Positions 1 to 64,000 of a stretch of 64,000 nucleotides of DNA are shown one piece after another. The notes below the pieces were generated by a model, which searched no databases, was not told the origin of the DNA, and saw only the letters and a program-made list of their open reading frames with translations. The position numbers were made by a program, and so were the translations under genes. The DNA is from Candidatus Poribacteria bacterium. Lineage in GTDB: Bacteria > Poribacteria > WGA-4E > WGA-3G. Numbering within the stretch: position 1 is the stretch's first letter; each line of letters begins with the position of its first letter. The stretch lies in contig CBDBFU010000032.1 in the NCBI GenBank assembly GCA_965205025.1, positions 192,001 through 256,000 of the forward strand, read 5' to 3'.

Positions 1-1848
1 AGCAGCAGGGTTTGTAGAAGGGATTGTACCGTTGTTAACCAAATCATTCTTTTCAAAGTTAAATTCAGTTGTAACATTGAAGGTATTTTGCTGTCCAGGA
101 GTAGGGGCGCGGAAACCGGAACTATAACTACCCCGAAGTTTCATCGTCTCCGTTACACCGAAGTTTGTTGCGACCTTATAATTGAGTGTAGAACCAAAAT
201 CTTCAAAATCTTCACCGCGAACAGCAAGAGCAACAAGCCAGTTATCTATAGGTCTAACTTCACTCTCAACATAAGCAGCGACATTTGCTCGATCCCATGT
301 TCCAGCTGCGATAGGACTGAAACCTGAGAAACCATTAGAAGCAGCTGTGAAGCCTTGTGCAGCCAATGGTCCAATTTGATAGGACTCTCTTTGTCCTTCA
401 ACAACTTCAAATCCTTCATTACGATATTCTAATCCTGATGCGAGGAATATCATATCGTTTAATGGATATGTGACATCAAAGTTAAGGTTATAATCGGTTT
501 GGATGTAATCACCAGGATTAAATGAAGTTGGTGTATCTGGTCCGAGTGATGCATTCACAGTATTGAAGATAAAGAAATCTGCATCATTTCGACCAAAATA
601 TCCACTCAGATCCCAAGTTAATGGATTACCTAAGGATTCTTCAAAGGCAGTTCCTTTAATACCAATCAGCACTGAACTATCAACCATGTTTGCCCCGAAT
701 CTTGGTGTGAAGCCGCCGGGAAACATCTCTTGGAAAGTGAATAAATTTGGATCCCTGAATACTTCTTGAAGACCTGCTTCATCTGGGACATGATTAACAA
801 TGGGAACGTCATCTTCTGTTTGATCAACACCCTCTGCTAATCCAGATAAATTACCAACCAGTAATGTCTCTCCACTGTCTGTACTGAAGACACCACTCCG
901 AGTATTAGGATTACGGAAATAGAATCCACCTTCCACACGTTTGCTTGCGTAGTTTGCATGTCCGTAGAAATCAATTGTTTCAGTGATTTCACTGCCAAAG
1001 TTTCCAAAGAACTTGAAATCGTCTTCAACGATCGGTTGTCCCCAAATTTGTGCAGGATCTCTAACATTTAGATTTCCAGCATCCACCAAGGCTTGTGCAT
1101 CAAACCTTTGTATAGACCGTATCGTAGGATCAGCCCCACCATATTCAACACTGAGATTCGCCCAGGTTTCTGGTGTTCCTAATCCTATGTTTCCAGCAAG
1201 AGCAAACTGACGACCATCACCATATTGATAAATTCCGGGTTTAAATTCAACACTCCCACCTTGGTAATCATCTTTAAGTTGGAAGTTCATAACACCCGCA
1301 ATTGCATCTGAACCGTATTGAGCAGATGCACCATCACGTAACACTTCAACCTGCCGAAGAGCAATGGAAGGAATAGGTGCTAAATCTGGACCTTGTGCAC
1401 CATCAGCTAACCCATTACCTAACCAATGGATAACCGCAGCACGGTGACGACGTTTATTGTTAACTAACACAAGCGTATGATCTGGTGCTAACCCACGTAA
1501 ATTCGCAGGTCTTACAACAGTACCCGCATCACTGATAGGTTGTGTATTTACATTATAGGATGGTACAAGAGTTCTTAGTAGGTTCGGTAAATCTGCACCG
1601 CCCTGTTTTTGAAAATCCTCTTTGGATACAATATCAATTGGTACAGCAGATTCAAGGACAGAACGAGGTTTAGCGCGCGTACCAACGACAACTACACTTT
1701 CAAGTTCAGCAACATCTTCCTCAGATGCTGTTTCCATTGATTCCTCTTCTGCTTCTTGGGCAATTACGGTAGATGTATAAACTAATGAAACCGCAAAAGC
1801 AATAAAGAGTGTAAGTAAAATCGTCTTTATAATTCGTTTTCCTTTCAT
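1..1848 (-). CDS. TonB-dependent receptor (5' part; runs off the window's left edge)
   Basis: Not in the ORF track. Manual translation from ATG at 1848: MKGKRIIKTILLTLFIAFAVSLVYTSTVIAQEAEEE...ELESVVVVGTRAKPRSVLESAVPIDIV (signal peptide, TonB-box-like segment); plug motifs NLRGLAPDHTLVLVNNKRRH and VEVLRDGASAQYGSDAIAGVMN; AAGGAG upstream. Confidence 0.93.
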   Translation of the reverse strand, partial: MKGKRIIKTILLTLFIAFAVSLVYTSTVIAQEAEEESMETASEEDVAELESVVVVGTRAKPRSVLESAVPIDIVSKEDFQKQGGADLPNLLRTLVPSYNVNTQPISDAGTVVRPANLRGLAPDHTLVLVNNKRRHRAAVIHWLGNGLADGAQGPDLAPIPSIALRQVEVLRDGASAQYGSDAIAGVMNFQLKDDYQGGSVEFKPGIYQYGDGRQFALAGNIGLGTPETWANLSVEYGGADPTIRSIQRFDAQALVDAGNLNVRDPAQIWGQPIVEDDFKFFGNFGSEITETIDFYGHANYASKRVEGGFYFRNPNTRSGVFSTDSGETLLVGNLSGLAEGVDQTEDDVPIVNHVPDEAGLQEVFRDPNLFTFQEMFPGGFTPRFGANMVDSSVLIGIKGTAFEESLGNPLTWDLSGYFGRNDADFFIFNTVNASLGPDTPTSFNPGDYIQTDYNLNFDVTYPLNDMIFLASGLEYRNEGFEVVEGQRESYQIGPLAAQGFTAASNGFSGFSPIAAGTWDRANVAAYVESEVRPIDNWLVALAVRGEDFEDFGSTLNYKVATNFGVTETMKLRGSYSSGFRAPTPGQQNTFNVTTEFNFEKNDLVNNGTIPSTNPAA

Positions 1849-1997
1849 AGAAGAATTAGACTCCTTAGATAATTTCTTGAAAGTCGTTATAAGATTCACA
1901 ACTATAAACGATTCAAGTTTAACTATTTGTTGTATAAACATTACATTTATTTTAGACATAAAATAAGAATTTAAGTTTAATGAATTCTATGTTCAAT

Positions 1998-2039
1998 TAC
2001 AAAGGTAATTGATTCATATACAAAGGTAATTGATTCATA
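1998..2039. repeat. Perfect 21-bp tandem duplication (TACAAAGGTAATTGATTCATA x2)
   Basis: Read directly: 1998-2018 and 2019-2039 are identical; lies in the divergent intergenic region. Confidence 0.95.
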
Positions 2040-2196
2040 CTTTACCTATCCAAACGAGAGTATAGCATAGTTTCACTTGAAATCAAGCGAAAAAACTGAT
2101 ATTCTGAAGGGAAGATCCACTATACCACAAAATTGGCTTTTGTGTTAGGATTAATTCTTACACTATGTACTTACAGTTTTATTCCAGGAATCGATC

Positions 2197-4722
2197 ATGA
2201 CACTGCAGACTAATTCATTGGTGAAAAAATCTTGGATTAGCTCGTATATATCCATTGTCAACGTTTTTTGTATAATACTAATATCTAATGTTGTATACGC
2301 AAATGAAATACCACTTGTAATCTCAAACACCCCTCATGCAACAATTCAAATCGGTGCTAAAGCTTCTAATCAAGAACAATTTGCAGCCTCAGAGATACAA
2401 GCATTTATACAAAAGGTAACTGGAACCCGACTTAAAATACGAACCAACCAAGAAGCTACTGAAACTCCCACAGTAATTGTTCTGGGCACACCCACTACCA
2501 ATCCTACCATTCCATCTCTTCAATTAGATGGAGATTTTGCAATTTCCAATGAATTGGATGAGGAAGGATACCAGTTAAAATCTATTGACCTTGGTACAGA
2601 AGTTGTAATTATAATAGTTTCACCTTCATCCCGGGGGGTAATATATGGCACTTACGAATTTATTGAAGCATGTATAACTGCATTAACTGGTTTACAATCC
2701 GTTCATCCAGATTTACATGTTCACCCCGAGGATACACTGAGAATTCCATTTCTTGATGTAATTTCTCAACCATTTTTTCCAGTACGAGCAGTATTAGAAA
2801 TTGATGATCCAAACTGGCTTGCCAGACACCGTGTGAATATGAGTGGTGGTGAAGGAGTTTGGACAGGTACAGGAATAGAAGATGGGTTTGGTACAGCATT
2901 TAAATACGTAGATACACCTGAATTCTCAACGCTTCAAGACGAACCTCGCAACCAACGTCTACAACGAATAGAATCCCTGCAAAACCGATTTGATGAATTA
3001 CAAAAACGCGGTATTGACGCTTACCTATTTATGTATTTAACGGGTGAACCAACGGAAGCACTCATTGAAACCCGTCCAGACTTGTTGGGACCTGAAGTTC
3101 TATATGGTGCATCTCGTAATGAAGTATCGTATCGACCGTTCTGCTGGTCAAAACCAGAATTTCATACATTAGCACGGAAATTAACTAAAGAAATAATTAG
3201 AACCTACCCAAGTTTAGCAGGATTTCACTTGCGATCCTGGGGACATGAAACACGGGCATGTAATTGTCCAGAATGTGGAGATCGAACCCCACAAGGTCAA
3301 GCAAAACTATGGGATGTATACTTCACTATTATTAAGGCAGCACGAGAAGTAAATCCCAATTTTAAATTCTATTTAAGCGGCTATGACAGTAGTTGGTTGC
3401 AAGATCCTGATGGTAGGTATGCCAGACAATTACCAAAAGGTACGATTTTCTCACAGAAATGGGGGGCAGATGGTGAACCAGTCGTTGATCCTGATATCTC
3501 AATTAACCAAATGAATGCCCTCGGGGACATGGGACATCAGTACATTGTCTTATCTCACGATGTTGAGGAGGTAATGCCTTTTTGGATGCTTGAAAGTGAT
3601 CTGTTCGTACAAGGTGTTCGAAAACTTGCACACACACCTAATGTTAGCGGATTAAGCGGATTTACTATACAGGGGGCAACCCAAGGGTTAGGTTATCTTG
3701 ATCGTCTTGTCAGTGCTGGATTAAATTGGAATATACAACTTGATACACAACAATTATTACAGAATGAGTTAATTGCACGTTATGGGAATAAAGAATCAGC
3801 AGACCTTATCATGAGTGCATTACGTATTAACAGTTGGACATTAGCAAGTTATTTCTCGGATTATGCATACTCTCTTACAATAGGAGGCAGTTATGGCAGT
3901 GGTTCAGCAGGTTTAGCAACACGTTTTTGGAATTTAATCGGTCCAAAGGCAATTGAGAATACACTCTTAATTCCTGAATTAAAAATCGCACAAACCGCAG
4001 TAAACCGTTTCACAGCATTATTAGCACCACAGTTACGGGCTGCTAATGAAATGTCAATAGCTAATGAAATCGCTTCACCTGTAGATTTAGAAGCCGCACA
4101 GGATTTGATGGACTCAGTTCATTTAATGAGAATATGGGAATTATTATTCCAAAGTCGACAAAAACTGGTTGAAGCAATTGCACTTGGGTATGAAGTAAAT
4201 ACTGGAACTGCTATTAACGCGAAACTTTCAAGTGCTGGTGAGTTTTCAAAATCCATACAACCTTTGATTAAACAAATTAATGAGTTCGTTCCGTTGTTCG
4301 GTTATTCCCATCAGACGAATGAGTTTGAATTAGTGAAGATTCTACAAGAAGAAGTGGAATGGCTAAACATTTATGATTACCGAACCTTACAACAGCATGA
4401 TGAGAGTTTTTCCCCAGAACAAACTGAATTCCTTATCAGAGAAGTACATAATTATCCTAATCCTCTCAAAAGAGAAACTACTTTTACCTATATATTAAGT
4501 CTTGATGCGGATGAGGTACAGATTACGATTTATACAGCCTCAGGTCGACGAATTCAAGTATTAAAAGAAATATCGGGGAAAGAAGGATACAATGAAGAAG
4601 TATGGAACGCACAAGATGCAGAAGGTAACCAATTGGCAAATGGAGTTTATTTCTACAAAATTCGGGCTGTGCTTGATGACGAAATAGTCGAGAGTATTCA
4701 CAAGTTAGCAGTAATTAGATAG
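2197..4722 (+). CDS. Secreted glycoside-hydrolase-like protein (GH20/GH67-type N-terminal domain, barrel with CNCPEC) with C-terminal FlgD-Ig/T9SS-like domain
   Basis: Hydrophobic N-terminus; EQFAASEIQAFIQKVTG...EEGYQL...RGVIYGTYEF pattern of GH20/67/115 N-domains; C-terminal HNYPNP...IYTASGRRI...WNAQDAEGNQLANGVYFY. Confidence 0.7.
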   Translation: MTLQTNSLVKKSWISSYISIVNVFCIILISNVVYANEIPLVISNTPHATIQIGAKASNQEQFAASEIQAFIQKVTGTRLKIRTNQEATETPTVIVLGTPTTNPTIPSLQLDGDFAISNELDEEGYQLKSIDLGTEVVIIIVSPSSRGVIYGTYEFIEACITALTGLQSVHPDLHVHPEDTLRIPFLDVISQPFFPVRAVLEIDDPNWLARHRVNMSGGEGVWTGTGIEDGFGTAFKYVDTPEFSTLQDEPRNQRLQRIESLQNRFDELQKRGIDAYLFMYLTGEPTEALIETRPDLLGPEVLYGASRNEVSYRPFCWSKPEFHTLARKLTKEIIRTYPSLAGFHLRSWGHETRACNCPECGDRTPQGQAKLWDVYFTIIKAAREVNPNFKFYLSGYDSSWLQDPDGRYARQLPKGTIFSQKWGADGEPVVDPDISINQMNALGDMGHQYIVLSHDVEEVMPFWMLESDLFVQGVRKLAHTPNVSGLSGFTIQGATQGLGYLDRLVSAGLNWNIQLDTQQLLQNELIARYGNKESADLIMSALRINSWTLASYFSDYAYSLTIGGSYGSGSAGLATRFWNLIGPKAIENTLLIPELKIAQTAVNRFTALLAPQLRAANEMSIANEIASPVDLEAAQDLMDSVHLMRIWELLFQSRQKLVEAIALGYEVNTGTAINAKLSSAGEFSKSIQPLIKQINEFVPLFGYSHQTNEFELVKILQEEVEWLNIYDYRTLQQHDESFSPEQTEFLIREVHNYPNPLKRETTFTYILSLDADEVQITIYTASGRRIQVLKEISGKEGYNEEVWNAQDAEGNQLANGVYFYKIRAVLDDEIVESIHKLAVIR

Positions 4723-4725
4723 ATG

Positions 4726-5829
4726 CTATGAACTTGACTTTAACCCACTACCTGTCAAAATTGAGACTGTTAAATCCTCCTCACTGATAATTCCTTCATG
4801 CTTAAACTTATCATAAGCCTTAATTACAACAGCTGAAGTAGGTTCGACATATAATCCCTTTCCTGCGAGTATCTTCATTCCTTCTTCAATCTGGTCATCA
4901 TCAACTGTGGTAAAAGCACCGTTTGTGTAGTGAATAGCATCAATCAACATATGTGTTCGAATTGGAAGTTCAGATGTAATACCTTCTGCAAGTGTTGTAC
5001 CAGTTTGAGCTATTCTTGAAATCTTGGTAGATCTATTATGGTATGCATGATAAATCGGAGAGCAGACAGTAGGTTGTACACCGAGTAATTGAGGTACAGA
5101 TTGAATCTTACCCATCTGATATAGTTCACGATAACCAAGATATAATCCCAGATATATACTTCCAAAACCAACAGGACAGATAATATGTATTGGAACACGG
5201 TCATATAACTGTTCCGATATTTCGTATGCTAAGGTTTTCATCCCTTCCAAGAAAAAGGGATGCCAATTGTGAGAAGCATAAGGTATGGTTTCTGCTGCTT
5301 GTTTTACCGCCTCAGTTGTTGCCATCCGGTTCCCGGAGACCAGTTTCAATTCCGCACCATACGCTGATATCTGTCTCAATTTGCTTTTTGATGTTGATTC
5401 TGGACAGTAAATGGTACATTTTATACATGCCCTGGTACTATATGCTGCAATTGATGCCCCTGCATTTCCAGATGAATCTTCAACTACCTCTGTAACACCC
5501 AAGGATTTGAAATGTGTCAATAAGACGGATGCCCCTCTATCTTTATATGATCCAGTTGGACAGAGATAGTCTAATTTGACATAGTGATGAGGGTTATCCG
5601 ATGGTGTTAGTTCAACCAGCGGTGTCATTCCTTCAGCAAGCGTAACAAGATCAGAATCGTAAGAAATTGGTAAATGCCGTCTATACCGCCATAACGAATT
5701 TATGGATGTATCGTAATCAAACTGCTTGGAAGTGTCAGACATCAAGTTAAGTGGAGCACCACAATCACATTTATACCGGAGTGGGGACAATTGGTAGCTA
5801 TTTTGGCATTCGTGACATATATATCGCAT
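4726..5829 (-). CDS. thrC: Threonine synthase-like PLP-dependent enzyme
   Basis: N-terminal CxxC...CxC zinc ribbon, TLAEGMTPL, PTGSYKDRG (PLP lysine), DSSGNAG, VEPTSA, LTGSGLK. Confidence 0.75.
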   Translation of the reverse strand: MRYICHECQNSYQLSPLRYKCDCGAPLNLMSDTSKQFDYDTSINSLWRYRRHLPISYDSDLVTLAEGMTPLVELTPSDNPHHYVKLDYLCPTGSYKDRGASVLLTHFKSLGVTEVVEDSSGNAGASIAAYSTRACIKCTIYCPESTSKSKLRQISAYGAELKLVSGNRMATTEAVKQAAETIPYASHNWHPFFLEGMKTLAYEISEQLYDRVPIHIICPVGFGSIYLGLYLGYRELYQMGKIQSVPQLLGVQPTVCSPIYHAYHNRSTKISRIAQTGTTLAEGITSELPIRTHMLIDAIHYTNGAFTTVDDDQIEEGMKILAGKGLYVEPTSAVVIKAYDKFKHEGIISEEDLTVSILTGSGLKSSS

Positions 5830-5873
5830 AAAATGTATTTTGAATGCTGGTTTGATGTTGTCAAAAAATAGAA

Positions 5874-7700
5874 CTACTTAATGATAATCATGCGTCGGGT
5901 TTGCTGGAAGGACTTAGTTGTTAATTGATAAAAATATACACCGCTAACAACTCTTTCACCAAATGAATTATTCCCATCCCAATATGCTGCTTTCTCACGA
6001 CTTTGATAAAATCCTGCAGACTGCAACCCGAGTGAAAGTGTCCTAATCTCTCTTCCGGTTGTGTCATAAATCAATATTGATACAGGAGAATCCTCCGATA
6101 TATTATAGGGAATCCATGTTTCTGGATTGAAGGGGTTGGGATAATTCTGTAGTAACAGACTACGCTTTGGACTTCCAATTTCATCAAGATCGACTGTTAA
6201 CAAAGCATCTACCAAATTATCAGGTGTTACAACAAAACTGAACCTTTCAGATACTACATTTCCAGTTATGTCGCTAACCGATATTTCCAATGTATCATCA
6301 ACCTGGACAACACTTCGGAAGGAAAGGTCAGCAGAAGCAGCAGCGAAGTAATTATCACGAACTTGTGCTGTAATGACGGTATTTGTTCGCAAGTTACGGA
6401 CTGTAATTTTATAATCCTCATAGTTCTGCGTGCCTTTCAACTGTCCAGATACAACGAATGCCCACATCTCGCGTGGTATCGTGATTGGTGTTGCAGTGGG
6501 GGCTGCTCCAGTGTGCGTTTGATTTGTCCACCGTGTTCCAACGAAAGTAATCTCACGTTGCTTTGGTACATTGACAATATAACCCTGACCACCTTCAATT
6601 GGGAATCCTTCGTTGGGTGCGATCGGTGTCCACGCAATGAAACGTTGAGTTGCGGCATCAAGTGCTATCACCATTGTCGCACCTGCTATCTCTGCCAGAG
6701 ATTTGGCGGTCATGGGTTTCGCTGGTGCTAAAGGTAAAGATAGCATGTTTAAGCCTTTAGATAGGTGTATAGAGAAAACATTCTCCAAATCCTCTCCGAT
6801 GGGTTGCGTGGTAGGTCTGCCTACGAACCCCAATCTGCGACCATCTGTTGAGTCGTAATACCCGATAATACTCCCATCCTGATTAATATTTCGAACCACA
6901 GTATTAACACTACCTGGGAATCGCAATTCTTGTATTTCTTCCCCTGGTAGGATTATATAGGAACGTTGAATATCGTCTTTAGCTTGAGCTCTGAATACGA
7001 TGACACCGACATCGTTGATAGCGTTCACAAATATGAATTTGAGGTCCGGGGTATCTGGAATGTCTATAGTAATAAAACTCCCATCAGGGTTACGTATAAA
7101 TCCGTGTGGTATGCCATCAGTATCTACGTAACTACCCACGATAACACCCGATGCATTTACAAAGTCAGCGTATGTTTTAACAGCACCAGGAAATGTAATC
7201 GTCAAATCACCTGAAAAACCTCGCGTGACACCTGTTTCATCGACGATGTTACCACTGAGTGCCCCTGTTTTATCACTAATACCAAAGATGAAGGTTTCTA
7301 CTGCCCCAGGAAAATCGTATTGTGTGAGTTCTCCATTTTCCATGATGACACCGTGGTAAAGTTCATCTTTCCCTTTGTAGTGTCCTACAGCTTTTCCAAG
7401 GTTGTCTAATCCATAGAAATTGGTTTTCAGAGAGCCAGGGAAGTCATACGTTGTGAACACGCCATCTATCAGAGTGAAACCGATGACTTTCTCGTCATCA
7501 GGACTTAACGTGTTCCCCGCATAATCCCCATAATCGTTACTTGCAGCAACTTCCAGATAGTTGATACCAGGGACTTCAATCGTTTCAAAGGTGTAATCTG
7601 CAATCAGTGTTTCAGCACAAACTTGTGCTGTGCTGAAACACACAATACAGATAAGTAGAATTATAAACAGTAGAAGTTTCGTTTTTTTATGGTTAATCAT
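5874..7700 (-). CDS. Secreted beta-propeller repeat protein (one propeller) with C-terminal NYPNPFNPETWIPY domain
   Basis: Signal peptide; six repeats with YDFPG/IEVPG/LRFPG-type motifs; LSKGLNMLSLPL domain; LLQNYPNPFNPETWIPY...GVYFYQL. Confidence 0.8.
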   Translation of the reverse strand: MINHKKTKLLLFIILLICIVCFSTAQVCAETLIADYTFETIEVPGINYLEVAASNDYGDYAGNTLSPDDEKVIGFTLIDGVFTTYDFPGSLKTNFYGLDNLGKAVGHYKGKDELYHGVIMENGELTQYDFPGAVETFIFGISDKTGALSGNIVDETGVTRGFSGDLTITFPGAVKTYADFVNASGVIVGSYVDTDGIPHGFIRNPDGSFITIDIPDTPDLKFIFVNAINDVGVIVFRAQAKDDIQRSYIILPGEEIQELRFPGSVNTVVRNINQDGSIIGYYDSTDGRRLGFVGRPTTQPIGEDLENVFSIHLSKGLNMLSLPLAPAKPMTAKSLAEIAGATMVIALDAATQRFIAWTPIAPNEGFPIEGGQGYIVNVPKQREITFVGTRWTNQTHTGAAPTATPITIPREMWAFVVSGQLKGTQNYEDYKITVRNLRTNTVITAQVRDNYFAAASADLSFRSVVQVDDTLEISVSDITGNVVSERFSFVVTPDNLVDALLTVDLDEIGSPKRSLLLQNYPNPFNPETWIPYNISEDSPVSILIYDTTGREIRTLSLGLQSAGFYQSREKAAYWDGNNSFGERVVSGVYFYQLTTKSFQQTRRMIIIK

Positions 7701-7800
7701 AACTCTTCCTAATTACCGGCATTCTCATTTGTAAAAACCCGGATTGTCAGTTACAAACTCTTATTATAGATAGAGTAGAGCGTACCTATAGGGATGTTTC

Positions 7801-10503
7801 CTACTTCAGAATTACCAGTCTTCGGGTTTGTTGAAATGTTGGTGTTGTCAGTTGGTAAAAATAAACACCACTTGCCACCTGTTCACCGAGGAGATTTCGT
7901 CCATCCCAATACGCAGCACGATCAGGACTGTTATAGAATCCAGCGGATTGCATTCCAAGTGAAAGAGATCGAATCAACTTTCCGGTTGTGTCATAGATTG
8001 ATACCGAAACTGGACTCTCTTCAGAAAGTTGATACGGAATCCAAGTCTCAGGATTAAACGGATTCGGGTAATTCTGTAAGAGTTGATTGTTTATGGGTTT
8101 TCCGATACCATCAATATTTACAGATAACACCGCGTTAACCAAATCCTCATGTGATACTTTTATACGACGTATCCGTGAATCAATATTTCCGTCAGGAGCA
8201 ATGACACGTACTTCAATCACATCTCCAACATTTACCACACTTTTTCTTGTTAGATCAGCAGTTGCGGCAGCGAAGTAATCTCCATGTACTTGTGTAGTAA
8301 TCGTATTGTTCGTACTTAGATTGCGTACAATAACTTGGTAACCGTCATAAGTAAGTTTCCCTTTTAACTGACCACTTACAACAAATGCCCAAGTTTCTTG
8401 TGATATCTGGAATGAATTTGCAGAAGGTGATGCCGCACCCTCTGTTAGATTTGTCCATCGTGAACCAGTAAAAGCAAAATCCCGTGGTTGTGGTACATTG
8501 ACAATATATCCTTGTCCACCAGCCACTGAAAATCCATCGTTAGGAGCGTTTGGCGTCCACCCAATAAAACTTTGGCTTTTAGCGTCAAGGGCAATGACCA
8601 TTGTTGATCCAGTTATACCAGCAAGTGATTTTGCAGTCATCGGTGTTGGGGGTGCTAATGGTACAGATAACATGTTCAAACCCTTAGATAAAGTGAGATT
8701 GAATGTATTTCCAAAAAATTCACTCACTGCTTTGGAAACAGGTTTTGCGATAAAACCGTGTGTGCGTCCATCCGCGGATTTATAATTCCCAACTACTGAA
8801 CCATCCTGATTAATATTATAACCTTCTGTGCTAACACTACCCGGATAGTGTAATTCATGAAGTCCATGTTGGAATGAGCCTATGTAAGTCCGTGGAACAT
8901 CACCATATTTTTTAGCCCTACCGACAAGAGTGCCTACATCGTTGATACCGTGTACAAAATAGTATTCAAACATAGAGGCATTTGGGAGATCAATTGATAG
9001 GAATCTACCCGTAGATGTATGCGTGTATGGACGGTAAATTCCATCCGCATCTACATAACTTCCTACCATACGACCTTCTGCGTTTATAAAATCAGCATAG
9101 GTTTCAGGGGCATCTGGAAATTCCACTATAGTATCACCAGAGAATCCGCGCCGAATACCAGACTCATCAATAAAATTACCTGTCAGATCACCTGTCGCAT
9201 CACTAATACCGTATAGAAACGTTTGAACTGATCCGGGAAAATCGTATTGTCGTAATTCACCATTATCTAAAATTACACCATGGTATAGTCCATCGCTATC
9301 TTCGTAGTGACCTGCAGCCTGACCATTATTCCCAAGTGCATAGAAAAAAGTATTCTGTGAACCAGGGAAATCGTAGGTAGCAAAAACTCCATCAATAAGT
9401 GTAAACGCAACCGTTTTCTTGCCATCCACACTACGTGTGTTTCCAGCATAATCCTCAAAGTCACTACTCGCAGTCAACTCTAAGAAATCTACTCCAGGAA
9501 CGTTTATGCTTTCAAAAGTGTAGTTGAATTCAGTCTGTGGGGAAACAAGTACAGGTTCATCAGGAACTGGTGTTTCTGTCCCAGTGATTAGACGGGCAAT
9601 GAAACCGTGTCTACGTCCATCCTCTGAATCATAATGTCCAACTATTGAACCATCCTGATTGATATTATAGCCTTCTGTACTAACACTACCCGGTACTTTG
9701 AAGTCTTTTAGTCCTTCTCGAAATGTACCTACATAAGTAACAGGAACACCATCCTTCGGTTTTGCCCTTGAAACCACTGTACCTGCATCGTTGATGCCGT
9801 GTACGAAAAAGAATTCTAATTGAGATCCTCGGGGTAGATCAATAGATATAAACCTACCTGTTGGGGTGCGGATATATGGGTGGTATATTCCATCGGCATC
9901 TACATAACTTCCAACCATCCCACCACTGGCATTCACAAAATCTGCGTAAGTTTCTTTTGCTCCAGGGTATTCAATAATTTCGTCTGCCGAAAACCCACGA
10001 CGTATTCCAGAGTCATCAATAAAATTACCTGTCAATGCCCCAGTAGAATCACTAATGCCGTATAGGAAAGTTTCAACAGCACCAGGAAAATCATATTGAT
10101 GTAATTCACCATTCTCTAAGACAACTCCATGGAACAATCCATCGCTATCTTGGTAGTGTCCAGCAGCCTGTCCATTATTTCCAAGTGCATAGAAATATGT
10201 GTTCTGTGAACCGGGGAAATCGTAAGTCGTGAATACACCGTCAATAAGTGTAAACCCAACTATTTTCTCTCCATCTTCACTCCTTGTGTTCCCTGCGTAA
10301 TCCTCAAAGTCGCTACTTGCTGTCAACTCTAAGAAATCTACTCCTGGAACATCAATGGTTTCAAACGTATAATTTGAACTGACTGATGGTACAACAGATT
10401 CAGTAGTTTCTTGTGCAACCACGTTGACTTGGTTGAAAATAGGTATAATAAATAAAAACGTTAACATATAGAACAAGAATTTGGTTCTTATCTTCGAATG
10501 CAT
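7801..10503 (-). CDS. Secreted beta-propeller repeat protein (two tandem propellers), paralog of 5874-7700
   Basis: Start moved to ATG 10503 (GGAGG upstream, then signal peptide); two about 283-aa copies of the same domain; same two C-terminal domains as the neighbour. Confidence 0.8.
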   Translation of the reverse strand: MHSKIRTKFLFYMLTFLFIIPIFNQVNVVAQETTESVVPSVSSNYTFETIDVPGVDFLELTASSDFEDYAGNTRSEDGEKIVGFTLIDGVFTTYDFPGSQNTYFYALGNNGQAAGHYQDSDGLFHGVVLENGELHQYDFPGAVETFLYGISDSTGALTGNFIDDSGIRRGFSADEIIEYPGAKETYADFVNASGGMVGSYVDADGIYHPYIRTPTGRFISIDLPRGSQLEFFFVHGINDAGTVVSRAKPKDGVPVTYVGTFREGLKDFKVPGSVSTEGYNINQDGSIVGHYDSEDGRRHGFIARLITGTETPVPDEPVLVSPQTEFNYTFESINVPGVDFLELTASSDFEDYAGNTRSVDGKKTVAFTLIDGVFATYDFPGSQNTFFYALGNNGQAAGHYEDSDGLYHGVILDNGELRQYDFPGSVQTFLYGISDATGDLTGNFIDESGIRRGFSGDTIVEFPDAPETYADFINAEGRMVGSYVDADGIYRPYTHTSTGRFLSIDLPNASMFEYYFVHGINDVGTLVGRAKKYGDVPRTYIGSFQHGLHELHYPGSVSTEGYNINQDGSVVGNYKSADGRTHGFIAKPVSKAVSEFFGNTFNLTLSKGLNMLSVPLAPPTPMTAKSLAGITGSTMVIALDAKSQSFIGWTPNAPNDGFSVAGGQGYIVNVPQPRDFAFTGSRWTNLTEGAASPSANSFQISQETWAFVVSGQLKGKLTYDGYQVIVRNLSTNNTITTQVHGDYFAAATADLTRKSVVNVGDVIEVRVIAPDGNIDSRIRRIKVSHEDLVNAVLSVNIDGIGKPINNQLLQNYPNPFNPETWIPYQLSEESPVSVSIYDTTGKLIRSLSLGMQSAGFYNSPDRAAYWDGRNLLGEQVASGVYFYQLTTPTFQQTRRLVILK
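8747..10372 (-). repeat. Intragenic tandem duplication of the propeller domain (about 9596-10372 vs about 8747-9526)
   Basis: Near-identical peptides in both copies (VPGVDFLELTASSDFEDYAGNTRS, FYALGNNGQAAGHY, SVSTEGYNINQDGS) with long identical nucleotide runs. Confidence 0.9.
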
Positions 10504-10602
10504 AATAGAGAATTCCTCCATAATAATAAGATATTCCGTAAACTTCATTAAATTTGTGTGCTTGCATACAGATTTATTAAGAATGTCAGGACATATACAA
10601 CT

Positions 10603-10638
10603 CCTCTTAAAGTCTCCTTGAAAAAGGGACTTAAGGGG
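10603..10638. repeat. REP-like imperfect palindrome (CCTCTTAAAGTCTCCTT-GAAA-AAGGGACTTAAGGGG)
   Basis: GC-rich inverted repeat in an AT-rich spacer. Confidence 0.5.
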
Positions 10639-10929
10639 TTAAAACACCGAAATAACGGCTCTTTAAGTCCTATTTTCCTTTTTCTGCTCAATTTTCGTAA
10701 ATACTGTATGTGTAAAGAAAAAGTAATCTTCATCTTTTCAATTTTAGTATATGCATATCTACATAAAATGCAAGATAAAACCCATCTGTTTTCCTTTTGT
10801 TATGGAGACACTACTTTTATTGATATAAAATATGTCGATCAACTATTCTTTACTATCAAATCCTTATGAACTGACTTTATAACTATAAAACCAATACTTT
10901 TTAATAATTGATACTACATTGGAGTGAAG

Positions 10930-11934
10930 CTATTCATCCCAAGGCAACGGTACACCAAGACGTTCACTTGCTGACCGGGCGGATTCCTGTTCCATTTCAC
11001 CGTATCGAATACCCACTCTTCGGTGTTGCTCTACCCTTTCCTGTTCAATTGCACCAGGTAGCAATGCTTTATCTGTTCCAGGCATTGGTTCATAAGTTTC
11101 GCGGACATCCCGCACTAATCGATCTACTTCAGCATGGAAGATGTCGGAGGGTACAATTGATTCAATATCTATTGCCAATACCATCCCACCGTGTCGCGCT
11201 CCATTCCATTTTGCAGTGTCATCGGATGCTGGTTCAGTAAACCCAGTCAATGCCCCACCAAGTAGACAAGCAACAGCAGTATAACCGATACTTTTAAAGA
11301 AGGCTGCTGGGATCATTGACAAAAGTTCGTCAAATTCCTCTCCACGTTGATAATCAGCCATAATACATGTTGCTGCGTCAAGTACAACAGGAGGTTCATC
11401 ACCAGAAGGGATTGCAAAACAGATAGGTGGGTTCCCGTAATAACCGAGTTGTGGTTTGGTATCACTATTTCCTGCATTACCATGGTTTTGATATCCCTGG
11501 ACCGAAAAACCGATACAACCGGCTTCATTACATATACGAGCATAATGTCCTGCAGATCCATAATGTCCAATGTAACGGACAAGTCCCATTCCTATGCCGA
11601 CTTCTTTTGCTTTTGAGATTGCATGTTCAGTGGCTCGAACCATTGGGAGATAACCAAGTGTTCCATTTCCATCAAGAACAACAGAGGTAGGTGATTCATT
11701 AATTACTGTTATATTTGGGTTTGGGTTAAGACTGCCATTTTCAAAGCCACCACAATATCCACTAAGAGTTCGTGTGCCATGGCTACGAACCCCACGTAGA
11801 TCCGAATTAACCAGTAAACGACTAATTAGGGCAGCATGCTCCTGAGATATACCAGCCTTTTCAAAACAGGTTGTAGAGAAGTTGAGAAGCCGTTCTTCAT
11901 CCACGCGGATAAATTCTTCTGGGGGTCTATTCAT
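10930..11934 (-). CDS. Ldh_2 family (malate/L-lactate/ureidoglycolate-type) oxidoreductase
   Basis: DLRGVRSHG, GHYGSAGHY, GNPPICFAIP, LLPG motifs. Confidence 0.88.
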   Translation of the reverse strand: MNRPPEEFIRVDEERLLNFSTTCFEKAGISQEHAALISRLLVNSDLRGVRSHGTRTLSGYCGGFENGSLNPNPNITVINESPTSVVLDGNGTLGYLPMVRATEHAISKAKEVGIGMGLVRYIGHYGSAGHYARICNEAGCIGFSVQGYQNHGNAGNSDTKPQLGYYGNPPICFAIPSGDEPPVVLDAATCIMADYQRGEEFDELLSMIPAAFFKSIGYTAVACLLGGALTGFTEPASDDTAKWNGARHGGMVLAIDIESIVPSDIFHAEVDRLVRDVRETYEPMPGTDKALLPGAIEQERVEQHRRVGIRYGEMEQESARSASERLGVPLPWDE

Positions 11935-11964
11935 TTCACTCTCCTATACTTGATCTGATAGAAA

Positions 11965-13119
11965 TTATGGATCTATCTGTTGATAGAAAACTTTCTGACC
12001 ATCTTTAATGGTGAATATCACTGCACTCTTGGTTGGTTGACGGTTTTCATTATAGCCTTTAATACTTGTTGCTCCAACATAATTCTCTGTAACAGCGAGT
12101 TGGTTGCGTATTGCTTCAGCATCCAGACTTCCTGCACGTAATGCCGCCTCATAAAGTAATTTGACTGCATCGTAACTAACTGCTACGCCACCTGTTGGTG
12201 TTGATTCATATATTGATTCGTATAAATCAACAAATGCTCGTGCAGTTGGTTCTTTTGTTTCCGGTGAAAAGTGACCACTAAAGTAGCTGCCTTCAATTTC
12301 AGCATTCTCATCTTCAAAGAGTAGTATACTGTCCCAGGAATCTGCACCGAGGAAAATAGTAGGTTCACCTTGTGCATTTAACAACGGCAATTCACGGGCT
12401 TGTTCAGTGATATACGCAATGTCTTGAACGAAACCAGCGGCAAAAACTGCATCAGGTTTTAAATCAGCGATCTGTGTTAATGTTTCGGTGAAATCTTCTG
12501 TCCCACCTTCAAAGAAAACCTCGGCAACTACATCTCCTCCCAGACTATTAAAATTGGAATAGAAGAAGCTTGAAATACCTTCGGTATACAGATCACCCCT
12601 TCGTGTGATAATTGCAGCTGTTGTAAGCCCCAATTCCATTTTAGCAAAATTTGCCATTACTGCCCCTTGAAAACTATCTGTGAAGGATGCCATAAAGACA
12701 AAATCACCAGCTTCCGTTACGTTTGGGTTGGTCGCAGTTGTTGTAACCATAGGAATTCGGTGTTCTTGAGCAATAGGTCCAACAAGAGCAGCATGGGAAG
12801 AACGGTTTGGACCAATTAATGCAATAACACCCTCCTCTACAATCAAAGATTCTGCAAGTTTAACAGATACATCAAGATCCGCCTCTATATTGATATGACC
12901 AATCAATTCAACAGGCATTCCAAACAGTCCACCTTGTTCGTTGATCTCTGTCACAGCCAATTCCGCCCCGTTTGGGTAGGAAACACGTTGTCCTGCAACT
13001 ACAAAACCAATTTTTATAGTGGGCGCGTCCTTTGGTGTCAGAACTTCTTTTACATTATTACAACTTAATATCGTTAGTACTAATAGACATAGACAGAATG
13101 TAATTACATTTTTTTTCAT
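11965..13119 (-). CDS. ABC transporter substrate-binding lipoprotein, LivJ/LivK family
   Basis: Lipobox ILSC; GAELAVTEINEQGG; TATNPNVT...FTDSFQG; YDAV. Confidence 0.88.
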   Translation of the reverse strand: MKKNVITFCLCLLVLTILSCNNVKEVLTPKDAPTIKIGFVVAGQRVSYPNGAELAVTEINEQGGLFGMPVELIGHINIEADLDVSVKLAESLIVEEGVIALIGPNRSSHAALVGPIAQEHRIPMVTTTATNPNVTEAGDFVFMASFTDSFQGAVMANFAKMELGLTTAAIITRRGDLYTEGISSFFYSNFNSLGGDVVAEVFFEGGTEDFTETLTQIADLKPDAVFAAGFVQDIAYITEQARELPLLNAQGEPTIFLGADSWDSILLFEDENAEIEGSYFSGHFSPETKEPTARAFVDLYESIYESTPTGGVAVSYDAVKLLYEAALRAGSLDAEAIRNQLAVTENYVGATSIKGYNENRQPTKSAVIFTIKDGQKVFYQQIDP

Positions 13120-13523
13120 AAGATAAATCCGTAGATAGATATTCCTTTTCCTTTATTAAAGTATATAACTGAAAATCAGATAATGAAGCACATATAATAT
13201 ATTGTAGTATGTATGTGAACGTAAATGAGTGTTTAACTACTACCTATAAAATAATTGTACGATTTTGACATTATAATCATACAACATATCTGGAGGGATC
13301 TCTCTGGGTGAACTTTTACATAAGAAATAATTCAAATATGACTAAAATCCCTTTTCTAAGTATTAGTAATCTGTTACAATAGTACGTAATGGTGTTTCAT
13401 GTTACATAAAACCTGTTAGATAATAAATGGATACATAAATGGTAACATAACCAGTTATGATAACACTAACAATTATCATTAAACATCTAAAATATGCAAG
13501 TTTAGTTTTAGTATAGGAAAGTT

Positions 13524-14264
13524 ATGCAGACCTTAATCACAGTGATTGGACGTGGTCATTCTGGTACTCGTGCTATTTCACATACCCTATATGCCAGTGG
13601 AGTGTATATGGGGAGTCAACTAAACCCTTCAGGTGATAAGATTCCACCACATGACCTATATGATGCCTGCCGTGTATTGTCTAAATATGTCAAATGGGAA
13701 GGTGGCTTATCTTGGGATTTTGATCCATTATTTACCATGTCTATTGCCCCTAAATTTGAAGAACTAATAAATAGCTATTTATCGGATGTACTGAATAATA
13801 CATCCGTGAATAAGGGATGGAAGATACCAGAAACGACACTTATTTATCCTTGGATACTACGTATGTTTCCTGATATACGATATATACATTGGATACGCGA
13901 TCCGAGAGATTGTATTCTTGGAAGTCATAAAACTGATAATCTAATGGATTTTGGTATTGAATATTCACTTACAGATGATATTTACAAGAGACGCGCAATC
14001 TCTTGGTATTATCAATATGAATTGATGAAAGCAACACCTAAACCTAAACATTTTATACAGGTCCGTTTTGAAGATTTCGTGCTAAAGCAAGAGGAAACCC
14101 TTAAACTACTTGAGGATTTCTTAGGATTTTCATTGGGACGTATTATTGTCAGACCAGAAGCAGTATACAGATGGAAGAGAACAGAACAACCTTGTCCACT
14201 TCCGTTTAACTTTTTACGTGAAGCAATTACTGAAAATGAGTATTCGTTAGATATGTCTTATTGA
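13524..14264 (+). CDS. Sulfotransferase family protein
   Basis: 5'-PSB motif IGRGHSGT, GWKIP, 3'-PB motif IRDPRD, VRFEDF. Confidence 0.82.
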   Translation: MQTLITVIGRGHSGTRAISHTLYASGVYMGSQLNPSGDKIPPHDLYDACRVLSKYVKWEGGLSWDFDPLFTMSIAPKFEELINSYLSDVLNNTSVNKGWKIPETTLIYPWILRMFPDIRYIHWIRDPRDCILGSHKTDNLMDFGIEYSLTDDIYKRRAISWYYQYELMKATPKPKHFIQVRFEDFVLKQEETLKLLEDFLGFSLGRIIVRPEAVYRWKRTEQPCPLPFNFLREAITENEYSLDMSY

Positions 14265-14287
14265 TCAACAACAAAAAAGGAATCATT

Positions 14288-15313
14288 ATGCCAAAAAATG
14301 GAAAATACCAAGTTGGACTGGTAGGTACAGGTGGAATAGCACGTGCTCATGGTGATGGATGTAAACATGCCCCAAGTGCCGAATTAGCAGCAGTTCATGA
14401 TGTTTCTGAGGCTGCATTAAAAGGGTTTGGTGAGCAATTCAATGTGGATGAAAAGCATCGTTATCTTTCATTAGATGATATGTTACAATCTGAGGATTTA
14501 GATATTGCTGTTATCTGTACTTGGGGAGCATTTCACTCTGAAGTAGGAATCCAGATTGCAGAATCTAAGCAAGTAAAAGCGATCCTGTGTGAAAAACCTT
14601 TTACATCTACAGCTGCGGAGGCAGAAGCCTTTGTTGGTGCTGCACAGGATAATGGAATTCTCGTCGCAGAAGCCTTTAAATTTCGACACCATCCCATGCA
14701 CCAAAAGGCTAAGGAATTGGTAGATACAGGTGCAATTGGTGAGTTGAAAACCATTCGTAGTACATTCTGTACTGGTGGTGGCGGCGGTGGTCCTGAATCA
14801 CGTAAACCAAGCGCGAATTGGCGTTTTAACAAGGCAAAAGGTGGTGGGAGTATTTACGATCTGGCATGTTATAATATCCATCATGCACGTTTTATGTTTG
14901 ATGCTGAACCCATCAGAGTGTCCGGAGCATCCCAGGCAGGATTAGAAGTTGATGACGCATCCTATCTGTTGTTAGTATTTCCTGATGAACGTACTGCACA
15001 GATCTCAACAGGTTTTAATTGTGCTGGTGGACAATATGCTGAAATGGCTGGTTTAGGAGGAATGCTTCGAATTGATGCTGCTTGGAATAATGGTGGTTCT
15101 CCTGTAAATATAGTGGTGCAGAATAGAGATGGACGACAAGTAATTGATATTGATCCATGTAATCAGTTTGCTGCACAACTTGAACACATGTGTGAATGTT
15201 TGGAAACAGGTAAACCGCACAGAATTTCACCTGAAAGTTGTGTCAATCAAATGCGTGTAATTGATGCAGCATTTGAAGCAATGGCGACTGGCACAACAGT
15301 CGAATTAGGATAA
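14288..15313 (+). CDS. Gfo/Idh/MocA family oxidoreductase
   Basis: GLVGTGGIA, CEKP, GGGSIYDLACY; start moved to ATG 14288 (AAGGA upstream). Confidence 0.92.
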   Translation: MPKNGKYQVGLVGTGGIARAHGDGCKHAPSAELAAVHDVSEAALKGFGEQFNVDEKHRYLSLDDMLQSEDLDIAVICTWGAFHSEVGIQIAESKQVKAILCEKPFTSTAAEAEAFVGAAQDNGILVAEAFKFRHHPMHQKAKELVDTGAIGELKTIRSTFCTGGGGGGPESRKPSANWRFNKAKGGGSIYDLACYNIHHARFMFDAEPIRVSGASQAGLEVDDASYLLLVFPDERTAQISTGFNCAGGQYAEMAGLGGMLRIDAAWNNGGSPVNIVVQNRDGRQVIDIDPCNQFAAQLEHMCECLETGKPHRISPESCVNQMRVIDAAFEAMATGTTVELG

Positions 15314-15331
15314 TAACACCATATAAAATTT

Positions 15332-15357
15332 TGGGTAGGATTTTTCCTACCCATTTT
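15332..15357 (+). terminator. Rho-independent terminator
   Basis: Perfect stem TGGGTAGGA-TTTT-TCCTACCCA followed by TTTT, just after the oxidoreductase stop. Confidence 0.75.
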
Positions 15358-15403
15358 CAGTGAAAAATTAGTGAATATTCTTTACAGAAATTAGGTTTTT
15401 TCA

Positions 15404-16102
15404 ATGCAGAACTTTTCTAACACTGAAGCACTTACTTTTGACCTATTTGGAACCATTCTGGATTTAGGTGGGAGTCTTACTCCGTTTATTGGCGAGTCGT
15501 TAGCCACACATAATGTGAAGAATGTCACTGCAGATGAATTCTGGGAACAGTGGCGTTATCGGCAACGGATTGAACAGTATCAAGATACAATTATGATGCT
15601 TGGACATAGTGGCTATCTGGAGACTGTCCGACGTGCTTTACACTATACACTAAGACGAAATGGAATTGATGCAACACCAGAAATAGTAGAAGAGTTTATG
15701 AGGGGTTGGCAACAACTGATACCATTTCCAGAGGTGTTATCTGCACTTAGCAGATTAAATACTAACTATCAGTTGGTTGTTCTATCAAATGGAGATCCAG
15801 ATTTCTTGGACTATCTTGTGAAACATAGGGTAGAATGGCTATTTGATGGTGTTATCTCTGTAACATCATTCGGTGCATTTAAGCCACACCCTGGGGTTTA
15901 TCGTGGAGCAGCTGGCACATTGGAACTTGATGTAAATGAATGTATGATGGTATCTGCGAATTCGTTTGATATCATGGGTGCACGGGCATGTGGATTTCGT
16001 GGCGCGTATGTGAACCGATACAAGCTGCCTTATGAAGACTCCCAGTTTAAACCTGATGTAACAGTGTTTGATTTTACAGAGTTAGCAGATGCACTTTTAT
16101 AA
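15404..16102 (+). CDS. L-2-haloacid dehalogenase (HAD type II)
   Basis: FDLFGT, WRYRQ, LSNG, FKPHPGVY, VSANSFDIMGA motifs. Confidence 0.85.
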   Translation: MQNFSNTEALTFDLFGTILDLGGSLTPFIGESLATHNVKNVTADEFWEQWRYRQRIEQYQDTIMMLGHSGYLETVRRALHYTLRRNGIDATPEIVEEFMRGWQQLIPFPEVLSALSRLNTNYQLVVLSNGDPDFLDYLVKHRVEWLFDGVISVTSFGAFKPHPGVYRGAAGTLELDVNECMMVSANSFDIMGARACGFRGAYVNRYKLPYEDSQFKPDVTVFDFTELADALL

Positions 16103-16128
16103 ATATAAGACGCAATATTCGATTCAAT

Positions 16129-18057
16129 TTACATTGTTGGAATTTTCCATACTAAAATAGTTCCATCCGAGCTACCACTAACCAATTTACTCCCATCCTG
16201 AGTAAATGCAAGTCCCTTAATATCGTCAAGATGACCTGTAAATGTATGTATGTGTTTCTGTGTTGCTACATCCCAAAGTCGAATCGTATTATCCGCACTT
16301 CCACTTGCAAGTGTCTTTCCATCTAAACTAAATATAATACTATAGATGCTACCAGTATGACCTTTTAGTATATGTATTTGACTCCCTGATGCAACATCCC
16401 ACAAAATTATAGCATCCATATCTTCGTTCCACACATTTTCACATCCACTTGCAAGTAATTTCCCATCTGGACTGAATGCTACACAATTTATATCCCCCAT
16501 GTTTCCTGATAGTGTTTTTTTGTACTCCCCTGTCTCTAAATCCCATAGGTATATTGCCTTATTCCCAAAATTGTCCTCTCCATTATATTCGGCAATGCCA
16601 CCGCTTGCGATTGTTGTACCATCGGAACTAATTGTTACGCTATTAATGTGATTATCATGACCTTCCAATTTTTGTATATGTTTTCTGTTAAGCACATTCC
16701 ATTTGTGAATGTTACGATAGTTACTGCTTACAAGTGTTTTCCCATCTGGACTAAAAGCAATAGAACTTACTTCACCGATTCTGTCTTGTGTTAGGGTGTG
16801 AAGGTATACACCTGATACAGCATCCCACAGACGAATAGTAGTGTCGAAACTTCCACTTGCAAGAACACTACTATCAGAATTAAATGTCACTGTGTCTACA
16901 TAATGGTCGTGTCCTGTAAGTGTGTGTAGTTTGTTACCCGTTGAAGCTTCCCAGATCTCAACTACTTTGAAGCTTGCACAAGCAATAGTGTTATCATCAG
17001 CTGCCATAGCAATGCTTCTGATTGGGGATGTAAAACCAGTAATCGTGTGTTTTGGTATACCTGTTTCAATTTCCCATACTCCTAATACATTTCCAAAATC
17101 TTTAGTTACAATATGTTTTTGATTATTAAGTGATATGTCAATCGCCCTATTGTATATTGAGAATTTATGTGCTATCTTTCCAGTATCAATGTCCCATATA
17201 CGAATTATCTTATCCTGACTACTGCTAACAAGAGTCATACCATCAATACTTAATTCCAGTCCGATTACCTGTCCAATTTCATCTGAGAGTAACTCTAATG
17301 GTGTTAGTGTACTTGAATCCCAAACCTGTATTTTCTTATATCCACCCAAAGAAATTACATTATTCTTTGTAAAAAGTACATGATAAATGCTCCCTATCTG
17401 AGACTTAATGGAATGGATTAAATTCCCTGTGTCTGTGTTCCATAACCGTACAGCATTATCTGGAAAACCTTCTCCACTTGCGAGTATATGTCCATCTGGA
17501 CTAAATGCAAGACTATTTACTTCTCCTGTGAATTCATTGAGTGTATGTTTTAATTCACCAGTGGAGATATCCCATAGACAGACGGCAACCTCAAACACCC
17601 TTTCACCACCATCAATACCAGTATTGCCGCTTGCGATTGTTTTCCCATCTGGACTATATGCTATACAGTTTATTGCATGTGGATGTCCAATTAGCGTCTT
17701 CTTCTCCATCCCAGTTATCACGTCCCAAAGCCGAACGGTTTTATCAGAACTACCGCTGGCGAGTATTTGACTATTTGGACTAAAGGAAATACAATTTACA
17801 CTCCCATTGTGTTCTGATAGAAAACGAACCACTTCATAGTTTGTCGTCCCATACACCCAAATACCAATAGAGGTAGCGACAGCCAAATGCTTTCCGTCAG
17901 ATGAATATTTAAAATCGTTAATAATCCCTTTTCCTAATCGTGCAACTGCATCCTCAGGTAAACTGAATTTTGTTGTTTCATTGGCGAGACTTGGATGTAA
18001 TCTACTCAATAGAACAATGCATAACAGACAAAAAACGATAAATGTATGGTTTTTCAT
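16129..18057 (-). CDS. Secreted WD40-repeat protein
   Basis: Signal peptide, LPEDAVARLGKG, about 14 GH...FSPDG...LASGS.D.TIRLWD repeats. Confidence 0.93.
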   Translation of the reverse strand: MKNHTFIVFCLLCIVLLSRLHPSLANETTKFSLPEDAVARLGKGIINDFKYSSDGKHLAVATSIGIWVYGTTNYEVVRFLSEHNGSVNCISFSPNSQILASGSSDKTVRLWDVITGMEKKTLIGHPHAINCIAYSPDGKTIASGNTGIDGGERVFEVAVCLWDISTGELKHTLNEFTGEVNSLAFSPDGHILASGEGFPDNAVRLWNTDTGNLIHSIKSQIGSIYHVLFTKNNVISLGGYKKIQVWDSSTLTPLELLSDEIGQVIGLELSIDGMTLVSSSQDKIIRIWDIDTGKIAHKFSIYNRAIDISLNNQKHIVTKDFGNVLGVWEIETGIPKHTITGFTSPIRSIAMAADDNTIACASFKVVEIWEASTGNKLHTLTGHDHYVDTVTFNSDSSVLASGSFDTTIRLWDAVSGVYLHTLTQDRIGEVSSIAFSPDGKTLVSSNYRNIHKWNVLNRKHIQKLEGHDNHINSVTISSDGTTIASGGIAEYNGEDNFGNKAIYLWDLETGEYKKTLSGNMGDINCVAFSPDGKLLASGCENVWNEDMDAIILWDVASGSQIHILKGHTGSIYSIIFSLDGKTLASGSADNTIRLWDVATQKHIHTFTGHLDDIKGLAFTQDGSKLVSGSSDGTILVWKIPTM

Positions 18058-18205
18058 ATTGAACTTCCTTCTTACAAATACAGTATCGTTTACTGTATAT
18101 CATTGAGAGTATTCAATTTTCCATAGGATTGAATATATATCAATGTTGCGTGATTACTACATTCCAATTTTCTAAACAGACAGATGAAATTAAGGTAGAT
18201 AGTTC

Positions 18206-19981
18206 TTATTCTATATCCGGTTTTGTGCTGAATTTGAGTGAGTCCGTTGGGTCTGCTACTTCCATGCGATAATCCCAATACCCATTGTAATCAGCAGTGA
18301 GGATGGTCAATGAATTCCATCCTTCCTCTAATGGTAGTTGGAAGTGTACCCACCAAGAATATAGATGTTTATTTGGAATACCTGTCCCTTCAACTTCTTT
18401 ACCATTTACATATATCTTTCCTAAATTACCACCCCATTTTATCTGTGCAAATACTTCTTGATTATCTGGACTCTTAATATATGACTTACCAAACCCATAA
18501 GTAAATTCCGCTTCTCCAAATAGCTTTCTTAGTTGTATATTGTCAGATTCTGAAAGGTGTTCTATCCATGATATTTCTCCCTTTGTTCCTTGATATATAT
18601 TCTGAAAATCAGACTCTGGTAATGTGATGGATAGAAAATTTTGGGGTATATCACTGGAATTAGAAGGTAAAGATGTCAACCCTAAATCAAATGGACCGAG
18701 AAGCATCCAATTTTTTATGACCTTCATATACTCTCTATCAATTGGATGAACTAACCTTGTCCCGCTTGATAACAATTCACCACCGTATTGCATTGAATAT
18801 CTATAGATTGGGAACGGTGTGATGTTATCTGATTTCACAGATATGTTTATAGTAGTTTTTGTTGTTTGGCCAGGTTTAACTTGAAGAGATAGCGTATTTG
18901 GAGTGATCTGCCAAATTTCATTTGGATCGAAAGTAATCTCAGTCAATAATAGTTTTTCCAGTGTATTCTGCATGTCAATGACAATACTTCCACTATTGAT
19001 CTTTTTGCTTCTGTCAAAATTGAATTCATGCTTGAAGGTTAATTGCTTAGATACTTTCGCTTTAAAGGCTGCGATTGAAATATCTGCAGGATAGATGTTT
19101 CCCGGTTCAATAATTGCTATATTTACATCTTTATTATCAACTGTTACAAGACTGTAGTGATCAAATGCTCCGATTTCTTTTACTTCCTTTGGTGTAAATC
19201 CTCCACCTGTAGCACCAAGTACAAAATATCTTCTATCATTTCGTGTATGTAGCGTTAGGTTGTGATAATGTCCGGCAAAGACGGTGTATTCTCTTTTACA
19301 CAGGGCAGTTTCGATAAGTTCCCAACCTGAATCTTTGTGAAGCCATAACGGTCTATGTAACAAGACAAAAGTATGTCGTACATTTGAGTGTTGTGTAAGT
19401 TGTGATTTCACATACTCAATCTGTTCTTCCCCAAACCAGTTTGTCCACTCTCCATCAATAGCATGCCACTCTTCAGTATTAAGCATGAGAAAGAGACAAT
19501 CTTTGTATGTAAAGGCAGAATAGGTACGACCAATTTTTCGTTTCCAATAATCATACATTACACGGTTTGTAATATCATGATTTCCCGGTAATGGTAAGAA
19601 AGGAATAATTAAATCAGATTGATGTTTCCAGAATTCCTTCCACTCCTCATCAAGTCTTTCCACACTGGTTGTGTCACCTTGAATTAAATCCCCTACCATA
19701 ATGGCAAAGTCAGGTTTTAAGATGTTGATTTCATTTATGGCTCTATCAAAAACGTGCCATTTATCCAGACCTCCGCCAGTCTTATCACCAATGATTGCAA
19801 AAGTGAATTTGTCAGGATCCTCTGAGAATGGACGTTCAACGATGGGTGTTCCTTCAGGGAATACTGGTGCTTGAGCAGAAACTCCAGTAGCAAAAATGAA
19901 TCCTACCAAAAGCATAATCCCGTATATTGAGAAATTCACCGATTTGCAGCATCGGATTTTCTGTATGATTATAAAGTCCAT
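18206..19981 (-). CDS. Secreted calcineurin-like metallophosphoesterase with additional C-terminal beta domains
   Basis: GD, GDLI, GNHD, HRP and GHYH motifs; C-terminal Ig-like and WMLLGPF-type segments. Confidence 0.85.
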   Translation of the reverse strand: MDFIIIQKIRCCKSVNFSIYGIMLLVGFIFATGVSAQAPVFPEGTPIVERPFSEDPDKFTFAIIGDKTGGGLDKWHVFDRAINEINILKPDFAIMVGDLIQGDTTSVERLDEEWKEFWKHQSDLIIPFLPLPGNHDITNRVMYDYWKRKIGRTYSAFTYKDCLFLMLNTEEWHAIDGEWTNWFGEEQIEYVKSQLTQHSNVRHTFVLLHRPLWLHKDSGWELIETALCKREYTVFAGHYHNLTLHTRNDRRYFVLGATGGGFTPKEVKEIGAFDHYSLVTVDNKDVNIAIIEPGNIYPADISIAAFKAKVSKQLTFKHEFNFDRSKKINSGSIVIDMQNTLEKLLLTEITFDPNEIWQITPNTLSLQVKPGQTTKTTINISVKSDNITPFPIYRYSMQYGGELLSSGTRLVHPIDREYMKVIKNWMLLGPFDLGLTSLPSNSSDIPQNFLSITLPESDFQNIYQGTKGEISWIEHLSESDNIQLRKLFGEAEFTYGFGKSYIKSPDNQEVFAQIKWGGNLGKIYVNGKEVEGTGIPNKHLYSWWVHFQLPLEEGWNSLTILTADYNGYWDYRMEVADPTDSLKFSTKPDIE

Positions 19982-20214
19982 AATCTGTTATCTCCTAAAT
20001 CTAAATAGTGAGGAATCAATACCAATGTTCATAGTCATTCAATTATTATGATTGCATGGATCTTAATGAATCGTACCTAATTCTCTATACATAGCAAATT
20101 CTAATAGGATTATACCATTAATTGTGTATAAGGTATTCTTAAAGATATTATACTCAGGGGATATTTAGTTCTCGATATTTTTAGCTACTATGTTCACATT
20201 CGTGAATAATATTC

Positions 20215-20282
20215 GTAGGTCGAGTAGAGCGGAGCGAAACCCGATATCTTAGGTTCCTGTTGTGTATCGCAAACTCAACCCA
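20215..20282. repeat. Degenerate GTAG-type REP doublet; second copy truncated
   Basis: GTAG-GTCGAGT-AGAGCGGAGCGAA-ACCCGAT (20215-20245), then an inverted copy GTTGTGT-ATCGCAAACTCA-ACCCA (20259-20282) lacking the terminal ACCTAC. Confidence 0.6.
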
Positions 20283-20293
20283 TAAGTGTCAAT

Positions 20294-20785
20294 TTAGTGT
20301 GTAAGTATAGAATTTGCACTATAGCGAGCGCGTTTATAACTGAGACCGAGTCGGCTAAGGATTAGGTGAATACCCGGCACAGACACATCACTAAGCCAAG
20401 AGACGATGTTTCCAAGGGATCGGAGTGTCCATCGGGTTTGATGCGGATTATGTTGTTCAGGTCCTTGTGCGATAGTGTTATAGACCTCCGCCTCTGCTTC
20501 TTCAGGGGATTTAGGGGAATAAGCAGGTTTTCGACCACGACCGGGTGTATAGAATAAACCTTGAATACCGTTTTCATTGTATCGGTGAAGCCACGAATAG
20601 ACCGTATCAGGATCGCGTTCTTTCAAGAGCATTTTTCGGGCGACTTTGTGAGGGGAAAACCCCTCGCTTATTTTCAAAAGGGCAGCAGCGCGTTCTCGTA
20701 GATAAGCCGGTTCGCCTTTATCACGGAGTTCAACGAGTTTTTGTCGTTCAGTTTCACTGAGTTCAAGTTTATGATGTTTTGCCAT
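20294..20785 (-). mobile_element. Truncated IS630-family transposase (HTH/winged-helix half only)
   Basis: AGGAGG then ATG 20785; TVYSWLHRYNENGIQGL...PGRGRKP...RWTLRSL...LSRLGLSYKRAR; ends before the DDE domain; visibly higher GC than the flanks. Confidence 0.8.
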
Positions 20786-20982
20786 GAATAAATACCTCCT
20801 TGAACAAGAGGATAGCACAAAAAACAAAATTACCGAATTAAAAAATTAATCTTCATATGGCATTCATACTGTTGATTCATATACATCAAATTAGTGCACA
20901 TCCAGGAACGATAACTTAGGTTTCCTAACCGAAAAGGAATTAACACTGAGTCTTTCCTAAATAGAATTGAATTTATCTAAAC

Positions 20983-21753
20983 CTAATCATTAGATTCGTT
21001 AGGATGCCACAGATTTTTCTCTGTAATACCCAAGTCTTTAATAATAGGTGTAAGAAGAGATAATTCTTCCAACTGTTTTATGTTATGGGCATCACTACCA
21101 ATAAGCAGTTTAACATCCCGTTCTAAACATAACTGATAGAAGTCAATCAGATGGGGTTGATTATAACGGATAATCTTAGGGGTGAGTTCTATACCGAGTC
21201 CGCGTTGAGAAGCGAGATCCAATTGATAAATTAAACGTTTATGTTCAATGTTGTTTAGCATTTCCTGTCCAAATGCTGCAAGTGTCTCTGGTGAATGTTG
21301 GAAGACATCAGGGGATAATAGAAAAGGATGAACAACCGCATCTGTGATAGGAGAAGCAATCGCTGCCTCAAACATATAGATTTCGTGGAGTGCAACTCGT
21401 CTCGGATCACGGAGACTTTTCGGACGTTCAACACCGCGTAGGTGGTAATGGTTTGGTGCCATCAATACATAATCGAAATACGATGCCATACGAATCTTGA
21501 TTGAGGGAACCTGATAATCAAGCATCTGTGATTCAACACCAAAATGCACATCAATTGAAGGTTCAGCATCTTTAATGGATTGTCGTGCTGCCTCAATAGT
21601 CTTTACTTTAGATTGATAACTGTAATCATGGTCAGTTATTCCAATTGATTCTATACCGTGTTCTTGTTGAAATTTTATTATTTTCTCAGTACTAAAGTCA
21701 TTCTCCGCACATCCAGAAAGTTGTGTATGAATATGATAATCACAACTAAACAT
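20983..21753 (-). CDS. PHP-domain phosphoesterase (YcdX/HisJ-like)
   Basis: DYHIHT, GITDH, GSDAH metal-binding motifs. Confidence 0.85.
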   Translation of the reverse strand: MFSCDYHIHTQLSGCAENDFSTEKIIKFQQEHGIESIGITDHDYSYQSKVKTIEAARQSIKDAEPSIDVHFGVESQMLDYQVPSIKIRMASYFDYVLMAPNHYHLRGVERPKSLRDPRRVALHEIYMFEAAIASPITDAVVHPFLLSPDVFQHSPETLAAFGQEMLNNIEHKRLIYQLDLASQRGLGIELTPKIIRYNQPHLIDFYQLCLERDVKLLIGSDAHNIKQLEELSLLTPIIKDLGITEKNLWHPNESND

Positions 21754-21902
21754 TGCCTACTCCTTCAAACTAATTCAAACCTAATAAATTATTACAGACT
21801 TCTGTTTGGAATGCAACATAAAAACCGTGAATTATTTGATAAATAGATACGTCAAATACGAGTAATTAGATAACGGAAATACGTGAGTAGCATTATTTTT
21901 TC

Positions 21903-21932
21903 TTGCAATATCTTGCTAATCTAAGATATACT
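21903..21932 (+). promoter_or_regulatory. Putative sigma70 promoter of the nuo operon
   Basis: TTGCAA-18 bp-TATACT, about 70 bp upstream of nuoA. Confidence 0.45.
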
Positions 21933-22003
21933 TTAAGCGGTTATAATTACGCCCCACATGACACTATACTAACCGAAACGACACTGTTAAATAGGGACAA
22001 GTC

Positions 22004-22414
22004 ATGCTCTTTAATTTCGCGAATGTTCTGATATTTGTTATTGTCGGATGTCTATTTGTTGTATTAAATTTGACTGTCTCTCGTTTACTTCACACGAAGT
22101 TGTTTTCCGGTGAAAAATACATCCCTTATGAATGTGGTGAAGATCCAATCGGTGATACGCGGATTAAGTTTAACACGCGTTTCTATGTCATCGCGCTAAT
22201 TTTTTTAATTTTTGATGTTGAAGTTGTTTTCCTTCTACCGTGGGCAGTGGTTTTCCGTAGTATTGGTCCCATTGCATTTCTGGAGATGCTCGTTTTTATC
22301 GCTATACTCTTAGTAGGTTTGGCTTATGTATGGGCAAAAGGTGACCTTGAATGGATCCGTTCTACACAATTAGAAGTACAGTCCGTTCAAAGGGAGGAAA
22401 GTTATGATAATTGA
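22004..22414 (+). CDS. nuoA: NADH-quinone oxidoreductase subunit A
   Basis: [32 protein letters not shown]. Confidence 0.95.
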
Positions 22415-22994
22415 TGAAAAACTTGATAAGAATATCATTGTTACATCAGTTGACGCTGTTGCCAATTGGGCACGTTCCTCTGCCCTTTGGCCAATGACAT
22501 TTGGACTTGCATGTTGTGCAATTGAATTTATGGCAACTGCAGCCTCAAATTATGACCTGGACAGATTTGGTGCTGGTGTCCCTCGTGCTACACCCCGTCA
22601 ATCCGATTTAATGGTGATTTCTGGTACGGTTACACTTAAGATGGCAACACGTATAAAACGACTATATGAACAGATGCCTGAACCAAAATATGTCATCTCT
22701 ATGGGAAGTTGTGCTACAAGTGGTGGACCCTACTGGCAACACGGTTACCATGTTCTTAAAGGTGTTGATAGGATTATCCCTGTTGATGTTTATGTGCCAG
22801 GATGTCCTCCCAGACCCGAAGCACTCATAGAAGGACTATTAAAATTACAAGAAAAAATTCGAACACAAACTGTCGCTAAACGATCAGATGTACCATTTCT
22901 AAAAAGACTCTTTACAAAGACTGAATGGTATGAACAAGAAAAGATTGAAGCTGCAACCGATGAAGATACACCTGATACTGAAGACAAAACTTAG
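22404..22994 (+). CDS. nuoB: NADH-quinone oxidoreductase subunit B
   Basis: [27 protein letters not shown]. Confidence 0.96.
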
Positions 22995-23047
22995 AGACTA
23001 CAGAAGCGACACAATAATGCCAACTCTTAATATGGAGTCGAAAATAC

Positions 23048-23533
23048 GTGAACCTTGAAGAAATCTATCAGGTCTTAAAAGATAAGTTTGGTGAAGCTGT
23101 CCTTACACTTGACACAGAACTTTCTGGTGATCATAGTATTCATATCTCTCCTACAGAAATCGCAGATGTATGTAAATTCCTTAAAGAGACTGATACATTA
23201 GCATTTGATTCACTGATGTGTCTAAGTGGAGTTGATTTGAGTGCTAAAGATGAGGAATTTGCTGTTGTATATCATCTCTACTCTATGAATCACCGGCATA
23301 AGGTTGTATTAAAGACACTTCTACCCAAATCAGAACCGCAATTACCCAGTGTCTCACATATTTGGAAAACTGCAGATTGGCATGAAAGAGAAGCTTACGA
23401 TCTTTACGGAATAATCTTTGAAGGACATACAGATCTTCGTAGACTTCTACTCCCTGATGATTGGGAAGGATATCCTTTACGGAAAGACTATCAAGAACCC
23501 GATTTCTATCGTGGAATGCGTGTTCCATATTAA
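23048..23533 (+). CDS. nuoC: NADH-quinone oxidoreductase subunit C
   Basis: WHEREAYDLYGIIFEGH.DLRRLLLPDDWEGYPLRKDY. Confidence 0.96.
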   Translation: MNLEEIYQVLKDKFGEAVLTLDTELSGDHSIHISPTEIADVCKFLKETDTLAFDSLMCLSGVDLSAKDEEFAVVYHLYSMNHRHKVVLKTLLPKSEPQLPSVSHIWKTADWHEREAYDLYGIIFEGHTDLRRLLLPDDWEGYPLRKDYQEPDFYRGMRVPY

Positions 23534-23607
23534 ATGTATTAAGCAAGTATCTAATTTAATATAGAAATATATAGTTTAGGAATACTCAAGAACAATCACC
23601 CAAATTT

Positions 23608-24812
23608 ATGGAAAGTACACAATCAACAGAATCAAAAATCATTGAATTAAAACCTTTTACGGATGAAATGATTGTAAATATGGGACCTCAACATCCAAGT
23701 ACACACGGTGTACTTCGTTTGGAATTGAAATTGGATGGTGAGGTAGTTCGTGAAGCAATTCCACATATCGGATATCTCCACCGTTGTTTCGAAAAACACT
23801 CTGAAAATCTCTCATACCCCCAAATCATACCTTTTACGGATCGCATGGATTATGTTGCAGCAATGAACCAAAATTGGGGGTTTTGCCTTGCTGTAGAAAA
23901 ACTCATGGAGGCTGATGAGGAAAAGGAATTCGCTGTACCAGAACGTGCAGAATATCTACGAGTATTAATATGTGAATTAAATCGTATTGCAAGTCATCTA
24001 CTGTCTTTGGAACTTACGGTATGGATATCGGAGCATTCACACCATTCCTCTATGCTTTCCGCGATCGTGAACGTCTTCTACTTCTTTTTGAGAAAGTATG
24101 TGGGGCACGTTTAACCTATAATTATATTCGTATTGGTGGTGTTTCTGAAATTATACCGATGGAACCGGGATCTATTGATGAACAAAACTTCTTAGATGAG
24201 ATTGAGGAATTTCTCGATTACTTTGAACCACAGATTGATGAATATAATGACCTACTAACTTCCAATAGTATCTTTGCTGAAAGAACAATGGGGGTCGCAG
24301 TAATGTCTGCTGAGATGGCATTGAGTTATGGATCGACTGGACCGAATCTACGTGGTTCAGGTGTCGACTGGGATTTAAGACGAGATGAACCTTATTCAAT
24401 ATATGATCGATTTGAATATGATGTACCAGTTGCCAAGGATATACCGGAATTAGGGGCTGTTGTCGGGGATTGTTGGAGTCGATACAAAATACGGATGGAT
24501 GAAATGAAGGAATCCGTTAGTATATGTCGACAGATTTTAGCTGAAGGTTTACCTGATGGACCTGTTATGGCAGATTTGAAAGCAGTCCGTCCTCCTAAGG
24601 GTGAGATATATTTCCGTAGTGAAGCACCGAGGGGAGAGTTGGGTTTCTACATTGTCAGTGATGGTACACCTAAACCTGTCCGTGTCAAGGGACGATCCCC
24701 ATGCTTCAGTGCTCTAAGTGCTCTGCAGGAATTAAGTCAAGGATTGATGGTAGCTGATATCATCGCAATTATTGGTAGTATTGATATTGTTATGGGAGAA
24801 GTTGATAGATAG
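23608..24812 (+). CDS. nuoD: NADH-quinone oxidoreductase subunit D (one frameshift near 24006-24009, probably a sequencing error)
   Basis: [15 protein letters not shown]...ELNRIASHL in one frame and DIGAFTPF...EAPRGE...GEVDR in another; one extra T in CTGTCTTTGGAAC restores [12 protein letters not shown]. Confidence 0.93.
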
Positions 24813-24897
24813 TATTTTGGTCATTGAAATGTAAAGTTGAATACTATTCTAAACAAGAAAATGCAATCATTGTTTTGTATACAAATAAGGAAGTTTG

Positions 24898-26115
24898 ATG
24901 TCGGATATTTTACCAAGTAGTTTTTTTATTCAGATTCAAGATGCATCTGGTAATTGGGCTTCAGATTTCGTTGAAAATGTAATTATTCCTAAAATTCCTC
25001 ATCTACCCGTGGAGTTAGGCACTGTACTCGTGATGATAGCATGTGCGGGTATATTCGTTGCCGTTGTTCCTTTACTTCCATTAGTACTTGTTCTTGCAGA
25101 AAGAAAAGTTGCTGCTCGGTTTCAAAACAGAACAGGTCCAATGCGTGTTGGACCGTGGGGAACTCTTCAAACGCTTGCAGATGGAATAAAACTTATCTTT
25201 AAAGAAGATTTTATTCCAGCTCAAGGTGACAAACTCCTTTTCCTTCTTGCTCCTTATGTCATATTTGCCTGTTCTTTCGCAGTATTTGCAGCTATCCCAT
25301 TTGGTCAAAATATATTAGTGAGTGATTTTAATATCGGCATCTTTTATATTATGGCGATTTCATCAGTCATTGTCATGGGAGTGATTATGGCTGGATGGTC
25401 ATCAAATAGTAAATGGTCTCTGTTAGGTTCATTGCGTTCGGCAGCACAGATTGTCAGTTATGAAATTCCACTCGGTCTTTCCATCTTAACTGTAGTTATG
25501 TTGGTTGGAAGTTTGGGTATGAGAGATATCGTCGCTTCTCAAGAGAACGGGTTTTTCAGTTGGTTAATTTTTAGATCACCCTTTACGTTCATTGCATTCT
25601 TTATCTTTTTCATTTCATCTATCGCGGAAGTCAACCGAACCCCATTTGATTTACCTGAAGCGGAATCTGAAATCGTTGCGGGTTTCCACACTGAATATAG
25701 TGGCATGCGATTCGCACTCTTCTTTATTGCTGAATATGCAAATATGTTCGCTGTCAGTGCAATAGCAGTTACACTATTTCTGGGTGGATATGAAGGTGTG
25801 CTTCCCGGTTATGACTTCATGGGCGGTTTCCCCGGTTTTGTTATAAAGACATTAGGTCTTGTTTTCTTAATGATGTGGTTGAGATGGACTCTTCCGCGAT
25901 TGCGTGTTGACCAACTAATGAATCTCTGCTGGAAATATTTTATACCGATCTCTTTCTTCAACATCTTAGGGACTGGAGTCTGGGGTTTAATTTTCGAAAC
26001 GGATGATATATGGAGTATAGGAATTAGTTGTACAATTATATATGTCGGTTTAATCAGTGCGTATGCTTTGGCTGGACGGGTTTTCTCTCGAAAACCTGCA
26101 ACACAAGCAAGTTAG
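24898..26115 (+). CDS. nuoH: NADH-quinone oxidoreductase subunit H
   Basis: ERKVAARFQNRTGP, ADGIKL, NRTPFDLPEAESE, PRLRVDQLM. Confidence 0.96.
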   Translation: MSDILPSSFFIQIQDASGNWASDFVENVIIPKIPHLPVELGTVLVMIACAGIFVAVVPLLPLVLVLAERKVAARFQNRTGPMRVGPWGTLQTLADGIKLIFKEDFIPAQGDKLLFLLAPYVIFACSFAVFAAIPFGQNILVSDFNIGIFYIMAISSVIVMGVIMAGWSSNSKWSLLGSLRSAAQIVSYEIPLGLSILTVVMLVGSLGMRDIVASQENGFFSWLIFRSPFTFIAFFIFFISSIAEVNRTPFDLPEAESEIVAGFHTEYSGMRFALFFIAEYANMFAVSAIAVTLFLGGYEGVLPGYDFMGGFPGFVIKTLGLVFLMMWLRWTLPRLRVDQLMNLCWKYFIPISFFNILGTGVWGLIFETDDIWSIGISCTIIYVGLISAYALAGRVFSRKPATQAS

Positions 26116-26151
26116 GTTAATCTATATAGTCCCAATTTGGAGAATACAAAT

Positions 26152-26871
26152 ATGGACAAATACATACGAAACATATACAAAGGTATATACACTGTCCTTG
26201 TTGGAATGCGGATTACTATACGACAGTTCTTTGAACCAAATGTGACACACCAATACCCTTATGAACATGATTTTGAAAAGAAGCAGAATGTACGGGAGAT
26301 TCCAAAAGGATATCGTGGACAACTCTATAATCGTATAGAGGATTGTATTGGATGTAAAAAATGTGAGATGATCTGTCCTGTTGATTGTATTACCATCCAA
26401 GGTGATAAACTTCCAAAAGGTGAACAACTTTGGGATAGTATGAATGTTATTCATCTAAAAGATGGTAGAGAAATAATTGGAATATTAGAAGGTGATGACA
26501 AAAAGATTAATCTTGAAGGTTCACTGACATTGACCAATACCACATCCCGCTTGGGACCACAAGAAGTTATAGACCGTCTTGAACCCTCTGGCGATGAAAG
26601 CAGAACACAGACTATATCGGGTTCTGAAGTTTCTCGTGTTGTTACACGTAACCCTGTCGTATTCTATCTTGACCAGTTTGATATTGATATGTCCCTCTGC
26701 ATGTATTGTGGATTGTGTACTGAAGTTTGTCCCACTGAGTGTCTTGTCATGAAGGATTCACTGGAAGGTATTGAGTATTCAAAGTTTGACCGTACAGATC
26801 TGATATTCGAATTTGATAAGCAGGAAATGTACAATAAGAATGACGAAAGTAGTATAGAAGCTGCAGATTAA
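26152..26871 (+). CDS. nuoI: NADH-quinone oxidoreductase subunit I with a 70-aa insertion
   Basis: VTHQYP, CIGCKKCEMICP and CMYCGLCTEVCP; start at ATG 26152 (GGAG upstream). Confidence 0.93.
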   Translation: MDKYIRNIYKGIYTVLVGMRITIRQFFEPNVTHQYPYEHDFEKKQNVREIPKGYRGQLYNRIEDCIGCKKCEMICPVDCITIQGDKLPKGEQLWDSMNVIHLKDGREIIGILEGDDKKINLEGSLTLTNTTSRLGPQEVIDRLEPSGDESRTQTISGSEVSRVVTRNPVVFYLDQFDIDMSLCMYCGLCTEVCPTECLVMKDSLEGIEYSKFDRTDLIFEFDKQEMYNKNDESSIEAAD

Positions 26872-26908
26872 TTTCACTCCTATGACTAACTTGTTGGATT
26901 AATTATAG

Positions 26909-27427
26909 ATGGAAATAACACTGAAGACACTTGTTTTTTATGGATTTGCTCTTCTAACAATCGGTTCTGCCTTCGCTGTAGTAACCGTCCGTAATATCGT
27001 ACATGCTGCATTTGCACTCATGGTAACTCTTTTTGGGGTAGCAGGACTTTACGTGTTCCTACAAGCAGATTTTCTTGCTGCAACACAGGTGATTGTATAT
27101 GTTGGTGGGATACTCGTTCTCATTCTTTTTGGTGTCATGATGACAAGTGGTAGATTACAAATGCGTATCCATATTGAAAGAGGACAACTCCTATTGGGTG
27201 GTGGTATTACAATTGCTTTACTCCTGCTGTTATTGACAGTCATTGCTAATACACCCAGATGGAAGAACTTATCTGATGATGGAACTGAGTTTGCTCCTAC
27301 AACAAGTCGTATTGGTGAACTGATTTTAAATGAACAATTTCTGCTTCCATTCGAGATTGCCTCTGTATTGTTATTAGTCGCACTTATCGGTGCAGCTTTA
27401 ATATCTCGTAAGGAGATAAGGGATTAA
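26909..27427 (+). CDS. nuoJ: NADH-quinone oxidoreductase subunit J
   Basis: ADFLAATQVIVYVGGILVL, LPFEIASVLLLVALIGA. Confidence 0.95.
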   Translation: MEITLKTLVFYGFALLTIGSAFAVVTVRNIVHAAFALMVTLFGVAGLYVFLQADFLAATQVIVYVGGILVLILFGVMMTSGRLQMRIHIERGQLLLGGGITIALLLLLLTVIANTPRWKNLSDDGTEFAPTTSRIGELILNEQFLLPFEIASVLLLVALIGAALISRKEIRD

Positions 27428-27463
27428 TATCCTCTTAGAATAATAGTTTTTTAGGTTTTATTT

Positions 27464-27772
27464 ATGACTTTACAACACTATTTAGTCATCAGTTCAATCT
27501 TGTTTTGTCTCGGTATTTTTGCTGTTTTGACACGACGCAATGCAATTAGTATTCTTATGGGTATTGAACTCATTCTCAATTCTTGCAATCTTAATTTCGT
27601 TGCTTTCTCACGTTTTGTCACGCCACCTGAGAACATAGATGGTCAGATCATTGCCATATTTGGTATTGTCTTAGCTGCAGCTGAGGCAGCTGTTTTTCTT
27701 GCGATTATACTTGCTATCTACCGTGAATTTGGTAGTATCAGACCTGATGAAGTGGATACCTTAAAGGGGTAA
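27464..27772 (+). CDS. nuoK: NADH-quinone oxidoreductase subunit K
   Basis: RRNAISILMGIELILN, AAAEAAV. Confidence 0.96.
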   Translation: MTLQHYLVISSILFCLGIFAVLTRRNAISILMGIELILNSCNLNFVAFSRFVTPPENIDGQIIAIFGIVLAAAEAAVFLAIILAIYREFGSIRPDEVDTLKG

Positions 27773-27781
27773 TTATTATAT

Positions 27782-29998
27782 ATGGTTGTTCCATTAATTA
27801 GTATTATTTTACTTGCACCTCTAACAGCATTTGCAATCTATGCTTTATTTGGTTTAGCCAAACAAGAGATACCAAGGCAAGATATTTTATCAACATTTGC
27901 AATGCTTGTTGCCTTCATCTGTTCTATCCTACTCCTCTGGCAAGTAGTTCCAGATCCAGACCCCCATACCATTGATTGGATCTCACTCGGTAGCATAACA
28001 TTTTCAATGGGATTCTACCTGGACAGTGTGACAGTCATAATGCTCATTGTTGTCACCTTGGTGAGTAGCCTTGTACACATTTTCTCAATTGGATATATGC
28101 ATGGTGATCCGAGGTATCCAAGATTCTTTGCATTCCTATCTCTATTCTCATTTTCCATGCTGTTCTTGGTGGTATCCGATAATCTACTCGGTATCTATAT
28201 CGGTTGGGAACTTGTCGGTCTATGTTCCTATCTTCTCATAGGATTCTGGTTTGAAAAAGATTCAGCTGCAGATGCATGTAAGAAAGCATTCCTGACGACT
28301 CGTGTCGGTGATATCGGTATGTTTGTCGGGATGATGATGTTGTTCACAAGATTTGATACACTCTCACTTTATGATGGCGCAAACGAAGGTATCTTTACAC
28401 AGGTTGCTGGATTAAGTGGTACAGGTGATATGGTATGGCTATCTATAGCAGGTATTCTTATTTTTTGTGGTGCAGTTGGTAAATCTGCACAAGTGCCATT
28501 ACACACATGGCTTCCCGATGCGATGGAAGGTCCAACACCAGTTAGTGCTTTGATTCATGCTGCGACAATGGTTGCAGCGGGTGTTTATCTTACAGCACGG
28601 ATGTTTCCCATTTTAACTACATCTTCCTCACTTGTAATTGCCTATGTTGGTGGCATAACGGCTATAGTTGCGGCAACCATTGCAATCGTTCGTTTTGATA
28701 TTAAACGTGTTTTGGCTTATTCCACAGTTAGTCAACTGGGTTTTATGATGTTGGCAATTGGGGCAGGGAGTTATGTCGCGGGACTATTCCACTTGACTAC
28801 ACATGCATTCTTTAAAGCATTACTATTCCTTGGATCAGGCAGTGTTATTCACGCTTTCCACGCAATGCATCATTCACATCATGATGAAGAACACTCAGAA
28901 GATGGAGAACATGCACACGATGACCATAGTTTAGTACACGAACACGGGTCTGAAATTCCTCCAGATCAAGATATGCGGAATATGGGTGGACTTCGTCGAA
29001 AGATGCCATTTACTTTTGGCACTATGCTAATTGCAACCCTATCAATATCAGGTGTGCCTTTTATATTTTCTGGATTTTGGAGTAAAGACAAGATATTAGG
29101 TGGTGTTCTTGAAAGAGCAATGGAATGGAACTCAATTCACCACTACATTCTATTTGTCGTTGCCCTTATTGCTGCAGGTATAACAGCATTTTATATGTTC
29201 CGTCTGATTTTCATGACCTTTTTCGGTGAACCCCAAAACCATGAAATGCATGAGATGGCACACGAGTCTCCATGGGTAATGACCGTTCCACTACTTGTCT
29301 TGATGGTTTTAAGTTTTCCAGTAGTGAACCATATCTGGTTCAACAAAGATTATGTAAAACCACCTGTTCAACATCATATTCATGCTCCAGAACATGCACA
29401 GGTTATACCTGATTCCAAAACAGGTAACACGGAATTTAGTTTGGCATTCTTAGGTGTATCAGAAGCAGTTGCAGCAGAAGGAGAAGAGAATGGAGGCGAT
29501 TCTGAACATGCTGCCGATGAACACCATGGACACAGTCCTGCACATACAATTGCAATGATCCTTTCTATCATTGTTGCGGGTTTAGGTATACTTCTATCAT
29601 GGTTGTTTTACCATAAAAGAAGATTGTCTGCTGAGGCTGTATCAACGACTTTCCGTCCAGTTTACAACCTATTCTGGAATAAGTATTATTTTGACGAATT
29701 TTACGACGGCGTATTAGTCGCACTAACTGTCTGGAAATCTCGACTATTCGCACAATTTGATGGGTCAGTAGTTGATGGTATTGTCAATGGTGTTGGCACA
29801 GTAACCCGTGATGTATTTGCAGCATTCACTGGATTCTTTGATAATAGTGTGGTCGATGGAATTGTTAATCGGATTGCAGAGGTTACCTGGGCATTCGGAG
29901 GAAGAATCCGTAGACTACAAACAGGGGCAATCCAAACATATCTTTTTGTCGTGATAGGTGGGATAGTGTTGATAATTCTTATATTTAGAGTATTATAG
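27782..29998 (+). CDS. nuoL: NADH-quinone oxidoreductase subunit L, with His-rich loops
   Basis: WELVGLCSYLLIGFW, GKSAQVPLHTWLPDAMEGPTPVSALIHAATMV, THAFFKALLFL. Confidence 0.96.
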   Translation: MVVPLISIILLAPLTAFAIYALFGLAKQEIPRQDILSTFAMLVAFICSILLLWQVVPDPDPHTIDWISLGSITFSMGFYLDSVTVIMLIVVTLVSSLVHIFSIGYMHGDPRYPRFFAFLSLFSFSMLFLVVSDNLLGIYIGWELVGLCSYLLIGFWFEKDSAADACKKAFLTTRVGDIGMFVGMMMLFTRFDTLSLYDGANEGIFTQVAGLSGTGDMVWLSIAGILIFCGAVGKSAQVPLHTWLPDAMEGPTPVSALIHAATMVAAGVYLTARMFPILTTSSSLVIAYVGGITAIVAATIAIVRFDIKRVLAYSTVSQLGFMMLAIGAGSYVAGLFHLTTHAFFKALLFLGSGSVIHAFHAMHHSHHDEEHSEDGEHAHDDHSLVHEHGSEIPPDQDMRNMGGLRRKMPFTFGTMLIATLSISGVPFIFSGFWSKDKILGGVLERAMEWNSIHHYILFVVALIAAGITAFYMFRLIFMTFFGEPQNHEMHEMAHESPWVMTVPLLVLMVLSFPVVNHIWFNKDYVKPPVQHHIHAPEHAQVIPDSKTGNTEFSLAFLGVSEAVAAEGEENGGDSEHAADEHHGHSPAHTIAMILSIIVAGLGILLSWLFYHKRRLSAEAVSTTFRPVYNLFWNKYYFDEFYDGVLVALTVWKSRLFAQFDGSVVDGIVNGVGTVTRDVFAAFTGFFDNSVVDGIVNRIAEVTWAFGGRIRRLQTGAIQTYLFVVIGGIVLIILIFRVL

Positions 29999-30138
29999 TC
30001 TTTCCATTATATGAAGTTTCTGAGACTATTCTTATTATATCACTTAAAAAATAAAGGTCTATTAGTAGCGAGAGAATCAAATTAAACTATTACAATGATT
30101 GCCAAAAAGGTAAATTCAGCGAGGAAGAATACTAAAAA

Positions 30139-31662
30139 ATGTTATTATCGCTAATGATTTTTGTTCCATTGCTTGGGATGGTAGTTGTTTTGCTTCTACC
30201 ACGCGAATCTGAGGAACTCATAAAACGGGTTACACTGCTGTTTACATTCATTCCGCTCATTCTTGCTGTGTATCTATTTATTGTCTATGAGCGTTCAACA
30301 GCTTCATCCCAGTATATTGCTAACATTACATGGATTGAGAAATTTAATATTAACTATCATGTCGGAATTGACGGCTTGAGTGTTACTTTGATCCTTCTGA
30401 CTGCCTTATTGGGACCAATCTGTGTGATAGCATCCTGGCGAAATATAGAAAAAGGTATTAAGGCTTACATGGCACTGTTTCTGATGTTGGAAACAGGTAT
30501 GTTAGGTTTCTTCGCTGCGTTGGATCTATTCCTATTCTATGTTTTCTTTGAACTAACACTATTGCCGATGTATTTCCTAATCGGTGTATGGGGAGGTCCA
30601 CGTCGTGAATATGCGGCAATAAAATTCTTCCTTTACACACTATTTGGTAGTGTGTTGATGTTAGTAGCAATGATTGCTGTCTATCTGACCAGTGGCGATC
30701 CAGGATCACGGACATTTGATATTCCAACCCTAATTGCGTTAGCTTCAACAGAAGGACATGCCCTCAATGATCTGAATTTCCAGATATGGGTTTTCCTTGG
30801 ATTCTTTATCGGTTTTGCTGTCAAAGTTCCAATCTTCCCATTTCATACATGGCTTCCAGATGCACACGTTGAAGCACCGACAGCAATAAGTGTAATTCTT
30901 GCTGGTGTTTTATTAAAGATGGGTACATACGGTCTCGTTCGGATTAACATGGCAATGTTCCCGTTAGGTTTGGATAGATTTACGAATGGTTCGGACTTCT
31001 TGGGTTACAGTCTTGCACTTCTCGGTTTTATAAATATTGTATACGGTTCATTCTGTGCATTAGCACAAACGGATTTTAAAAAATTGGTGGCATATTCCAG
31101 TATTGGACATATGGGATTTGTCATTTTAGGATTGGCAGCCCGAAATGATACCGGTATTTCTGGAGCTATTCTTCAGATGTTTAATCACGGTGTCATCAGT
31201 GCAATGTTATTCCTACTGGTAGGTGTTCTTTATGATCGAGCTCATCATCGTGAGATAAACGGTTTTGGTGGTATAGCAAGTAAAATGCCAATTTACACAG
31301 GAATTACAACACTGGCTTTTATGGCTTCTTTAGGGTTGCCGGGGTTAAGTGGATTTGTAGGGGAGGCACTCTCTCTGCTTGGCGCGTTTGCCAAATATAA
31401 GACGCTGACGATATTATCCACCATTGGTATAGTTGTTGGTGCAGCATATTTTCTATGGACATTACAAAGAGTCTTCATGGGTGCATTGAACCCAGATTAT
31501 GAGGATATACCCGAAATCAACGGTCGTGAAATACTTACCTTAGTTCCACTTGGAATCCTTACCATTGTCCTCGGTGTTTTTCCGCATATAGTAATTGATA
31601 TGTTCAGTGAATCTGTAACCGAACTCACAAAAGTCATTGGCACATTCCAAGCGAACCTATAG
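30139..31662 (+). CDS. nuoM: NADH-quinone oxidoreductase subunit M
   Basis: FHTWLPDAHVEAPT, LLKMGTYG, LGLPGLSGFVGE. Confidence 0.96.
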   Translation: MLLSLMIFVPLLGMVVVLLLPRESEELIKRVTLLFTFIPLILAVYLFIVYERSTASSQYIANITWIEKFNINYHVGIDGLSVTLILLTALLGPICVIASWRNIEKGIKAYMALFLMLETGMLGFFAALDLFLFYVFFELTLLPMYFLIGVWGGPRREYAAIKFFLYTLFGSVLMLVAMIAVYLTSGDPGSRTFDIPTLIALASTEGHALNDLNFQIWVFLGFFIGFAVKVPIFPFHTWLPDAHVEAPTAISVILAGVLLKMGTYGLVRINMAMFPLGLDRFTNGSDFLGYSLALLGFINIVYGSFCALAQTDFKKLVAYSSIGHMGFVILGLAARNDTGISGAILQMFNHGVISAMLFLLVGVLYDRAHHREINGFGGIASKMPIYTGITTLAFMASLGLPGLSGFVGEALSLLGAFAKYKTLTILSTIGIVVGAAYFLWTLQRVFMGALNPDYEDIPEINGREILTLVPLGILTIVLGVFPHIVIDMFSESVTELTKVIGTFQANL

Positions 31663-31671
31663 GAGGATGGT

Positions 31672-33144
31672 GTGGATTACAAGAACAATATTGAGAGTAT
31701 CCTCTATTTCACACCAGAGATCCTACTCATCGTATTTGCCGCAGCAGTTATCATCCTTGATCTTTTTGTTAAGAACAGGGATAGTCAGAAGGTCGCATAT
31801 TTATCTCTGATAGGTCTTGGTTGTACTTTAGTTGCAGTTCTAATTACAAATTCATTAATTGCGGATAGTTCTTTACCCCTTTTCTTGGGTATGATTCGCT
31901 TAGATAAGTTTGCGGTTTTTTTCAAAGTATTGTTAGTATTAGCAACTGCAGCAACTATCCTGTTCTCACTCCGATCCGATGAAATTGATGCAAGATTAAA
32001 GGGTGAGTATTACGCTCTTTTGTTGGCTGTAACCCTAGGTATGTTTCTAATGGCATCATCAACAAATCTGTTGATGATTTTCATTTCTTTAGAAACCGTT
32101 AGTCTTACCTCATACATTCTTGCCGGTTTCTTAACCCATAGTCCACGTTCAAGTGAAGCAGCCTTCAAATACATTACCTACGGTGCCGTAGCATCTGGAA
32201 CGATGTTATTTGGATTATCATTGTTGTATGGTATGACTGGAACAGGGAATTTAGCAGAGATTAGTCAACGACTACCTGAAGTTTTGGCAGCAGGTGATGT
32301 AACCGGGTTAGGTCTACTTATTGCAATTACTTTTATTCTTGCAGGTATAGGTTATAAAATTGCATCAGTTCCTTTCCATATGTGGTCACCAGATGTCTAC
32401 GAAGGTGCTCCCATTCCTATAACAGCATTTCTATCTGTTGCTTCCAAAGCTGCAGGATTTGCTCTGTTTTTAAGGTTCTTTTATTCAGGGTTTCAAGCAG
32501 AGGGAGTTCTACAATCAGTTGACTGGACTTTTTTGTTAGCCATTGTTTCTGCACTTACGATGACAATAGGGAATCTTGCAGCATTACCACAACAAAACGT
32601 GAAACGACTATTGGCATATTCAAGCATCTCACATGGTGGTTATCTATTGATGGGTGGTGTTCTTCTAACCTCTGAAGGACTCAGTGCAATCCTCTTCTAT
32701 CTTGTGGTCTACTTCTTTATGAATTTGGGGGCATTCTATGTCGTTGTCTTAATTGCAAATGAATCGGGTAGTGAAATGATTGAGAGTTATCGCGGTCTTT
32801 CATCTCGGGCACCATTTGTTGCTGTAGCAATGTTGATTTTCTTGGTTTCTCTTACTGGTATACCACCTGTTGCAGGATTCTTCGGTAAATGGTTATTATT
32901 CACTGCTGTCATTAGTAAAGGAATGTATTGGTTGGCACTTATCGGTCTATTGAATAGTGTAGTTTCACTCTACTACTATGCTCGTATTATCAAAGCAATG
33001 TATTTTGAATCTTCTGAAGAAGAAGAGAGTTTTTCATTTTCAAATAGCACATTTGCTTTATTGAGTGTCTTTGTGATCCCCACCATTTTTATCGGTATCC
33101 TAAATTTCCTTTATAACTACTCAGATAAGATAACTCTACAGTAA
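31672..33144 (+). CDS. nuoN: NADH-quinone oxidoreductase subunit N
   Basis: EAAFKY, PFHMWSPDVYEGAP, KRLLAYSSISH, GIPPVAGFFGKW. Confidence 0.96.
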   Translation: MDYKNNIESILYFTPEILLIVFAAAVIILDLFVKNRDSQKVAYLSLIGLGCTLVAVLITNSLIADSSLPLFLGMIRLDKFAVFFKVLLVLATAATILFSLRSDEIDARLKGEYYALLLAVTLGMFLMASSTNLLMIFISLETVSLTSYILAGFLTHSPRSSEAAFKYITYGAVASGTMLFGLSLLYGMTGTGNLAEISQRLPEVLAAGDVTGLGLLIAITFILAGIGYKIASVPFHMWSPDVYEGAPIPITAFLSVASKAAGFALFLRFFYSGFQAEGVLQSVDWTFLLAIVSALTMTIGNLAALPQQNVKRLLAYSSISHGGYLLMGGVLLTSEGLSAILFYLVVYFFMNLGAFYVVVLIANESGSEMIESYRGLSSRAPFVAVAMLIFLVSLTGIPPVAGFFGKWLLFTAVISKGMYWLALIGLLNSVVSLYYYARIIKAMYFESSEEEESFSFSNSTFALLSVFVIPTIFIGILNFLYNYSDKITLQ

Positions 33145-33161
33145 GAGAATTACCAAACAGA

Positions 33162-33191
33162 TTGACATTACGGGTTTGATTACTGTATACT
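33162..33191 (+). promoter_or_regulatory. sigma70 promoter of tRNA-Gln
   Basis: TTGACA (33162-33167), 18 bp spacer, TATACT (33186-33191), 14 bp before the tRNA. Confidence 0.65.
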
Positions 33192-33205
33192 AATTCTTTA
33201 TTCAA

Positions 33206-33276
33206 TGCCCGGTCGTCTAATGGTAGGACGCATGACTCTGGATCATGTGGTGAAGGTTCGAGTCCTTCCCGGGCAG
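33206..33276 (+). tRNA. tRNA-Gln (anticodon CTG), CCA not encoded
   Basis: Acceptor stem TGCCCGG/CCGGGCA, anticodon arm CATGA-CTCTGGA-TCATG, T arm GAAGG-TTCGAGT-CCTTC. Confidence 0.96.
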
Positions 33277-33322
33277 TATAGTGAATACAAAATACTTATA
33301 ATGAAACTTAGATGGAGTCAAG

Positions 33323-33757
33323 ATGGAACGTGTAGAAACCACACCTGAAGAATATATCGAAAGCCAAGAACCAGAAATTAAAACTGTTCTGACAGAACTA
33401 CATGAATTAATCAAGACAGCCTTACCAGATCAAGATATATGTTTGTGGGAAGGCGTTTTTTGGGGAGGCAGTCAACAAAGCATCATCGGATATGGACATT
33501 GGTCTTACCAACGGTCTGATAAAAAGCAAGTCGAATGGTTTCTCGTAGGGTTAACACGGCAAAAGAACTATTACAGTATCTATGTGAATGCAGTTGAAGG
33601 AAGAAAATATCTTACCGAGATTTATAGTGACCGTCTTGGTAAAGTCAAGACAGGAAAGAGTAGTATCGGATTTCGCAAACTTGCCGATGTGGATCTTGAT
33701 GTCTTACGTGAATTAATTGAACACGCATATAAAACTACATCCGATAACGATTCATAA
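33323..33757 (+). CDS. DUF1801 (YdhG-like) protein
   Basis: TPEEYI, IIGYG, QKNYYSIY, LGKVKTGKSSIGFRKLADVDL pattern. Confidence 0.8.
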   Translation: MERVETTPEEYIESQEPEIKTVLTELHELIKTALPDQDICLWEGVFWGGSQQSIIGYGHWSYQRSDKKQVEWFLVGLTRQKNYYSIYVNAVEGRKYLTEIYSDRLGKVKTGKSSIGFRKLADVDLDVLRELIEHAYKTTSDNDS

Positions 33758-33799
33758 ATAACAGAAATCAGAATACTATCTATAGACCTATACTAATTC

Positions 33800-33871
33800 A
33801 CCACTAACGTCTAATGGGTAGGACAGATGGTTTTAAACCATCATCCTAAAGTTTATATTCCATTACAAGTA
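33800..33871 (+). pseudogene. Degenerate tRNA relic (Glu/Gln-like; loop now reads TTA)
   Basis: D arm CGTCTAATGGGTAGGAC almost identical to tRNA-Gln; perfect anticodon stem GATGG-TTTTAAA-CCATC; T arm and acceptor stem decayed. Confidence 0.55.
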
Positions 33872-33950
33872 TTCATTTTCTTTATACTTCCATTTTATCT
33901 TCCATCAATCCAGTGTCTCTGTCCATTATACACATCATGGAGAAAACTCA

Positions 33951-36017
33951 ATGACCGATTCCCCCAAACATACAAACCGACTAATAAATGAAACGAGTCC
34001 TTATCTTCTTCAACATGCACATAATCCAGTGGATTGGTATCCGTGGGGTGAAGAGGCATTGGATCATGCAAAAAAAGAGAATAAACCTATACTACTGAGT
34101 ATCGGATATTCTGCCTGTCATTGGTGTCATGTAATGGAACGAGAATCCTTCGAAAATGAAGATATTGCAGACATTATGAATAGTTTGTTCGTCAACATTA
34201 AGGTGGATAGAGAAGAACGACCAGATTTAGATGAAATCTATATGAATGCTGTTCAAATTATGACACAACATGGGGGTTGGCCTATGACGGTTTTCCTAAC
34301 TCCCGATTTGAAACCGTTCTATGGTGGAACCTACTATCCCCCTACAGATAGTTATGGAAGACCTGGATTCCCTAAGGTTATGCATGCTGTGGCAGAAGCA
34401 TTCAATGAGAAGAACACACAAGTCTTGGAACAAGCAGACCAACTAACTAATCAACTCAGTCGGATGAGTCACCTTGTTGATCCACAAGAACATGAACTAA
34501 CAGAAGAACTGATGTCAAAAGCATTTAACGACTACCGATCACGATTCGATTCACACTATGGTGGTTTTGGTAATGCACCTAAATTTCCACCAAGTATGGG
34601 GCTACCTTTTCTCCTACGATATTGGCACCATAGTGGTAATGCTAATGCATTAGAAATGGTTGAACTCACTTTACAAAAAATGGCTCGTGGTGGAATGTAT
34701 GACCAACTCGGTGGTGGATTTCATAGATATTCTACTGATGAAAAATGGCTTGTCCCACATTTTGAAAAAATGCTATATGACAATGCATTACTTGTCGTAG
34801 CATATTTTGAAACATACCAAGCTACACAAAATACCTTTTATCGTGATATTGCTACCGATACCTTGGATTATATTCTACGAGAAATGTATGATGAGGAGAA
34901 TGGTGGGTTTTATTCTACCCAGGATGCAGATAGTGAAGGTGTTGAAGGAAAGTTCTTTGTATGGGAACCCAATGATGTAGAGGATGTGATTGGTGAAGAA
35001 AATGCAAGAATCTTTTGTGAATTCTATGATATTACACCTCATGGGAATTTTGAAGGTGAAAACATACTTCATATTCAAACACCACAAGATGTCTTTGCTC
35101 GAAAGATTGGAATGGATCAGGGTGAATTGGAAAACCTTCTGTCTACATCAAGAATGAAATTATTCGATGAAAGAGAGAAGCGAATTAAACCTGGTCTTGA
35201 TGACAAAATACTCACGAGTTGGAACGGTATCATGATACGTGGAATGGCTATGGGATATCAATTAACTGGTAAATCTGAATATCTTACTGCTTGTGAGAAT
35301 TCTGTAAAATTTGTCCTAACTACGCTTTCACAAGAGAATGGATTACTCTTACGTACATATCGATCAGGAAAGAGCCATCTCAATGCTTATCTGGAGGATT
35401 ATTCCTATTTCATTTCAGGATTGATCGCATTATATGAAGCCAGTTTTGACTCCAGATGGCTAAAGGAAGCAGAACGACTTGCTAATATTATGATTGATCA
35501 GTTTGGGGATGAGAACGGAGATGGATTCTTCTTCACAGGAAAAGCACATGAAGCTCTAATAGTCCAATCAAAATCCGCGTATGATGGGGCAACACCTTCA
35601 GGTGCATCTATGGCAATACATGGATTGTTGCGTCTTGCAAAACACCTGGATAATCCTGTTTTGCACGAGACGGCTGTTGACACTTTGAAACTTTACTTCA
35701 ATCAGATGGAATCAATGCCTTCTGGTTCAGGACAACTCTTATGTGAATTATCTTTTCTATTGTCTACACCAAAAGAGATTGCAATTATTGGGGAGATAGG
35801 TATTGAAAGAACAAAGGAGATCTTAACCACATTACACAATATGTATATACCAAACAAGATTGTTGGTTTGTCCGATCCTAATGAAGAAAACAGGTTACCA
35901 CTTCTGGCAAATAAACCTCAGGTTGATGGGAACTCTACAGTATATGTGTGTGAGAACTTTGCTTGCCAAACTCCTACCTGTAATGTAGATGAATTTGTTG
36001 AGTTGTTACAGCAGTGA
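33951..36017 (+). CDS. Thioredoxin-domain protein YyaL/SPATA20 (DUF255) family
   Basis: [46 protein letters not shown]. Confidence 0.93.
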
Positions 36018-36049
36018 TCTATATAAACAAAGTTTTGGGATTTACCACT

Positions 36050-36861
36050 TTAACCTGACAATTTAACCATATCCTGCTTAACTATCTTTTTGATATGTGT
36101 ATTATCTACATAAGCAATTAACTCTTGTGTTTCAGGGGCTAATCTTCCTCTCAGGTCTTCAGGTATCCGACTTTCCCACGGTCTTGGGGTCTATATCGTA
36201 AAACAAGAAAACATCTATACCTATCTTTAGGTTTCCATGGTAATGCACCATGAGTTAGCAACTCTGATATGATTAGAATATCACCAGCTTTTGGTGTGAT
36301 GTTCACAACCCCTAAAGGAATATTGTTGAAATCATCAACAGTTCCGTTATTGAAAATATCTTCTGGACGATCATATTCTGCCTTATGTGAACCTGGAACA
36401 ATTAATAGTCCTCCATCCCCAGGATTCACATCAGTTAGGTATGGAAAGACCACGAAATCATCGCAATAGATTTTTCCATTTCGGTTCTCAAAACAGTTCC
36501 TGTCTCTACCAAAGTCTTCACGTGCACAATGAAGATGGAGAGGATCACCACCTTCTGGGACACCAATTCTATCAGCAATCATTGTACCCCGCATAAGTTG
36601 CGGTTTATTATCTGTTAGTTCCTTAATTATAGGCCAAGAGGCTGGATGCATTGCTAATGCTTCCAATGCTCTTGAGAATGCAACACCGTTTGGTAAGTGT
36701 TTACCACTTGAGTCAAATCCTGTAGGAAGTTCCTCAGTAGGGGTATTGATGTAATTTTCCGCTGATTCTTGTGCTGCTTTTAGATCATTTCCTTGTATTG
36801 CATTCTCAAGATGAAGATATCCGGTCACATCAAATAGATAACGTTGTTCTGGTGTCATCAT
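36050..36861 (-). CDS. Phytanoyl-CoA dioxygenase (PhyH) family Fe/2OG enzyme; frameshift near 36170
   Basis: MTPEQRYLFDVTGYL, GDGGLLIVPGSHK, THGALPW. The shifted frame continues IPEDLRGRLAPETQELIAY...KLSG to TAA at 36050. Confidence 0.82.
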
Positions 36862-36875
36862 GTGGTTTATTCCTT

Positions 36876-38150
36876 CTATAGATGTTCAAATTCAGTTTCC
36901 CAAATCGGCAAATCTTTTGTTTCTAATTGTATATAAAGATCATCAAACTCTGTAGAACCATCATCCTCCCATTCATCAAGTCTAACCCCTGGAACATAAG
37001 ACTCATCTACTCCTTGTTTCATCAGTCGTTCAGCTTGTTGTAAGTTTCGATAATAGTGTTTTGTTCCATCTGGGAAAGATACAGTTGAGATGTGACGATT
37101 CCATTTCGGTTCGGGGGTGTGAGTGTACCGTTCCAAAGCGTCTTCATTTAACTCAATTCCTAATCCTGCACCATTTGGTACTTGCATGAAACCGCGCTGA
37201 ATTTTGTGTGGAGTTACAATCAAGTCATCTTCATACGCATGACTTGCAGTTACTCCAGGGAGTGTCGCTGTTGGAATTACAGCCCCTAAATGACATGCAA
37301 AAGCTGTAGTAATTCCTGTACCCACATATTGTAATAGAATGGGTGTATTTGCTGCAGCGAATGTCCAACCAGAGGCAAGAGCACTTTTGACAGTTTCATG
37401 ACTACATAATGCTCCATCAAAGTCTCCAGCTCGTAGTCCTAACCAAGGACCAGATGGTTGCCGAGATGCCCCTTCCCGAATAACACCCACACCATGCAGA
37501 TAAAATGGTATTTGTACCTCTTTATGTAATCTACGCCATCCTTCAACATCATAAGCAAAAATCGGTTCTTCAATACCTTTAACAACAGGGATCTTCTCCA
37601 GTTCCCTAAGGATAGGTAAGGCTTTTTCAACATTAATCAATGAACCGTTAAAATCGAATTCCACACGAAAATCTGTAGGGGCAACTTGTTGGATTGCTTT
37701 TGCTTGTTCAATCACATCATAGAAAGCACGTGCTTTACATTTCAATCCTCGAAACCCGCGGTCAACTGCTACTTGTACCTCATCTGCTGTATCATCTGGG
37801 GACATACACGGCATCCACCAACCCATTGCAACCCAGTCTCTTACCTGCTGACCCATCAATTTCCAGGCAGGTAAACCAAGATGTTTACCCATTAGGTCAT
37901 AACAAGCCATATCCAAATTGAACCTACCATTACCCATCACATGGTCAAATGGATTCGTACCAATATAGGAGTCCAGTATGTCCTGATCGAACGGTAATCC
38001 TGGATTTTCACCTATACCAATCAGACCGTTTTCGGTGTGGAATTTATAGACTGTCACCATTTCAGTCATTGCAAAATGATAATACCTTTTTCTGATCCGC
38101 TGTTCGTATGGTACACGTAATGGAATTACATCAATATGGTTGATTTTCAT
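36876..38150 (-). CDS. Mandelate racemase/muconate lactonizing (enolase superfamily) enzyme
   Basis: GLIGIGE, DMACYDLMGK.LGLP.W.L.G, KCK, DFN, IEEP, PNGAGLGIEL. Confidence 0.88.
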   Translation of the reverse strand: MKINHIDVIPLRVPYEQRIRKRYYHFAMTEMVTVYKFHTENGLIGIGENPGLPFDQDILDSYIGTNPFDHVMGNGRFNLDMACYDLMGKHLGLPAWKLMGQQVRDWVAMGWWMPCMSPDDTADEVQVAVDRGFRGLKCKARAFYDVIEQAKAIQQVAPTDFRVEFDFNGSLINVEKALPILRELEKIPVVKGIEEPIFAYDVEGWRRLHKEVQIPFYLHGVGVIREGASRQPSGPWLGLRAGDFDGALCSHETVKSALASGWTFAAANTPILLQYVGTGITTAFACHLGAVIPTATLPGVTASHAYEDDLIVTPHKIQRGFMQVPNGAGLGIELNEDALERYTHTPEPKWNRHISTVSFPDGTKHYYRNLQQAERLMKQGVDESYVPGVRLDEWEDDGSTEFDDLYIQLETKDLPIWETEFEHL

Positions 38151-38245
38151 AAGATATGAATTATGGATATGGTAAATGTTTGGAATTTATATTGTATATC
38201 AATAAGAAGTTAAGGCAGACGAATACTAACTTTATACCAATTGAT

Positions 38246-38935
38246 TTACAATCCTAAAATTGGAAGGATTTCAGTGAGAGAAGTCACCTCATAATCGGGT
38301 GTAATTTCGGTGTTGTTAGTTTCTCCATTCCTGTTTAACCAAACAGTATGACCACCGACATTTTTAGCACCATAAACATCATTTACAAGTGAGTCACCTA
38401 CATGAAGCATCTGAGTTAATTCGAAACCATTTTGTTCTGCTGCAATCTCAAAAAACCTTGGATTAGGTTTCTCAAACTGTATATCCTGTGAAAAGACAAC
38501 GAATTCAAAATAGTTTTCAAGACCACATCGTTCTGGATAGGTGTTACCGTTGGAAAGCAATCCGATATTAAAATGTTGTCCTAATACATCAAAGGTTGGT
38601 ATCACGTCAGGATATAACTCTATATCTTCAAAGCGATGTTTTCTATATAGAGTATTTAGGTGTGATGCAAGATTCTTATCAGGGTGACCAACATATTCAA
38701 GAGTTCGTTCAAATGCTCCTTTTCTAATTTCCTCAAGGTTCCAAATCTTCCCTTGCACATCTTCAGCATATCGATTTCGAATGTCAATCATTTTTTCAAT
38801 CGTTAGATCTGAAACCTTTTGAGATTTTACATGCTTTTGGAGTTCCTCTAATGTCTTTTGAAGAGAGTATCGCATCACTTGGAGGAAATCCCACAAAGTC
38901 ATATCACCATCAAAAGACACAACTGAAATATTCAA
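38246..38935 (-). CDS. HAD-superfamily hydrolase (YigB/YjjG-like)
   Basis: FDGDMTLWD, LSNG, EKP, HVGDSLVNDVYGA. Confidence 0.88.
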   Translation of the reverse strand: MNISVVSFDGDMTLWDFLQVMRYSLQKTLEELQKHVKSQKVSDLTIEKMIDIRNRYAEDVQGKIWNLEEIRKGAFERTLEYVGHPDKNLASHLNTLYRKHRFEDIELYPDVIPTFDVLGQHFNIGLLSNGNTYPERCGLENYFEFVVFSQDIQFEKPNPRFFEIAAEQNGFELTQMLHVGDSLVNDVYGAKNVGGHTVWLNRNGETNNTEITPDYEVTSLTEILPILGL

Positions 38936-38948
38936 GAAATACTCCTAA

Positions 38949-39335
38949 CTATTGTGTAGGTACACCAATAGAAGCATGAATTTGGGCAAATAGCCAAGTA
39001 TTGTCAACCATTTCTAATACCCCTGTCATCCGCATTACAAATTCCTCAGGAACACCTTGCCATTTGAGCTTCCATATCTGTTTTGTATAAAACCAAGCTA
39101 CATCATTTCGTTCTTGAACATCAAACTTATGAAAAGTGATACTAAAATCCTCTGTACTTTCAGCATGGTTTTTGTAATATGCTGTTATATCTTCAGCACC
39201 TTCTATTACTTCATCAGAATCTGTTCCAATTTTTACATAGTATGTTCTTGGTAACATCAATGAAGTTAAAGTCTCAGCATCTCTGTTTAGTAGTGCATCA
39301 AAATATTTCTTTACAGTATCATACGCTTTCTGCAT
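38949..39335 (-). CDS. SnoaL/NTF2-like fold protein
   Basis: IGTDSDEVIEG, VAWF, RMTGVLE...WLFAQIHAS; start probably ATG 39335, overlapping the upstream gene's end. Confidence 0.82.
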   Translation of the reverse strand: MQKAYDTVKKYFDALLNRDAETLTSLMLPRTYYVKIGTDSDEVIEGAEDITAYYKNHAESTEDFSITFHKFDVQERNDVAWFYTKQIWKLKWQGVPEEFVMRMTGVLEMVDNTWLFAQIHASIGVPTQ

Positions 39336-39909
39336 TGTGAATACCAGTGAGTGCATTCCACAAAGCACTACTCATCTTCTCACAAGCATCTATAACTTCT
39401 TGATGAGATTCTGTGGGTAATTCACTGATTCTTTGAAGTAGTTTTTCGGCTTCATGCTCATTATGGGAGTGTGTTTCAAAATATGGTTCAACCTTCTCAG
39501 GTAGTTGATAAAATTCTCTCAAACCAGCCAATTTCGACTTGGCAGTATCTGGTTGTTGTGCTTCAAAAGCATAGAGTGCACCTAATGCCGATTCTTGTTG
39601 TGAAAATAGTGTTTTTGCAGTATCTAATAGAGATTGTACTTCTGGAATTTGAGCATTAGAAATCTGGGTATTCAATCCACTTGCAAAGTCTTCCCACATT
39701 TCAATATGTTCTGTTTCTTCTTCAGCAGTTTCAGTGTCATTCAAAGTTTCCCATCCGTTAGGGATTGCTGAAATAAATGCACCATATTCACGTGCGTAAC
39801 ACTTTAAGTCTTCAACTGGTAATTCACCTACACTCCATGCCTGATAGAATGGATGATCAAGCAGATTATATTTTGAAATCTTGTCATCTAAAGATTGTTT
39901 GAAATCCAT
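39319..39909 (-). CDS. CADD/PqqC-like heme-oxygenase-fold diiron protein
   Basis: LLDHPFYQAWSVGEL...YAREY, EE..HIEMW, GALYAFEAQQP..A.SK..GL..FY, YFETH. Confidence 0.82.
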   Translation of the reverse strand: MDFKQSLDDKISKYNLLDHPFYQAWSVGELPVEDLKCYAREYGAFISAIPNGWETLNDTETAEEETEHIEMWEDFASGLNTQISNAQIPEVQSLLDTAKTLFSQQESALGALYAFEAQQPDTAKSKLAGLREFYQLPEKVEPYFETHSHNEHEAEKLLQRISELPTESHQEVIDACEKMSSALWNALTGIHNAESV

Positions 39910-40249
39910 TGTTAGTTCTCCATTGTTGTAATCAATAACACTTGCAATTTAGGTAGTTAAATAGAGATTAGTTATTAGAAATTGGTAATTAAACACTGTA
40001 TTTTATACGGTTGTAAGTATATCACATCAATGCATTGAAGTCAAGAATTTGAACTATTCAGTTTATATGATTAGTACTCTAATTCAGAATCTCAAAGCAG
40101 GAGTTATGAGTGTAATTAATATGGAACTGCTGGTACATTATTCTGGATTCGTAAGTCCTACATTCCTATAGATAAATTCTGTTTTCATTTCAATTAAATG
40201 AGATTTCTGATAGAATCATTTATAAGTCAGATAATTTATGAGGAATCAC

Positions 40250-40993
40250 ATGACTGAAGAACAGAAATTCATTTTTGACCTTAAAGGTTATTTATTACTC
40301 CCTGAGGTATTGACAATATCTGAAGTTGATGGAATAAAATCACAGATTGATACAATTCGGTCTGATCCTAACTCATTACCTGAACATGAAAGACGTTTCC
40401 CTGGTGGAGCATCATCGTCTCTGATTGATCATCCAGTTATTGTCGATATCCTTAAAGAGATATTGGGTGAGATTCGTATGGAATCAAGTTGGTTCACATA
40501 TCGGAACCAGGGGGATGGAGGACCTGCACCACACGGTGGTGTGAGGAATGTCAATCCAAATTTTAGTTATCAATGTACAAATGGTAAGATTTATTCCGCA
40601 CTTACCCGTGTAGTTTTTGAATTGAATGAAGTTAAAGCAGGTGAAGGTGGCACACTTTTCTTACCTGGAAGTCATAAAGCCAACTTCCAGATACCAGAAG
40701 AACATCGTACTACAGAATCCCAACTTTTTGAGACCTATAGTTGTCCTCCGGGTTCTGCGATAATTTTCACTGAGAATCTGTGTCATTCTGGGGTCACCTG
40801 GAAGAATCCGGACAGACCACGGATTGCTGTCTTTAACTGTTATAACTTTGTTGGATGTCAATTCCATAAACCTTCGGTACCAAAGCAGATTATTGATGGA
40901 TTACCACCAGAGAAACAAGCTTACTTTCGTTCTGTATGGGTTTGGGGTCAAGGTGGACCTGACAATGGAAAGAATCTTCATTATGATGGTTAG
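40250..40993 (+). CDS. Phytanoyl-CoA dioxygenase (PhyH) family Fe/2OG enzyme
   Basis: MTEEQKFIFDLKGYL, GEGGTLFLPGSHK, GSAIIFTENLCHSG, RIAVF. Confidence 0.85.
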   Translation: MTEEQKFIFDLKGYLLLPEVLTISEVDGIKSQIDTIRSDPNSLPEHERRFPGGASSSLIDHPVIVDILKEILGEIRMESSWFTYRNQGDGGPAPHGGVRNVNPNFSYQCTNGKIYSALTRVVFELNEVKAGEGGTLFLPGSHKANFQIPEEHRTTESQLFETYSCPPGSAIIFTENLCHSGVTWKNPDRPRIAVFNCYNFVGCQFHKPSVPKQIIDGLPPEKQAYFRSVWVWGQGGPDNGKNLHYDG

Positions 40994-40999
40994 TGTATA

Positions 41000-41338
41000 A
41001 TGGTTCTGGATGACAAAACAATTAAGATTCCAACACAGAAACTCATTCATTTAGCAAAAGTTGATGCCAGAAAGAATGTCTCAATTTGGTCCTGCGGATC
41101 TATTGGGTTTCTAATTAGTCTAATTCCGTTCATAAAGATTCCAGCATTGGTTTTGGGTTGTCTTTTGGTTTTCCTATTAATACCCAGGATAGATCTTTCC
41201 ACACAAGAAAAAATACACACATACTTTCAGCATCCAGCTCTTTATACAAAGCACTATATAAGACATGTAAGAATGTTACGAATTTCTAATTTCTTATGTG
41301 GATGGATATGTGGATTTATAATTATATCGTATGTGTAA
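41000..41338 (+). CDS. Small hypothetical membrane protein
   Basis: 112-aa ORF with about 3 hydrophobic segments, tightly packed between co-oriented genes. Confidence 0.55.
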   Translation: MVLDDKTIKIPTQKLIHLAKVDARKNVSIWSCGSIGFLISLIPFIKIPALVLGCLLVFLLIPRIDLSTQEKIHTYFQHPALYTKHYIRHVRMLRISNFLCGWICGFIIISYV

Positions 41339-41356
41339 AGGAGTATATATTAACGA

Positions 41357-41695
41357 ATGTCAGAAAAATCAACTCCATATGATGGTATAAAAGGACAACT
41401 TATACTCAGGGATCATCTTGCAGCAGATAGGACGATTCTGGCAAATGAGCGAACATTTCTTGCATATATTCGTACTGCATTAACTCTTTTTGTTGCCGGT
41501 TTGTCATTTGTACATTTTGAAATAGCAACTAAAATGGTTAGTTCTCCTTTGGCTGATAGGACAATCGGATTTGGGTTGATGTTATTAGGTTCAATTACAT
41601 TTTTTCTTGGACTTTATAGGTATAATCGGATGAAGGTACTAATACGTGAAATTAAGCAAAGAGAATTAGCAGAAGGAATAAACTATGAAGATTAA
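41357..41695 (+). CDS. DUF202 (YidH-like) membrane protein
   Basis: LAADRTILANERTFLAYIRT. Confidence 0.88.
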   Translation: MSEKSTPYDGIKGQLILRDHLAADRTILANERTFLAYIRTALTLFVAGLSFVHFEIATKMVSSPLADRTIGFGLMLLGSITFFLGLYRYNRMKVLIREIKQRELAEGINYED

Positions 41696-42704
41696 AGAAG
41701 TTGTTGTAACGGGGCAAAACCAGGTGGAACTCCAAACAAGTGAATTTGATGCTACCATACAGTCACCATCTGAAATACTGATTGATACAGAATATACTTT
41801 TATTAGTAGTGGTACAGAATTAGCAAACTATACTGGTCGTGAACCTAAGGTTTTTCAGCAAGGTTCGTGGTGTGCATATCCTTGGCGGTCTGGTTATGCT
41901 AATGTAGGTATCGTACGGGAAGTTGGATCAAATGTTACACGGACTACCCCTGGGGATCGTGTCTTTACTTATGGACGTCATGCGTCCATAGTACGGTATT
42001 CACAGAATCGACTGATTGCCACTGTGCCAGATACAATGGATCCTGGTGTTGTTGCAGCATCACGAATGGCCGGTGTTGCTATGACAGGAATAATTGTCTC
42101 AGAGATTGGAACGAATCCGAGAGTTATTGTATTTGGTTTAGGTTTGGTAGGGAATCTGGTATCTCAGATGTTCCAAATCCATGGATGTAGAGTCATTGGT
42201 GTTGATCCAGTAGATGAAAGACGTAAATTAGCTGAAAGATGTGGAATTAAAGATACCGTGGGTGGAGATATTGATGAAGTGCAAAAGCAGATCAACGAAA
42301 TAACGAACGGAGAACTTGGTAATATTACTGTGGATGCAGTTGGTCACAGTAGTGTCGTTATGCAAGCACTTCGTGCAACTGCTACTCATGGGCAACTCAT
42401 TATACTCGGTTCACCACGTGTTCCTGTTACCGGGAATTTAACCGAACTCCTTTCCGATACACATCTGCGATGGATAACGATCAAAGGTGCATTAGAATGG
42501 TGTGTGCCAATGTACCCTGATACAGGAGATAACATATCTCAATATAGTAAACAACAGACAATTTTTGACTGGATTGAACGTGGAAAATTACATGTCAAAC
42601 CGTTAATATCACATCGATTACTACCAGAAGATATAAAACAGGCTTATGATGGATTGTTGAATGAATCTAATACTTATACTGGGGTTGTCTTAGATTGGAC
42701 ATAA
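41685..42704 (+). CDS. Medium-chain (zinc-binding family) dehydrogenase
   Basis: ISSGTE, GYANVG, FGLGLVG Rossmann motif, LISH. Confidence 0.85.
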   Translation: MKIKEVVVTGQNQVELQTSEFDATIQSPSEILIDTEYTFISSGTELANYTGREPKVFQQGSWCAYPWRSGYANVGIVREVGSNVTRTTPGDRVFTYGRHASIVRYSQNRLIATVPDTMDPGVVAASRMAGVAMTGIIVSEIGTNPRVIVFGLGLVGNLVSQMFQIHGCRVIGVDPVDERRKLAERCGIKDTVGGDIDEVQKQINEITNGELGNITVDAVGHSSVVMQALRATATHGQLIILGSPRVPVTGNLTELLSDTHLRWITIKGALEWCVPMYPDTGDNISQYSKQQTIFDWIERGKLHVKPLISHRLLPEDIKQAYDGLLNESNTYTGVVLDWT

Positions 42705-42988
42705 AATTTTTCTATTCACCACATATACACATTTCAACGCTGATACTGTAGACAGAATTCATATTGAAACTACACCAAATACCTTGACTTTAGGATACAC
42801 CTTTCATGTAATCCAATAGTTGATTGTAAGCTTATCCGATCCGTAGAATGTGCAAAAAAAAATCGACAAATCCGTATAAGAAATGCATCATTGATATAAG
42901 TAGTATTTACCCTTGAAAGGTATAAGTTGTAGGTAAAATAAATGAATAAAAATGTATATATACAACACTAATAGTAAAACAGATTTAC

Positions 42989-43017
42989 TTGAAAACCATT
43001 CTCATTTATGGTATAAT
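42989..43017 (+). promoter_or_regulatory. sigma70 promoter (extended -10) of rpsO-pnp
   Basis: TTGAAA-17 bp-TATAAT with TGn immediately upstream of the -10. Confidence 0.7.
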
Positions 43018-43054
43018 TACCTGAATATGTAGGAAACCATACAACCAATATTTT

Positions 43055-43089
43055 AGGCACGGCAAAACTGTTTCCGTCGTGCTTTTGTT
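43055..43089 (+). promoter_or_regulatory. Hairpin plus U-tract in the rpsO leader
   Basis: AGGCACGGC...GTCGTGCTT stem followed by TTGTT, between promoter and RBS. Confidence 0.45.
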
Positions 43090-43149
43090 CTATAAAAGGT
43101 TTCAAACATTACATTTTTTGAAATACAGAAAACAAGGAGGTGAGATGAT

Positions 43150-43440
43150 TTGGCAATTGATGCAACAAGGAAGCAGGAGATAATTGAAAAGCATCAAATA
43201 CATGATAAAGACACCGGTTCGCCAGAGGCGCAGGTCGCGGTATTAAATGCGCGTATTCAGGAATTAACGCAACATTTTCAGACGCATAAAAAAGATCACC
43301 ATTCAAGACATGGACTATTTCGTTTGGTTGGAAAACAACGCCGTTTGTTAAGATACGTCTATAAGAAAGACGTCCCAAGATATTATCGTTTAATTAATGA
43401 ACTTGGAATTCGCGACACAATCGGTTCACAAAGAAGTTAA
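43150..43440 (+). CDS. rpsO: 30S ribosomal protein S15
   Basis: DTGSPEAQVA, HKKDHHSR.GL, LGIR; AAGGAGGTGA RBS. Confidence 0.97.
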   Translation: MAIDATRKQEIIEKHQIHDKDTGSPEAQVAVLNARIQELTQHFQTHKKDHHSRHGLFRLVGKQRRLLRYVYKKDVPRYYRLINELGIRDTIGSQRS

Positions 43441-43480
43441 ATATTCCACCGTAAGCATTTTGGTATTAGGAGGATGATTA

Positions 43481-45793
43481 GTGAAAGTAGAAATGCAACT
43501 CGGAAGCGAAAAGCTATCGATTGAAATGGGAAAAGTTGCTAAACAAGCAGATGGGGCCGTTTGGGTACAATACGGTGGAACAGTTGTGTTAGTGACGGTA
43601 GTAGCAGATGATTCTGAAAATAACCTTGATTTTTTCCCTTTGACTGTAGATTATAGAGAAAGAGCCTACGCTGCAGGACGTATACCAACAGTATATGGCA
43701 GACGTGAACCACGACCCGGAACATCCGAACAACTCGTCGCACGTCTAATTGACCATTGTATCCGTCCACTTTTCCCTAAGGATTTTAAAGCTGAAGTACA
43801 AGTACTATGTACAGTCTTGTCTTCAGATGGTATTCATCCAGCTGATGTTCCAGCATTAATTGGGACTTCTGCTGCATTATCTGTTTCAGATATTCCATTC
43901 AATGGTCCAGTTGCGGCTGTAACTATTGGAAAAAAAGATGAAAAATTGATAATTAATCCCACTTATGATGAATTACATAGTTCGGAAGTAGAGCTTTTTG
44001 TAAGTGGTACAGCGAACGCAGTGATGTCTGTTGAAGGTGGTGGACATGAAATACCAGACGACGAAGTCATTGATACAATTATCGCTGCTCACGAAGAAAT
44101 CAAAGAGATAATAAAACTTCAAGAGGGTATTGTTGCTGTATGTAGTAAGAAAAAACGGGAATTTGAAGCTATAACCGTTGAAGATACATTGAATTCACGG
44201 GTAAGAGATCTGGCAACCACACGGATTCGTGAATCCATAGGTATGTCAGATAAACAACTACGTGAGGATTACTTACAGCAAGTCCAGTCAGATATTTTGT
44301 CTGAAATCCAAGAAGATGGTCCAGAAGAAATTGACCCAAATGCTGAAAAAGATGCAAGATCAATTTTAAGTGATATCGAAAAAGAAGAGATGCGCCAAGC
44401 CATTTTGAGTGAAGGTAAACGTGTCGATGGACGTGGTGTTACTGATATACGGACTATTTCTGGTGAAGTTGCTCTCTTACCAAGAACACACGGTTCCGCT
44501 CTCTTTACACGGGGACAAACACAAGCGTTGTGTGTAACAACTCTCGGTACATCAGGGGACGAGGATGTACAACGTGGATTAGATGGAGAAGTTCGACGCG
44601 CATTCTTTTTACATTACAATTTCCCACCCTTCAGTACAGGTGAAGTCAAACGTATGATGGGACCAGGTCGACGCGAGATCGGTCACGGTTCTCTGGCACA
44701 GAAAGCTCTTGAACCTGTCATTCCTTCAAAAGAAGATTTCAATTATACAATCCGTGTGGTATCAGAAATTCTCGAATCGAATGCCTCATCATCAATGGCA
44801 ACTGTTTGTGGGGCATCACTATCGCTATTGGATGCAGGTGTACCATTAAAAAGACCAGTCGCTGGTATCGGTGTCGGTCTTATCAAAGAAGGTGAGCATG
44901 AGGTGATTCTAACTGATATGTTAGGAACTGAAGATTTTCTGGGTGATATGGATTTTAAGATTGCTGGTACTTCCGATGGGGTAACTGCTATCCAGATGGA
45001 TATAAAGATCGATGGAGTTACACCAGAACTCATGCGAAGGGCAATTCATCAAGCAAAAGAAGCGCGACTATCTGTCATAGATCAGATGAATGCTGTGATT
45101 AGTCAACCTCGTCCTGAATTATCAGAATATGCACCGAGAATATATTCACTCCAAATTGCACCCCAAAAGATCAAGGATCTCATAGGTCCACGGGGGAAGA
45201 CTGTTCAAGGTATTCAGGAAGAAACTAACACTACTATCAACATTGATGATAATGGCACAGTCGAAATAGCTTCCACAAGTGCCGAAGATGTTAGACTCGC
45301 CGAAGAAAAGATACGCGCAGTAACAGCAATGCCTGAAATAGGTAAAGAATATGAAGGTAAAGTTGTTAGAACTGCTTCCTTTGGTGCATTTGTAGAGATA
45401 CTTCCTGGAAAAGATGGACTTGTCCATATATCACAAATGGGGGATGGATATGTCCGAAGAGCTGAAGATGTCATGAAAGTTGGGGATGAGGTTACTGTTA
45501 AAATCTTGACAATTGATGAACAAGGAAGAATTGATCTATCACTTATTGCTGCAAACGGTGTACCACTTGAAGAACTTGATACATCCTCGGATTCGGATTC
45601 TGGATCTGGCTCAGATAATGATTCTGAGCAAGATCAACGCGAACCCCGTGAGCAGAATAGATCAAACTATCGAGATAACCGGCAGAACAGAGACAATCGC
45701 GAACGACGAAACAATAAGTATGATCAGCAACGTGATAATTCGCGAGATAACCGAAATCGAAGATCTCCACGTATTCCTAAAGGTAGGTTTTAA
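43481..45793 (+). CDS. pnp: Polyribonucleotide nucleotidyltransferase
   Basis: FFPLTVDYRE, RTHGSALFTRGQTQ, RREIGHG, DMDFKIAG, KH and S1 domains. Confidence 0.97.
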   Translation: MKVEMQLGSEKLSIEMGKVAKQADGAVWVQYGGTVVLVTVVADDSENNLDFFPLTVDYRERAYAAGRIPTVYGRREPRPGTSEQLVARLIDHCIRPLFPKDFKAEVQVLCTVLSSDGIHPADVPALIGTSAALSVSDIPFNGPVAAVTIGKKDEKLIINPTYDELHSSEVELFVSGTANAVMSVEGGGHEIPDDEVIDTIIAAHEEIKEIIKLQEGIVAVCSKKKREFEAITVEDTLNSRVRDLATTRIRESIGMSDKQLREDYLQQVQSDILSEIQEDGPEEIDPNAEKDARSILSDIEKEEMRQAILSEGKRVDGRGVTDIRTISGEVALLPRTHGSALFTRGQTQALCVTTLGTSGDEDVQRGLDGEVRRAFFLHYNFPPFSTGEVKRMMGPGRREIGHGSLAQKALEPVIPSKEDFNYTIRVVSEILESNASSSMATVCGASLSLLDAGVPLKRPVAGIGVGLIKEGEHEVILTDMLGTEDFLGDMDFKIAGTSDGVTAIQMDIKIDGVTPELMRRAIHQAKEARLSVIDQMNAVISQPRPELSEYAPRIYSLQIAPQKIKDLIGPRGKTVQGIQEETNTTINIDDNGTVEIASTSAEDVRLAEEKIRAVTAMPEIGKEYEGKVVRTASFGAFVEILPGKDGLVHISQMGDGYVRRAEDVMKVGDEVTVKILTIDEQGRIDLSLIAANGVPLEELDTSSDSDSGSGSDNDSEQDQREPREQNRSNYRDNRQNRDNRERRNNKYDQQRDNSRDNRNRRSPRIPKGRF

Positions 45794-45972
45794 TTTGGAT
45801 AATACGTAATCAGAAGAGCTAATATAAATGGCTCATTTGGAGAGAATCACACTTTATTCTGTAATTTAAATCGGCGAATTTCAAATACTGACTACTTACT
45901 TTTAACAAATCGTAAGGTGTTGAATGGATTTTGATTTTCGCCTTTTTATATATACAAATCATAGGTGCACTC

Positions 45973-46239
45973 ATGAGAAATAGGAACACAAAAGTTAGAA
46001 GACAAATTCAACTCAATAAAGGTGACTTACTATCACAGAAATGGATGACAAATCTTCTAACCATAATCCTGTTGATACTAATAATTGCATTTATTACATT
46101 ATCAATCCCATCGGTAAAAAAACAGGTTGTGAATTTTGTAAGAGTGTTATTGTATGGTAAAGAAAAAAGACCTGAACGACCTAAAGTTGCACCGGTTCGA
46201 ATGCATATTCCTGTAGAAATAAACATAAATTTTTTATGA
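45973..46239 (+). CDS. Small single-TM hypothetical protein
   Basis: ORF with one strong hydrophobic helix; AGGTG upstream of ATG 45973. Confidence 0.45.
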   Translation: MRNRNTKVRRQIQLNKGDLLSQKWMTNLLTIILLILIIAFITLSIPSVKKQVVNFVRVLLYGKEKRPERPKVAPVRMHIPVEININFL

Positions 46240-46334
46240 GGATATTAAGCATGATTATTAATCATTTTCAATCTTTTAAGTCTATTATACAAAAATATCA
46301 TTTATTCTCTATTTTTATAAGACATACGAAAGTT

Positions 46335-46874
46335 ATGTTGAAGTTTTCTCATAGACAAAATAAACTATCCTACTTTGTTTGTTTTATTATTCCCTCTGTT
46401 TTATTATTCGTAGGATGTGGCTATGTATCTACTTCATCATATCTTGAACATATAGATACTATCCGTATTGAACCTGTTCAAATTTTGGATGCAGATATTG
46501 CCTATGACAATGTTTCTCAGAGACCTTATGAGGAAGTGATTCATGAAAAATTGACCAATCGTTTTAATCGTAAATGGAGTGATGGGTCTGATTCCAAATT
46601 CACTATCCGGATTATGGATTATCATATTAAGGAACAGGGATATGGTCCCAGTGGAAATGTAGAAATGCTTCGTATGAGTTTACAGGTTGAGTATGAGTTT
46701 ATTGATAATGTGAGGGATAATCTCATCGCAAAAACTGATAATCACCTGCAAATCCATGATTTCTATATCGTTGAGAATAGAGGAGAACCACCAGAGACTG
46801 TTGATCAAGCGAAAACTTTGATAATTGATGAACTTATTGAGGATCTATATAATCAGCTTGCAGAACAATGGTAA
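46335..46874 (+). CDS. LptE-like lipoprotein
   Basis: FVGCGY lipobox followed by HIDTIRIEP; C-terminal helix ELIEDLYNQLAEQW typical of LptE-family proteins. Confidence 0.6.
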   Translation: MLKFSHRQNKLSYFVCFIIPSVLLFVGCGYVSTSSYLEHIDTIRIEPVQILDADIAYDNVSQRPYEEVIHEKLTNRFNRKWSDGSDSKFTIRIMDYHIKEQGYGPSGNVEMLRMSLQVEYEFIDNVRDNLIAKTDNHLQIHDFYIVENRGEPPETVDQAKTLIIDELIEDLYNQLAEQW

Positions 46875-46878
46875 TATT

Positions 46879-47964
46879 ATGAAAAGTATAGGACCTGTTT
46901 TGCTTAGCTTCGTTTTTATCGCCTTAATATCATGCCAACAAGAACAAGGTAAATATACAACTGTTCATCAAGAAGGAAGTTACATCTACGGGGTCTGGAA
47001 AGCTCCTACAAAAGTAATTGCTTCTGATGTAATTACTGTAGTTTCAAATAAAATCCGAACAAATTCAACAAATAATCCAATAAATACCCAACTTGAAAAA
47101 AATAAAGACAAAAAACAGAAAGAAGCAACTCAGAATTCGACTAACAATGGTGGATTCGACCCAACCCAAAAACCACTACCATATATAACTAATGATGCAC
47201 CAGAATTATTGTTACCTAAGAACGGTGATACCAATGATTGGGTGCATGCAGGAACACCCTCTACTTATAACTCCGATACATTATATAATGATCGTTTCGT
47301 TTCTCCAGACATATATTACAATTATGGGTTTCAACGACAAGCGGAAGTGGAATACCAAAGTCCAAAACATCGATCAACTCCTTTAATCTTAGTCGAGATA
47401 TTTGATATGGGATCTCCAGAGAACGCATTTGGAATTTATAGTGTATACTCCTACTCACATCAAGAGTTTGAATGGATCGGATGTAAGGCAATTATTTCAC
47501 CAAAATATATTCGATTCTGGAAAGGGAAGTACTTTATTCAAATTGAAGGTTATGAGATTGCAACACCTATTCGAATAGGAATGATTGATCTTGCTAAAGT
47601 CATAGCAAAAAATATAAAAGATACAACGAAAGATATACCGTTGTTTAAACTGTTGCCAAATCCACACATAAATGGTAGTCAAAAGTTCTTTTCCAACAAT
47701 TGGTCTCTTCGTTATATTGATAAATCTTTACCAAAAATTATTCCTGAATTAACGGAGGGTACAATGGGTATTTCTGCAAAATACTATGATATAAATAATA
47801 AGAAATCACTTAATCCATATACAGTATTTCTTCTCCATTTTCCTAATGCTTTGGAAGCAGAATCTGCATTTTATGATTATCGGACCAGTTTATTGAATGA
47901 AAAAATTCCAACAATTGAATCTAATAGTAGCATTACAATAAATGAACAATTTGTAGAACATTAA
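46879..47964 (+). CDS. Lipoprotein, DUF6599-like
   Basis: LISC lipobox; YGFQ, VEIFDMGSPENAFGIYS, FWKGKYFIQI. Confidence 0.6.
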   Translation: MKSIGPVLLSFVFIALISCQQEQGKYTTVHQEGSYIYGVWKAPTKVIASDVITVVSNKIRTNSTNNPINTQLEKNKDKKQKEATQNSTNNGGFDPTQKPLPYITNDAPELLLPKNGDTNDWVHAGTPSTYNSDTLYNDRFVSPDIYYNYGFQRQAEVEYQSPKHRSTPLILVEIFDMGSPENAFGIYSVYSYSHQEFEWIGCKAIISPKYIRFWKGKYFIQIEGYEIATPIRIGMIDLAKVIAKNIKDTTKDIPLFKLLPNPHINGSQKFFSNNWSLRYIDKSLPKIIPELTEGTMGISAKYYDINNKKSLNPYTVFLLHFPNALEAESAFYDYRTSLLNEKIPTIESNSSITINEQFVEH

Positions 47965-48038
47965 CAATTAGGCACAATATTGAATTTGTAAGTGTTTTTC
48001 TATTGAAAAATAGTAATTTGGAATTAAAAGGAGTAATT

Positions 48039-48794
48039 ATGCGTGGTGATTTTGAAGCATATCTGAATGATGACTTTCGTGATGATTCTGGTAATTTGAA
48101 CCTAAACACACTACTTGAATTAGAAGATGAGGCATCTATGGATGTAGCAGTCGTCATGCCTACACCTCAACCAAATCCACAGAACGATGAACTTGCTGAT
48201 GTCATTCGAGGTAACAAACGGACACTTGGATGTTCTCTTATACATCCTACCGAACCTGACCCAATTGAGAAAGTCAAATTATCAGCAGATGACTGGGGAA
48301 TGCGCGGTATTAAACTAATGCCTGCGATACACAACTACAATGTAGATGACCCAATGGTACGTCCTGTCGTTGAGGCTGCCCATGACTGTGGCTTGATTAT
48401 CTCAATTCATTCTGGACCTAATAATTGCCATCCAAATCGGATCGGAACCGTTGCAAGTTGGGTTCCAGAAACACCTGTGATAATGGATCACATGGGATTT
48501 CCAGATGACTTAGATGCTGCTATATCACAAGCAAAGGAAAAAAAGAATATCTATTTGGGGACAACTATACTCCGTTTTCATCGTCGATGGGGAACAGACC
48601 CGGATACTGTTGTTCCTACAGAAGTCAAGAATGCTGTTGACACACTTGGACCAGAACAAATAGTATTTGGTTCCAACCTACCAGAGTACAGACCAATTCA
48701 AGTTGTAAACGCAATTAAACGGTTAAATCTTGATGAGGATGCTGAAGCATTAATATTTGGTGATAATCTCGCACGTATTTATGGATTAACGTAA
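48039..48794 (+). CDS. Amidohydrolase_2 family protein
   Basis: RGIKLMP, IHSG, MDHMG, IVFGSNLP, IFGDNLARIY; AAGGAG RBS. Confidence 0.8.
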   Translation: MRGDFEAYLNDDFRDDSGNLNLNTLLELEDEASMDVAVVMPTPQPNPQNDELADVIRGNKRTLGCSLIHPTEPDPIEKVKLSADDWGMRGIKLMPAIHNYNVDDPMVRPVVEAAHDCGLIISIHSGPNNCHPNRIGTVASWVPETPVIMDHMGFPDDLDAAISQAKEKKNIYLGTTILRFHRRWGTDPDTVVPTEVKNAVDTLGPEQIVFGSNLPEYRPIQVVNAIKRLNLDEDAEALIFGDNLARIYGLT

Positions 48795-48849
48795 TCTCTA
48801 ATTTAACATAATCGTTAAGTCAATAAATATTTCTCTATTGGTAAGAGTC

Positions 48850-49920
48850 ATGAGAAGAACACCACTGTATGAAGTTCACAAATCCCTAAATGCCAAATTC
48901 ACAGAATTTAGTGGTTGGGATATGCCTGTCCAATATAGCAGCATTGTTAAGGAACATTTAGCTGTAAGAAAGTCAGTTGGGTTGTTTGATCTCTCTCATA
49001 TGGGAGAAATTGACATTAAGGGGAATGGTGCTAAGGAATTAGTGACGAAACTATGTACAAATGATGTGAGTAGGTTAGTTAATGGTCAAGCATTATATAC
49101 ACTCTTGTGTAATGAAAATGGTGGTATAGTTGATGATATTCTGGTATACAGACTTTCTGAAAAAAGTTACACATTGGTAGTGAATGCAGGAAATATTGAA
49201 AAAGACTTGGTATGGTTCAAGACGCATAATGACACAGATGCAGAAATATCTGATGATAGCAAAAATACGGTATTGATTGCAATTCAAGGTCCAAAATCTT
49301 TAGACATCTTGAATCAATATGTTCCAGGTCATGATCTATCAGAAATTTCTTTTTTTCGGTTTGTCATTGATGAAATTGCAAGAATACCAGCAGCAATCTC
49401 TCGTACGGGGTATACTGGTGAGTTAGGTTTTGAACTGTATATTAATAGTAAAAATGCTTTAGACCTATGGAACATACTTTATCCTGATGTAATAAAAGCA
49501 GGAGGTTTACCTGTTGGACTCGGTGCTCGAGACACACTAAGACTTGAAGCCGGTCTTAGGTTATATGGTATGGATATGGACGAGAATACCACGCCTTTTG
49601 ATGTAGGATTAGGAAGGTTCGTAAAGTTTAAGGATAGAGATTTTATAGGTAAGAGTATATTATTGGCTCAAAAGGAGAAGGGGAACCAACAGAAGAAGTT
49701 AGTTGGTTTTAAAATGCTTGATCGTGCTGTTGCACGTTGTGGGTATACTGTCTATAAAGATGGAAATCCTATCGGAGAAGTAACAAGTGGTGCTCCTTCT
49801 CCAAGCTTGAAATGTAATATCGGTTTTGCTTTAATTCAAAATCAAAAAGTTAAACATTTAGAAATTGAAATACGAGGAAAAATGCATCCAACCGAAATCG
49901 TCAAAATGCCTTTTATTTAA
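48850..49920 (+). CDS. gcvT: Glycine cleavage system aminomethyltransferase T
   Basis: RTPLY, FSGWDMPVQY, FDLSHMGE, SRTGYTGE.GFE, GLGARDTLRLEAG. Confidence 0.97.
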   Translation: MRRTPLYEVHKSLNAKFTEFSGWDMPVQYSSIVKEHLAVRKSVGLFDLSHMGEIDIKGNGAKELVTKLCTNDVSRLVNGQALYTLLCNENGGIVDDILVYRLSEKSYTLVVNAGNIEKDLVWFKTHNDTDAEISDDSKNTVLIAIQGPKSLDILNQYVPGHDLSEISFFRFVIDEIARIPAAISRTGYTGELGFELYINSKNALDLWNILYPDVIKAGGLPVGLGARDTLRLEAGLRLYGMDMDENTTPFDVGLGRFVKFKDRDFIGKSILLAQKEKGNQQKKLVGFKMLDRAVARCGYTVYKDGNPIGEVTSGAPSPSLKCNIGFALIQNQKVKHLEIEIRGKMHPTEIVKMPFI

Positions 49921-49987
49921 AGATGAACACTTAAGAGTAGCTCAAATATAAAGTCTGTGTGTCGTAAGTTGTTGAGGTAAAAAAGAT

Positions 49988-51982
49988 ATGGGAAATTACA
50001 TGAGGTTCTTATTCTGCTTCTTAGTTCTTAGAGTACTTCTCTCACCCTTATATGCACAGGTTTACCCACAGGTAGTTTCTGAAAAAGATGGAGAATCGGC
50101 GAAAATTGATAAAGCAGGAGAGTCTACAGTCCAATTAGTTAGAGGTGACAATTCGCCTGCAATTGGCACCGGATTCTTTGTTGCTCGGGATAAGATTGCA
50201 ACGAGTTTTCAAGTTGTCGCAAATCTTATCACTAGTCCTATTTTCGTCAAATTAGGTGATAAGGAAACAACCTTGACAGTAGAAGGCGTAGCTGCCTTTG
50301 ATATGAAGAACGACATTGTCATTCTCAAAATTACGGGGGAAGGCACGCCACTGCCCTTAGGTAACAGCGATACGCTCAAAATTCGTGAAACCGTTTATGT
50401 TGTGGGTTGCCCCAATCCCCAGGCAAAATTCGAGGTTACAGTCGGAACTGTAGAACACATACGTAGTAGTGATAAATGGATACAGACAACTATTCAAACT
50501 TATATGAAGAACAGTGGTGCACCAGTGCTAAACAGTATGGGGGAAGTCATAGGAATACACATGGGTAGTTTCTTGGACACTACTCCCGAATTCATACCCA
50601 AGAAATTGGGAGAAGACAAACCTTATGACACTTGTCCTTCAAATGTACTCAAAGCATTGTTATCGGCCTCTACATCAACCGAACCCATTCGGAAATGGAT
50701 GGTAAGAGAACGTGTTAGCGCATATATCCTCCACAAACGTGGACAAAAGGATTATTATGCTGGTTTCTATGAAAGAGCAGTTGCTGAATTTGATATATCC
50801 ATCAAACTAAACCCAAAGTATTCGGAAACATACATATATAGAGCTCAAGCAAATTTATTTCGTGAAGGAAGTAAAAATGCAGTAAAGGATTATACCAAGG
50901 CAATTACACTTAATCCAAATGACGCAGCCACGTACTTTAATCGAGGTTTTACAAAGAGTCTCCATGGTGATTTTCAAGGAGTAATAGAAGATATCAATCA
51001 AGCAATTCGTATGGAACCTGACTATTCTAATGTTTATTTATTCTACGAACTGTGCGGAAAGGCAAAATACGAACTTGGTAATTATGTAGAGGCTATAGAT
51101 AATTTTACTCAAGCAATTTATATTAAACCTAAAGAGGCAAAGAGTTACGGCTGGCGCGGTGCAGCAAAAGCTGCCCTTGATGATTATGACGGTGCTATAA
51201 AAGACTATAATCAAGCTATTAAAAATAAACCTGATGATACTAAAGGGTATGTTAGTCGTGCGCGTGCAAAGGCTGCCCTTGGTAATTATGAGGAGGCAAT
51301 CGCTGACCATGATAAAGCTATAGAACTAAATTCTGAAGATGCCTATCTCTATAGTCTTCGTGGTGAAACAAAGGCTGCCTTTAGTGAATATGAGGAGGCA
51401 ATCGCTGATCATGATAAAGCTATAAATCTCAATCCTCGGAGTCCATTTCTCCGTATATCTCTCGGTAAAACAAAAGCTGCAAGTGGTAATTATGAGGAGG
51501 CAATCGCCGAATATGATAAAGCCATAAAACTAATATCTGGTGCTCCATTACTTTTTAGCTCTCGCGGTGAGGTAAAAGCAGTAGTTGGAGATTATGAAGG
51601 CGCAATTGCTGACTATGATAAAGCCATAAATCTAATACAAGAAGGTAATTCTCTTTATTCAGGAGATGCCCATTTTTTTCATGGTCGTGCGGATGTGAAG
51701 AATGCAAGTGGTGATTACGAAGGCGCAATCATTGACTACAATCAGGCTATAAAACTAAAACCCGAATATGGTAAAGCTTACAATGACCGTGGACTTACAA
51801 AGGTTGCCTTTAAGGACTATGTTGGTGCGATTAGTGACTACGATAAAGCGATTGAACTTAATCCGAAATTTGCTAAAGCATACCACAACCGCGGGCTTGC
51901 AAAGCAAGCGTTTGGGCAACATGAAGCAGCAAAAGTTGACTTTGAAAAGGCAAATAAGATAGACCCAAATGTTGGAAAATAA
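49988..51982 (+). CDS. Secreted trypsin-like domain plus TPR-repeat protein
   Basis: Signal peptide; GTGFFV, NDIVIL, NSGAPVLN..GEVIGI; about 11 TPR repeats. Confidence 0.88.
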   Translation: MGNYMRFLFCFLVLRVLLSPLYAQVYPQVVSEKDGESAKIDKAGESTVQLVRGDNSPAIGTGFFVARDKIATSFQVVANLITSPIFVKLGDKETTLTVEGVAAFDMKNDIVILKITGEGTPLPLGNSDTLKIRETVYVVGCPNPQAKFEVTVGTVEHIRSSDKWIQTTIQTYMKNSGAPVLNSMGEVIGIHMGSFLDTTPEFIPKKLGEDKPYDTCPSNVLKALLSASTSTEPIRKWMVRERVSAYILHKRGQKDYYAGFYERAVAEFDISIKLNPKYSETYIYRAQANLFREGSKNAVKDYTKAITLNPNDAATYFNRGFTKSLHGDFQGVIEDINQAIRMEPDYSNVYLFYELCGKAKYELGNYVEAIDNFTQAIYIKPKEAKSYGWRGAAKAALDDYDGAIKDYNQAIKNKPDDTKGYVSRARAKAALGNYEEAIADHDKAIELNSEDAYLYSLRGETKAAFSEYEEAIADHDKAINLNPRSPFLRISLGKTKAASGNYEEAIAEYDKAIKLISGAPLLFSSRGEVKAVVGDYEGAIADYDKAINLIQEGNSLYSGDAHFFHGRADVKNASGDYEGAIIDYNQAIKLKPEYGKAYNDRGLTKVAFKDYVGAISDYDKAIELNPKFAKAYHNRGLAKQAFGQHEAAKVDFEKANKIDPNVGK

Positions 51983-52034
51983 GGTCTATCGTATAATTTT
52001 CACCCAACTATCAAGACACGTGAAGGAAAATTAG

Positions 52035-52421
52035 ATGATTCCATATAATTTAAAATACAATGAAAGTCATGAATGGGTAAGACAAGATGGTGAAATTGCT
52101 ACAATTGGTATCACAGACTATGCACAATCAGAAATACAAGATATAGTTTTTGTAGAATTACCTGATGTTGGTACACAAATAACACATAAAACAGAATTTG
52201 GTGTGATTGAATCTGTAAAAGCTGCATTTGACTTATATGCTCCAGTTAGTGGAGAAGTAATTGAAGTAAATGAATCTCTCCTTGATGCCCCAGAACAGGT
52301 AAACGAATCTCCCTATGATGAAGGTTGGTTTCTGAAAATTAAGATGACCGATCAAAGTGAACTTGATGCACTTCTTGATGCAGACGGTTACCAAGCACAT
52401 ATTGAGGGGGACGATGCCTAA
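52035..52421 (+). CDS. gcvH: Glycine cleavage system H protein
   Basis: HEWV, GITDYAQ, IESVKA (lipoyl lysine), PY.EGW. Confidence 0.97.
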
Positions 52422-55293
52422 TACAGGAACCTTTGATGGCTCTTTTTCCCAACGACACGTTGGTCCACGTCCTGAAGATATACTGCAAATGTTGAAGACA
52501 ATAGGTTATTCTTCAATGAATGCTTTTATTGAGGACGTTGTGCCATCAGATATCCGTACTACATCTCCATTAGAATTAGTTGTCGACAAGAGTAAAGATA
52601 CTTTCTCACTTGGACTATCTGAATTTGAAGCTATTGATGTCTTAAACCAACTTGCTTCCCAAAACAAGGTTTTCCGTTCCTACATTGGTATGGGATATTA
52701 CAACTGTTTTGTTCCACCTGTCATACAAAGGAATATCTTGGAAAATCCTGGATGGTATACCCAATATACACCGTATCAAGCAGAAATATCGCAGGGTCGA
52801 TTAGAAGCATTACTAAATTTCCAGACCATGGTTATAGATCTAACAGGTCTGCCCATTGCCAATGCATCTTTATTGGATGAAGCAACAGCTGCGGCTGAAG
52901 CCATGGGAATGTGCTATGCTAATGTACCTAAAGATATTAGTCGTAGTTTTTTCGTATCAGATACATGCCATCCCCAGACAATTGCTGTTCTTCAGACACG
53001 CGCAGAACCCCTCGGTATTGAACTGGAAATCGGTGATCATCGAGATGTTACTTTTGATAGACCTATCTTAGGAGCAATAGTACAATATCCTGCTACTGAT
53101 GGTGCAATATATAATTACAGTCAATTTTCAGAACAGGTACAGGCAGCTGGAGGTCTATTTGTCACTGCTTCAGATTTATTAGCACTTGTTCTATTAAAAC
53201 CACCCGGTGAATTCGGTGCGGATATTGTTATTGGTAATTCCCAACGGTTCGGTGTTCCACTCGGTTATGGTGGTCCCCATGCGGCTTTTCTATCAACACA
53301 CGAAGAACTAAAACGCAGTATTCCAGGACGGATTGCGGGTGTCTCACAAGATGCAAATGGAGAACCTGCAATCAGATTAGCACTTCAGACAAGAGAACAA
53401 CACATCCGACGCGAAAAAGCTACAAGTAATATATGTACTGCACAAGTACTACTGGCAGTCATGGCGGGAATGTATGCTGTATATCACGGTCCTGATGGAC
53501 TTAGACAAATTGCGGTGCGAGTCCAGAATAATACCTGTATGTTACGGAACGAACTTGAGAAGAAGGGTTATCACACTGGAGATGAACCATGTTTTGATAC
53601 ACTTTGTGTAAAGGTAGGAATAAAAGAAACTGAAGAATTACTCAACAATGCTAATGAGAATAAGATTAATCTACGGTCGATTGATGCTGAGCATGTAGGG
53701 ATATCTATAGATGAAACAACTTCTCAATCTGATATTAAGGATTTAATAAATCTTTTTCCAGAAAGAAAGAATGAGAAAAGCATAGAAAAATCTATTGAAA
53801 TTCCTACGGAATTACAACGCAAGTCACCCTATTTAACCCATCCTGTATTTAATACCTATCACTCTGAAACCGAAATGTTAAGATACATCAATAGGCTTCA
53901 AGGTAAAGATCTCTCTCTTGTAAGTGCTATGATACCCCTCGGTTCCTGTACAATGAAGTTGAACGCAACTACAGAGATGGTCCCTGTTACATATAAGGAG
54001 TTTGGAGGATTGCATCCTTTTGTTCCCAGTGAACAAGCTCAAGGTTATCATATTTTGTTTGAACAATTGGAATCATGGTTAGCAGAGATTACTGGCTATG
54101 ATGCAATTTCACTACAACCAAATGCTGGATCTCAAGGGGAATATGCTGGATTGTTGGTTATACGAAAATACCATCAAAGCAGAGGAGATGAAAATAGAGA
54201 TGTATGTTTAATTCCAACATCCGCACATGGAACTAATCCTGCAAGTGCTGTCATGGCAGGAATGAAGGTGACCGTTGTAGCCTGTGATACAGAAGGTAAT
54301 ATAGATATTGTAGATTTACGGGAGAAAGTCGAAGCTAATAAGGACACACTGGCGGCTGCAATGGTAACATATCCTTCCACACATGGGGTATTTGAAGAAG
54401 AAATCCGTGAGATATGTAATATCGTTCATCATAATGGTGGTCAGGTATATATGGATGGTGCTAATCTAAACGCACTTGTGGGTCTTAGTCGTCCGGCTGA
54501 CCTTGGAATGGATGTCTGTCATCTGAATTTACACAAAACATTCTGTATCCCACATGGTGGTGGTGGACCAGGGATGGGACCAATTGGTGTAGCTGAACAT
54601 CTAACTGATTTCTTACCCAATCACCCAATTGTTGCTGTTGGTGGAGCAAATGGTATTGGACCTGTATCTGCTGCACCTTGGGGCAGCCCGGGTATACTCC
54701 CTATTTCTTGGACATATATTGCTATGATGGGGGCAAAAGGATTGAAAAATGCTACTGAAGTTGCAATTCTAAATGCAAATTATATTGCAAAACAACTCGA
54801 AGCACATTACAAAGTACTTTATACAGGTAAAAACGGTTTAGTCGCACATGAATGTATAATTGATCTCCGTGAATTTAAAAATACTGGTGGTGTAGAGGTT
54901 ACCGATATTGCCAAACGTTTGATGGATTATGGTTTTCATGCCCCAACGGTTTCATGGCCAGTTCTCGGAACTATGATGATAGAACCAACTGAAAGTGAAT
55001 CAAAGGCAGAACTTGACAGGTTCTGTTCTGCTATGATCTCTATACGGGAAGAAATAGCCGAAATTGAAAGTGGAGATGCACCGAAAGATGATAATGTATT
55101 GAAAAACGCACCTCATACAGTTGTATCTGTCACGAGAACTGAGTGGAAACACTCTTATACACGGGAAAAAGCAGCATTCCCACAACCTTGGGTCCGAGAA
55201 TCGAAATTTTGGCCGCCTGTCGCCCGAATTAATGAAGTACATGGAGATAGAAATCTGATATGTTCATGTCCACCACTTACTGAATATACATAA
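52414..55293 (+). CDS. gcvP: Glycine dehydrogenase (decarboxylating), single-chain P protein
   Basis: [43 protein letters not shown]; start ATG 52414 overlapping the end of gcvH. Confidence 0.97.
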
Positions 55294-55402
55294 CAAAAAT
55301 TAAGCACTTACCTTAATAGATCACAGTCGAATTTCTGATTTGAATATTATATAGTTTTATATTTCTAAAACACTCAAGACAAATAACTGAAAACTATCTT
55401 AA

Positions 55403-56776
55403 ATGAAAGCAATAATTATTGGGGCAGGTGAAGTTGGGTTTCATACTGCAAAATTACTTACGATAGATAATTACGATGTCGTCCTGATTGATGAATCTGA
55501 GGAAGCATGTCAACGAGTGAATGAACAATTAGATATGCAGACAATATGCGGTCCAGGAGCTTCTCCGATTCTTCTAAATAAAGCTGGAATTACTGATTCT
55601 GAATTACTCATTGCCGTTACAAATAATGATGAAATAAATATGCTCGCGTGTCAAATGGCAGACAGATATAAAGTTGAAACAAAAATCGCACGCGTATCAA
55701 ATCCACATTACTTTTCTGATGAGAGTGAATTAAAAGCAGAAGAATTTGGTATTGATCTACTTGTGAATCCAGAGGAATTGTGTGTTGAAGAATTTACAAG
55801 ACTCCTAAGAACACCTGATGCACGAGAGATTGTTGAATTTGAAGAGGGTAGAATTCAGGTCGCCGCCCTAAGAATAAAACAGTCAAATCCATTTATTGGA
55901 AAATCACTCGCAGAATTGGATAAGGATGGGGTTATATCTGACATTAGATTCGCTGCGATCAAGCGAGGTATTGAGAATCATGTGATTATTCCAGATGGTG
56001 ATGATGTATTCGAACAAGGTGATGAAGTTTTTGTTATCGGTAGTGCATTGGCTATTGAACAGTTGTTTAGATTGTTCGGGACAATCTTCAATCCCTATCT
56101 TGAGAGAGTAATCATTGTTGGTGCAAGTGCAATTGGTGTTGAACTCGCAAGAACGCTTGAAGAAAATGGAACTAATGTGAAACTTATTGAACCAGATGAA
56201 AAATTAGCTGATCGTGCATCACAAACTTTAAAAAAGTCAACAGTATTACTCGGAGATTACCTACAATTCCATCTATTAGAAGAAGCTGGCGTTGAAGAAG
56301 TTGATGGGTTTGTTTCTGTTACCGGCGATGATGAAAATGATATTATGGCATGTATGACAGCAAAAGAACATGGTGCAAAGCGCGTACTCACACTAATTCA
56401 ACAACCACGGTATCTGCCATTACTTGCTCGAATTCAACGTATTGATGGTGCTGTTAGTAGACACCTGACTGTCGTTAGTAATCTTCTTAAGTTGATACGA
56501 AGAGGGGATATAATCTCTGTTGCCTCACTCCATGAAATTGATGCTGAAGTCATTGAGATTGTTGCTGGTGTAAATGCAAAAATTGCACACAAAGAACTCA
56601 GTTCTATGAAACAAAAATTTCCACAAAATGCTTTCATTGGGGCAATCCTTCGACGAGAGAAAATCATCATACCAAATGGTGGAAGTGTAATTCAACCTTC
56701 TGATCGTGTTATTGTTTTCAGCATGCCCGATGCAATACCTGATGTGGAAGATATGTTTGCTGAACGTAGGGTTTAA
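55403..56776 (+). CDS. trkA: Trk potassium uptake NAD-binding subunit
   Basis: IIGAGEVG; two RCK-N/RCK-C pairs. Confidence 0.95.
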   Translation: MKAIIIGAGEVGFHTAKLLTIDNYDVVLIDESEEACQRVNEQLDMQTICGPGASPILLNKAGITDSELLIAVTNNDEINMLACQMADRYKVETKIARVSNPHYFSDESELKAEEFGIDLLVNPEELCVEEFTRLLRTPDAREIVEFEEGRIQVAALRIKQSNPFIGKSLAELDKDGVISDIRFAAIKRGIENHVIIPDGDDVFEQGDEVFVIGSALAIEQLFRLFGTIFNPYLERVIIVGASAIGVELARTLEENGTNVKLIEPDEKLADRASQTLKKSTVLLGDYLQFHLLEEAGVEEVDGFVSVTGDDENDIMACMTAKEHGAKRVLTLIQQPRYLPLLARIQRIDGAVSRHLTVVSNLLKLIRRGDIISVASLHEIDAEVIEIVAGVNAKIAHKELSSMKQKFPQNAFIGAILRREKIIIPNGGSVIQPSDRVIVFSMPDAIPDVEDMFAERRV

Positions 56777-56848
56777 CATATCCATTAAAATGCTGGTGTT
56801 GTACTCATACCTTTCCATTCTAAATTTATCTGATACCATAAAATATCT

Positions 56849-58362
56849 ATGAGTAAAAAGCTCATCTTCCATTCACTTGGAAACCTGTTAATTTGCCTTG
56901 CTGGTACGATGCTTATCCCTCTTGGTATAGGCATATATTATTTTACAAATCTTAATGAACCAAAAGAGGATATGGTTGCCTTTATTTATACCACTATCAT
57001 TACACTCTGTGTTGGGTTAATCCTCCGTTTTACAATAAAGTCAAAAGGACAGGAGCTTGGTATCCGAGAGGGATTTGGGATTGTTGCTTTAGGATGGGTG
57101 GTAGTCGCACTTTTTGGTTCATTTCCATATCTATTTGCAGGTGTATTTTCATCTGAGAATCGTACACCTTTATCAGAATTTGCATTCTGTTATTTTGAAT
57201 CAATGTCCGGCTTTTCTACTACCGGGGCAACAGTTCTTACAGAAAATTGAACATCTATCCCATGCAATACTATTTTGGAGAAGCTTCAGCCACTGGCTTG
57301 GAGGAATGGGAATTGTTGTACTCGCAGTCGCTATCCTTCCAATGCTCGGTGTTGGTGGCATGCAGCTTTTTCGTGCAGAAGCACCAGGACCACAAACAGA
57401 CCGATTAACTCCACGTATTACCCAAACCGCTAAATTACTTTGGGGAGTCTATATACTTCTATCCTTGTTAGAAATTATACTACTCTGGTTAGGAGGAATG
57501 ACACTCTTTGATTCACTTTGCCATACCTTCGGAACTATGGCAACTGGGGGATTCTCAACAAAAAACACAAGTATTTCTCATTACAATAGTATATATATTG
57601 AGACTGTTATAATAGTCTTTATGTTCATAGCAGGGACAAATTTCGCATTACATTACCGAGCACTTCGTGGAAATGTTATTAGTTATTTTAAAGACACAGA
57701 ATTTCGTTTCTATTGTTGTGTTATCATAATAAGTATTACTCTTGTAACTTGGAACATTGTTAAGTTTAAGAATAATGATGGATCAATTCCATTTGATTCA
57801 GTTTGGGATGCACTACGTTATGCCTCTTTTCAAGTTCTATCAATTACAACTACCACCCCGGATATGGTACTGCAGATTTTGAAATGTGGCCATATTTATC
57901 TCAATTTATTCTAATTACCTTAATGTTCTATGGTGGTTGTGCTGGTTCAACTGGTGGAGGGATGAAACAACTTCGTTTTCTACTTCTGATTAAACAGAGT
58001 GGAGCAGAAATTAAACGTCTCATTTTTCCACATGCTGTCCTTCCTGTACGAGTAAATGAAAGAATCGTTCCATCTGAAGTACTCACACAATGTGTTAGGT
58101 TTCTTCTTCTTTTTCATCGGTATATTTGCAAATTGTCACCTGCATTATGTCTACATTAGGATTAGATTTGTTAACAGCAGCAAGTTGTACTATTGCAACT
58201 ATGGGAAACATAGGTCCCGGACTTGGTGATGTCGGTCCTATAGATAATTATGCACATATTGCAACTGCAGGAAAGTTTATACTTACATTCTGTATGCTAT
58301 TAGGAAGATTGGAAATTTATACTGTTTTAATCCTTTTTTCACCAAGTTTCTGGAAAAAGTAA
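56849..58362 (+). CDS. trkH: Trk potassium uptake membrane subunit (several frameshifts, probably sequencing errors)
   Basis: FESMSGFSTTGA, WLGGMG, TGGFS, GGCAGSTGGGMK, GNIGPG, MLLGRLE spread over four ORF fragments. Confidence 0.9.
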
Positions 58363-58363
58363 T

Positions 58364-59004
58364 ATGAATACTGAAAAATATCGTAGAGAATATAATCCAC
58401 ATGGTGGATTAACTGAAGATAAAGTAGCTAAAGATCCATTTGAACAATTCGAACAGTGGTTTAATGATGCCACAGATGCTGGAATTGATTTGCCTGATGC
58501 TATGACGCTAGCTACTGCAACAGTAGATGGAATTCCATCTGCCCGTATGGTTGTACTTCGCGGATTTGACAACGACGGTTTCTATTTCTATACTGACTAT
58601 GACAGTCAGAAAGGTAAAGAGTTGTCTGAAAATCCACATGCTGCCACTGTCTTTTATTGGCGGGGAATTGGACCGTCAAGTACGGATTACTGGTATGGTT
58701 GAAAAAATGTCTACTACTGAGTCTGATGCCTATTTTGCAAGTCGTCCTACCAGCAGTCAACTTGCAGTATGGACAGAACGACAAAGCAATACAGATTTCT
58801 GGACGTGAACACCTTATTGAGAATTATAAGAGGGTAGAACAGAATTATACAGATAAAGATATACCTAGACCACCACACTGGGGAGGTTATAGACTTATAC
58901 CTGACATGTTTGAATTTTGGCAGGGATCACCAAGTCGCTTACATGATCGGTTATGTTATAGATTCGTAGAAGATAATTGGATAATCACTCGAATTTCTCC
59001 GTAA
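58364..59004 (+). CDS. pdxH: Pyridoxamine 5'-phosphate oxidase (frameshifted)
   Basis: AMTLAT...PSARMV, RQVRI.G, YFASRP, PPHWGGY, EFWQG...RLHDR across three frames. Confidence 0.92.
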
Positions 59005-59052
59005 CAGTATCTTAATATAAATTGTGATTATTGAATATTTTCTGAAAAATAC

Positions 59053-59080
59053 TTGACACTTTAATAAAAATATGTAAAAT
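59053..59080 (+). promoter_or_regulatory. Putative sigma70 promoter of the second nuoABC
   Basis: TTGACA-16 bp-TAAAAT. Confidence 0.5.
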
Positions 59081-59224
59081 AATTGAGTAGTGTCTAATTT
59101 TCATTGAAGATAAAACACAAAACGATATTTACTATTGCAGAAGCCAGAAATTTGAGTAGAATATAAGTCTTATCTAAAGTAATATATCTGTGTGCTGCTG
59201 GAGGCTTAGAATAGATATAAGTTT

Positions 59225-59593
59225 ATGCTACAAGATTATCTTCCTATAGTATTTTTAGGGATATTTGCTGTCCTATTTGCAGCTATAAATCTCGGACTTA
59301 CCCATCTTCTTGGACCAAAACGCCCCAACCGTGTAAAACTTTCAGTTTATGAATCTGGAGTACAACCGATAGGTGATGCAAGACAAAGATTCACTATTCG
59401 GTTTGACCTTATTGCTATGCTCTTTATCATCTTTGATATTGAGGTAGTCTTTCTATATCCATGGGCAGTTATTTTTAAAAAGATGTCTCAATCTGATGGA
59501 ATGTTTATATTAATTGAGATGCTGGTGTTTATCGGTATTCTACTTCTGGGTTACATTTACGCTTGGAAAAAAGGAGGCTTGACATGGGATTAG
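59225..59593 (+). CDS. nuoA: NADH-quinone oxidoreductase subunit A (second copy)
   Basis: [30 protein letters not shown]. Confidence 0.95.
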
Positions 59594-60105
59594 CCAATAA
59601 CAATATACAAAGTGGAGCAAGCACTGAACAATCTGATGGTAATATCATCACGACAACCATTGATAAGGTTGTCAATTGGGGACGGAAGAATTCATTGTGG
59701 CCAATGCCTTTTGGCACGGCTTGTTGTGCAATTGAGATGATGGCTACTTTGGCTTCCAAATATGATCTTTCTCGTTTTGGATCTGAGGCAATTCGTTTCT
59801 CACCTCGACAATCAGATCTACTCATCGTTTCTGGACGAATTTCTATAAAAATGATGCCGGTACTCAAACGTATCTATGATCAAATGCCGGACCCAAAATG
59901 GGTTATTTCTATGGGGGCATGTGCATCTTGCGGAGGAGTATTTGATACCTATACATTAATTCAAGGGGTTGACCAATTCCTACCTGTTGATGTTTATATT
60001 CCCGGATGTCCACCACGACCAGAAGATTTAATTGATGCAGTAATGCAAGTTCAACGACAAATACAAAAAGGCGAATTACCCAAAGGTGTTGAGGCTGCGC
60101 CATGA
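59584..60105 (+). CDS. nuoB: NADH-quinone oxidoreductase subunit B (second copy)
   Basis: [32 protein letters not shown]; GGAGG then ATG 59584. Confidence 0.95.
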
Positions 60106-60646
60106 CAGAAGAAAAAGAAATAACGGAAGAAACTATCCCATTAGTAATACAGCAACTAAGAGAAAAGTTCAGTGATGGACTACTGTCTGATGCTGAAGAC
60201 AAAAATGGTGTTGTCGTTGTTGTCAGCAAAGACAATTTATATCCTCTTTTAGAATATCTGAAAACGGATCTTGCTTATTCCATGTTGGTTGATATAACAG
60301 CAGTTGATAATTCCAACTTAGAAGAGGAATTAATGAAGTACGATTATGCAAGATTCATGGTCGTCTATCACCTATATACTTTTGAAGGTGAAACACCACG
60401 TATACGTGTTAAAGTGCCTGTCAATGATCAAGATTTAAATGTTCCTTCGCTCGTAAACTTATGGAAAGGTGCAAACTGGTTAGAAAGAGAAACTTATGAT
60501 ATGTTTGGAATTGAGTTTGAAGGACATCCTAATTTAACCCGAATACTTATGCCAGATGAGTTTGAGGACATCCACTCCGTAAAGATTATCCGTTACGAGG
60601 ACGCGGAGAACGAGAACGTTTCAATTTTGACAAACAGAATGCATAA
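60102..60646 (+). CDS. nuoC: NADH-quinone oxidoreductase subunit C (second copy; frameshift near 60567)
   Basis: [26 protein letters not shown]; the shifted frame gives [16 protein letters not shown]...NA and stops at 60646. Confidence 0.92.
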
Positions 60647-60671
60647 TGCAACATTAAGTTGGAGAAATTAA

Positions 60672-61239
60672 ATGAATAAGACTGTTTTTATGCACTACAT
60701 CTATGCTGCATGCCTACTATTTGCTGTTTCTCTTCTATTAACAGGTTGTGAAGTGGTAGAGAAAACAATCATTCTATCCGGTCCATCAAAGAAAGCAATT
60801 GCGGTCATTAATTCAGCGAGTGGAAGTGCACTAACAGGTATGGCGACTTTCACACAAATAGGGGAGACCGTCATGTTTCAAAATTGAGATAAAGAACGTT
60901 TCCCCTGGACTGCATGCTGTTCACATTCACGAAAACGGGGATTGTAGTTCACCTGATGGGAAATCGGCAGGTGGTCATTGGAATCCTACTAACGTTGCAC
61001 ATGGGAAATGGGGAGAAGGAGAATTCCATCTTGGAGACATTGGTAATATAGATGTTGGAGAAGATGGAATAGGTGTTACTGAATTAAGTACAGAACTATG
61101 GGAAATTGGTACCGGATCTATTTATGATGTTGTTGGAAAAGGTTTAATCGTCCATGCTGATCCTGACGATTTCACTTCTCAACCATCCGGAAATGCCGGG
61201 GCACGGATTGGGTGTGGCGTTATTGAATTGGTTGAATAA
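60672..61239 (+). CDS. sodC: Cu/Zn superoxide dismutase lipoprotein (frameshift near 60880)
   Basis: LTGC lipobox; second frame reads GLHAVHIHENGDC, AGGHWNP, HLGDIGNI, IVHADPDD, GNAGARIGCG; mostly missed by the ORF track. Confidence 0.92.
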
Positions 61240-61433
61240 TTGTCACCTAAAAGCCAATCTATTACAATAGACTCAATATCTGTGTATCCAAAAATGTAAA
61301 CTATAGACTTACGATGCAGAAATTTGAATATGAGCTTTTTCTCTTAAAAACTGTTTCTCTTCATTTGGCAAATTAGGTAGATATATTTTCAATATGTTTG
61401 GCTTTATGATAAGTAACTAAAGAATTACATTAC

Positions 61434-63529
61434 ATGAAAAAGTATAGGTTTCTTCTACTTATCTTCACAATTTCCACTTTCCAAATTTTCGGACAGGCAA
61501 CAGCGGCAGACCTAACGAAATGGAATTTGCCTGACGGGGCGTTTGCGCGTATTGGTAAAGGTATCGTAACAGATATCGCCTATTCACCAGATGGAAAGCA
61601 TTTGGCTGTCGCTACTTACATTGGAGTTTGGATATATGACCCACATACTGGCACTGAAAAGCACTTCTCACAGTTAACACGGGAAATGTGACATGGGAAG
61701 TTGTCTATAGTCCTGATGGACAAACACTGGCTGTACTTCAAAGAGATTTATTATTATGGGATACTCAAACATACACTCTTAAAGGAACATTGAAAGGACA
61801 CAGCCACTCGGTCACAGATGTTGTTTTTAGTCCTAATGGAAAGACTATCGCAATCGCGGATATGGATCAAACGACACAACTGTGGGATTTAGAGACCATG
61901 ACTCTCAAGTATACACTTGAAGGCAGCACTTGTGATTACAACCAATGAAGGCATGGTCATGTTCAGTGTAGCTTTTGATCCTATCGGAGATATGGTCGCT
62001 ATTGCATCTGAGGACGGGACTATTCGTCTATGGGATACAGCAACAGGGATACTTAAACAAACGCTTATTGGTTACTTCGGTTTTGGAGATAGTTTTTCTT
62101 TTAGTCAGGATGGAAAAACAATTGCAACTGAAAGTTTCAGCAACGCATTATTGCTATGGGATACAACAACAGGGAGAATTAAATCTACATTTAGAACTTT
62201 CACCAAAGGACCTGTTGTCTATAGTCCAGATGGAAATAAAATTGCTACTATCAGAGGTTCCTACATCATACTATGGGATGCAGTAACAGGTCAAATGCAA
62301 GGGATACTTGAAACAGGGACCGGTTAGAAGTTTCTTGTTTAGTCCAGATGGAAATAATGTTGCAATTGTCAAGAAGAAAGGAACTAACATCCAGAGCATT
62401 TCTCTATGGAATACTGCAGGGAATAAACCCTACGAATTTACTCCTATAGAAGAATGCGGGAATTCTTTATACTCAGATATCCCAGTGCCTGCAGGTAACC
62501 ATAAATACACTTTTGGAGATGCTAATTGGTCGGTGGAAGGTATGACTTTTAGTCCAGATGGACATACATTTGCCATGGTGAATCCAGAAGGCAATGTCCA
62601 GTTGTGGGAATACTGAAACAGGAGAACTCAGACATACTCTTAAACACAACAGTTCTGTTGTAGATGTATCGTTCAGCAAATTTTCTAATTTCAACGATAG
62701 AGCTAATAGAAACGATAATCTCATTACAGTGCATACCAACAAAAATATCCGAATATGGAATACAAACACACAGGTATGCAAACACATTTTTGAACTTACA
62801 AAACACTCTGCAGATATTGAAAGTGTCACCTATAGTCCAGACGGTAATACCCTTGCAACAGCAAGTTTAGATGCACTTTGCATTTTTGGGAAATCCCATC
62901 CGGAATGTTTAAAGGAACATTAGGAGAACATCGTGAGTTATTGATGGGACCGTTTAGTCCTGATGGAAAGACATTAGCTATACGTGAAGGTGAGAAATTG
63001 AAGATTTTTGAAATTACCACAATGAGCTTAAAAAATGAATTCAACGCCGTAGACTATGTACGTTGTATAGATTATAGTCCTGATGGAAAGACAATTGCTA
63101 TTGGAATGCAAATGTATAGCATAGTGGAGTTGTGGAAGACAACTGGTGAGAAGATAGATAGAATCAAATGCGACTATCAGTTAAGAAATGTAACATTTAG
63201 TCCTGATGGTAATACACTTGCTATAGGATTGAGTTACAATACATTACTATACGATGCAAAAACACTGACACGAAAGAATACTATTAAGGAAGACGGGACA
63301 ATCCTCAAATTTAGTGGGGATGGTAAGATACTCGCTAATGGTGGCTCAAATGGGAGAATATTACTCTCAGATACCGAAACTGGGAAAGAAAAATATAGTC
63401 TCACAGGACACGTTGGCACTGTAACCAGTATCGCGTTTTGTTCGGATAACAATACTGTTGCGACAGCAGGCGAAGATGGAAACTGTGCAATTATGGAACC
63501 TTACATCACAAGACTATATAACGAAATAA
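61434..63529 (+). CDS. Secreted WD40-repeat protein (multiple frameshifts)
   Basis: Signal peptide, LPDGAFARIGKG, repeated YSPDG/FSPDG...LWD units across six fragments; the corrected frame ends at TAA 63529. Confidence 0.82.
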
Positions 63530-63554
63530 ATTAGTTCAAATAACTTTAGGATTC

Positions 63555-63732
63555 AAAAAAACTGTTTTATTCAACACTCTCCTTCTTCTCACCATTGTCT
63601 AATTACTTACAACATTCAGACACGAATTTTTCTTTCACGATGATGTTCACCCAGATGGTATTGTCAATATACAGTACTTGGAATTTTTGCAAGCTACATT
63701 TGGACCGAGTGGAGATCAGATCACCGATGTCA
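63555..63732 (+). pseudogene. Decayed dockerin/EF-hand-like gene remnant
   Basis: KKTVLFNTLLLLTIV signal-like stub, then DVHPDGIVNIQYLEFLQATFGPSGDQITDV resembling DVNxDGxVNIxDL; interrupted by a stop. Confidence 0.35.
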
Positions 63733-64000
63733 TAACAGTGAGAATGTTTAGACATTGTATCTCATTCATGTCCCCATTCAAATCGGTAGTACAGTGAATG
63801 AAGACAAATCAACCTATCTATACAGATGAGGTACGATAAAAAGTATGATATGGGATAACACACAATGGATCAGTTCAATCTCTCTATAAGACTTACCATA
63901 AAATTTGGTCGCTGTTTTGCAAAAACTTATATCAACTTTGATAAAATACCGATCTGATATGGTGTTACCTATATGATTAAAATGTCAATAATAATCAGAT

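Follow-up and report, generated by a model that had tools for sequence, protein, structure and literature searches.

A predicted small beta-barrel inserted between the cluster-binding cysteine motifs of NuoI in a nuoEFG-less complex I of Poribacteria-like bacteria

Introduction

It has long been asked what supplies electrons to bacterial complex I enzymes without NuoEFG, of which there are many, and a search for a donor common to such enzymes is described as having failed in the accessible text of one report (PMC11238625). The locus examined here raises this question in a particular form. In the window (the whole stretch of 64,000 nucleotides that was analysed), a nuo cluster without nuoE, nuoF and nuoG encodes a NuoI protein whose two cysteine motifs are separated by a long additional block of residues, which an earlier note on this DNA had taken for an Sm/SH3-like domain and a candidate docking module for an electron donor. 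What is this block, is it maintained in related organisms, where would it lie relative to the site of electron entry, and which part might it play there? We found that it is a conserved insert in the hairpin between the two motifs, predicted to fold as a small beta-barrel, and that a role at the donor site is plausible.

Sequence and assembly of the inserted block

The nuoI gene is located between nuoH and nuoJ in the window and in its relatives (Table 1). TIGR01971 matches its product in two pieces (residues 18-95 and a C-terminal part) with 85.3 bits, which is under the cut-off of 113.05 because the insert splits the match in two, and the best PDB matches of the protein in a phmmer search of all PDB chains are the TYKY/NuoI chains of complex I. 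The two CxxCxxCxxxCP motifs of NuoI carry the clusters N6a and N6b, and all of the motif residues (C65, C68, C71, C75 and P76 in the first, C183, C186, C189, C193 and P194 in the second) are invariant in alignments A1 and A4. Between P76 and C183 we counted 106 residues, in agreement with the spacer of about 107 residues given in the earlier note, versus approximately 37-38 in the nearest insert-less relatives, and the additional block is in frame. In phmmer alignments with solved complex I chains, residues 15-90 and 175-233 of NuoI correspond to residues 23-95 and 101-154 of plant TYKY, leaving approximately 80 residues of NuoI without a counterpart. The positions to which the block had previously been assigned (26440-26649) translate exactly to M97-R166.

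In alignment A4 the added residues map to the hairpin tip, flanked by a "...GE(D/Q)L.x(T/S)x" turn on one side and by the descending strand on the other. The insert is about 69 aa long in the family of the window, compared with 49-50 aa for other families in this alignment, and 49-54 aa long in the minimal form that occurs in families f2, f3, f4 and f7. Across sets of 20-25 sequences, six of its residues (N98, H101, K103, D104, G110 and R166) vary little or not at all.

Table 1. Features of the nuo cluster and of the insert-bearing NuoI (positions in the window; residues are those of NuoI)
Feature	Position	Strand	Remarks
nuoA	22004..22414	+	First gene of the 11-gene nuo cluster; same order in relatives
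nuoB	22404..22994	+	From the ORF list and relatives
nuoC	23048..23533	+	From the ORF list and relatives
nuoD	23608..24812	+	Two ORFs in the window through a missing T
nuoH	24895..26115	+	Directly after nuoD; no nuoE, nuoF or nuoG between them
nuoI	26152..26871	+	239 aa from ATG at 26152; alternative start TTG at 26137
First CxxCxxCxxxCP motif, CIGCKKCEMICP	26344..26379	+	Residues C65-P76
Inserted domain, predicted small beta-barrel	26440..26652	+	About residues 97-167; no counterpart in solved NuoI/TYKY or in insert-less relatives
Family-specific sub-insert	26545..26601	+	About 18-19 aa, residues 132-150, between predicted strands 3 and 4; absent from short forms
Second CxxCxxCxxxCP motif, CMYCGLCTEVCP	26698..26733	+	Residues C183-P194
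nuoJ	26909..27427	+	From the ORF list and relatives
nuoK	27464..27772	+	From the ORF list and relatives
nuoL	27782..29998	+	738 aa; His/Asp/Glu-rich stretches
nuoM	30139..31662	+	From the ORF list and relatives
nuoN	31672..33144	+	Last gene of the cluster

The insert is not an assembly artefact. Contigs of two short-read runs (X1 and X2), which are possibly the window's own source, span positions 25449-26711 and 23500-26709 and show zero differences within nuoI, and the insert-bearing genes of other genomes contain no internal stop among the matches listed. The missing T of nuoD, on the other hand, is an assembly error: it should follow position 24005, the contigs of X1 and X2, otherwise identical, carry it, and tblastn of nuoD locates the frame change at approximately 24006-24009. 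Contigs X14 and X23 from RNA libraries span the nuoI gene of a relative including its insert, an observation that does not amount to proof of transcription.

Conservation of the insert in related genomes

With a query of 92 aa (residues 87-178) and E <= 0.001 as the threshold for a match, the insert was detected in 158 of the 176 genomes of the phylum (Poribacteria-like; one close NuoI homologue is annotated as Candidatus Poribacteria). All four families of the window's order carry it (f1, 109/111; f2, 11/11; f3, 29/29; f4, 7/7), and it is present in the single genome of f7 (1/1) and in none of the 16 genomes of f5, f6 and f8-f11; for some of the non-matching genomes, completeness is no more than 61-79%. 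When the f7 protein was used as the query of a second database search, about 10 more insert-bearing proteins were retrieved, which we refer to as the f7-like clade, and ranked behind them were insert-less proteins of 163-220 aa. Searching 1.84 billion representative proteins exhaustively with HMMER brought up no relative in which the insert domain stands by itself: seven proteins reached E <= 0.001, and the genuine ones are the NuoI cluster studied here plus short fragments. The matches of three long repetitive proteins (P0122, P0123 and P0126) were rejected as compositional, and the two that were checked (P0122 and P0126) have unrelated Pfam matches. A search of the ESM Atlas gave no usable match.

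The insert is under purifying selection. Comparison of 14 genes from the window's family gave median dN/dS values of 0.091 for the insert and 0.035 for the rest of NuoI, figures that are based on 51 usable pairs out of 91 and are rough because dS is about 1.4. The most relaxed part is the strand-3 region (residues 119-131, dN/dS 0.35), and the sub-insert (residues 132-150) has a dN/dS of 0.10 within this family. The concern that the block might not be conserved in relatives, considered in the earlier note, is therefore not borne out by either its distribution or its substitution pattern.

Predicted structure of the insert

The full-length AF2 model of NuoI is poor (mean pLDDT 50.6), and the insert is its best-predicted part. 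In an AF2 model of the domain alone (residues 78-183, from an alignment of 25 rows; pLDDT 69), the two hairpin strands and five strands within the insert are predicted, the latter at residues 98-102, 107-112, 124-128, 153-156 and 160-164, with pLDDT values of 71-85 in the strand blocks. Confidence is lowest in the sub-insert: pLDDT falls below 50 at residues 132-141 of the full model, and in the domain model the blocks covering residues 51-70 (residues 128-147 of NuoI) average 63 and 55. Model confidence is moderate and the alignments are shallow (20-25 rows); within these bounds the block is predicted to be a folded-looking five-strand beta domain.

All 40 of the 40 Foldseek matches listed against the PDB are Sm/LSm proteins or complexes containing them, with a best E value of 6.6e-3, none at or below 0.001, and TM-scores of 0.36-0.42 by query and 0.33-0.63 by target, and Foldseek against viral models returned only weak, uninformative rows. 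The Pfam LSM family (PF01423) matches the insert over profile positions 12-34 of 66 with 17.4 bits, under the gathering score of 23.4, and similarly weak LSM matches occur in 9 of 25 insert variants (best E 0.0033). Neither the insert nor these 25 variants match the Sm2 half of PF01423, and an LSm protein needs both Sm1 and Sm2; the domain model also has no helix N-terminal to the barrel. Pfam includes an NdhS model, and the NdhS family is absent from the Pfam matches of the insert and the 25 variants at E <= 1. A profile built from the insert alignment found nothing below E 0.3 among PDB sequences. Considering that the LSM match stays below its cut-off and that no Foldseek row reaches E 0.001, the insert is, by prediction, a small Sm/SH3-like barrel and not a demonstrable member of the LSm or NdhS family. 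Of the Sm1 and Sm2 motifs that had been proposed for it, Sm1 has a partial match and Sm2 none. An Sm-type sheet would put the start of strand 1 beside the end of strand 5, which would suit insertion at a hairpin tip.

Genomic context of the two nuo operons

The cluster in the window is nuoABCDHIJKLMN, i.e., of the 11-subunit type. Among 12 insert-bearing nuoI loci of relatives (approximately 20 kb each), nuoABCD-HIJKLMN is complete in 10, the other two show nuoD to nuoN with nuoA-C outside the fetched piece, and one further, partial locus with an insert-bearing nuoI shows nuoH to nuoN. No nuoE-, nuoF- or nuoG-like ORF was found in any of the 12 loci or in the partial one. The link between the insert and the loss of nuoEFG that the earlier note had suspected is consistent, being seen at 12 of 12 loci beyond the window and at one partial locus, and these counts are all drawn from one clade and hence reflect one or few evolutionary events. 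The 11-gene enzyme would work without NuoEFG and obtain its electrons from another donor. Gaps inside the relatives' nuo clusters were searched for a hidden input subunit and contain only unrelated genes (a protease, DUF262-like genes, a PIN-type toxin-antitoxin pair, an HNH nuclease and a methyltransferase), and none of the 12 loci has a ferredoxin gene within or beside its nuo genes.

The lack of NuoEFG is a property of the window's cluster but not of the genome. A second nuo operon on the same contig begins at position 59225 of the window with nuoA, nuoB and nuoC and continues beyond it with nuoD, nuoE, nuoF, nuoG, nuoH, nuoJ and nuoL. No nuoI separates nuoH from nuoJ in this operon, and a canonical, insert-less nuoI (182 aa, 113.2 bits to TIGR01971) stands alone on contig C26. 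Judging from gene arrangement, the insert-bearing NuoI would belong to the 11-gene cluster and the canonical one to the operon with nuoEFG. The canonical nuoI is present in 156 of the 176 genomes. It was found in none of four genomes of genus g13, where a nuoF search of G033 and G034 detected a canonical-size copy (439 aa) in both, and in none of four genomes of g16 and g17, where the three that were searched (G058-G060) have the fused NuoE-NuoF type only.

Position of the insert and candidate electron donors

Structures of cyanobacterial NDH-1 offer a reference for the site at which such a barrel would lie. As described in the accessible parts of Pan et al. (PMC6992706), a hairpin of NdhI juts out over the hydrophilic arm into the cytoplasm and forms, together with the C-terminus of NdhH, the basic ferredoxin patch of the enzyme; the ferredoxin cluster is 9.6 Å from N6a, and NdhV sits on the opposite side of the hairpin from ferredoxin. 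The corresponding parts of Zhang et al. 2020 (PMC7021789) name Lys86, Lys89 and Lys91 as the ferredoxin contacts in NdhI and describe the SH3-like NdhS as seated in a groove of NdhI, where it holds NdhV, approximately 25 Å from ferredoxin and without contact to it. Residue numbers in these accounts (PMC6992706, PMC7021789) suggest that the hairpin in question is the one between the two cluster motifs. In one local alignment, residue 93 of the NdhI chain, which occurs in PDB entries such as 6khj, 6l7o and 6l7p, aligns with residue 173 of NuoI, which places the equivalents of Lys86, Lys89 and Lys91 on the strand directly after the insert. From homology to NDH-1 and this alignment, we infer that the barrel is located at the donor site. 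The comparison with NdhS made in the earlier note thus holds for the hairpin, which is that of the NDH-1 ferredoxin site, but not for a contact with the donor; since NdhS lies away from ferredoxin (PMC7021789), the NDH-1 analogy favours a buttress as much as a dock.

The descending strand is rich in Lys/Arg in the nearest insert-less relatives and in the f7-like clade. In the window's order most of its basic residues have been lost, only R166 and the next residue being kept. Of 25 variants of the barrel itself, 20 have a net negative charge (-1 to -6), and the C-terminal tail of NuoI is acidic as well. Known ferredoxin sites are described as basic (PMC6992706, PMC7021789). The genome encodes, on contigs C27 and C31, three small 7Fe-type ferredoxins, all strongly acidic (net -18 to -27), and 1-4 copies of this type are present in all 46 searched genomes of the order. 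A complex prediction of NuoI with three 4Fe-4S clusters and an 87-aa ferredoxin encoded on contig C31 gave scores of 0.27 and 0.04, the mark being 0.32, and speaks neither for nor against an interaction.

A 542-aa NuoE-NuoF fusion conserved in nearly all genomes of the order (E < 1e-240) is another candidate. In the genome studied here it has no NuoG/FdhA-type partner, the only PF10588 match being in the second nuo operon. Formate-dehydrogenase-alpha-like genes follow the fusion in three of five genomes examined, and related copies also occur in families without the insert. Most simply, the fusion would be the diaphorase subunit of an NAD-linked formate dehydrogenase, and given these neighbours we have demoted it as an input module of complex I.

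Discussion

A role of the barrel at the donor site is plausible because the insertion is at an NDH-1-type hairpin and in nuoEFG-less clusters. We lean, tentatively and at somewhat less than even chances, towards a barrel that walls or buttresses the donor pocket and has a share in selecting the donor. A folded barrel would have been inserted, in a lineage-specific manner, at the tip of the hairpin that joins the two [4Fe-4S] motifs in the NuoI of a nuoEFG-less enzyme. Without NuoEFG, the top of NuoI would be uncovered and N6a could be reduced directly by a soluble donor. The barrel may thus be an accessory module built into the donor site, holding and walling the hairpin in a way that would parallel the separate small subunits NdhV and NdhS of NDH-1 and PsaE of photosystem I, and it might help to shape the resulting pocket and to decide which donor reaches N6a. 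As the reports on nuoEFG-less enzymes of cyanobacteria and Desulfitobacterium mention no NuoI insert in their accessible text (PMC6992706, PMC7021789, PMC11238625), the insert is probably dispensable for such enzymes in general.

We consider it somewhat doubtful that the fused barrel is a functional counterpart of the small subunits that assist ferredoxin binding in photosystem I and NDH-1, recruited independently and defining a Poribacteria-like subtype of complex I whose donor is chosen by the barrel. On this reading the donor could be other than the usual acidic ferredoxin, given that the barrel is acidic and the basic hairpin strand has been lost. In cyanobacterial and chloroplast NDH-1, NuoEFG is likewise missing, the homologous hairpin between the cluster motifs forms the donor site, and this hairpin is buttressed by two small beta-rich proteins seated on NdhI, namely NdhV and the SH3-like NdhS, as far as the two structural accounts are accessible (PMC6992706, PMC7021789). 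However, NdhS and NdhV are separate subunits, whereas the barrel is fused into the hairpin tip and has no sequence relation to either of them that is detectable in Pfam matches; moreover, the NDH-1 site is strongly basic and the barrel mostly acidic. In photosystem I, a 2[4Fe-4S] ferredoxin-fold protein, PsaC, is flanked by the small subunits PsaE and PsaD to form the ferredoxin pocket, and PsaE is an SH3-like barrel, although this is a different enzyme with the opposite direction of electron flow and with separate polypeptides. The ferredoxin pocket of NDH-1 is itself described as resembling that of photosystem I (PMC7021789).

The barrel might instead be purely structural, only stabilising the peripheral arm or shielding N6a where NuoG would sit, with no influence on the choice of donor, which we regard as unlikely. 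Clade-restricted additions to core subunits of the peripheral arm are known from E. coli complex I, where the C-termini of NuoB, NuoI and NuoF and a loop of NuoG add contacts between subunits, according to the accessible text of PMC8357420; a barrel charge unsuited to docking ferredoxin and the variable length and sequence of the loop/strand-3 region (residues 119-131, with their relaxed dN/dS of 0.35) would also fit such a cap. However, the E. coli tails and loop glue NuoEFG to NuoBCDI (PMC8357420), whereas the barrel is a predicted folded domain at another place in NuoI and in a nuoEFG-less enzyme. A hairpin tip that projects into the cytoplasm, as pictured for NDH-1 in PMC6992706, would have little to pack on unless the barrel folds back, and the strong conservation of polar residues of the exposed type suggests a specific contact.

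The proposal closest to that of the earlier note, in which ferredoxin or flavodoxin would bind chiefly to the barrel itself and be brought by it to N6a, appears rather unlikely to us. It could draw on the position of the insert at a hairpin homologous to the NDH-1 ferredoxin site, on the conserved polar barrel residues from N98 to R166 and on the presence of a small 7Fe-type ferredoxin in every searched genome of the order, and if the basic strand disappeared once the insert was in place, docking could have passed to the barrel. However, acidic barrels would face strongly acidic candidate ferredoxins, the SH3-like NdhS does not bind ferredoxin in NDH-1 as described (PMC7021789), and the nuo loci examined have no ferredoxin gene in or beside the cluster.

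Highly unlikely, in our judgement, is a dock for a larger input protein that is not a ferredoxin, e.g., the NuoE-NuoF fusion or another dehydrogenase, which would act like an N-module without NuoG: an acidic barrel would suit a basic partner surface, and the fusion is widely conserved and lacks a NuoG/FdhA-type partner here, but its formate-dehydrogenase-alpha-like neighbours and its relatives in families without the insert point elsewhere. A neutral loop expansion, an Sm module that genuinely binds RNA or an artefact of assembly or annotation is barely tenable, and the neutral and artefact readings are largely refuted, because the weak Sm1-like match and the existence of indel errors in the assembly are outweighed by a dN/dS of 0.09, by an insert that recurs across the phylum with no stop among the matches listed, by agreeing short-read contigs (from runs that are possibly the window's own source) and by the missing Sm2 match, and ring assembly and RNA binding are unlikely for a barrel tied at both ends into a subunit of a membrane complex. 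The Sm/LSm proteins (PF01423) are still the best structural matches of the barrel, share with it the partial Sm1-like match and have their variable loop between strands 3 and 4, where the sub-insert lies; they differ in the score (17.4 versus 23.4 bits), in Sm2, in the N-terminal helix, which is not predicted here, and in that the barrel is embedded in a membrane-complex subunit.

The new element here is the additional domain in a core subunit of complex I. A literature search with most subscription journals and supplements outside its scope found no published account of a NuoI insert or of a Poribacterial NuoI and, within the same scope, no paper naming both "NuoI" and "Poribacteria". A conserved, predicted folded domain at a place homologous to the one donor site known from structures would give a concrete experimental handle on electron input. 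The hairpin tip of NuoI evidently accommodates a whole domain when NuoG is absent, and this tolerance bears on how forms of complex I with and without the N-module diverged. Since both forms, each apparently with its own NuoI, are encoded in the same genomes, they would provide a natural comparison within one cell.

Second nuo operon and dispersed redox-protein genes

Apart from the nuoABCD-HIJKLMN cluster without nuoEFG, whose nuoI bears the inserted small beta-barrel, the window's contig (C32) holds a second nuo operon that begins with nuoA2, nuoB2 and nuoC2 inside the window and goes on past its end with nuoD2, nuoE, nuoF, nuoG, nuoH2, nuoJ2 and nuoL2, the interval between nuoH2 and nuoJ2 being without nuoI. 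The solitary canonical, insert-less nuoI of the same genome presumably encodes the NuoI of the enzyme with nuoEFG.

The solitary NuoE-NuoF fusion protein is 80-100% identical across the family and is an orphan flavoprotein in this genome. In three other families, the gene of this fusion precedes formate-dehydrogenase-alpha-like genes. The window's genome contains just one NuoG/FdhA-type 4Fe-4S domain. Genes of 7Fe-type ferredoxins are present in each of the 46 genomes searched from the order (1-4 copies per genome); two of the three 87-aa copies examined here are arranged in tandem.

In two genera of family f4, both of which lack a canonical nuoI, a gene between nuoH and nuoI encodes a protein with a membrane portion resembling COX4_pro (E 3.8e-10) and a marginal copper-binding match of the plastocyanin/azurin type (E 3.6e-4).

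Location of nuo, ferredoxin and associated genes (L006, L007, L008, L054, L055: loci of the window's genome; L032, L034: relatives' nuo loci)
Feature	Location	Strand	Remarks
Second nuo operon	window 59225-60671, on into L006 (C32 256001-266570)		includes nuoEFG
Canonical nuoI, 182 aa	L008 1354-1902	-	contig C26; solitary
NuoE-NuoF fusion, 542 aa	L007 5183-6811	-	contig C10; solitary
7Fe-type ferredoxin, 87 aa	L055 2057-2320		very acidic
7Fe-type ferredoxin, 87 aa	L055 2401-2664		very acidic
7Fe-type ferredoxin, 87 aa	L054 2021-2317	-	very acidic
Fourth ferredoxin copy	C26 116813-117046		fused at start of 416-480-aa protein
nuoH-nuoI interval protein, ~410 aa	L032 10538-11764; L034 10476-11720	-	same strand; two f4 genera

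Split genes and inserted sequences

In the first cluster, nuoD reads as two ORFs (window 23608-24114 and 24021-24812). At window 24005 the assembly is one base short in a T homopolymer; short-read contigs from two runs include this T, and the gene is intact. A TrkH-like transporter gene (56849-58159) and a pyridoxamine-phosphate-oxidase-like gene (58364-59004) each appear as two or three overlapping ORFs, probably owing to more single-base assembly errors, and additional indels of this kind probably account for nuoF and nuoG of the second operon, which consist of two ORFs apiece. The neighbor of the canonical nuoI on C26, an IMP-dehydrogenase-like gene, is likewise split.

In the 738-aa product of nuoL (window 27782-29998), stretches rich in His, Asp and Glu resemble metal-binding or low-complexity inserts. 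Their length is kept in relatives, whose L genes encode 720-770 aa.

In this lineage, foreign genes interrupt the nuo operons. A string of WD40-like repeat ORFs, which are fragmented, separates nuoC2 from nuoD2 (window 61434-63534), and an unrelated ORF (L006 2691-3443) lies between nuoD2 and nuoE. Relatives' nuo clusters (L028-L039) have gaps of 1-3 kb at A-B, C-D and D-C that are filled by unrelated genes, namely those for a trypsin-like protease, DUF262-like proteins, a PIN-type toxin-antitoxin pair, an HNH nuclease, and a methyltransferase.
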